38,144 bases of DNA from Terrimicrobiaceae bacterium (GTDB lineage Bacteria; Verrucomicrobiota; Verrucomicrobiia; Chthoniobacterales; Terrimicrobiaceae). The stretch covers positions 1 to 38,144 of the forward strand of contig JBIIPZ010000031.1 in assembly GCA_044342325.1 (NCBI GenBank), written 5' to 3'. The position numbers and the translations under genes are program-made. The notes below the pieces were generated by a model. It did no database searches. It was not told the origin of the DNA and saw nothing but the letters and a program-made list of their open reading frames with translations. Positions 1-38,144 of the stretch are shown here, piece by piece; the stretch's first letter is position 1; every line of letters starts with the position of its first letter.

Positions 1-250
1 AGAAATTCTCGGGCGTGTGGATGTGATGGAATACTTTCTGGATCGGCTAGACACCTTGAACCCGCGACTGAAGGCCACCGAGATGGTCACGGAGTTCACC
101 GACCGCATCAAAAAAATCCGCCTCGTCGCGATCGAGACCCAAGGCGCGATACCAACGCCGGAGCAGGTCGCCAAAATGCGGAAGCTCGCCGACGAAGCCG
201 AACAGATCGCCACCGCGAAGGTGGACGGCGATGGCAAGCTGCTGCGCTGA
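1..250 (+). CDS. 3' end of a hypothetical protein running off the window start; first copy of a tandem duplication
   Basis: Open frame from the window edge to TGA at 248-250; the protein matches the C-terminal part of 483..842 except for one I/T change. Confidence 0.7.
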   Translation, partial: EILGRVDVMEYFLDRLDTLNPRLKATEMVTEFTDRIKKIRLVAIETQGAIPTPEQVAKMRKLADEAEQIATAKVDGDGKLLR

Positions 251-455
251 GGGTTTGCTCACGCGAAACCCGCTGAGGCAATCGATGCGAAGCAGGTGTC
301 GCAGGATTTGCACCATGGCAAACTAAACGCGCTTTTCGCTCTGGATTCTTAAAAAGTGATAATGCGAGGGCGGTTTATCATGCGAGGAGTCGTGTGGAAC
401 ACAAGGCGGCGACTTTTTTCCAGCGACGCTTTTGCAAGCATTCTCAATGCTCTTA

Positions 456-481
456 AATGTCAATAATTAATTCCTGACCCC
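456..481 (+). repeat. 26-bp junction motif aatgtcaataattaattcctgacccc, copy 1
   Basis: Identical copy at 1135-1160; 23/26 match on the minus strand at 5068-5093. Confidence 0.85.
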
Positions 482-482
482 T

Positions 483-842
483 ATGACCTACCACGATGAG
501 GAAATGGCCCACATGGTCAGCCTCGGTGGATGGCTGCGCGGCTTCCAACTAGGAGCTGTCAGCACCGATGACCGCTACTCCCCGGCAAAGGCAGAAATTC
601 TCGGGCGTGTGGATGTGATGGAATACTTTCTGGATCGGCTAGACACCTTGAACCCGCGACTGAAGGCCACCGAGATGGTCACGGAGTTCACAGACCGCAT
701 CAAAAAAATCCGCCTCGTCGCGATCGAGACCCAAGGCGCGACGCCCACGCCAGAACAGGTCGCCAAAATGCGGAAGCTCGCCGACGAAGCCGAACAGATC
801 GCCACCGCGAAAGTAGACGGCGACGGTAAGCTGCTGCGCTGA
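483..842 (+). CDS. Hypothetical protein (119 aa, SLGGWLRG motif), probably the duplicated C-terminal fragment of a longer gene
   Basis: ORF starts 1 nt after the TGACCCC motif with no RBS; differences from copy 1 are almost all synonymous. Confidence 0.6.
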   Translation: MTYHDEEMAHMVSLGGWLRGFQLGAVSTDDRYSPAKAEILGRVDVMEYFLDRLDTLNPRLKATEMVTEFTDRIKKIRLVAIETQGATPTPEQVAKMRKLADEAEQIATAKVDGDGKLLR

Positions 843-961
843 GGGTTTGCTCACGCGAAACCCGCTGAGGCAATCGATGCGAAGCAGGTGTTGTAGGATT
901 TGCACCGTGGCAAACAAAAAGCGCTTTTCGGTCTGGATTCTTAAAAAGTGATAATGCGAGG

Positions 962-1097
962 GCGGTTTATCATGTGAGGAGTCGCGTGAAGCACAAGGCG
1001 GCAACTTTTTTCCAGCGACGCTTTTGCAAGACGCTGTGAGAGGCTGCAGAAGGAAAGCGCGGGTGGAAAATGGAGGATAATATGTGATTATTTGGGA
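962..1097 (+). pseudogene. Degenerate N-terminal remnant of a REP-associated tyrosine transposase (RAYT, Y1 HUH family)
   Basis: Translates AVYHVRSRVKHKAATFFQRRFCKTL*EAAEGKRGWK, resembling the RAYT N-terminus (GAVYHVxxRG...FLxTLxEAxxxxGW); DNA matches 24577-24645 on the minus strand. Confidence 0.6.
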
Positions 1098-1134
1098 CTG
1101 ACTCTTTTGTTTGCAAGCGTTCTCAAGGCTCTTA

Positions 1135-1160
1135 AATGTCAATAATTAATTCCTGACCCC
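1135..1160 (+). repeat. 26-bp junction motif, copy 2
   Basis: Identical to 456-481; immediately precedes the truncated DUF4338 gene. Confidence 0.85.
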
Positions 1161-1165
1161 TATGA

Positions 1166-1468
1166 CGTTTCCTGATTCCGCGCTGGGTGCGGGTCCCGCA
1201 CCTCGCGAGCCATGTGCTCGGACTCATTGCCCGTCGCATCCGCTCCGACTGGCAGGAAAAATACGGACACCCCGTGCATGCGCTCGAAACCTTCGTGGAG
1301 CGTTCGCGCTTCCAAGGAACATGCTACCGAGCGGCCAACTGGCAGCGGCTCGGCGAAACCTGCGGGCGCACCCGCAACGACCGCGACAACACGATCCGCG
1401 TCGAGATCAAGGATGTGTATCTGCATCCGCTCACCCCCCGCTTCCGCGAGGAACTTTGCTCGGCATGA
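1166..1468 (+). pseudogene. 5'-truncated DUF4338 (DruA-like) gene, passenger of the IS66 element
   Basis: RFLIPRWVRVPHLASHVL...DWQEKYGHPVHALETFVE..RFQGTCYRAANWQRLGETCGRTRND is the typical DUF4338 C-terminal half; ATGA overlap with the transposase start. Confidence 0.8.
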
Positions 1469-2946
1469 CACGCGAGGAAGCCCAAGCCATTTACCGCGCC
1501 GGCGAGGAAACCGTCGTGCGCGTTCTTGTGGAACTCTCCGCCCGGGTCGATCAACTCACAGCCGACTTCGCCCTCCTCAAAGCGGAAAACATCGCCCTGC
1601 GCGAGCGCGTGCGCACCCTCGAAGGACAACTCGCCAAAGACTCGCACAACAGCAACAAGCCCCCCTCCTCCGACGGCCTTTCCAAGCCCGCCCCCAAAAG
1701 CCTGCGCCCGCCCAGCCAGCGACCCACGGGAGGTCAGCCCGGGCATCCCGGCCACACGCTGCGCATGGTTGAAAAACCCGACCGCACCGTCACCCACCGC
1801 GTCGAGCGCTGCAAGGCCTGCGGCCAATCCCTCGACACCGTCCATCCCGACCGCATCGAGCGCCGCCAAGTCTACGACCTGCCCGAGCCCAAGCTCGAAA
1901 TCACCGAGCACCAAGGCGAAACCAAGGTCTGCTCGTGCGGTTGCGTCAACCGCGCTGCCTTCCCGCCCGAAGTCCCCGCCCCCGTGCAATACGGCCCCCG
2001 CCTCAAAGGCACCGCTGTGTATTTGAGCCAATACCAACTCCTGCCCTTCGAGCGAACCGCCGAAATCCTGCGCGACCTCCACGGCTGCGAATCCTTCAGC
2101 CAAGGCACGCTGGCCAACTTCCATGCCGACTGTGCCGCCCGCCTCGAGCCCGTCGAAGCCGCCATCCTCCAGCAAGTCGCCGCCTCGCCCATCGCCCACT
2201 TCGACGAAACCGGCGTCCGCGCAGAAGGCTCCCTCCACTGGCTCCACACCGTCTGCACCGAAGTCCTCACCTGGTATTACGCCCACAAAAACCGCGGCGC
2301 CCAAGCCATGGACGACGCCGGAGTCCTGCCCACTTTCCAAGGCCGCGCCATCCACGACTTTTGGAAATCCTACCTCAAATACGACTGCCCCCATGGCCTC
2401 TGCAACGCCCACCTGCTGCGCGAACTCATCTTCCTCCACGAACAGCACAATCAAACCTGGGCCCAAGCCATGATCGACTGCCTGCTCGCTGCCAAAGATG
2501 CCGTCACCAACGCCCGTGCCGCCCATCTCCAAGCCGTTCCCAACACCGAAAAAATCGCCCTCATCACCCGATACAATCGCATCATCACCCAAGGCTACGC
2601 GGAAAACCCAGTCCAGCCTCCCAGCGGCCCCAAACGCCGCGGCCCTCGCAAACAAAGCAAAGCCCTCAACCTCCTCGACCGCTTCCGAGACCACTCCCCG
2701 AGCATCCTCGCGTTCCTCCACGACTTCGCTGTCCCCTTCGACAACAACCAAGCCGAACGCGACCTGCGCATGATGAAGGTCCGCCAGAAAATCTCAGGCA
2801 CCTTCCGCAGCCTTGACGCCCTCGAAAACTTCTGCCGCATCCGCGGCTATGTCTCCACAGCCCGCAAAAACAGCCTCACCGCTCTCAACGCCCTCCGCCG
2901 CCTCTTCCTCGGCGACCCGTTCCTCCCAACCCCCAACTCCTCCTAA
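1465..2946 (+). CDS. tnpC: IS66 family transposase (493 aa)
   Basis: NSNKPPSSDG and GGQPGHPG motifs, CxxC zinc finger, HFDETG, LCNAHLLREL, PFDNNQAERDLRMMKVRQKISGTFRS; ATG 1465 overlaps the DUF4338 stop. Confidence 0.95.
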   Translation: MTREEAQAIYRAGEETVVRVLVELSARVDQLTADFALLKAENIALRERVRTLEGQLAKDSHNSNKPPSSDGLSKPAPKSLRPPSQRPTGGQPGHPGHTLRMVEKPDRTVTHRVERCKACGQSLDTVHPDRIERRQVYDLPEPKLEITEHQGETKVCSCGCVNRAAFPPEVPAPVQYGPRLKGTAVYLSQYQLLPFERTAEILRDLHGCESFSQGTLANFHADCAARLEPVEAAILQQVAASPIAHFDETGVRAEGSLHWLHTVCTEVLTWYYAHKNRGAQAMDDAGVLPTFQGRAIHDFWKSYLKYDCPHGLCNAHLLRELIFLHEQHNQTWAQAMIDCLLAAKDAVTNARAAHLQAVPNTEKIALITRYNRIITQGYAENPVQPPSGPKRRGPRKQSKALNLLDRFRDHSPSILAFLHDFAVPFDNNQAERDLRMMKVRQKISGTFRSLDALENFCRIRGYVSTARKNSLTALNALRRLFLGDPFLPTPNSS

Positions 2947-3151
2947 TCCTCCCGCCCACCTACTCAAAAAAATGCTGACGCCAGCTCGCGCCTACCTGAG
3001 TAGTTACGAATTGCAATGGATTAGAAAAAAATTAGAGGGAAGTTAGGTTAAACCCGATCTGGCGGGTGTAGGCTTTTTCCACCTCTATGCAAGGGACTTC
3101 CTCGAGGACCTCGACTCTGGAGACCATCTGCGGGAACTGGGTGAGAAAATT

Positions 3152-3179
3152 GGATACCTTTCCTGTCGTCCAGGGTCAA
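3152..3179 (+). promoter_or_regulatory. Possible ECF-type promoter (GGATAC-N17-GTCAA)
   Basis: Resembles GGAAC/GTC ECF promoters and lies 26 nt upstream of the ECF gene; weak. Confidence 0.25.
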
Positions 3180-3205
3180 TTCAGGTAAAGGAAGAATTAC
3201 GACAG

Positions 3206-4588
3206 ATGCACGGCGATAACGACACCACTTTGATCAAGGAGGCACTGGACGGCAGCCAGGCGGCCTTTGGCTCACTGGTCGAACGTCATCTCCCCATGGT
3301 CGCCGCCCGGGTGGCACCCCGGATCGCGGGTTATCACGACCGTCAGGAAGTGGTGCAGGAAGTTTTCCTGCGCGCCCATGCGCAACTGACGCAGCTGCGC
3401 GAACCCGAACGGTTCCCCGCCTGGCTTGGCCGCATCGCGGACAACGTCAGCCGCCGCTGGCAGCGTCGTGCAATCGTCCAGGGGGACCTCTTCACAGGCC
3501 CTTCTGATGACCAGGCAACCGAAGCCGCTTCGCACAAGCCCGATCTCGCGATTCGCGCGCGACTGGCGACGGCTATGGCCCGGCTTTCCGCCCGGCACCG
3601 GGAGGCTCTGTATAACCACTATGTCGACCGTTTCAGCTACCAACAGATGGCACTCACGCTTGCGTGCGGACCAGATGTGGTGCGCAGCCGACTTCAGAAA
3701 GCACGTAACCAACTCAAAAAGGAGATCCAAAAAATGACAAAGAACAACGAAACCCATAACATCATAACACTCGACCGTGTGACCGCAAGAGCCCTTCAGG
3801 CTGCCTGTGGATTCCGATTCCGCGCTGATCGCGACAACATCAAAAAACGGGTGGTGTCCGGCATCCTGCTGGAGAAATCGGGGACCATAGCCTCCACGGA
3901 CGGAAGGCGGTTGCTCATTCGGCACTGTCCTGCATTGGCCGTGCTGGCCGCCGACGTCGTCCTCGACAACTGCGATGCCGAGGACTTCGTGGATGTGGAC
4001 GGCGCGGAACTGGCGATTGGTGTGACCGAGGCGGTTTTGCGGCGCACGGGGGGGACGGACGTTGTGTTCCCTCTCATAGCCGAGGCCTATCCCGACTACC
4101 GGATGGTTGTCCCCGAAGAACGGGTTTGGCAGTTCCGTGTCCGAGCCTGCCAGGCGCGGAATCTCTTCAACGAGATCGAGCCCTGCCTCGCGCCCCGCCA
4201 TCCCCAGCATGACGGCCTGCGCTACGAGCCGGTTGTTGAACTTGTGCTCGACGTGGTCGGCGGCAAGCTATCTCTGGCGACCCGGAAGAGTCTGGGCTAT
4301 CATATCGATACTCCCAGCGCGGAATCGGGACTCGCCGATCTACCGGACTGGGAACATAGCGCCTTCATTCAGGGTGCCATCGACAGGAACGAGGCGGCAC
4401 CGGACGAACTCGTCATGCACATCAACTTCGAGTATCTCCGGGATGCAGTCGCTGCGCTGGATCTGGCGGATTCCGACACACTGGATTTCGACTTTTTAGA
4501 CAAGAAACGCAATGTGGTGATCCGACCGACTCGCCGAGCGCGCGACATGGCGGTATTGGCACCCTTCCACTCGAAGGCGGGCTCGTGA
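3206..4588 (+). CDS. ECF sigma-70 factor fused to a C-terminal DNA polymerase III beta-clamp (DnaN domains II-III)-like region
   Basis: N-term sigma2 (AFGSLVERH, QEVVQEVFLRA, LREPERFPAWLGRIA) and sigma4 (LSARHRE...SYQQMA...VRSRLQKARNQLK); C-term ASTDGRRL, LIAEAYPDYRMVVP, INFEYLRDAV and VLAPF match DnaN signatures. Confidence 0.85.
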   Translation: MHGDNDTTLIKEALDGSQAAFGSLVERHLPMVAARVAPRIAGYHDRQEVVQEVFLRAHAQLTQLREPERFPAWLGRIADNVSRRWQRRAIVQGDLFTGPSDDQATEAASHKPDLAIRARLATAMARLSARHREALYNHYVDRFSYQQMALTLACGPDVVRSRLQKARNQLKKEIQKMTKNNETHNIITLDRVTARALQAACGFRFRADRDNIKKRVVSGILLEKSGTIASTDGRRLLIRHCPALAVLAADVVLDNCDAEDFVDVDGAELAIGVTEAVLRRTGGTDVVFPLIAEAYPDYRMVVPEERVWQFRVRACQARNLFNEIEPCLAPRHPQHDGLRYEPVVELVLDVVGGKLSLATRKSLGYHIDTPSAESGLADLPDWEHSAFIQGAIDRNEAAPDELVMHINFEYLRDAVAALDLADSDTLDFDFLDKKRNVVIRPTRRARDMAVLAPFHSKAGS

Positions 4589-4653
4589 AATCGTCCAATT
4601 TCTCAAGCGCAGAAACCATCCCAAAAGGCTCTTAACTTAGCGCCATTCAACCC

Positions 4654-4679
4654 TGACCCCTAGTTTCCTTGACCCCTAG
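4654..4679 (+). repeat. Tandem tgacccctagtttcc repeats; the second copy is interrupted by the MITE
   Basis: tgacccctagtttcc at 4654-4668, then tgacccctag at 4670-4679 continuing as tttcc at 4812. Confidence 0.75.
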
Positions 4680-4811
4680 CAGCCTGTCGGACTTAGGCTT
4701 TTTAGATCCAAAAATGACATTTTTGCCCGCCACCTGATGTCTCCCAGAAAATAAAAACGCGATATAGGCGATTTTAGGAGGTCGAGTTTTCTAAGTCCGA
4801 CAGGCTGCTAG
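4676..4811. mobile_element. MITE: 128-bp non-autonomous element with 17-bp terminal inverted repeats and a CTAG target duplication
   Basis: Perfect 21-nt IR ctagcagcctgtcggacttag (4676-4696) / ctaagtccgacaggctgctag (4791-4811); no internal ORF; removing it restores the tandem repeat. Confidence 0.85.
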
Positions 4812-4850
4812 TTTCCGCTTTGAACCTTTAATTTGGTCTCCCCTCGGAAA

Positions 4851-5066
4851 TCAAGACGGTTGCCCTTCAGGGACGGCTTTGCGGATGCTGACCGCCGAGG
4901 GCATGCCAACGCGGCCGGCGTCGTCCGGCCGGACCAGAAGCGTCAGGACGCGGTCGCTGCCTGAGGGGGGCAGGGCGATCTGCAGCGGGGCGGGGGAGGG
5001 ATCGGATTTTTCCGTGATTTTGATTCCGTCCAGCCAGATCTCGGCGCGGCCATGCAGGGAAGTCAA
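4851..5066 (-). pseudogene. Orphan 3' gene fragment, possibly the C-terminal beta-sandwich of a glycoside hydrolase
   Basis: GRAEIWLDG..ITEK...LTLLV; GC-rich coding-like sequence that begins right at the 5068-5093 motif. Confidence 0.45.
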
Positions 5067-5067
5067 A

Positions 5068-5093
5068 GGGGTCGGGCATTAATTATTGATATT
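5068..5093 (-). repeat. 26-bp junction motif, copy 3, inverted
   Basis: Reverse complement aatatcaataattaatgcccgacccc is 23/26 identical to 456-481. Confidence 0.8.
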
Positions 5094-5300
5094 TGTTCGT
5101 CTGGAGGCGCGAGAACCAAACTTGCGGATGGTATGGGAGCGCCAACGTCCTCGTTGGCTTCGCTGGAGTGGCGGGGGCCGAGAAGGACCTCCGTGTTCTG
5201 CTCTCCATCGGCCGAGCATAGCTCACCGAACCGTGAAAGGTGCTGCTTGCAGGATTGCTGTGGAAAAAGACAACGGTATCCCAAGCTCGCAAAAATTCTG

Positions 5301-5328
5301 TTGACTTGGACTACACTCGTGGTATCTC
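5301..5328 (+). promoter_or_regulatory. Sigma70-type promoter with an imperfect BlaI/CopY-type operator; probably a leaderless transcript
   Basis: TTGACT at 5301 and extended -10 TGgTATCTC; the spacer holds the imperfect palindrome ACTACActcGTGGT; ATG is 6 nt downstream. Confidence 0.5.
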
Positions 5329-5334
5329 TTGGAC

Positions 5335-5736
5335 ATGAGTAAGAAGTTTTCGCCTTCTAAAATCTCCGCATCCGAGTGGGAGGTCATGGATATCGTCTGG
5401 GACAAGCACCCGATCACGGCTCCGGAAGTCTTCGCGCTTCTTGGCAAGGATCAGAAGTGGTCGCAAAAAACCGTCAACACATTCCTTGCCCGCCTTGCCG
5501 GGAAAGAGGCGCTATCGGTCGAGAAGCGTTACAACATGAATTTCTATTCGCCCCTCGTTTCCCGCGAGGAATCGGTCGCCCTGGAGAGCCGCAGTTTTCT
5601 TTCCAGGTTTTTCCAAGGTGGCACCGGCGCGTTGCTGGCACATTTCTGCGACCAGGGGAGCTTGAGCGATGCCGAGCTGGCGGAACTGGAGCGCCTGATC
5701 GCGAGCAAGCGTTCGGAACGAAAGAAAAAGAAATGA
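5335..5736 (+). CDS. BlaI/MecI/CopY family transcriptional repressor
   Basis: ISASEWEVMDIVW, WSQKTVNTFLARLAGK, YSPLVSREE, FLSRFFQG. Confidence 0.93.
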   Translation: MSKKFSPSKISASEWEVMDIVWDKHPITAPEVFALLGKDQKWSQKTVNTFLARLAGKEALSVEKRYNMNFYSPLVSREESVALESRSFLSRFFQGGTGALLAHFCDQGSLSDAELAELERLIASKRSERKKKK

Positions 5737-7871
5737 ACTTCCAAGAACTCATCGATCAACTGCTCGCCAACTCCTGGCGGGCCGCGATTCTCATTGCAGC
5801 ACTTTTCGCGTTTCGCGGAGTTCTGCGGCGGTTCCTGGATGCACGGGTGATTTATTTGTTTTGGGTGCTCGTGGCGCTCAGGCTGCTGCTGCCATTTGAT
5901 GTGCCTGTTTCTGTGAGCGCCGCGCGATATCTTCCTCCCGCACCGTGGACCTCCGCGATGGACTTTGATACAGCGCCATCCGTTTCAGCATCTGCGCCGG
6001 TTGTGCCCAACAGCGTTGCTCCTCCCGCAGCCGCTTCGCTCCGTGAGATTCTATTGAATGAAAAAACGCTGGCGATCGTCTGGGCGGCCGGCGTGGCGAC
6101 TGTGCTGCTGGCTTATTTTTGGGCGAGCCTCTCGTTCCGGCGCCAGCTCTCGCGCAGCGGCCGGCGGGCGGGAAAACGGACGGAACAGGCCGTTTCCGAC
6201 TGCTCGCGAACCATGGGGCTGAAACCCATTCCGGTTTTGGAAATGGACGCCCTCTCCGGTCCGGCATTGTTTGGTGTTTGGAGGCCGCGCCTGCTTTTTC
6301 CGTTGGGACTTGCCGACCAGCTTTCCGACGAGGAACTGCGACTCGTGGTTTTGCACGAACTCGGGCATCTCAAACGCCGCGATCTTCTCTTGCAAGGGCT
6401 GCTCGTTCTTTCACAGGCGGTCCATTGGTTTAATCCGCTGGTCTGGCTGGCGGGACGGCTGGCGCGCGAGGATCGCGAGCTGGCCTGCGATGAATTTGTC
6501 ATGGCGCACACCTCCCATTCCGGGAGTCACGCCTACGCAAAAACGCTGCTGCGGGTGCTGGGTCTGTCTCGGCCGGGTCGATCCATGCTCCCCGCAGTCG
6601 GCATCCTGGAAACAAAAAACCAAATCAAACAACGCATCCTTATGATTACAAAATATCAATCGACTAACGCCCGGCGACTCATGCTGGGAACCGCATCCAT
6701 CCTCGCTGTCAGCGCAGGACTGCTCATGGTTAATGCCGCCGAGAGCGGGTCCAATGCTTCAGCGGCGGCCGACGCATCCTCGGGTGCTCCCGAAGGCTGG
6801 TGGAAAAACGGAAGCGCTCCCGCAGCCTATGACGTGGGAATTGACTCCACACAACCCTACAAAAAACCAGTCAGTGTTTATGTGAAATCCTTGGATCCCA
6901 AAGCTTCCGAAGGCAAGTTTGGAGGCATGATGCAGATGTGCAATGCCGAGTCATTCCGGGGAAAGCGACTTAAATTCACAGGATATGTTAAAACCCGTGA
7001 TGTTGTGGGAACCGCGAATCTTTGGTTTCGCGTCGATGGAGAAAATGAGCAACTTCTTGCATTCGACAACATGCAGGATCGCCCAATCAAAGGGACCACG
7101 GATTGGAAGGAATACTCCGTGGTGCTCAACGTTCCTGAGACAGCCACCGCGCTTGCCTACGGCATTTTTATTTCGGGAGCGGGCATGGCATGGCTGAACG
7201 ATGTCCAGATGATTGAAGTGGGTTCTGATGTGAAGAGCACGAATATCGCAGATTTAAGCACTTCTCCGCAGAACAAGTTGCCGGACGCTCCGCAGAACCT
7301 CGATTTCTCGGTCACCGAGAGCGGTTTCAATGCTTCAGCGCCAGCGTCCGCATCCTCGAGCGCTCCCAAAGGCTGGTGGAAAAACGGAAGCAACTCCGAA
7401 GCCTATGATGTGGGAATTGACTCCACACAACCCTACAAAAAACCAGTCACTGTTTATGTGAAATCCTTGGATCCCAAAGCTTCCGAAGGCAAGTTTGGAG
7501 GCATGATGCAGATGTGCCGTGCTGAGTCGTTTCGGGGAAAGCGTCTGAAATTCACGGGGTATGTTAAAACCCGTGATGTTGCGGGGACCGCGAATCTTTG
7601 GTTTCGCGTCGATGGAGAAAATGGGCAACTTCTTGCATTCGACAACATGAGCGATCGCCCAATCAAAGGGACCACGGATTGGAAGGAATACTCCGTGGTG
7701 CTGGACGTTCCTGAGACAGCCACCGCGCTTGCCTACGGCATTTTTGTTTCGGGAGCGGGCACGGCATGGCTGAACGATGTCCAGTTGATTGAAGTGGGTT
7801 CCGGAGTGAAGAGCACTGCAACCAAGTTGCCAGACGCTCCGCAGAACCTCGATTTCTCGAATGGCAAATGA
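5733..7871 (+). CDS. BlaR1-like M56 metallopeptidase with two tandem C-terminal putative sensor domains (712 aa)
   Basis: TM segments, PALFGVWRPRLLFP, HELGH zinc motif, HWFNPLVW, RELACDE; ATGA coupling to the BlaI gene. Confidence 0.92.
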   Translation: MNFQELIDQLLANSWRAAILIAALFAFRGVLRRFLDARVIYLFWVLVALRLLLPFDVPVSVSAARYLPPAPWTSAMDFDTAPSVSASAPVVPNSVAPPAAASLREILLNEKTLAIVWAAGVATVLLAYFWASLSFRRQLSRSGRRAGKRTEQAVSDCSRTMGLKPIPVLEMDALSGPALFGVWRPRLLFPLGLADQLSDEELRLVVLHELGHLKRRDLLLQGLLVLSQAVHWFNPLVWLAGRLAREDRELACDEFVMAHTSHSGSHAYAKTLLRVLGLSRPGRSMLPAVGILETKNQIKQRILMITKYQSTNARRLMLGTASILAVSAGLLMVNAAESGSNASAAADASSGAPEGWWKNGSAPAAYDVGIDSTQPYKKPVSVYVKSLDPKASEGKFGGMMQMCNAESFRGKRLKFTGYVKTRDVVGTANLWFRVDGENEQLLAFDNMQDRPIKGTTDWKEYSVVLNVPETATALAYGIFISGAGMAWLNDVQMIEVGSDVKSTNIADLSTSPQNKLPDAPQNLDFSVTESGFNASAPASASSSAPKGWWKNGSNSEAYDVGIDSTQPYKKPVTVYVKSLDPKASEGKFGGMMQMCRAESFRGKRLKFTGYVKTRDVAGTANLWFRVDGENGQLLAFDNMSDRPIKGTTDWKEYSVVLDVPETATALAYGIFVSGAGTAWLNDVQLIEVGSGVKSTATKLPDAPQNLDFSNGK
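6741..7859 (+). repeat. Intragenic domain duplication with a 576-nt period
   Basis: 6741-7310 and 7317-7859 are nearly identical at DNA level; copy 2 lacks about 30 nt near its end. Confidence 0.95.
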
Positions 7872-7928
7872 TCTGATGCCGACCCCGGCTCGGTGACCAC
7901 ACGGGTGCACGGGATCGAAAAAATTCCT

Positions 7929-7981
7929 GGCATGTCAAGCCTTGCAGCGCAAGGCTTGACATGCCTTTTAGTGAAAGGCAT
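7929..7981 (+). promoter_or_regulatory. Perfect 17-bp inverted repeat overlapping TTGACA, plus a probable PadR operator ATGCCTTT-N5-AAAGGCAT
   Basis: ggcatgtcaagccttgc-agc-gcaaggcttgacatgcc at 7929-7965; second palindrome at 7961-7981 just upstream of the padR-family gene. Confidence 0.6.
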
Positions 7982-7992
7982 TGTCGGGTCGC

Positions 7993-8328
7993 ATGAAGAC
8001 AAAAGAGCATCTACTCGATGGCGTGCCCGAACTGCTGGTCCTCCGGCTCCTCGCGCACGAGGAAATGTATGGTTATCAACTTGTGTCCGAGATTCAGCGC
8101 CGATCAAAGGGCGCGTTCGAGTTCGGCGAAGGCTGCATCTACCCGGTGCTGCACCGCTTGGTGGCGCAGCGCATGTTGTTGGAGCGCCAGCAAGAGGTCA
8201 GCGGTCGCACGCGGCGCTACTACCGGCTGAGCGCGACGGGCGGGAAGCGTCTCGCGTTTTTGGAGAACACCTGGCAGCAAGTCTCGGCCACCATTGATGC
8301 CTGTGGACTGGAGGTGCGCCATGCGTGA
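7993..8328 (+). CDS. PadR family transcriptional regulator
   Basis: ELLVLRLL..EEMYGYQLV..I, GEGCIYPVLHRL, GRTRRYYRLSATG. Confidence 0.93.
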   Translation: MKTKEHLLDGVPELLVLRLLAHEEMYGYQLVSEIQRRSKGAFEFGEGCIYPVLHRLVAQRMLLERQQEVSGRTRRYYRLSATGGKRLAFLENTWQQVSATIDACGLEVRHA

Positions 8329-9094
8329 GGAATCCTTTGTTTTCAAAATGCGGGCCGCTTTGCATCGGCAAGGCGTGTGGGGCTCGCGGTCGGCAAGACT
8401 TTTGCAGGAGTGGACAGACCATGTGAGGGAGGATGTCACCCACCGCGTGGAGGAGGGGGCTGATCCAGTGTCCGCCGAGGCCGCAGCCTGGCGGGCGCTT
8501 GGAAGTCCAGACGAACTCGCTGCCCATGCCGCGCGCGAACTCGCAGCGGGAACATGGATTGGGCGCCACCCATGGCTGGCCGGACTGGTGATGCCGGTGC
8601 TCGTTTTCGGGCTGACTCTCGCGACAGTGCTTTTTGGCGGCGCGTGGTTGGGTGGCCTGCTTTCAGGCTCCCAAGCACAGCCGGCCAATCTCGCGCTCCT
8701 GGAGTGGTGGGCGCGAACCTTTAACTGGCTGCCGTGGCTGCTTGCCATGGCATGGCTTGCGTGGGTTGCCGCGCGCATGCCCGGAGGCTGGAAGCTCTTC
8801 TGGATCACTGCAGTCGCTCTCACTCTTTGCTCCACGGCGTTCCAGATGAACATCAAGCCTCCACTCAACGGACCGGGAAGTGGTGAACTTCATGTGCTGC
8901 TGTCCGGGCCCGGCGGATTACTGCTTGGTGGAATAGCCAGATTGTTTGCGGGAGAGGTCATGGGGCCTTGGTCTGGCATTTTCTCAGGAGTGACGCAGTG
9001 GGTTCAGTCGCTGTTGCTTGTGGCCGGTTCGATGTTGGTGAAAATGCTGGCAGGTGCCCGACCCAAGGTTAGAAGCCGAATGCAAGTGTCATGA
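8321..9094 (+). CDS. Membrane protein with an N-terminal HAAS/permease-prefix-like helical domain; likely PadR partner
   Basis: EWTDHVRED...GADPVSAEAAAWRALGSPDELA followed by several hydrophobic segments; overlaps the padR-family stop. Confidence 0.75.
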   Translation: MREESFVFKMRAALHRQGVWGSRSARLLQEWTDHVREDVTHRVEEGADPVSAEAAAWRALGSPDELAAHAARELAAGTWIGRHPWLAGLVMPVLVFGLTLATVLFGGAWLGGLLSGSQAQPANLALLEWWARTFNWLPWLLAMAWLAWVAARMPGGWKLFWITAVALTLCSTAFQMNIKPPLNGPGSGELHVLLSGPGGLLLGGIARLFAGEVMGPWSGIFSGVTQWVQSLLLVAGSMLVKMLAGARPKVRSRMQVS

Positions 9095-9186
9095 TCACAA
9101 TACCCAACCGACCCCCGGCCCTGTGATCATTTGGGAGCGCGCGGCCGTTCAAAGATCAGCAGCGATCCATGAGCAATGGATTTTTT

Positions 9187-9281
9187 AACCACGAGTAGAA
9201 CGAATTTTCACGAGTGGGGAGCGGCTTCGCCGGAGAATTTTATCTTCGGTCTTATTCGTGTTTATTCGCAAATTCGTGGTT
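9187..9281. repeat. Imperfect palindromic element built from about 10-nt periodic cacgaat/attcgtg units
   Basis: Left arm aaccacgagtagaacgaattttcacgagt; right arm attcgtgtttattcgcaaattcgtggtt. Confidence 0.6.
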
Positions 9282-9496
9282 CGAATGCTTAGCTCTTGGA
9301 CATCCAAGCAGGACGGACTCATTTGGTTTCCCAGCGGGTCAGGATGTCTGAACTTGGGTCAATATGGGGTGAATACACCATATGGGGAAATCTTGGGAAT
9401 GCGTATTTCTTTATCGCTGGGACAATCACCCACTGAGCCTCAGCCAGGCTCATGCGCAAGCAGAGACCATGGCGTGACGACAAAGAGGAGCGCCGG

Positions 9497-12400
9497 CTAT
9501 TCCTCTCCGGAGTCGCTAAAGAGGAAGTTGAAATCCTCGAGCGTGAGGGCGCGGGCGAAGTTTTCCTCGCCGAGGATGTCGTTGGCGAGGGCGCCTTTCT
9601 TTTTTTGGAGGAGGCGGATTTTTTCCTCGATCGTGCCTTTGATGATGAGGCGGTAGGCGAAGACGGTTTGTTTTTGGCCGATGCGGTGGGTGCGGTCGAT
9701 CGCTTGGGCTTCGACGGCGGGGTTCCACCATGGATCGAAGAGCACGACATAGCTGGCGGCGGTGAGGTTGAGGCCGGAGCCGCCGGCTTTGAGGCTGATG
9801 AGAAAAACGGCGGAGCCTTCGTGTTTCTGGAAGGAATCCACGAGCGGGCCGCGGTCGTCGGTGGAGCCGGTGAGTTTGAATGTCGTCCAATTTCTGGCCG
9901 CGATCTCGGACTCGATGATTTCAAGCATTTCCACGAACTGGGAGAAGACGAGCACCTTCTGGCCCTCTTCCATGAGGGGCTCTAGGAGTTCGAGAAGCGC
10001 GGAAAGTTTGGCACTGTCCTCGGCGTTGTCGGTGGATTTCTTTTTCTTGGTATCCTCAAGGCCGAGCAAGCGCGGATGGCAGCAAATCTGGCGCAGGCGC
10101 AGGAGGCTGGTGAGGATATTAAACCTCATTTTATCGAGCTGCTTTGAGGTTTCGATTTTGAGCAACTGGGCGCGGGCGCGCTTGATCTCGGCTTTGTAGA
10201 GGGTGGATTGCACGCCTTCGAATTCCACGACGAGATCCTCCTCCACACGGTCGGGCAAATCCCGGGCGACTTCATTTTTCGTGCGGCGCAGCAGGAACGG
10301 CCGGGTGCGTGCGGCGAGGCGGCGGCGTGCGAAGGGATCGTCTTTTTTGTCGAACTGCTTGGTGAAAGCCGTGCGATTTCCAAGGGCGCCAGGCATCGCA
10401 AAGGCGAAGATCGACCAGAGGTCGAGCAGGCGGTTCTCGATCGGGGTTCCGCTGAGCGCGAGACGATATTTCGAAGGGAGAGAGCAGGCGGCTTTTGCGT
10501 TTTGCGAGGTGGGATTTTTGATGGCCTGCGCCTCGTCGAGGATCACCGCTCCCCAAGAGACCGCGCGAAGGGCGTCTTCGTGGGAGCGCAGTTGCGGGTA
10601 GTGGATCACGAGCAGGTCCACCGACCCGTCGAGGCCCGTTTTTCCAGCCGAGGCGCGATTCCAGACATCGACTTTGAGTTCAGGAAAAAACTTGCCGCAC
10701 TCGTTGGCCCAGTTGTCCTGAACGGACTTCGGACAGATCACGAGCACGGGATCGGTGATTTTGCCTTCTTTGCGCAGCCAGGCGATCCAAGAGAGGGCCT
10801 GGAGGGTTTTCCCAAGGCCCATGTCGTCGGCCAGCACGCCGCCAAAATTGTTTGCCGTGAGGTAGGCGAGAAAGTGGAAGCCCTCGAGTTGATAGGGCCG
10901 GAGGGTGGCGGTGATGGCGTCGGGTGCCGGCGGGGTGACGCGCGTCTGGATTTCCTCCACGCGGCGGCGGACCTGGGCGATACGCTCGGCGCCGAGAAGC
11001 GATGTGGTTTTTTTGGTGAGGCCGGAGAGCTGAAGCGCGTGCAGGCGTTGCTTTTCGTTGCTGAAATCGTTCACCGAGAGGCCGAGGTCGGCGAGTTCCT
11101 TGAGTTGTTCCTCGGTGAGTTGGTATTCGAGTTTCCTCCAGCCTTTGCCTTCAAGGCGCACCCATTTGCCCTTGGCTTTGAGCAGGAGGTCGATCTCCGC
11201 TTGGGTGAGCGTGCTGTCATTCACATGCAGGGCCACGCTGAGATCAAACCAGTCGATCCCGTCTTTCGAATCCTCAATGTCGATCTGAACATGGCCGGCG
11301 ACTTTGCCGTCGCGCAGGCTCGCGAGCTGGGCATCCAGTTCCACGACGCAACCCGCTGGGCGCCGATCGAGCCAGGCGATGAATTGGTCCGGCCACTCCT
11401 TGCCGGACATGCGCTGCTCATGCCAGATTTGGTGTCCGGCATGCATAGCCTGCTTGAGGGGAATCGAGCGGAGCCACTCGGCGGCGGGACCCATGGCGGA
11501 TTTGTCGAACTGGATCAGCGCATCAACTGCCAACTTGGGCTGGAAGTCCCAAGAGTTGCGATCCCACCAGTTCGTTCCGCTCCAGACCAAGGGCTTCTCG
11601 TAGCCTTGGAAATCCGTCTGAGCGTTGAGTTGGAAAAAATCCGCCGTGCCTCCGTGGTAGCGATAAATCCTGCACTGGATATTCACCGTGGCCGCGATGC
11701 GCTGAACTTTTTTCTCCATGTGCGATGGCACGGGAATGCGGAGCGTGGCGAGCGCGCCCATGCCCTCGCGGGACTCCATCGCTTGCGCCGGAATCGCGAG
11801 AGGCCACTGCGGGCTTTCCTCTCCAAATGGCCAAACTGCGATGGGGTAGACTGCGGTGCTCGTCACATATTGGAGCGGCCTGCCGGAAAGAATGGCGACG
11901 GGGGGCGGCGGCATCTTGCCGGCTGCGTCTAGAAGCAGGAGAGAGTAATCATTCGCCGTGCCTTCCGGAGCTCTGAGCTCCCAACGCAGGGGCTGGTCGA
12001 AAAACCTCACCGGCTGACCGTCTTCCCCAACGACATGTCTATTGAAGAAATCCTTGCTGGTGCCGAGTTGAGTGAGGCTTTTGGAGAGGCTGGGACGCAT
12101 TCCCCGGATTTCGAGGTTCGAGATGGTTCCGTAGTCATCCTTTCCCGCTTGGAGAACCAGATTGGACCCGAGGCTGAGCAGGGGCGCATTGCGCGATTGA
12201 TAGGATTTCTCGATGAATTGGTTGACGAATTTCATCGAGGTTTTGCCAAATTCCGAGCTGCCGGATTCGCGCGCCTGAATGACTGCCGAGTCGGGCAGGA
12301 GCATAAGGCGGAATTCCACATCCGGCGGGAGGGCGCTCCCTTCGGAATCGTCCCATTTATCGAAGGTGTGCTTCCATTTCCTGACCTCTTTCGCGCGCTT

Positions 12401-13054
12401 CCACCCTTCTTCCAAACGCGCCCATACGGCGGCGTCAACAGCCTCCGAAAGTGGTCCCGGCAGCTTGATTTGTTGGGATTTGCAGGCGGCAGCAAGATAC
12501 GCGAAATACTCTGCAGCGTTGGCCGGGGGATTCTCGACAGGAAAAATTTCGATATCGCCCATGCGCCAGAAAGCCGGGTCTCCGACGGCGTTTTTGAGGT
12601 CGCTGAGATTGATCCGGGGTAATTTTTTCGTCCACCACACCTCCGCGTCTCTTAAAAAGCGCTGAACCGCCCGGGGTAATTTTGCCGGGAGTTTATTGGC
12701 AAGGGCCGCGTAGAGGGTGTCCGAGCCTATATCCATAATTGGGGCCTCCTCGGCGACAGACATTTCCCGCGCCTTCAATAACGTGGCCGCAAGGTGCTTG
12801 CAGAGTCCGTGCACCGGGCAATTGCAGTTTAGCAGAAGTTGTTTTTTTTGAAAAAAGACCTCAGTCGAATAGATCGATCCACCGATTACTTTGGCCAAAA
12901 TTTTTTCGCCTGCGTCATCCCACGATAAATAGCTCACAGCTCCACGCCGGAAGAGGGCTTGTCCCTTTCGGACTTCCTTGGCGCCAAAGGAGCGCACGGC
13001 GTCATCGATTCTTTTGCGTTGCTCGTTGGTGATGAAAAAATCCGCTGAAGCCAT
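9497..13054 (-). CDS. SNF2-family helicase with an N-terminal SWIM zinc finger
   Basis: CNCPVHGLCKH (SWIM), LRPYQ, LADDMGLGKT, ILDEAQ, LSGTPIEN, VFSQF, QAIDRTHRIGQ; start placed at ATG 13054. Confidence 0.95.
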   Translation of the reverse strand: MASADFFITNEQRKRIDDAVRSFGAKEVRKGQALFRRGAVSYLSWDDAGEKILAKVIGGSIYSTEVFFQKKQLLLNCNCPVHGLCKHLAATLLKAREMSVAEEAPIMDIGSDTLYAALANKLPAKLPRAVQRFLRDAEVWWTKKLPRINLSDLKNAVGDPAFWRMGDIEIFPVENPPANAAEYFAYLAAACKSQQIKLPGPLSEAVDAAVWARLEEGWKRAKEVRKWKHTFDKWDDSEGSALPPDVEFRLMLLPDSAVIQARESGSSEFGKTSMKFVNQFIEKSYQSRNAPLLSLGSNLVLQAGKDDYGTISNLEIRGMRPSLSKSLTQLGTSKDFFNRHVVGEDGQPVRFFDQPLRWELRAPEGTANDYSLLLLDAAGKMPPPPVAILSGRPLQYVTSTAVYPIAVWPFGEESPQWPLAIPAQAMESREGMGALATLRIPVPSHMEKKVQRIAATVNIQCRIYRYHGGTADFFQLNAQTDFQGYEKPLVWSGTNWWDRNSWDFQPKLAVDALIQFDKSAMGPAAEWLRSIPLKQAMHAGHQIWHEQRMSGKEWPDQFIAWLDRRPAGCVVELDAQLASLRDGKVAGHVQIDIEDSKDGIDWFDLSVALHVNDSTLTQAEIDLLLKAKGKWVRLEGKGWRKLEYQLTEEQLKELADLGLSVNDFSNEKQRLHALQLSGLTKKTTSLLGAERIAQVRRRVEEIQTRVTPPAPDAITATLRPYQLEGFHFLAYLTANNFGGVLADDMGLGKTLQALSWIAWLRKEGKITDPVLVICPKSVQDNWANECGKFFPELKVDVWNRASAGKTGLDGSVDLLVIHYPQLRSHEDALRAVSWGAVILDEAQAIKNPTSQNAKAACSLPSKYRLALSGTPIENRLLDLWSIFAFAMPGALGNRTAFTKQFDKKDDPFARRRLAARTRPFLLRRTKNEVARDLPDRVEEDLVVEFEGVQSTLYKAEIKRARAQLLKIETSKQLDKMRFNILTSLLRLRQICCHPRLLGLEDTKKKKSTDNAEDSAKLSALLELLEPLMEEGQKVLVFSQFVEMLEIIESEIAARNWTTFKLTGSTDDRGPLVDSFQKHEGSAVFLISLKAGGSGLNLTAASYVVLFDPWWNPAVEAQAIDRTHRIGQKQTVFAYRLIIKGTIEEKIRLLQKKKGALANDILGEENFARALTLEDFNFLFSDSGEE

Positions 13055-13174
13055 GTGTCGTTGGGCAATGATGCTCTTTATTGCGCTAAAAAAACAAGCC
13101 GGCAGGCGCGAGACTTTTTCGCCTTGCCGCTCGACAGGCATGGCTCATCGGGGTAAACCGAAGCCCTGTTATAT

Positions 13175-14356
13175 ATGGAGATTCTGAATTTTCTCATGAA
13201 GCCGGAGCCATTCTTGGTGTGGACCTCTCTGGCGAAAACGCTCGGCCTGCTTGGCCTGATTCTGGGTTTGGTTTCCTACACGGTCTATGCCGAGCGTAAA
13301 ATCTGCGCTTGGATCCAGGACCGCGTCGGACCGAATCGCACCGGTATTCCGCTTACGAAAATCCGGATTCTCGGCCTTGGCCAGCCGATCGCTGATGCGC
13401 TGAAGCTTCTCTTGAAGGAAAATTTCATCCCCCACGAGGTGAACAAATTTTACTACTACATCGCGCCAAAGCTCGCGATGGTGCCTGCGATTCTCGTCTT
13501 GGCGGTATTGCCCTTTGGAAGTTCGCTTTTCGGGGTTCCGATGGTGATTGCGGATATCAATATCGGCGTCCTTTATGTATTCGCCGTTTCCTCGCTGGGC
13601 GTCTACGGCATCGTGCTCGCGGGCTGGGCCTCGAACTCGAAATACCCCTTCCTCGGCGGCATTCGCTCCACTTCGCAGATGATTTCCTACGAGCTGGCGC
13701 TCGGTCTTTCAGTGATCCCGGTTTTTATGCTCTGCGGCACCTTGAACATGCCCGACATCGTGAACTGGCAGCGTGAGAATGGCTGGATGGTCGCTCCCTT
13801 CTGGGCCAAGGGCCTGACTTGGGAAATGCTGCTCTCGGGCGATTTCAAGGCCGTGCTGGACACATTCGTGAACGGCTTTTCCTTGTCCCGCCTGCTCATC
13901 TGGATCCCGATGTTGATTTCGTTCATCATTTTCCTGATCGCGATGTTTGCGGAGACCAACCGCGCGCCGTTCGATCTTCCCGAGGCCGAGCAGGAACTCG
14001 TCGGCGGCTACCACACCGAGTATTCGGGCATGGGTTTCGCGCTCTTCTTCCTCGGTGAATACGCGGCGATGATCGCGGGTTCGGGCGTTATCGTGACACT
14101 CTTTCTGGGTGGCTGGAGCCTGCCGATGATCCCCGATGGCTCGATGCCGGGTCTGCCGGGTGTGATCTTTGGCCTGATCAACATCGGTGTCTTTTTCGCC
14201 AAAGTGAGTGCGCTTTTGGTGCTGTTCATCTGGGTGCGTTGGACGGTTCCCCGTTTCCGCTATGACCAACTGATGAAGCTCGGTTGGTATTTCTTCTTCG
14301 AACTGGCCTTGGTGAACATTTTCATTACAGCCTTCATCTTGGCCTACATCAAATAA
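13175..14356 (+). CDS. nuoH: NADH-quinone oxidoreductase subunit H
   Basis: ERKICAWIQDRVGPNR, QPIADALKLLLKE, GWASNSKY, AETNRAPFDLPEAEQELVGGYHTEYSG, PRFRYDQLM. Confidence 0.97.
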   Translation: MEILNFLMKPEPFLVWTSLAKTLGLLGLILGLVSYTVYAERKICAWIQDRVGPNRTGIPLTKIRILGLGQPIADALKLLLKENFIPHEVNKFYYYIAPKLAMVPAILVLAVLPFGSSLFGVPMVIADINIGVLYVFAVSSLGVYGIVLAGWASNSKYPFLGGIRSTSQMISYELALGLSVIPVFMLCGTLNMPDIVNWQRENGWMVAPFWAKGLTWEMLLSGDFKAVLDTFVNGFSLSRLLIWIPMLISFIIFLIAMFAETNRAPFDLPEAEQELVGGYHTEYSGMGFALFFLGEYAAMIAGSGVIVTLFLGGWSLPMIPDGSMPGLPGVIFGLINIGVFFAKVSALLVLFIWVRWTVPRFRYDQLMKLGWYFFFELALVNIFITAFILAYIK

Positions 14357-14366
14357 CCAGCGCCCG

Positions 14367-15653
14367 GTGCAAATTCTCCGTCCGAAAGACAAAGCCTACC
14401 GGCGCGGCATTGAATCGCTGAAACGCTCCTACGAAGCGGATCCAGCTGTTCGTGCGACTGTGGAAGAAATTCTCGGCGCGGTAGCCAAGGAAGGCGACGA
14501 GGCATTGCTCCGCTACACGAAGAAATTCGGCGGCCCTGATATCGCGCCATACCAAATCCCCGTTACTCCCTTGGAGATTTCCGAGGCTTGTAATTCACTT
14601 CCGGCGGAAACACGCAAGGCGATCGACGCCGCGCGCTCGAATGTGAAGGCGTTTGCCAAGCGCAGCCTGCGCAAGAGTTGGTTTATGAAAAACCGGCAGG
14701 GAGCGATTACCGGTGAACGATTCGACCCCTTCCAAAGAGTCGGCATTTACATTCCCGGTGGCACGGCACCGCTGGTCTCCACCGCTATCATGACCTGCAC
14801 ACTCGCCGAGGCTGCTGGCGTGCCGGAGATCATCGCGGTGACTCCCGCCGGGCCTGATGGCAAGGTGCATCCCGCTTTGCTGGCAGCCCTTTCGCGCTGC
14901 GGCGCGACCGAGATTTATCGCGTCGGCGGAGCGCAAGCGATCGCCGCACTGGCCCATGGCACGAAGACGATTCTTCCCGTGCAGAAAATTTTCGGCCCTG
15001 GCAATTCCTATGTCGTCGAAGCCAAGCGCCAAGTCTTCGGCAAAGTCGCCATCGACCTCTTGCCCGGCCCAAGCGAGGTGCTGGTGATCGCCGACAAGAC
15101 AGCCAAGCCCAATTGGGTCGCGGCCGATCTTTTGGCGCAGGCCGAGCACGGCCACGGCAGCCAAGCGATTCTGGTGACGGATTCCGAAAAAATTCTTACA
15201 GGCGTGGAAAAGGCCGTTGAAAAACAGACGAAGCTTTCCAAGCGTCCCGCCGAACTCGCCAAGGCGCTCAAAAACACCAAACTCATCCTTGTCGAGGACA
15301 TGGAGGACGCCATTCGGATTGCGAACGAATACGCCTCCGAGCATGTCGCCATCGCCACCGAAGCTCCCGGCGAAATTGCCCTCCAACTCCGCACCTCGGG
15401 CGCCATCTTTCTCGGTGGCCTGTCGCCGGTTGTCGGAGGCGACTTTTTGGCGGGGCCGAGTCATGAGCTTCCCACAGGCGGGGCCGGCCGGTCCTTCGCC
15501 GGCCTCACAGCGGACCAGTTCCAGCGCCGCACAAGCATCGTTATGTTTGACGAGGACTCCCTGCGCGCCTCGCTGCCTCATATTGAAACCTTCAGCGCCA
15601 TCGAGGGCCTCGACGCCCACGGCCGCTCCGCTTCCATCCGCCTCAAAAAGTGA
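14367..15653 (+). CDS. hisD: Histidinol dehydrogenase
   Basis: VGIYIPGG, GGAQAIAALA, FGPGNSYV, GPSEV, DLLAQAEH, ASEH, AGPSHELPT, EGLDAH. Confidence 0.97.
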   Translation: MQILRPKDKAYRRGIESLKRSYEADPAVRATVEEILGAVAKEGDEALLRYTKKFGGPDIAPYQIPVTPLEISEACNSLPAETRKAIDAARSNVKAFAKRSLRKSWFMKNRQGAITGERFDPFQRVGIYIPGGTAPLVSTAIMTCTLAEAAGVPEIIAVTPAGPDGKVHPALLAALSRCGATEIYRVGGAQAIAALAHGTKTILPVQKIFGPGNSYVVEAKRQVFGKVAIDLLPGPSEVLVIADKTAKPNWVAADLLAQAEHGHGSQAILVTDSEKILTGVEKAVEKQTKLSKRPAELAKALKNTKLILVEDMEDAIRIANEYASEHVAIATEAPGEIALQLRTSGAIFLGGLSPVVGGDFLAGPSHELPTGGAGRSFAGLTADQFQRRTSIVMFDEDSLRASLPHIETFSAIEGLDAHGRSASIRLKK

Positions 15654-16489
15654 TCTGGAAAATCCGCGATCGCGAAATCGACCTCTCGCGGCGCGCACGG
15701 GTGATGGGCATCATCAACGCCACGCCGGATTCCTTCTCGGATGGCGGTTCGTTTTTGAATCCCCAAGCTGCTTTGGCACACGGTCTACAAATGGTGGCCG
15801 AGGGTGCTGAAATCCTCGATATCGGCGGCGAGTCCACGCGTCCCGGCGCACAGAGCGTCGAAGCGGATGAGGAAATCCGGCGCGTGCTGCCAGTCATCCA
15901 AGCCCTGCGACGGGAGAGCCAGGTTCTGCTATCAATCGATACCTCCAAGGCCGCTGTGGCCCGGGCGGCGTTGGATGCCGGAGCGGATATCATCAACGAT
16001 GTCACCGGTCTGCGCGGCGACCCCGAAATGCCGGCGCTCGCGGCATCTACCAGCGCGGGAGTGGTCATCATGCACATGCAGGGCCAACCGCGCACGATGC
16101 AACTCGCGCCGACATACGATGATGTCGTCGAGGAAGTGGGGAATTTTTTTCGACAGGCCCTCGAGCGCTCGGTAGCTTGCGGCATCGACCCGATGCGCAT
16201 TGCACTCGACCCAGGAATTGGATTTGGAAAAACGCCCGAGCACAATCGCAGGCTGCTGGCGGAGCTTTCGGCGTTCCTTGAGTTTGGGCGTCCGCTCCTC
16301 GTCGGAGCCTCCCGCAAATCCTTTCTTGGCTGGCTTGCGGGATCATCTGCGATGGATGACCGCTTCTGGCCAGGTGTCGCTCTCACCTCGCTCTGCCGCG
16401 AGCGCGGAGCCCGCATCCTGCGCGTCCACGATGTCAACCCCCACACGGAGGCGCTTCGGATGACCGAAGCGATATTGGGCGATGTTTGA
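15650..16489 (+). CDS. folP: Dihydropteroate synthase
   Basis: MGIINATPDSFSDGG, DIGGESTRPGA, SIDT, DPGIGFGK, SRKSF, RVHDV. Confidence 0.97.
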   Translation: MIWKIRDREIDLSRRARVMGIINATPDSFSDGGSFLNPQAALAHGLQMVAEGAEILDIGGESTRPGAQSVEADEEIRRVLPVIQALRRESQVLLSIDTSKAAVARAALDAGADIINDVTGLRGDPEMPALAASTSAGVVIMHMQGQPRTMQLAPTYDDVVEEVGNFFRQALERSVACGIDPMRIALDPGIGFGKTPEHNRRLLAELSAFLEFGRPLLVGASRKSFLGWLAGSSAMDDRFWPGVALTSLCRERGARILRVHDVNPHTEALRMTEAILGDV

Positions 16490-17357
16490 GCAGGCCGTCG
16501 CCTTTCTTCAGGAGCAGTGGACCTCCGGTATCGAGATCGTAATTCTCGCGGCGGTCATCTACTACATTTACCTCTACTTGCGAGGAACCCACGGGGCGCG
16601 GATTCTGCTCGGTCTGGCCCTTGTTTTTCTCACCCTCACGCTGGTGTCCCAGTTGCTGAACCTGGAGGTCATCGGCTGGCTTTTGCGGAGCATTTCCGTC
16701 TTTCTGGCCATTGCGCTGGTCGTCATTTTCCAGCCTGAATTGCGCCGCGCTCTCACGGAACTCGGCAGCCACCGTTTTTTTACATCAGCCTCCCAGGAGT
16801 CCGAGACTATCGAGCTCATCACGGATGCAATCTTCGAGCTTTCCAGCAAAGGCTTTGGCGCTCTGATCGCGATCGAACGCGAAATCAGTCTCAAAACCAT
16901 CGTGGAAACCGGTGTCGCGCTGGACGCAAAGTTTTCAAAAGAACTCGCTCTCACTGTTTTTCATCCCAAGACCGTTCTGCACGATGGCGGCATGATCGTC
17001 AGTGGCGACCGCATCGTGGCGGCGGCGTGTATTTTTCCCCTCTCCCAGCGCGAGGATCTCGACCGCAACCTCGGCCTGCGCCACCGCGCGGGGCTTGGTC
17101 TGGGTGACGAATCGGATGCCGTTTCGCTCGTGGTCTCGGAGGAAACCGGTCAGGTTTCCATTTGTCATGGCGGCAAAATCGAACGAAATCTGAGTGTGGA
17201 AAAATTCCGCCAGCGGCTCAGCCAGCTTCTCTTAGACGAAAAGTATGAAAGCGATCCTTCTCAACAATTGGAAAATCAAACTCACAAGCCTTCTTCTGGC
17301 CTTCGCCCTTTGGTTTCTCATCAAGCAGAACGTCAGTCGGAATCCCGTCCGGCTTGA
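16482..17357 (+). CDS. cdaA: Membrane-bound diadenylate cyclase CdaA/DacA
   Basis: Three N-terminal TM helices, FQPELRRAL, GALIAIER, LHDGG, GLRHRA, VSEETG; lies upstream of glmM. Confidence 0.95.
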   Translation: MFEQAVAFLQEQWTSGIEIVILAAVIYYIYLYLRGTHGARILLGLALVFLTLTLVSQLLNLEVIGWLLRSISVFLAIALVVIFQPELRRALTELGSHRFFTSASQESETIELITDAIFELSSKGFGALIAIEREISLKTIVETGVALDAKFSKELALTVFHPKTVLHDGGMIVSGDRIVAAACIFPLSQREDLDRNLGLRHRAGLGLGDESDAVSLVVSEETGQVSICHGGKIERNLSVEKFRQRLSQLLLDEKYESDPSQQLENQTHKPSSGLRPLVSHQAERQSESRPA

Positions 17358-17391
17358 CCTCCTGAAGCCCTCCACCGCACAGCTTCAGTAA
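17245..17391 (+). CDS. 48-aa single-TM protein resembling the CdaR/YbbR membrane anchor (absent from the ORF track)
   Basis: MKAILLNNWKIKLTSLLLAFALWFLIKQNVSRNPVRLDLLKPSTAQLQ; occupies the cdaR position between cdaA and glmM. Confidence 0.7.
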   Translation: MKAILLNNWKIKLTSLLLAFALWFLIKQNVSRNPVRLDLLKPSTAQLQ

Positions 17392-17412
17392 CCGGAAAAC
17401 CACATCACCAAA

Positions 17413-18792
17413 ATGAGTAACAATCGCAAACTTTTCGGAACCGACGGCGTTCGCGGCGTCGCAAATATCGAACCCGTCACTGCCGAGACCGCACTGAAAC
17501 TCGGCCGCGCCGCCGCCCATGTCTTTGCAGAAGCCCGCTCTTCCTCGCGCAGCGGCCGCTTGAGAGTCGTCATCGGTAAAGACACCCGCCTCTCGGGTTA
17601 CATGCTGGAGAATGCCATCGTCGCCGGCCTGACCTCACTCGGTGCGGACGCCCTCCTCATTGGCCCCTTGCCGACTCCCGGCGTGGCCTACATCACCCGC
17701 TCGTTGCGGGCCGATGCCGGCATCGTCCTTTCAGCCTCCCACAATCCCTACGAAGACAACGGCATCAAATTCTTCCGTCACGACGGCTTCAAACTCGACG
17801 ATGAAATCGAAGCGCGCATCGAGCATCTCGTCTTCAGCGGAGAGATCGAAAACATCCGCCCAACCGCCACAAAAATCGGCAAGGCCCACCGCATTGACGA
17901 CGCCCTCGGCCGCTATGTCGAGTTCGCCAAGCAGAGCTTTCCCCGCCACCTCACGCTCGAGTCGCTCCGCATCGCACTCGATTGCGCGAACGGCGCCGCC
18001 TACAAGACCAGCCCCTGCATCCTGCGCGAACTCGGGGCCGATCTGGTCGTAATCAACAACCATCCGAACGGCACAAACATCAACACCCACTGCGGCAGCA
18101 CCCATCCCGAGCAAATCCAAAGGCTCACCCGCGAGTGCAAGGCGCATGTCGGCATCACACACGATGGCGACGCCGACCGTGTCCTGCTCTGTGACGAGAA
18201 CGGCGAGCTGGTCGACGGCGACGAGATCATGGCTATCGCGGCAGTCGATTACCTCCAGCGCGGCTGCCTCGAAGGCGGCACCTTGGTTTCCACCATCATG
18301 AGCAACTTCGGCCTCGATGAAACCCTCGAAGCCCACGGCGGAAAAATCCTCCGCACCAAAGTCGGAGACCGCTATGTCATCGAAGCCATGCTCCGCGATG
18401 GACACAATGTCGGCGGCGAGCAGAGCGGACACATGATCTTCCGCGACTACGCCACCACGGGCGACGGCATCGTCAGCGCACTCCAGATCCTGCGCGTCAT
18501 GATCGAAACCGGCAAGCCGCTGAGCGAACTGAAAAAGGTCCTCAAAAAATATCCCCAGGCCCAGCGCAACCTTCGCGTCAAAGACAAGCCGCCACTCGAG
18601 ACCCTGCCACAAATCCAAACCCTCCTCGCCGAAGCCGAGTCCTCACTCAACGGCAAAGGCCGCGTCCTGCTCCGCTACTCCGGCACCGAGCCCAAAGTCC
18701 GCCTCCTCATCGAAGGCCGCGAACAGGAACTCATCGACACCCACGCCGACCGCATCGCCGAAGCTCTCCAAATCGAAATCGGCGAGGCGTAA
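17413..18792 (+). CDS. glmM: Phosphoglucosamine mutase
   Basis: FGTDGVRG, GKDTRLSGYMLE, SASHNP, DGDADR, GGEQSGH, RYSGTEP. Confidence 0.97.
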   Translation: MSNNRKLFGTDGVRGVANIEPVTAETALKLGRAAAHVFAEARSSSRSGRLRVVIGKDTRLSGYMLENAIVAGLTSLGADALLIGPLPTPGVAYITRSLRADAGIVLSASHNPYEDNGIKFFRHDGFKLDDEIEARIEHLVFSGEIENIRPTATKIGKAHRIDDALGRYVEFAKQSFPRHLTLESLRIALDCANGAAYKTSPCILRELGADLVVINNHPNGTNINTHCGSTHPEQIQRLTRECKAHVGITHDGDADRVLLCDENGELVDGDEIMAIAAVDYLQRGCLEGGTLVSTIMSNFGLDETLEAHGGKILRTKVGDRYVIEAMLRDGHNVGGEQSGHMIFRDYATTGDGIVSALQILRVMIETGKPLSELKKVLKKYPQAQRNLRVKDKPPLETLPQIQTLLAEAESSLNGKGRVLLRYSGTEPKVRLLIEGREQELIDTHADRIAEALQIEIGEA

Positions 18793-19230
18793 AATCAAGG
18801 GGGGTTCCCCTTCGCAAAGTGACCCATGCAGATGCGCGGCAGCAATCTTCTGTCCGCGATTGCGAAGCCCAAGGCGGAGCGAGCCTCTGTTACGAAATTG
18901 TAACAATTCTGCTTTAAGGACATGGCATACGCCTTGGTAGATAATTATCGCTCATTCCACATGAAGCTCACATAAATGCCGAAACTTACGCCTATTCACA
19001 TCCATCTTACTCTCCTTGACCATCAGTGAACATGCGGAACAAATTTCCAGCGAGGGCTACTGAGTAATTACCAAAAAACAGATTAATAAGTTTGGGGTTT
19101 ACATCGACCTATGAACAATGCTTTAGTTGTTGCTCTTGATTTCATCGCTTTTTCGGCGCTGAACGGATTTTTTGATCTGCTCGCAATCATGAAAAAAAGG
19201 GGAGATGGGGTTGTTTTTTGATGTCTAAAC

Positions 19231-21441
19231 ATGGCCAACATTTTATTAGTTGATCCTGATGACAACGCCTTTTTGGCGCTGAAGGGATTTTTGGCCCGTG
19301 ATGACCACAGGAGCGCTTCCGTTTCGAGTGCTCACGACGCGATGGTTTTTCTGCGTGAGAATATTCTGGTGGATTTGATTTTTATCGAGCTTAAGCTCCA
19401 AGACTCCACCGGACTGGGCTTTCTGAGAACCCTCCGCGAGGACTATTTCTTTAGCCATGTGCCGGTTGTCTTTTATGCTTCCAGAACGACGCATGCGGAA
19501 ATTCAAGAAGCCTACGACTTGGGAGTGCAAAGTTTTCATCGGAAGCCCTACCTGCAAGAATCGATCGAGGACGAAGTCGCAAAGCTCGAGGGGAAGGCAT
19601 GGTATTGGTCTTTTTTTGAGCCGGACGACGCGTTTTGCCGGCGCACACTTTGCTCATTGGATCAACGAGGGGCGGCTCTGGACGAACTCGCGCCCGTCAT
19701 CCAATCCGCTGCGCAAACCTACAAGGATCTGAAGATCGAACTCGCCGAGGCAGAAAAAGAGAAGATTCTCTCAGAAATCTCCGGGTTTCGCGGAAAGATT
19801 CGGGAGGCGGCCGTGCCAGGCTTGGAGGAGTATCTGAAGTTTCTGGCTTCTTTCGCGAAGGAATCCGACTGGGAAGAATTCAAGGAGTTTGCAGCCTATC
19901 TCGGCTATTACGCGCTTCTCTGCAGTTACCGGGCGGATATCTACAAGTTGGATCAAAAAACAAAGCAGGCGAGCGCCTTGCTGGATCGACTGGCCAAAAA
20001 TGCCGTGCTCCGTTCATTGCCGCCGCACGAGGTGCATGCGATTATTCCCCACCTGCGGGATTACGAAATTGACGAAGGGGCCACCCTTTTCAAGCAGGGC
20101 GATGACGGGGATGCGATGTATCTGATCGATCAAGGGAGTCTCGGGATTTACGTCGCGATGGAGGATGATCCCGAGCCGAAAAAAATCGGCGAGATTGGTG
20201 ATGGCGACATTGTTGGAGAGATGGCTTTGATCAAGAACGCCCCGCGCAGCGCTACGATCATCGCTCAGACTGACGCCCGTATGATGCGCATAGAAAAGGA
20301 TGCTTTCATGCGGGTCATTCTCCAATCGCCTCAAATGAAACAGGCAGTGCAGGCCCTTGCGGAGCAGCGTTCAATGGACAGCATCAAGAAGCGCGCCGGC
20401 GAAATCGACATTTCCGAGTGGAGTAAAACTGCTAGCGAGGGAGTGCGCAAGACGGGCGAGCGGGTTCCGAATGGCTTCCTGAGAAAGGACGAAAAAAACT
20501 CTGAAGATGCCAAAAGGGAGGCGTCAAGCATCGAGCATTGGAATAAGATGATCGATAGCCAAACCTTCCCAGTAGTTACCGAGGCGAAGCTGAGAAGGGA
20601 GATCGCGGGCCTAAAAGGTTGCCCAGTGGTCGGGTCGGCGGCAGCGGCCTTCACGCTGGCAACAGGAGGTATGGTGACTTCACTGCATCCCCTCATGGAT
20701 TTGGCGGAACACGATCCGGGCCTGGCCTTCCAGATGCTCCAAAATGCCAATGCGGTGCGTCAGGCAAAGAAGAAGGATTTCACTTCTTTTATTGAAGACG
20801 CCCGCATGTGCGTGAACTTTCTCGGGGAAAAACGGCTTGGCGCAGTAGCCAAGGGGTTTCCGCGCTGCAGCGAGAGTTTCATGTATCTCAACGAGGACGC
20901 GAACTGGGCCAGCCACCTGAGATTCCTGCTCGCCACGGCCAATATCGCCCAGTTCACCTGCCAAGAGATGGAGTTTTTAAACATCGAAGACAGCGCGTTC
21001 CTGGGAGCACTGCTTCACGACATCGGGACGCTGCTTTTCCTGCGCGTGCAGCCCGCAGGGTATGTCCCCGTTTATATTTACGCTCAAGAGAATAATGTAT
21101 CGATTGGCGAATCGGAGATACTCCACATGGGGATTTCCTCCCGCCAGATGGCCATCGAGTTCATCGAAAATAAAAGCATCCCCACTAAAATCAAAAATGT
21201 CATCCGTTGGGTGGAACAACCGGACCAAGCAACCGAGGATGTAGAGCTTGTGTCGGTGGTGGCCATCGCTCGTTACATGTGCCGCCTCTGTAAGATTGGT
21301 TTCAGTGGAGAAATCAACCAGCATGATCTGCTTCCACTCGAACACACCCAGCTCTGGAATTCGATTAAGGACCGGGTTTTCCCGAGCTTCAATGTGGGAA
21401 ACTTCGAGACGCTGGTGCGCAGAAGACTTCGAAAACTCTAA
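19231..21441 (+). CDS. Signalling protein with atypical receiver, cyclic-nucleotide-binding and HDOD domains
   Basis: REC: ILLVDPD..DLIFIELKL..RKPY; cNMP: LFKQGDDGDAMYLI..G...GEMALIKNAPRSATI; HDOD: DPGLAFQMLQNAN, AFLGALLHDIG. Confidence 0.85.
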   Translation: MANILLVDPDDNAFLALKGFLARDDHRSASVSSAHDAMVFLRENILVDLIFIELKLQDSTGLGFLRTLREDYFFSHVPVVFYASRTTHAEIQEAYDLGVQSFHRKPYLQESIEDEVAKLEGKAWYWSFFEPDDAFCRRTLCSLDQRGAALDELAPVIQSAAQTYKDLKIELAEAEKEKILSEISGFRGKIREAAVPGLEEYLKFLASFAKESDWEEFKEFAAYLGYYALLCSYRADIYKLDQKTKQASALLDRLAKNAVLRSLPPHEVHAIIPHLRDYEIDEGATLFKQGDDGDAMYLIDQGSLGIYVAMEDDPEPKKIGEIGDGDIVGEMALIKNAPRSATIIAQTDARMMRIEKDAFMRVILQSPQMKQAVQALAEQRSMDSIKKRAGEIDISEWSKTASEGVRKTGERVPNGFLRKDEKNSEDAKREASSIEHWNKMIDSQTFPVVTEAKLRREIAGLKGCPVVGSAAAAFTLATGGMVTSLHPLMDLAEHDPGLAFQMLQNANAVRQAKKKDFTSFIEDARMCVNFLGEKRLGAVAKGFPRCSESFMYLNEDANWASHLRFLLATANIAQFTCQEMEFLNIEDSAFLGALLHDIGTLLFLRVQPAGYVPVYIYAQENNVSIGESEILHMGISSRQMAIEFIENKSIPTKIKNVIRWVEQPDQATEDVELVSVVAIARYMCRLCKIGFSGEINQHDLLPLEHTQLWNSIKDRVFPSFNVGNFETLVRRRLRKL

Positions 21442-21525
21442 TTCTAGTTCCGATCGCGAAAACGCGGCTACCCCTCCCTCTTTTCCTCAAAAAATAAAGC
21501 AGACAACACGCTGTTCTGAAGTGGA

Positions 21526-24138
21526 TTAAGCTTTATCTTTTGCCACTGCAATAAGTTCCACCAGTCTTTCAGCGATACGGTCAACACCCAAAACAATCAG
21601 AAGACCATCCTCTCGTTCAGACTCCGTTGCAACCAACGCCTCGCCTAGAGAGCTTTCTCCAGCAACAACATGCGGAATAAGCTTTAAACGCGAAATATTA
21701 ATTTCAGGAATGCCGCCGAGTCCATCGACAACAATACCGAAATAGTCGGTTTCATTTTTCCTTAGAATTACCACTATTTGGCCCGCATCCGCTTGGGTTT
21801 CCTCGTCGCCTGACAACACATTAATGTCATAGATCGGAACCGGCAATCCATCGTATATCATGTAACCAACAAACTCTTTGCCTGAACCTGGGGCGGCGGC
21901 CATATTGCTCATCTCCACAGCTTCCACAACCTGGGATGTCCGGAGTCCAAACCATCGATTCCCCACGCGGAATGTGGCAATTTCAAGAGTTTGGCCCTCG
22001 ACAGAATGATCCGAGCGTATGGCCAGCGGCGCAAGCGTCTGGTTTGATTTTTCATTCTCAGCCTCACACAAGCGCATGAAAACCAGAGCCAGCACCTTAT
22101 TACGGTAACTATCGTGCTCGCCCTTGTATTCGCGATAGCCTGCTGACATGCGTGCCCCCATCGCGAAATAGTGACTACCCAACCGGACGACGTGCGCAGT
22201 CGCATCACCCATATTTTTCGGTAGGCAAGTCAGAGCGATATCCAACGAGTCCCCCGGCTTGTAGCGTTCATCAGAGCAAGCGATCACTTGGCCCAGCTCG
22301 TCAATGAACACGCCAAAGCACCCGTCACGGATTTTCCCCGATGTGTCGCGAGGCAATGAATCCCGCAACATGGCTGCGAACTGGGGCTCTGAATCAAAAA
22401 CAATGCCGACACCTCCTACGGAACCTTTTCCTTTCAAGGAAAAAATCGCCGCGCCATAAATGTAGGTGAATCGGTTGGCGTAGAGCGGCGTGAGGCTGAA
22501 ATCTGAAACGGTGTAACCTTGAGAATCCGTGATATTCAAGACTTGGGAAATCCATTCCTCTTCGATCGTCTCGCCGACTAAAGCCGACTCCGTAGGCTGG
22601 GAGACAGCTACAACACGCCCTTGGGAATCAAATACTATGAGATTCGTATAAACCGTATACAGGCCATTGATGGTTTCCAGTATCGATGACATCAAGGCCT
22701 GCCCGCCTTGCGTCGCGCTTTCGTTTTCCAGAAGTTCACGGAAGGTGGAAGTCAACGCCCACCAGCGACAATCATTGGCTCGCTCGTAGAGGTTGCGATC
22801 CATGATGTCTATGGCCAAGGAGGCAAGAAACTGGCATTCCTGCAAAATTGAGGAAACTACAGTTTCATGAAGGTTTGCGATCGAGCGCTCAAACACCTCT
22901 TTTGTGCGCGCTCCCGTGTTGCTGATTTCCCAAAGCAAGATCTTGGCAAACGATGGATTCGACGCTTTTTTGCCCCCGCTCTGGCGCACATTGCCATTCC
23001 AGACAGAACGATTCAGATCGCGTTGAATGTGTTCGGCTTTTTTTGGAATGGATCGCAGGGCATCGCCAAAGAGCGAGGCACTGTTCATCACCTCAGCGAG
23101 AGCACTTCCATCCAACTCCTTGAGGACGGCTGAAACGTCTTTGTTGAAAGCGTGATGAACCGGCAACATCACATGCCCGTGCCAGCCAGGCCCCATGTAT
23201 CCTTGGTAGCCCGCCGCATGTCGAGTAATGGCCAGATATTCCTGCGCACCGAAGCGGACAATCTCGCACGCAGAGGAGAGCACGCGTTGCACAGTGGCTC
23301 CGACCGGGAGGTGATACCCATCGGAACTGGCCAGCACCTTCCCCTTTTCATCCAAGAGAAGAACCACCGACCAATCGTCTGGGGAATTCAGGTCCGCAAA
23401 AATCCTCTCCATTTCGTCTTGAAATCGGAAACTCAGGCAGAGGACGCCGATCGCCTGGCCGCTCCCATCCGTGACGCGATAAGCGTAAACCAAAGCCGCC
23501 CCCTGACCGGGAAGCAAATCCAGTTCACCGTAGTTTTCAATGTAGGCTTCGCGGGTTTTTAAGGCCCGCTCGACTAGCGGGTCGGCACTTCGGGAAACCA
23601 TGATCGTCTCATCAAGGCGGACCAGAACTTGGCCACTGGTATCGAGCAGGATGATATCCGAGTAAACGGAATATTTCGCCACGTATTCCGAAAAACGCTG
23701 GCGCAGAATCTGTTGAATTTTACAGAACTCTTCATCGCCAGCAGGAACTTCTCCACTTGGCCCTGCTGCCTTCTCACTCAAAGCGATAAAGCTGCTAATA
23801 TCGGCATCTGTTGCCAGGAATCCGATGTCTGCAGTGCGTTCAAACAAGTTGCGCACAAGGATATCGATAGCCACTTGAGCTTTGGACCCCATCTCCAACA
23901 CAGTCTTCCGAAGCGTTTCCTCCGCCAACTGGATGAGTAAATCACTGCTAAGTTGTTGAAAAGCTTGGCGGGTTCCACTCATGTCCACCCCTATGCCTGA
24001 AAGTTGACCGAGAAGAGTCAGATTATCCCATGTAGATTGAAGATTTTGCAAAATCTCGCGATACTCTTCCACGGAATTCATATGCCGAATTACAGCCGCC
24101 AAACGCTCGTCCAATTCTATGTTTTTATAGTGACCCAT
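21526..24138 (-). CDS. Soluble protein with two Cache/PAS-like repeats and a C-terminal CheW domain
   Basis: Internal repeat AIDILVRNLFERTADIGFLA / AIDIMDRNLYERANDCRWWA; C-term ATFRVGNRWFGL..VVE...GYMIYDGLPVPIYD...FGIVVDGLGGI is CheW-like. Confidence 0.8.
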   Translation of the reverse strand: MGHYKNIELDERLAAVIRHMNSVEEYREILQNLQSTWDNLTLLGQLSGIGVDMSGTRQAFQQLSSDLLIQLAEETLRKTVLEMGSKAQVAIDILVRNLFERTADIGFLATDADISSFIALSEKAAGPSGEVPAGDEEFCKIQQILRQRFSEYVAKYSVYSDIILLDTSGQVLVRLDETIMVSRSADPLVERALKTREAYIENYGELDLLPGQGAALVYAYRVTDGSGQAIGVLCLSFRFQDEMERIFADLNSPDDWSVVLLLDEKGKVLASSDGYHLPVGATVQRVLSSACEIVRFGAQEYLAITRHAAGYQGYMGPGWHGHVMLPVHHAFNKDVSAVLKELDGSALAEVMNSASLFGDALRSIPKKAEHIQRDLNRSVWNGNVRQSGGKKASNPSFAKILLWEISNTGARTKEVFERSIANLHETVVSSILQECQFLASLAIDIMDRNLYERANDCRWWALTSTFRELLENESATQGGQALMSSILETINGLYTVYTNLIVFDSQGRVVAVSQPTESALVGETIEEEWISQVLNITDSQGYTVSDFSLTPLYANRFTYIYGAAIFSLKGKGSVGGVGIVFDSEPQFAAMLRDSLPRDTSGKIRDGCFGVFIDELGQVIACSDERYKPGDSLDIALTCLPKNMGDATAHVVRLGSHYFAMGARMSAGYREYKGEHDSYRNKVLALVFMRLCEAENEKSNQTLAPLAIRSDHSVEGQTLEIATFRVGNRWFGLRTSQVVEAVEMSNMAAAPGSGKEFVGYMIYDGLPVPIYDINVLSGDEETQADAGQIVVILRKNETDYFGIVVDGLGGIPEINISRLKLIPHVVAGESSLGEALVATESEREDGLLIVLGVDRIAERLVELIAVAKDKA

Positions 24139-24205
24139 GACTTATTGATTGGTTTTCTGAAAACTCCGGGATTTGGTGGAGAATTGCCCGAGGGCGCGGA
24201 TTAGG

Positions 24206-24221
24206 AGCAACAATCGCGCCA
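24206..24221 (-). promoter_or_regulatory. Sigma54 (-24/-12) promoter for the CheW-domain gene
   Basis: Minus strand TGGCGCG-attg-TTGCT fits TGGCRCG-N4-TTGCW, about 67 nt upstream of ATG 24138. Confidence 0.65.
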
Positions 24222-24576
24222 GATCGCCAGACATTATTTTATTTCCCGCATTCGCAATCTGCTTCTCGTAAAAATGACCGCCGCGATGATACCAGCCTCA
24301 GACTTCGGAATCCAAAAGCAAAGCGCTGCAGAAAATATACTTTAGCAACTAACGAATCCAGCGTTATCGAGAAGATCGAAGGCCATTAACCTATCAAAAA
24401 GCTGGGGGCTGTTCACTTCAAATTGGATTCTCGGTGACATAAAAACAGCAACCGAATCTTTTTCTCAGCATACTCCAGCGCCATCTTGCGCAAAAAGATA
24501 CAGTTGACACAAAGAGGGCGTTTACCAGAACCATTTCATCTCATTTGGCGAGCGCATTTTGATCCTCGCTGAAGGA

Positions 24577-24716
24577 TCCCACATAATCACACAGCAATCT
24601 CTTTTTCCACCCGCACTCCCCTTCTGCGGGCTCTCACAGCGTCTTCAAAAATCCCCGCCGGTCCTCGTCATCCAAAAAATCGCCCCCGCGTATTCCGACT
24701 TCGATGGCCTCGGTAT
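24577..24716 (-). pseudogene. Internally deleted RAYT (Y1 transposase) N-terminal remnant
   Basis: Minus strand reads (I)PRPSKSEYAGAIF then, after a frameshift, FLDDEDRRGFLKTL*E, matching the RAYT pattern MPRPLRIEYAGA...IFxDDxDRxxFL. Confidence 0.7.
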
Positions 24717-24727
24717 GATGAAATTTC

Positions 24728-24762
24728 AATGCGTCAATGTGTGAGACTACTTCCAAGACCCC
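24728..24762 (+). repeat. Degenerate relative of the GGGGTC...ATTGAC motif upstream of the RAYT remnant
   Basis: aatgcgtcaatgtgtgagactacttccaagacccc has the same gtcaat and gacccc ends with a 7-nt longer spacer. Confidence 0.45.
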
Positions 24763-24784
24763 TTGGGCCTCAGGATTTCTGAAA

Positions 24785-26461
24785 CTACTTGGTAACGCAT
24801 GTCAGCGTGACCGGTTTTTTGTCCACGATCAGCTTCGATTTGAGTTCGATACCACTGGCGGTTTCCGACACCTCGAACGGGCCGTCGCCAAACGGATCGC
24901 GGCTTTTCAGGGCTTTGGGCTTACCTTCGAGTTGCATCTGGATGGCGGTGATGAGCATGCACCGCTCGGCGACAAGCTGGGCTTCCTTGTTGTAGGATGC
25001 TCCCATTGCTGGCAAGGCGGGGGAGGAAAGGAGGGGGCCCTTCTTTTCCTGCAACCGCTTGTAGAACTCCGCGAGCGCGGGCTCAACCTCCGCGTGGGGC
25101 AGCCCAAGGATTCGGGCGAGTTCGTCGTAATCCTTTTCCCAGGCGGAGAGTTGGCTCTCGAAGCCTTCCCAGTTTCCCCCGAGCGCCTGGACGAGTTCAT
25201 CGGTAGGCGGGGTGGGGTTGGCCCCGTTATTGGCCATGGGCGTGATGAACTCTGCGATCCAAGGCGCTTGCGCTAGGGTTTCGTGCTTCGCCTTGGATTG
25301 CTCGACCTGGCGGCGCATCCAGCCGCCGTAGCATTGTTTTTCGATCTCGATTGCGTGTTTTATCGAAGGCTTTCGATCATAATCCGCTGTAGCGGCCGCC
25401 AGTTGTTGCAAGGCGTCCTTGTCAAACTTTCCAAAATGCGCCGCGACCGTCTGGATGGCGGACCGCTCGATGGAAGTTTGCACCAGCAGGTTGATGAGCA
25501 GGCCGGGTTGACCGGCGGCCCGAGCAAGCCGCAGGGATGCAACCAAGTCGCTGACCGCCGCGCCGGGGTTGCCTTCCAACAAATGCAAGCGGGCACGGAG
25601 CCGCGCCGCCTTGGCAAGCTCGACGGCCTTCGAGACATACGGAAGTTGCAGACTCGGGCCCTCGGCGAGGTTCACCTCCCAGTCGCATTCTGAAATCGCG
25701 GCGGCGGCGTTGAGCAGGGCGAGGCTGTTCTCGAGTTTCGCCACCAGTTTCTCCGCGGCCGCCTTGTCGAGCGGATCGGCGGGTTTCAGGGCGAGCAGGG
25801 CGGTTTCCTCCTTGATCATCTTCGGCATTGCGGCGAAGGCCTGCCAGTAAATCGGCGCAGCGTTCGCTTCGAGCTGGGCGATGGATGCTGTCAACTCCAC
25901 GACCACACTGCGTTCGCCTTTCCCAGCTTCTTCCCCGAGCACGAAGCGCGAGGCTTTCCCCGGTTTGGCCAGTATCACGACCGCCGTGCTGAGGCTCTGC
26001 GTGCTAAGGCTCGCCAAAGTCGGCGTGTCGGCCGATTTTCCGATGACTGCGGTTGAAGTCATGTTGCAACGCAGCAGGATTTCGTCGCCCTGCATAAATG
26101 GCGTTGCCTCGATGTTATAGCCGATCTGCACGGTCTGCCTGGCTTCTTTTCCAGCACCAGGCAGCGAAACCGTTAACTCCCGGACCACGTTGATGGTTCC
26201 TTTGTTGCCCTCGATCATCGTCACACGCGGGGCGGAGAGGACATCCTGCTTGCCTGAATTGGTCTCGATGAATTTGGCGTCGATGACGATCTGGGCCTTC
26301 CGGATGGCGTCGGCGGGGCCTTGGGGGGCAGGTGCCGGCGATTGGGAAACCTTGGCTTCGTGAAGGAGGTCCGCCGAATCAGCCTCCGCAGCAAAAGCCT
26401 GGTTCGGATAGAGCGAGGTGAAAAAAAGCAGGCCGGCGAGTGTGGATGAGATGAGTTTCAT
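24785..26461 (-). CDS. Exported protein with a secretin-like beta domain and a helical domain of unknown function (558 aa)
   Basis: Signal peptide ending AFA; QIVIDAKFIE..VLSAPRVT..GNKGTI; NAAPIYWQAF...CDW...LARAAGQPGLLINLLV...DPF. Confidence 0.7.
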   Translation of the reverse strand: MKLISSTLAGLLFFTSLYPNQAFAAEADSADLLHEAKVSQSPAPAPQGPADAIRKAQIVIDAKFIETNSGKQDVLSAPRVTMIEGNKGTINVVRELTVSLPGAGKEARQTVQIGYNIEATPFMQGDEILLRCNMTSTAVIGKSADTPTLASLSTQSLSTAVVILAKPGKASRFVLGEEAGKGERSVVVELTASIAQLEANAAPIYWQAFAAMPKMIKEETALLALKPADPLDKAAAEKLVAKLENSLALLNAAAAISECDWEVNLAEGPSLQLPYVSKAVELAKAARLRARLHLLEGNPGAAVSDLVASLRLARAAGQPGLLINLLVQTSIERSAIQTVAAHFGKFDKDALQQLAAATADYDRKPSIKHAIEIEKQCYGGWMRRQVEQSKAKHETLAQAPWIAEFITPMANNGANPTPPTDELVQALGGNWEGFESQLSAWEKDYDELARILGLPHAEVEPALAEFYKRLQEKKGPLLSSPALPAMGASYNKEAQLVAERCMLITAIQMQLEGKPKALKSRDPFGDGPFEVSETASGIELKSKLIVDKKPVTLTCVTK

Positions 26462-26859
26462 TGGTTGATATTTGATTGCTTGGCGAGGGATGTCTTGGTC
26501 GTGAACGCGAGGTCGCCGATTTGGATTTCGGCAACTTTGCCGAGTTTGGCTTTGATTTGGGGTGCTGCGAGCCTGTCAGCCTTCTCGCCGTCGCGCTCGG
26601 TTAGAACGGCGCGGAGGTCAACGGTGCCGTTGTCGAGTAAAGTGGGAGTAACCGCGTATTCGAGCTTGCCGATTTTAACGGTCGCTTGCTTGCCACTCTC
26701 GACGGAGATGGCGGGGGCCTTCAATACGTCCGGGCCACCGTTCGCGTGATTCTCTGTGATGGTAGTCTCAACAAGGAGAGTCGGCGCCGCGGAGGCGGTA
26801 AATGCCATGGCGATGGTTGCGAGCAGTGAAGTAACGGTGGTTTTCATTGGTGTTTTCAT
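26458..26859 (-). CDS. Small exported protein with a secretin-like beta segment
   Basis: Signal peptide ending ASA; VLKAPAISVESGKQATVKIG repeated as LAAPQIKAKLGKVAEIQIG; ATGA coupling to the next gene; alternative start at 26847. Confidence 0.7.
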   Translation of the reverse strand: MKTPMKTTVTSLLATIAMAFTASAAPTLLVETTITENHANGGPDVLKAPAISVESGKQATVKIGKLEYAVTPTLLDNGTVDLRAVLTERDGEKADRLAAPQIKAKLGKVAEIQIGDLAFTTKTSLAKQSNINQ

Positions 26860-26872
26860 TGGTTTGGATTGG

Positions 26873-27397
26873 TTAGAGATCGGCGAGTAGGCGGTTGAAG
26901 CCAAAGGCATTGATGCCCCCCTCGTTCGGCAAGATCATTGCCGCCTGGCGTTGGAGGAGATGTTCGAGGTCCGCGTCGGAGGCGGAAAGAGCGGCTCGAT
27001 ACGCGAGCAATGTCGGAGGCGGAGTCTCCTCCGCGCTGGCAGCCACCACCGGCACGGCATTTCCTGGAGATTCCGGCGGGTGCGTGCCCCAGAAAAAGAG
27101 GCCTAGGGCCAGGCAGGCCGCCGCCGCGACCGGCCCGAGCCATTGCCAGTGGGGCTGACGATCCTCTCCACGCCGGAGGATGGCCCGCTCGACGCGCGCA
27201 TGGAAGCCGGGCGACGGGCTCACCTCCTCCCCCTTCTGAGCGGCGAGGCTTTTGCAAACATCCTGCAACGCATCGAGCCGCGCGCAGCAGCTTGGACACG
27301 CGGTCAGGTGCGACTCCAGCGCGGCACGCGCGGCCCCGTCGATCATCCCGCAGGCATGCAGGGCCAGAGATTGTTGGAATTCGCGACAGGGTTTCAT
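26873..27397 (-). CDS. Zinc-binding (zf-HC2/ZAS) anti-sigma factor
   Basis: HLTACPSC (HxxxCxxC), one TM helix, coupled to the ECF gene stop. Confidence 0.88.
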   Translation of the reverse strand: MKPCREFQQSLALHACGMIDGAARAALESHLTACPSCCARLDALQDVCKSLAAQKGEEVSPSPGFHARVERAILRRGEDRQPHWQWLGPVAAAACLALGLFFWGTHPPESPGNAVPVVAASAEETPPPTLLAYRAALSASDADLEHLLQRQAAMILPNEGGINAFGFNRLLADL

Positions 27398-27984
27398 TCG
27401 TTATCAGGTCTATCCCGCCAGGGAGCGGGAAGGTTCATTTTTCGTAATTTTTCAAGCGCGTAAAAGTGGCGGGACTTGACCGTGCCCAGCGAGCAGCCGA
27501 GGGCGGCGGCGATTTCCTCGAGCGGTGCGTCGGCAAAAAACCGGAGCGAGATCACTTCGCGATGTTTCGGCGGGAGATCCGCGAGGCAACGGCGGATCCG
27601 CTCGGAATCGTCCAGCGCGTCGGCGCACTCCGCAGGCGAGCCGCCGAGGGCCTGGAGTTGTTCCAGCGCCCGATCCCGCGATTCGGCGTCGAGACAGAAA
27701 AACGGGCGGACCCTGGCGTAACGGAGCGCCTTTTGATGGCGGTGCAGAAGAATCGCATAGTGCCAGGTCTCCAAGCGGCAGGAGCCGTCGAAGCGGCGAA
27801 GGCTTTTCCACGCCTCAACCAGAGTTTCCTGCACCAGATCCTCGGCCTGGGTCGCGTTCCGGCACAGCCTGAGCGCCTGTGCGAGCAGGCGCGGTTCATG
27901 CGGGGCGATCAGCACACAAAACGCCTTGGCATCTCCCTACTGGGCGGCGGGGAGACTCGGATCGGTTGCGGGCAGGGTGATCAT
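27394..27984 (-). pseudogene. ECF sigma factor with an in-frame TAG at codon 16; a 173-aa ORF from GTG 27915 remains
   Basis: MITLPATDPSLPAAQ*GDAKAFCVLIAPHEPRL...AEDLVQETLVEAW...LPPKHREV...GTVKSRHFYALEKLR. Confidence 0.75.
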
Positions 27985-28020
27985 GGAGGATTGTTCACTC
28001 CATCCCCTGATTAGCGGAAA

Positions 28021-28044
28021 GAGTTCATTTTTTGAAATGAACTC
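28021..28044. promoter_or_regulatory. Perfect 10-bp inverted repeat upstream of the ECF gene, containing a GAAC-type -35 candidate
   Basis: gagttcattt-tttg-aaatgaactc. Confidence 0.4.
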
Positions 28045-28366
28045 GGCGATTTTACTCTCCCGGGCTGGGATTTGAATCTCGGATCGCCCAGTTAATCCCG
28101 ACAAGTCAGGACTCTGCGGCTGGGTAACTTATCGAGAGTCCACTTTGCCGATTTCATCGATTGGATCTGATTCATGTGGGCCGAGCGCTGAACGGAAAGC
28201 TGGATTTGTGATACTGGCATTTCGTCCAACCGGGTGTGCGGCGTCTCTCGCTCTGGGAGCCCTTCCGGCAATAAGCACGCCCTGCCCATCGTCGCGACGC
28301 TTCCGCAGCGGTCGCGCGTTTTGCTTTCTCGCCTCACCCAAATTTCAATCCCGGCGATTCATCTTC

Positions 28367-29659
28367 TTACAACGCCGCACCACCTGTGTCTGGGAACTTT
28401 GCTGCGAGTTCTGAGGTATCGAGAATTTCAAATGTCGCCCGGGGATGCTTGTGTGAAGCGGCGCTGGACTTCCATTTTTCAGCGAGTTGGTTTTTCAGCC
28501 TGGTCTTTTCTGTGGCACTGAGTTTTTTGAATTTCACTTCCGACACCACAACTCCATCGCCCTCTTTTCGGATGAAGTCGAACTCGGCACCAGCCTCCCA
28601 ATACCTCGCTGCATCGGGATGATGCGAGCGGCAGTAATCCTCGAAGACCGTGGCCGCATGGTCATGAAGGAGTTTGATTTTATCTTCCATTCCCATTCGG
28701 CGCCATGCGGTTCGCTGCGGCGAGTAAACGCGGAACCAGAATCTCAAAGCCGGGTCGCCGATCCGATAGTGGGTTTTCTTGGTGGTGCGAAGGCTCTCGC
28801 CAAAAGGAATCTCCCGTTCCAGCAAAGACGCATCGAGCAGTTGTTGGAATGTCCGCCCCAGATTCGTTTGCGCGGTTCCCAGCCGGGCTGCGATTTCCGA
28901 GGTCTTCCCCGCGCCCCTGCCCACCGCTTCCAACACCGACAGCGGCGTGAGGCCGGCGATCCGCTCCTCGCGGAGAATGCACAACGGCTCGTCTTCCAGA
29001 AACGCAGATCGGCCAAAAAACAGCTCCTCCGCCAAATCCAGCGCTGAAGCACCCGCCTCCACAAATTCCCAGTATTTCGGAATGCCGCCCACCAGCGCGT
29101 AGCGGATGAAGGAATCTATCGACGCCGACTCCAACCCACACGCCCTGCAGAATGCGGGATAATCCATCGGCTCCAAGTGAATGACCTTGCGCGCCCTCTG
29201 GTAGAGCGGCGCCGCGCGGTTCAGGAAACAATCGTTCATCGCCCCCGTGCTCGATCCCGACAGCACCAGCGTGAATCCCTCCGGCCTGTGATGGTCCAAC
29301 CAACGCTGCACCACACTTGGCAAAGACGCGTCCGAGGCCACCAGATAGGGAAATTCATCCAAACACAGCACGGTTCCCGCCGGTCCATAACGCAGAAGTT
29401 CAAAAAACTCCATCCAAGTCTTCGGTTGGATCCCTGCAGGAAGGGCGGACCCGATATCGCGCACGGTTTGCTCGATCTGCATCGGCACTGCCGCTTCGAT
29501 AGCCTGACTATAAACCCCGCTCCGTTTTTCCAACCAATGCGTGAGCAAGCGTGTCTTTCCCACACGCCGCCGCCCAAAAAGCACCACTAATCCACCCACG
29601 CGCGCCGAGGCATCCAGGGCCTCCAACTCCCGAACCCGATTTGTAAAAGCCAACCTCAC
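28367..29659 (-). CDS. Archaeal-type ATPase (ATPase_2/DUF234 family) with HTH and a C-terminal PD-(D/E)xK-like domain
   Basis: FTNRVREL, Walker A GRRRVGKT, Walker B CLDEFPYL, LSGSS, GGIPKY, YRIGDPALRFWFR, EFD...SEVKF. Confidence 0.88.
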   Translation of the reverse strand: MRLAFTNRVRELEALDASARVGGLVVLFGRRRVGKTRLLTHWLEKRSGVYSQAIEAAVPMQIEQTVRDIGSALPAGIQPKTWMEFFELLRYGPAGTVLCLDEFPYLVASDASLPSVVQRWLDHHRPEGFTLVLSGSSTGAMNDCFLNRAAPLYQRARKVIHLEPMDYPAFCRACGLESASIDSFIRYALVGGIPKYWEFVEAGASALDLAEELFFGRSAFLEDEPLCILREERIAGLTPLSVLEAVGRGAGKTSEIAARLGTAQTNLGRTFQQLLDASLLEREIPFGESLRTTKKTHYRIGDPALRFWFRVYSPQRTAWRRMGMEDKIKLLHDHAATVFEDYCRSHHPDAARYWEAGAEFDFIRKEGDGVVVSEVKFKKLSATEKTRLKNQLAEKWKSSAASHKHPRATFEILDTSELAAKFPDTGGAAL

Positions 29660-30057
29660 CTGCGCAAATTCCCTGCAATAATTATGCGTGTCAACAATAA
29701 TGCTTTAAACAATGTATCTTTTCTAGTGCTTGCCAACTCCAGCAAATCAAAAAAGAAGTCCACGCGGCAGCGCGCATCGAATCCCGGGAGGGTCAGCGTC
29801 CTCGTCTGACCCAAATTTCAATCACAGCCGGCCCTCCGCTGCAAATGGCCAACTCATCTCGCATGGCGATTCTGCTGTAGCGGAGTGTCTATGGCTGCCG
29901 AACGAAAAGACTACTCGCTGCGTAACGCCGCAAGTGCTCGGCGAGCGCATGCGAGTCGCAGACAGCTCACCAGAAAAGCAAAATTCTGATATTTCGCTCT
30001 GCTACTCACCACGCTTCATCGTTGTAAGACCTCTGCAGAGGCGAGGCCCTTTACGAC

Positions 30058-30220
30058 GGCCAGCTTCATAAAACGGTTGGCGATGGCCAGCGCCGGATCC
30101 AGCGGAACCTCGGCCCGCCGAATCCCTGCAACCATGTCCCGGTTTTCTTTCAGCGACAACACGGCACCCTTGCGCGGAACTTTTGACTCCGCGCTGCGTG
30201 GCCCGAGTTCGGTCGATTCG
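30058..30220 (-). pseudogene. Heavily deleted mosaic remnant of a GH4 glycosidase 3' region
   Basis: In-frame ESTELGPRSAE...GAVLSLKENRDMVA...RAEVPLDPALAIANRFMKLA matches three separated segments of 35287..36705. Confidence 0.8.
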
Positions 30221-30296
30221 CAAGCCCGTGATGAAAAGGTTCCCGCAGGATAGACAAATCCCATTACCATCGCGTCTGGTTGACAGACTGCCATTC

Positions 30297-30788
30297 ATGG
30301 ACCTTCGAGAACTGGAATCCCTTTACGACGAATTCGCTCCTGCGGGTTATGCGTTTGCACTGCAACTGACACGCGATTCGGACGCCGCGCAGGATCTGGT
30401 GCAGAGTGTCTTCCTGCGCTTGGCCCGGCGGCCGAGGTTTACCATTCTGAACCCTCGCTCCTTTGTGTTGCGATGCATCTACCGCGCCCATGTGGATGTG
30501 GTGCGCCGCGATGCGACCCGGCGGCAGATGCTGGAAAACTTCGCTTTGGAAGCGCAGACCGTCTTCCGACCTGAGCCCGGCGAGGATGAGAAGATCGCGG
30601 AGTTGCTCGCACAATTGGCTGCCCTGCCGGAGGAGCAGCGCGTGGTGGTGCATTTGAAGACATGGGAGCAGAGGACATTCCGGCAGATCGCCAGCATCCT
30701 CGGCATCCCAGCAAATACCGCCGCGAGCAGATATCGCTACGCATTAGACAAATTGCGCGACGCCATGCGTCTGGAGGATGAAACATGA
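30297..30788 (+). CDS. ECF sigma-70 factor
   Basis: LYDEFAP, AQDLVQSVFLRL, LPEEQRVVVHLK, TFRQIASILGIPANTAASRYRYALDKLR. Confidence 0.93.
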   Translation: MDLRELESLYDEFAPAGYAFALQLTRDSDAAQDLVQSVFLRLARRPRFTILNPRSFVLRCIYRAHVDVVRRDATRRQMLENFALEAQTVFRPEPGEDEKIAELLAQLAALPEEQRVVVHLKTWEQRTFRQIASILGIPANTAASRYRYALDKLRDAMRLEDET

Positions 30789-31165
30789 ACAACGAGGAAA
30801 TCGAATCTCTTCTCCGCCGGGCCCGCCTGCGTGAACTGCCAACCGGGTTGAAGCACCGGGTCCTGCAAGCCGCACGACAAAACGCGGAGCCCATCGCCTG
30901 GGCTCCACGGGTCACATGGGCTTCGCTGGCCGTGTGCTGGATGTTGATCGTTCTTCTCCGAGCCACCACGCCGGATGTTCCGAGTGGAAATCTGCCCTTC
31001 GACCGCGAGGCGTATCTGGCGCGAGCCGCAATGCTCAAGTGCATCATCGCGACCGGACAATTTCCTCAGGAGATGGATGACTCTCCGAACCAGCACCCGC
31101 TTCAGATGGAATTGCATTTTCGCCTGCCAAAGGCCACTCCCCAGACATCCCAACCTGCAACTTAG
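30785..31165 (+). CDS. Putative single-TM anti-sigma factor
   Basis: ATGA-coupled to the ECF gene; IESLLRRARLRELP N-terminus then a TM segment. Confidence 0.7.
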   Translation: MNNEEIESLLRRARLRELPTGLKHRVLQAARQNAEPIAWAPRVTWASLAVCWMLIVLLRATTPDVPSGNLPFDREAYLARAAMLKCIIATGQFPQEMDDSPNQHPLQMELHFRLPKATPQTSQPAT

Positions 31166-31189
31166 AAGACTCCCAAAACCAATAAATAT

Positions 31190-32905
31190 ATGAAATGCCC
31201 CAAATGCCATCAACGCGTTGCTCCGTTTAAGTCTTGGGTCCTGTGGCCCGGCCCGACAAGAGAATGTGGAAACTGCCATGCACACTTGAGATATGCCGGT
31301 TTCTACCTGCAGGCGGTGCTGCACTTCGTGATCGGAGTTCCCATCGTTTTTGCTTTGGGAGGTATGGTCATCTTCTCCCGCACGATAACGCTCTGGCAGG
31401 CTGCGCTGATCTTCCTCGGCATTCTTGCGATCACCGCAGTGTTATTACCATGGAAATTTGCGCGTTACGAGGAATGCGACCGGCGAGGTGGATGGACAAA
31501 AGGCCTCCTATTCGCCGTTGTCACATTGATCTCCATTGTCACCCTGTTCTATTCATGGACGAACTGGTGGGGAGCGAGAAAGCTAAACGCCGCCCTGGCC
31601 ATGCTCCGGGAAAAGAACGAGCCCACGCGATTCGAGGAAATCGTGCCGGCACCGGTGCCTGATGCCGACAACGTGGCCGCCGCACCGGTCTTTCAGGAAG
31701 CCTTTGTTTCCGCAAAGGATTCGCGACTTAGAAAGTTGGATACACCTTGGAAAAAAATCACTGGAAAACCTGAGTCGGGCGAGAGCAAGATCCATTTTGT
31801 CGCAAGGTTCTTGAATCCCGATTTCAATGGCGACGATCAGGCCGCAGGGGAATTGGTTTTAAAGAGTCTGGCCCCCTCTGCCCCTCTGCTTGAGGAGGTC
31901 GCCCAGGCGGTCCGCCGACCGGGGGTTTGTTGGCCACTTGACTACTCAAAAGGTTTCGAGACGCTGATGCACAATATCCCAGCGACGGTGAATGCCTCCA
32001 ATGTCTTCCAAGGGAGAGCGCTCGCCGAACTGGCGACTGGCCGCCCGGACAATGCCTTTCAAGATGTCCAGACGATTTTGGCTCTGGCACGCGCCGCCGG
32101 ATCCCCCCCATTCCTCATTTCCCTGCTTGTTGAAAGCAGCATCTCGGACCGGGCATCTCAGGTGATTAACGATGGTCTGGAGCGTCACGCATGGACCGAT
32201 GCGCAATTGGCAAACTTTTCCAGCGAACTCTCCCGCATCAATCTGCTGGCACGCCTTTCCGACGGTCTTCGCGGGGAAAGAGCATCGCTTCTCCAATTCG
32301 ATGTTTCCAGAACAGATCTATTGACGCTGCAGGAACTGCCCGACACCGGCACAGTGAGACTTCAAAAAAAGGCTCTCCGGGCCGCATGGGCAATCTGGCC
32401 TGCGGGATGGGTAAACAAAGATAAAGCCGCATACATCAGCACTATTCAGCGATACATCGATGCCGTGAAGCAGCCAAGGGAGCTTCCATCAACCCTCGCA
32501 GAGATCGAGGCCGCGCGTGCCGGTTCCTCCGTTTGGAATAAGATCTGGAATCCCTTATCTCACCAAGCGATGCCCGCTATTATGAGTGCGGCCAAGCGGA
32601 TTGCAGCCACCCAGACAATCCTCCGAAGCCTCGCCACCGCCTGCGCGGTCGAGCGCTACCGCATGGCCCACGGGCGTCTGCCCGCAACCCTGGAAGATCT
32701 CGTGCCAGCCTTTCTGGCATCGATCCCCACAGACCCGCTCACCGGAAAGCCGCTCTGCTACAAACCATCAGAGAGCAGCTCGCATCTCATCTACGGCACC
32801 GGCTGGGACCAGACGGACAACGCCGGTTCCGGCGTAACTTCCATCACCAGCCTCTACACCAAAACTATGAATCAACCCGATTGGGGCGTGCTAATGAAGT
32901 TCTAG
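31190..32905 (+). CDS. Membrane protein with an N-terminal zinc ribbon, 3 TM helices and a large soluble domain ending in a GspG-C-like tail
   Basis: CPKC..CGNC; PAPVPDADN; LARAAGSPPFLISLLV; ACAVERYRMAHGRLPATLEDLVP...IPTDPLTGKPLCY. Confidence 0.75.
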   Translation: MKCPKCHQRVAPFKSWVLWPGPTRECGNCHAHLRYAGFYLQAVLHFVIGVPIVFALGGMVIFSRTITLWQAALIFLGILAITAVLLPWKFARYEECDRRGGWTKGLLFAVVTLISIVTLFYSWTNWWGARKLNAALAMLREKNEPTRFEEIVPAPVPDADNVAAAPVFQEAFVSAKDSRLRKLDTPWKKITGKPESGESKIHFVARFLNPDFNGDDQAAGELVLKSLAPSAPLLEEVAQAVRRPGVCWPLDYSKGFETLMHNIPATVNASNVFQGRALAELATGRPDNAFQDVQTILALARAAGSPPFLISLLVESSISDRASQVINDGLERHAWTDAQLANFSSELSRINLLARLSDGLRGERASLLQFDVSRTDLLTLQELPDTGTVRLQKKALRAAWAIWPAGWVNKDKAAYISTIQRYIDAVKQPRELPSTLAEIEAARAGSSVWNKIWNPLSHQAMPAIMSAAKRIAATQTILRSLATACAVERYRMAHGRLPATLEDLVPAFLASIPTDPLTGKPLCYKPSESSSHLIYGTGWDQTDNAGSGVTSITSLYTKTMNQPDWGVLMKF

Positions 32906-32931
32906 GAACTCCGACATTTCGAGTCTCAACC

Positions 32932-33305
32932 TCACGCGCCCGCGAGTTTCATGAACCGGTTGGCGATGGCGAGGGCGGGATCGACCGGCACCTCGGCGCG
33001 TTGAACATCCTTCGGGATGCTAATGGTCGGGACGGAGCGGAGTTTCTTGCCTGCGAACTGAGGGAGCCAGGCTGCCTCGGCGGCGAGCATTTCGGCGACC
33101 ATCTCGCGGATTTCATGAAGCGTCATCACGGAGGCGGTCAACGGGTCCATGGCCACGGCGTTCATCACCAGTTCCGGATCGCCCGAGAAGCTGGCCTCCA
33201 CCACCAGGCCCTGGACTTGGACATTGCTCATGTTGAGCGCGGCGCACTGGACGGGCAGGTTGCCGACAACCGTCGGGTGCAGGCACAGCCAGTCCACGTA
33301 GATCA
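32932..33305 (-). pseudogene. Duplicated 3' end of the GH4 alpha-galactosidase gene
   Basis: About 5 mismatches in about 310 nt versus 35287-35600 (offset 2355), then increasingly diverged up to about 33305. Confidence 0.92.
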
Positions 33306-33316
33306 GTGCACATAAA

Positions 33317-34456
33317 TCAAACAGCCGTTGGCAATTCAGGAACGAAGGTGTAGCTCGGGTCCTCGCGTTGCTTCTTGAGAACGGGAATAATCTCGCGCCA
33401 GGTGGCCCAGAGGCCGTGCGGTGCGGGTGGCAGGTCGTGCTCGATCGCTTTTCGCAACGCCGGGAGATTGTAGAACGGCACTGCGGGATACGTGTGGTGC
33501 TCGATGTGATACTGCATGTTCCAATAAAGGAACCCCAGAAATCGGCCGCAGGTGAATGTCCGGCAAACCATGCGGAAATCGGGGGAATCCGGCGTCATGC
33601 CGATATGCTGCGGCGTGATGCAGAGGGTATAAAGCCAGGGAGAATAAAAGCAGGAGAGGTTGACGATGAGGATCAGATACCAGTGACCGGTTGCGACAAA
33701 GAGCAAGGCCAGCGCGAGGTGCCCGGCAAGAACGGTGCGGGCCCAGGTGTTTTGTCGCACGCGGACATCCTGGCCCGGCATATGGATTTCATGCCATCGG
33801 TCGTCATAGAATTTTTTATCGGTCGGATTTTTGGCGGCGGTTTTGATCCATGCCTGGATGCGCTGCCATGTGGCATCAGGCTTCGGGAAGGGCACCAACT
33901 GCCAGAACCAGAATTTGACGCAGTCCCAATCCATTTTTTGTGGAAGGACGAGTTCGAAATCGAGATCATGGTATCCGGTAACCTGATGGTGCCTCACATG
34001 GCTGGAACGAAACCAGAGTGGATCGCTCCAACTTAGGAACGAGAAAAGATAGAGGAAAAAATCGTTCAAGGATTGAGTCCGAAAGGGCGTTTTGTGCACG
34101 AGCTCATGCACGGCCACGAGGCCCATGAAATGACTGAATGTCCCATGCAGGAAGAAGCAGGCTAAAAGAACGGGCGCAGTCCAGTAGAGGTTCCCGAGGC
34201 TCATATTTTTGATGGTCACGAAGCAAAGAGCTGCCGTGACCGCATACAAGGCCAGTTGAAGAACACACTGGCGCATCGCCTTTGCATCACTGCGCTTCAT
34301 GAGTCCGCTCATGACGGATTTTTCAACCTTGGTTCGATACCAGTTGATTTTGACCTTTTCGTTCAAAATGACCTCGGTATCGGGTTCCGACGGCGCGGAA
34401 CCGCTGGCCACTTGCGGGGATGATGGAGGAATCTGATCTTTGTTTTGGTTTTGCAT
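33317..34456 (-). CDS. Membrane fatty-acid-desaturase-superfamily di-iron enzyme
   Basis: His boxes HELVH, HVRHH and HIEHH; hydrophobic segments; start placed at ATG 34456. Confidence 0.88.
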   Translation of the reverse strand: MQNQNKDQIPPSSPQVASGSAPSEPDTEVILNEKVKINWYRTKVEKSVMSGLMKRSDAKAMRQCVLQLALYAVTAALCFVTIKNMSLGNLYWTAPVLLACFFLHGTFSHFMGLVAVHELVHKTPFRTQSLNDFFLYLFSFLSWSDPLWFRSSHVRHHQVTGYHDLDFELVLPQKMDWDCVKFWFWQLVPFPKPDATWQRIQAWIKTAAKNPTDKKFYDDRWHEIHMPGQDVRVRQNTWARTVLAGHLALALLFVATGHWYLILIVNLSCFYSPWLYTLCITPQHIGMTPDSPDFRMVCRTFTCGRFLGFLYWNMQYHIEHHTYPAVPFYNLPALRKAIEHDLPPAPHGLWATWREIIPVLKKQREDPSYTFVPELPTAV

Positions 34457-34506
34457 ATTTCGGTAATTCCGATACGATGTATACCTACTATTAATACTAT
34501 AAATCA

Positions 34507-35280
34507 ATGCACCCATCGCAAAACAAATTGCATATTTCGCCATTTTTATCATGGCAGATACTGGATGGAGGTTCCTACGAAGCGCTCAAGGGCCGCGACT
34601 TCCCTCTCCACTCGCACACATGCTGGGAGTGGGTTTATTATCGCACCGGGAGTATCGATTGCCTGCATGGCGGCGAGGTTCTTTCCATGCATCCCGGCAC
34701 GCTCTGGATCACCCCGCCTGGAGTAGCCCACGCTGAAATCGCCAAAACAGCTTATTCCAACATGCATTTTGGACTCGAAGGTCCACCGGATGTAAAAATG
34801 CCCAAGGTCGTGCAGGACGATGCTGAAGGGACTATCGGGCAGTTGCTGCGCGTCATCCTGCAGGAACTGCGAGGCCGCCACCCGACCAACAGAAAGGCGG
34901 TTGATTTGCTCACAGGAGCGCTCTCATTGAGGATCGCTCACTCCCTTGAAAATCCAAATCCGACAGCAACGCAACAGCTCGTGAACCAAGCGGAGATGTG
35001 TTGGGAAGACCATCCCCTGCTTTCCGTTGAGGAAATGGCAAAGCGTTTCGGGGTCTCCGTATCAGGTTTCAGACAGGCATTTCATGAGGAGCGAGGGCAT
35101 TCGCCGGTGGAGTCCAGAATGCAGCTGCGCACAGGTCGCGCGGTGAGATTATTGCGGAGTTCCACCCTGAAGCTGGATGCTGTGGCGGAAATGTGCGGAT
35201 TTCACTCCGCAAGCCACCTCTCGCGATGCATCAAAGCTGCCGAAGGCTGTTCGCCCGGGGCGCTGCGAACCACGAAGTAA
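34507..35280 (+). CDS. AraC family regulator with a cupin sensor domain
   Basis: HSHTCWE, PPGVAHAE; C-term LKLDAVAEMCGFHSASHLSR..K...GCSP; start uncertain. Confidence 0.9.
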   Translation: MHPSQNKLHISPFLSWQILDGGSYEALKGRDFPLHSHTCWEWVYYRTGSIDCLHGGEVLSMHPGTLWITPPGVAHAEIAKTAYSNMHFGLEGPPDVKMPKVVQDDAEGTIGQLLRVILQELRGRHPTNRKAVDLLTGALSLRIAHSLENPNPTATQQLVNQAEMCWEDHPLLSVEEMAKRFGVSVSGFRQAFHEERGHSPVESRMQLRTGRAVRLLRSSTLKLDAVAEMCGFHSASHLSRCIKAAEGCSPGALRTTK

Positions 35281-35286
35281 TCGTCC

Positions 35287-36705
35287 TCACGCTCCCGCGA
35301 GTTTCATGAACCGGTTGGCGATGGCGAGGGCGGGATCAACCGGCACCTCGGCGCGTTGAACATCCTTCGGGATGCTAATGGTCGGGACGGAGCGGAGTTT
35401 CTTGCCTGCGAACTGAGGGAGCCAGGCTGCCTCGGCGGCGAGCATTTCGGCGAGCATCTCGCGGATTTCATGAAGCGTCATCACGGAGGCGGTCAACGGG
35501 TCCATGGCCACGGCGTTCATCACCAGTTCCGGATCGCCCGAGAAGCTGGCCTCCACCACCAGGCCCTGGACCTGGACATTGCTCATGTTGAGAGCGGCGC
35601 ACGGGGCTGGCAGGTTGCCGACCACCGTGGCATTGAGCCCGGTGCGGTCCGCATAGATCGGCACCTCCACGCAGCAGCCCTGCGGCAGGTTGGTGATGTA
35701 GCCGTCGTTGCGGATGTTGCCGTTGAAGCGGAAGGGAACACCTGTTTCCCTGGCCTCAATGATATGGGAGCAATACTCCGCACTGCGTGGCCCGAGTTCG
35801 GTCGATTCGATCGAGAGCGGATCGGTCTTGGCGAACTTCTCGGCCAGCATGGCGCAGTATTTGTAATAGGCTCCCGACTCCCCACCGAAGGCCGGCTCGT
35901 CGCAGTAGAGGTCGAGCGCCTTTTTGTTTTTTCGGAAATACGGGAGATATTCGGAGAGGTGTCCGGTGCTCTCGGTCATAAAGTATCCGAAGTGCCGCAT
36001 CACCTCGGCGCGCACCTTCTCGTTCACATAGTAGCCGGGTTTCTCGAAGTTCTCCTTGAGCAGCGGGTAGAGGTCGTGGCCCTTGTTTTCGAGGCGCAGA
36101 AACCAGCCCATGTGGTTGATGCCGGCACAGAGGTAATCGATCTCCTCCTTGGGAACGCCGGTGTAGCTTGCGATGAGGTCCATCGTCGTCTGCACGCCGT
36201 GGCAGAGCCCCACAAACTGGAGCCCCTCGACGCGTCCCAGCGCCCAGCAGCACATCGCCATCGGGTTGGCGTAGTTGAAGAGAATGGCCTTCGGACAAAG
36301 CTCGCGCATGTCGTTCGCGATCTCCAGCAGCGCCGGGATATGGCGCAGCGCGCGGAAGACGCCGCCCGGCCCCATGGTATCGCCGATGCACTGATCCACG
36401 CCGTATTTGAGCGGGATCTCGTAGTCCTGACGGAACTCCTCGACTCCACCGGCCTGGATCATGACGACGACATAGTCGGCGTCCTTCAGTGCCTCGCGTC
36501 GGTCGGTGGTGGCGACGACGCTGGCATTGACGCCATTGTCCTTGATCATCCGGTTCACGAACGCCTCCATCTTGTCCAGACGGGTGTGGGTCTTCGCCAT
36601 CAGGCGGTATTCGCTCCCCGCGAGCGCGGGGGTGGCGAGGAAATCCGACATCAGGGTTTTGCAGAAGACGAGGCTTCCTGCACCGATCATTGCGATTTTA
36701 GCCAT
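35287..36705 (-). CDS. melA: Glycoside hydrolase family 4, alpha-galactosidase (MelA-like)
   Basis: IGAGS, IPLKYGVDQCIGDT.GPGG, NYANPM, GLCHG, AGINH, TESTGHLSEY. Confidence 0.92.
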   Translation of the reverse strand: MAKIAMIGAGSLVFCKTLMSDFLATPALAGSEYRLMAKTHTRLDKMEAFVNRMIKDNGVNASVVATTDRREALKDADYVVVMIQAGGVEEFRQDYEIPLKYGVDQCIGDTMGPGGVFRALRHIPALLEIANDMRELCPKAILFNYANPMAMCCWALGRVEGLQFVGLCHGVQTTMDLIASYTGVPKEEIDYLCAGINHMGWFLRLENKGHDLYPLLKENFEKPGYYVNEKVRAEVMRHFGYFMTESTGHLSEYLPYFRKNKKALDLYCDEPAFGGESGAYYKYCAMLAEKFAKTDPLSIESTELGPRSAEYCSHIIEARETGVPFRFNGNIRNDGYITNLPQGCCVEVPIYADRTGLNATVVGNLPAPCAALNMSNVQVQGLVVEASFSGDPELVMNAVAMDPLTASVMTLHEIREMLAEMLAAEAAWLPQFAGKKLRSVPTISIPKDVQRAEVPVDPALAIANRFMKLAGA

Positions 36706-36742
36706 AGGAATTCAGTGGGTGGATGGTTTGTGAAACTGGGGA

Positions 36743-37854
36743 TTACTCGCTTCCTTCGTTGAAGAAGACGTAGAGGCCTTCCTTTCCCGGCGCGATGATC
36801 TCGGGGCGACCGTCGCCGTTGAGATCGGCGACGGCGAAATAGATGCCGCAGCCTTGGCCCTCGCCGACGGCCCATAGTCCACGATCTGCTTGGCGAATCC
36901 CTCGCCGGTCCACTTGAAGTAATAGATGCCGAGATTGTCCCACTCGCCGGCTTCGTTGCCGCAATGGGCGCGATGACGTTTGCCTGTGACCAACTCCGGG
37001 TGTCCGTCTCCGTCGATGTCCACCCAGTGAAGATCGTGGTATTGGGCGTGGAAGGGATCGATCGGGTGGTGCGTCCACTCGCGCTTGCCGTTGACGAGCC
37101 TCCATTCGCTCCACCACAAGCCGTAGCCGTGGGCGTTGCCCGTGATGATTTCATTCCTGCCATCACCATTGATGTCCACAACAAGCATCGGGATGCTCGC
37201 CGACGAACCCCAAGGCGGAGTCGGAAAGTCCTCATGCCAAATCCATGTTCCCTTCTCCGGATCCTCTGGGGCCTCCAGCCAACCTTTGCAGAGCACGATG
37301 TCCATGCGCCCATTGCCGGTGATGTCGCCGCATCCGAGTCCATGCCCCTGGCCAGTGCCTTCGGGAAACTTGTAAACCGACACCTTGCGGAATTCACCGG
37401 TGCCCTTGCCATTCTGGTCCCTGATCAGCTTGTAATAGGCGACCTCCGGATTCGGGGGTGTGTTGGGGAGGATCTCGATCTCCCCGTCACCGTCGATGTC
37501 CCATGCGCGTGTGGTCTCAACATTGCCGACCTCAGCGATGACGCGCTCGGTCCATTGCTTGGCCGGATCGCCCCCGGGATTTTCCCGCCAGCGCAGCGTG
37601 TTGCCCCACCAGCCACCGGTAACGAAGTCGGTGAAGCCGTCCCCATTGATGTCGAGCGGGATGGTGGAGAAATCGTCGAAGTATTCCCCGTATCCCTTGA
37701 CCTCGCCGACGGAGTGTTTCTTGCGGAAATCGGGCCCCTGATACCAATAGGCTCCCGAAACGATGTCGGGAACGCCGTCGTTGTTCACATCGATGACTTC
37801 GGCAGACTCGAAGGTCTCGTCCGAAATCCAGACTTTGCGCCATTTGAGAGGCAT
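36743..37854 (-). pseudogene. FG-GAP/VCBS-repeat protein, frameshifted near 36868
   Basis: Repeated DxNxDGxxD motifs; the last repeat (VADLNGDGRPEIIAPGKEGLYVFFN) lies in a different frame ending at 36743. Confidence 0.75.
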
Positions 37855-37879
37855 AATGTTTCTCCTGTTTTAGCTTGGG

Positions 37880-38144
37880 TTATTTGCCTTTGAGCAGGCG
37901 GATGTATTCACGGGCGATCCGAATGTCCTCGAGACCCTCTGGTGCAAGGCAGGGGGCGGGAGCTTCTCCGCGAACGGCCTTGATGAAATTGAGCGCCTGA
38001 TTGCGCATGGCGTGGATCCAGGGCAAGGTCGGACGGATGGTGACGGGAACAGCCCCATTGCCCGAGTCCTTGAGAATCTCGACCTGGCCAGGGCGGTTGT
38101 AGGCCACTGGGGCTGGAAGCTCGAGTTTCACATACCCTTTTTCA
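37880..38144 (-). CDS. 3' end of a probable Gfo/Idh/MocA oxidoreductase running off the window
   Basis: Open from the window edge; C-term NQALNFIKAVRG...APEGLEDI fits this family; sugar-operon context. Confidence 0.6.
   Translation of the reverse strand, partial: EKGYVKLELPAPVAYNRPGQVEILKDSGNGAVPVTIRPTLPWIHAMRNQALNFIKAVRGEAPAPCLAPEGLEDIRIAREYIRLLKGK

Follow-up and report, generated by a model that had tools for sequence, protein, structure and literature searches.

ECF sigma factors share a sigma2–sigma4 core, and several groups carry an additional extension of more than 50 aa, which is SnoaL-like in ECF41, ECF56, ECF294 and ECF295, TPR in ECF42 and Cys-rich in ECF238. Groups with C-terminal extensions usually come without anti-sigma genes, and their extensions are believed to touch its core regions, as set out in sections of PMC7826278. 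In ECF holoenzymes the linker between regions 2 and 4 (the sigmaR2/4 linker) runs into the active-centre cleft of RNA polymerase (RNAP), where it touches template-strand DNA, and leaves via the RNA exit channel (Lin et al. 2019, PMC6372665, in its passages on the linker). A different kind of peptide contact is known from the bacterial sliding clamp, whose binding motifs follow the variable consensus QL(S/D)LF or QLxLxL (PMC9690074, in the part on these motifs). The two meet in T4, where gp55 and gp33 act with the clamp gp45, and in Mu, where MuC acts with beta; in each case a promoter-specificity or activator protein bears a clamp-docking peptide (PMC9690074; PMC12867686; passages on T4 and Mu).

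Here, we focus on a gene of a Terrimicrobiaceae bacterium that encodes an ECF sigma factor with a clamp-like module fused to it. It lies within the window, by which we mean the whole stretch of 38,144 nucleotides that was analysed, and its features are collected in table 1. The sigma part carries regions 2 and 4 above the Pfam cut-offs without region 3 or 1.1, as ECF (group 4) factors do, with only ~29 residues between Sigma70_r2 and Sigma70_r4_2; the NCBIfam ECF model TIGR02937 (sigma70-ECF) gives 65.4 bits (cut-off 42.9), and the stretch VRSRLQKAR within region 4 is invariant across the fusion family. The C-terminal extension beyond the sigma core amounts to 284 aa and so exceeds the 50 aa that distinguish extended ECF factors. 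No anti-sigma gene was seen adjacent to the fusion in the window, nor by Pfam among the 81 neighbouring ORFs of eight selected loci, and in this the fusion resembles other extension-regulated ECF factors, for which a missing neighbouring anti-sigma gene is typical. Its extension differs from the known ones in being DnaN II+III-like, and the contact modelled below would be made by a linear motif in a clamp-type cleft. A clamp-type extension is not named in the main text and the part of one supplement consulted of PMC7826278, and our searches of the literature brought up no report of an ECF factor that carries a clamp-like extension.

Table 1. Coordinates of the fusion gene, its domains and its putative signals (positions in the window).
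Feature	Position	Strand	Evidence
ECF-type promoter-like GGATAC-N15-GGGTC, 29 nt short of ATG	3152..3177	+	motif scan
ECF sigma factor fused to clamp-like module, ORF of 460 aa	3206..4588	+	
Sigma region 2, residues 24-88	3275..3469	+	PF04542 35.3 bits (cut-off 24)
Linker motif Q92-G-D-L-F96, local form of Q-h-x-h	3479..3493	+	CAG GGG GAC CTC TTC
Rest of sigma2-sigma4 linker, residues 97-117, predicted disordered	3494..3556	+	low pLDDT
Sigma region 4, residues 118-170	3557..3715	+	PF08281 31.9 bits (cut-off 25.7)
In-frame AAGGAG-N9-ATG (M177) at sigma4/clamp junction, candidate internal start	3719..3736	+	
Clamp-like module, homologue of DnaN domains II + III, residues 184-457	3755..4576	+	Foldseek, VIA-align, profile
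Pocket segment T231-D-G-R-R-L236, aligned with E. coli beta TDGHRL	3896..3913	+	
Pocket segment P296-D-Y-R-M-V301, aligned with beta PDYRRV	4091..4108	+	
C-terminal pocket strand V450-L-A-P-F-H455, aligned with beta VVMPMR	4553..4570	+	

The relationship of the extension to clamps has diverged to the point where a single sequence does not reveal it. With residues 177–460, Pfam returned nothing above threshold (PF02768 reaches 12 bits, cut-off 27) and a direct PDB sequence search gave no match above threshold, so that a family profile is required to show the homology; among 37 fusion homologues, PF02768 appears below threshold in nine and PF02767 in one. A model that AlphaFold derived from 11 sequences (mean pLDDT 82.9, pTM 0.72) was compared with known structures by Foldseek, and the best matches were all beta sliding clamps (E ~1e-12). 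VIA-align superposed residues 184–456 of the model on residues 123/125–366 of E. coli beta, which comprise domains II and III, with Z of 20–24 and an rmsd of 2.3–2.7 Å over ~232 residues. A profile of the C-domain made from 18 sequences finds DnaN chains of known structure with E values of 5e-20 to 1e-16 and spans beta 124–269 and 311–366. The C-terminal extension has the clamp fold and is a homologue of DnaN domains II and III that lacks domain I, and the clamp-like domain that an earlier, sequence-only reading of this DNA had noticed in the protein is thereby confirmed. The module shares with the DnaN beta clamp its fold, the homology of domains II and III, conserved cleft residues and a predicted peptide pose; it differs in that DnaN has three tandem domains where the module has only two, and in falling below the Pfam clamp cut-offs. 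Because domain I is missing, the usual head-to-tail dimer ring of DnaN would probably not form. A canonical dnaN is present elsewhere in the same genome (a 376-aa frame, PF02768 98 bits), which makes the clamp-like module an additional paralogue with two domains.

The profile alignment pairs three family segments with beta, 'vatdGhrLl' with VATDGHRLA, 'YvdYekViP' with FPDYRRVLP and 'lvMPlrl' with VVMPMRL. Counted from the same alignment, these correspond to beta residues 170–178, 241–249 and 360–366, segments that line the peptide-binding cleft of the E. coli clamp. Conservation among the 37 fusions is high in all three: in segment 231–236 the T is kept in 30, the G in 33, R235 in 28 and the L in 29; in segment 296–301 the first position is P or V in all 37, and Y and V301 are each found in 30; in the C-terminal strand P453 occurs in 32, and position 452 is M in 29 and A in the window protein. 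By alignment, the fused module keeps the residues of the peptide-binding cleft that lies between these two domains in DnaN. The retention may be structural, since ordinary DnaN, too, is most conserved in TDGxRL, PDYxxV and MPxR.

A candidate ligand for this cleft is found in the same polypeptide. The sequence-only reading had pointed to QGDLF at residues 92–96 as a clamp-binding-like motif in the sigma2–sigma4 linker, and both the codons and the Pfam bounds bear this out: sigma2 stops at 88 and sigma4 starts at 118, which places Q92–F96 at the very start of the linker. QGDLF does not follow the classical consensus QL(S/D)LF or QLxLxL: it agrees at Q1, L4 and F5 and departs from it with a G at position 2. 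It had been conceded that a five-residue match can arise by chance, and for the bare match this is fair; when the protein was shuffled 100,000 times, Q..LF turned up anywhere in 6.2% of the shuffles, and within a 25-residue linker window in 0.39%. What lifts the motif above chance is that its more general form, Q-h-x-h, is kept in the fusions and all but missing from the closest unfused ECF factors.

The fusions considered are homologues of at least 380 aa (37 proteins, excluding the sigma-only P0013 and P0002, whose sequence is that of the query), and all 37 have both sigma2 and sigma4. Position 1 of the motif is Q in 34, and Q92 is one of the few columns that hardly vary; position 2 is L, I, M or V in 26 and G, as in the window, in one; position 4 is L, F, W, Y or M in 35. 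The expectation that QxxLF itself would be conserved did not hold, as position 5 is F in only three and positions 5–6 are mostly E or D, and it is Q-h-x-h that emerges as the family feature. An enlarged set of 69 unique fusions (the 37 representatives, three cluster members and 30 locus ORFs of at least 340 aa, minus one identical) has Q in 66 and a hydrophobic position 4 in 66 in fixed register, and Q is found at position 1 in 33 of 36 clusters below 50% identity. Strict clamp motifs are much rarer: QL[SD]LF occurs in none of the 69, QL[SDNE]L[FL] in eight (QLDLL six times, QLNLL and QLELL), and the looser forms Q[LM]x[LM][FL] or QLxLx[LF] in 12. Most fusion linkers differ from canonical clamp motifs in having no hydrophobic anchor at position 5/6. 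The readings QLDLL, QLNLL and QLELL belong to one Latescibacterota/Gemmatimonadota clade. For the motif in general, conservation within a single clade does not tell function apart from common ancestry.

The exceptions to the fixed register are informative. Of the three representatives without Q at position 1, two carry a motif closer to the canonical form at a shifted position (QLRLF at +4, QLHLAL at +2), and in P0026, the third, Q-E-T-L follows two residues later as judged by eye; the cluster member P0123 has QLML downstream of the standard register. Once shifts of 2–4 residues inside the linker window are allowed, all 69 fusions contain Qxx-hydrophobic, and such shifts with the motif intact fit a linear motif rather than a fixed helix contact. 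The control set comprised all 37 nearest short unfused ECF factors returned (25–42% identity); in the same linker window Qxx-hydrophobic occurs in six, Q[LIMV]x[LFWMY] in one and the strict forms in none. On these alignments a clamp-binding-like Q-h-x-h at the start of the linker is a conserved feature of the fusion family, of which QGDLF in the window is an atypical member, with G93, F96 and, in the pocket, A for M at 452.

Whether the linker is seated in the pocket was approached by structure prediction, with results that point in two directions. Linker residues 80–115 and clamp module residues 177–460 were co-folded, each with its own 37-row alignment, and gave ipSAE values of 0.77, 0.77 and 0.79, with 0.02 for the best of three controls; the runs share at least 57% of contacts and have a partner pLDDT of at least 49. 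The mark passed here is attained by 116 of 157 solved complexes and 2 of 215 mismatched pairs in a calibration that, unlike the linker/clamp-module run, was made without user-supplied alignments. The confident interface involves residues 88–96 and 98–99 on the linker side and residues 231, 233–236, 296, 298, 300–301, 341, 343, 364, 405, 407, 434–436, 450 and 452–457 on the module side, and takes in the TDGRRL, YPDYRMV and VLAPFH segments together with N407, that is, the canonical cleft. The core contacts (T231, G233, R234, R235, L236, P296, Y298, V301, N407, V450, A452, P453 and F454) align with the residues of the E. coli beta cleft; core cleft columns are conserved in 28–33 of 37 fusions, and several peripheral contact columns vary. 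The pairs of lowest predicted error join L95 to residues 233, 234, 236, 301, 450 and 452. Many clamp–peptide complexes have been solved, and the co-fold pass may for this reason show likeness rather than binding.

The full-length models are less favourable. A second model, built from 37 rows, is compact (mean pLDDT 90.3, pTM 0.82), and in both models residues 67–95/97 form one helix continuous with sigma2 in which Q92–D94 are helical, while pLDDT falls below 50 at residues 96–111 (11-row model) and 95–109 (37-row model). As modelled, L95–F96 are thus not confidently docked in the full-length protein. The earlier proposal that the linker occupies the protein's own pocket finds agreement in the co-fold, which seats Q92–F96 in the canonical cleft, and no confident pose in the full-length models, where L95/F96 stay below pLDDT 50. 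Mutual information between linker and C-domain columns placed pocket columns in 1 of the top 25 pairs (2.26 expected; Neff ~55), without enrichment and with no signal for or against a contact. Taking these predictions together, we put the probability that the conserved Q-h-x-h linker motif docks into the module's own cleft at roughly 0.45.

The arrangement so proposed would be an autoregulated ECF sigma factor with a C-terminal pseudo-clamp (DnaN II and III without domain I) whose cleft is retained. The Q-h-x-h motif at the start of the linker would dock in this cleft in cis or, alternatively, in trans on free clamp modules produced from a conserved internal start. Since the linker is needed inside the path through RNAP, a docked and a polymerase-engaged linker would be mutually exclusive, and because docking excludes holoenzyme function, an anti-sigma-like lock is the simplest reading; docking would accordingly be inhibitory, and the occupancy or vacancy of the pocket would set sigma activity. 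The logic is that of sigma/anti-sigma pairs, in which a partner sequesters sigma determinants needed by RNA polymerase, with the difference that the window has no anti-sigma domain and the partner would be fused, perhaps also separate via the internal start. Competitors for the pocket may then release the sigma factor. An extension of the same idea, in which clamp-binding peptides compete the linker out and switch the sigma on, is a long shot; the peptides could come from polymerases or repair factors off stalled forks or from clamp-targeting toxins, pocket-binding antibiotics could act likewise, and the free clamp module from the internal start would set the threshold. If true, a control module would have been borrowed from the replication machinery, with the peptide-docking logic of the clamp applied to the sigma segment that threads RNAP, and replication state or clamp-targeting compounds would be linked to transcription in a new way.

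The same observations can be read in other ways. The motif could serve on the side of the polymerase: Q-h-x-h might cap the final helix of sigma2, or touch template-strand DNA or beta-prime where the cleft opens, and the pocket would then either serve other ligands or be a structural remnant. The helical state of Q92–D94, continuous with sigma2 in AlphaFold, agrees with this, as do the missing covariation between linker and pocket and the acidic positions 5–6, which are reminiscent of RNA-mimicking linkers (PMC6372665, passages on the linker). Such a role does not sit well with the shifts of register in which the motif stays intact, with its near absence from the nearest unfused ECF factors or with a linker/module co-fold that passes its controls, and we consider it unlikely, if still deserving of real weight. 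The docked clamp module might instead hold sigma2, linker and sigma4 in a competent state and be required for activity. The C-terminal extensions of ECF41 and ECF42 are needed for activity, which counts for this possibility, and the full-length predicted fold is indeed compact. ECF extensions are furthermore described as contacting the core each in its own way (PMC7826278, citing Wu et al. 2019, in the section on extensions), but a linker held in the pocket cannot simultaneously thread RNAP (PMC6372665, passages on the linker), and activation by docking seems to us improbable.

The clamp need not be the fused one. The motif could bind the host DnaN ring and couple transcription to loaded clamps as in T4 and Mu; the motif is clamp-binding-like, the genome carries a canonical dnaN, and the phage systems offer direct precedents. 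These employ a separate, DNA-loaded ring clamp and terminal motifs, whereas the window protein has a fused, domain-short module and an internal motif (residues 92–96 of 460) that abuts sigma2; the motifs of T4 are C-terminal (PMC9690074, part on T4). A tether to DnaN would also leave the strict co-occurrence of the motif with a private pocket unexplained, and we regard it as more improbable still. The last alternative is a resemblance without function, which the frequency of Q..LF among the shuffles and the departure of G93 and F96 from the family consensus would allow; Q and a hydrophobic position 4, each in 66 of 69 fusions across several phyla and nearly absent in the controls, make it very hard to credit. 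Docking of the linker into the module's own cleft is the reading that we prefer.

A free clamp module, as the trans version of this reading would need, could be produced from the candidate start at M177, whose product is the 284-aa module alone. The junction carries [A/G]AGGAG-N9-ATG in 29 of 29 genome loci as well as in the window (Shine–Dalgarno-like 4-mers elsewhere in frame, 17%), a count that overstates independence because the loci are related. Codon −4 is GAG in all 29, GAG making up 65% of Glu codons in the fusion ORFs, and codon −5 is AAG (22) or GAG (7), a K/E swap that keeps AGGAG; the two together argue for selection at the nucleotide level on an internal start. M177 is M in 31 of 37 fusions, and the Opitutaceae and Lentisphaerae members deviate from the junction pattern.

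Upstream of the fusion gene, the motif scan of the window gave one match where 0.43 were expected (table 1). The loose form G[GA][AC]TAC-N14-16-G[CG][AG][AT]C lies 5' of the fusion gene in 24 of 31 loci and the strict form in 21, compared with 5 and 2, respectively, of 398 background segments of 340 nt. The motif is probably the autoregulatory promoter of the fusion gene, and an ECF-type motif ahead of its own sigma gene fits the autoregulation of ECF factors. A scan of the genome with GGATACYTYN12GSRWC returned three matches, of which one is this promoter and two lie inside coding regions (reversed pattern, none), and in the window's genome it thus found no further promoter targets or regulon.

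The family is small. When the C-domain was run against 1.84 billion representatives, 57 proteins were recovered at E ≤1e-3, 39 of them at ≤1e-10, with no ordinary DnaN among those listed; yet in the chromosomes of Latescibacterota the gene is conserved as a single copy, each of five containing exactly one family member. At a cut-off of 1e-6, DnaN-level matches were seen in two of these five complete chromosomes, and a standalone clamp-module gene in none. Candidate standalone clamp-module proteins proved mostly to be truncated calls from contigs of 1–3 kb, and their 90% clusters hold full-length fusions. A pattern scan of species genomes gave 47 loci, comprising 34 fusion relatives (three of them cut short or broken) and 13 sigma-only loci in Firmicutes; the relatives include 24 from Latescibacterota, six from Gemmatimonadota/Gemmatimonadaceae, one from Lentisphaerae and one from Opitutaceae. 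Across 401 sampled genomes of the window's phylum the fusion was present only in the window's genome (E 1e-105), the next best matches (≤3.5e-17) being at the level of dnaN. Two long frames in this sample had been considered as fusions; one proved to be a dnaN next to dnaA, the other a DnaN paralogue of three domains next to an integrase.

Gene neighbourhoods of the fusion show no conservation across clades. In the window, an IS66-family transposase (1162–2946) lies upstream of the fusion gene, and inverted 33-nt copies at 1134–1166 and 5062–5094 bracket the two. A mobile unit with the fusion gene as IS passenger was considered and is not borne out, the bracketing sequence being a dispersed repeat with many copies in the genome and in a congener. 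The fusion gene is absent from both same-genus genomes, whose DNA is too diverged for synteny to define an insertion, and its nearest homologue shares 47% identity. The bracketing repeats, the absence from congeners and this distant nearest homologue together point to horizontal acquisition of the fusion gene. Downstream of it lies a BlaI/BlaR1-like pair.

The boundary between sigma region 4 (sigma4) and the clamp-like module of the fusion gene carries an in-frame AAGGAG-N9-ATG, which is kept in 29 of 29 genome loci (within L026–L056) as well as in the window itself. AGGAG is preserved at this junction by synonymous-codon bias, with GAG used at 29/29 loci, and a K/E swap likewise leaves it intact. 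The motif is probably an internal start, from which a free clamp module would be made. Upstream, fusion genes from several phyla share an ECF-type promoter-like motif, GGATAC-N15-G[CG][AG][AT]C, found at 24 of 31 loci (L025–L056) versus 5 of 398 background windows.

Features of the window, with positions and strand
Feature	Position	Strand	Remark
Inverted copies of the 33-nt dispersed repeat	1134-1166 and 5062-5094		88% complementary
Further site noted for the same dispersed repeat	431-487		
ECF-type promoter-like motif	3152-3177	+	conserved upstream of the fusion gene
In-frame AAGGAG-N9-ATG	3719-3736	+	conserved, exactly at the sigma4/clamp junction
BlaI-type repressor	5329-5736		followed by the BlaR1/M56 peptidase
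BlaR1/M56 peptidase	5733-7871		
SNF2-family helicase	9497-13141	-	large, 1214 aa

The family member from Lentisphaerae (L024) has an in-frame stop within sigma region 2 (around 5090-5130 of that locus) and reads ATA, not ATG, at the junction codon; it may be decaying or mis-assembled. One from Latescibacterota (L055) has an open frame of just 81 aa, with tblastn coverage of query residues 24-297, and is probably a broken copy. In 16 loci (L028, L031, L033 and 13 more) the fusion gene has a gene for UMPH-1 (pyrimidine 5'-nucleotidase) nearby, downstream and on the opposite strand; since these loci come mostly from one clade, the link may be one of synteny only.

Clamp-like modules also occur in the proteins P0016 (324 aa) and P0054 (348 aa), after a zinc-ribbon-like N-terminus and before a SEC-C-like Cys motif, and the module is therefore not exclusive to sigma factors. 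The zinc-ribbon-like N-terminus contains QVQL. A three-domain DnaN paralogue of 468 aa with a C-terminal tail is encoded by a genome from the same phylum as the window (L023, 3115-4521; G065:C54), where it adjoins an integrase-like gene and looks like a mobile-element-borne clamp.

Inverted copies of a 33-nt dispersed repeat flank a segment that holds the transposase (IS66 family) and the sigma-clamp gene; the repeat is part of an element of approximately 140 nt (5060-5200) and is present in many copies in the window's genome and in one same-genus genome. Upstream of the transposase lies a direct repeat of 300 nt (1-300 and 593-892, 96% identity), and the gap 3' of the sigma-clamp gene holds a perfect 21-nt inverted repeat (4676-4696 and 4791-4811, with a loop of 94 nt), a possible long hairpin or small mobile element. 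Further along, the extracellular part of the BlaR1/M56 peptidase contains two near-identical repeats of approximately 170 aa (APEGWWKNGS...), and the SNF2 helicase gene is among the few parts of positions 1-13200 for which same-genus genomes contain matching DNA.
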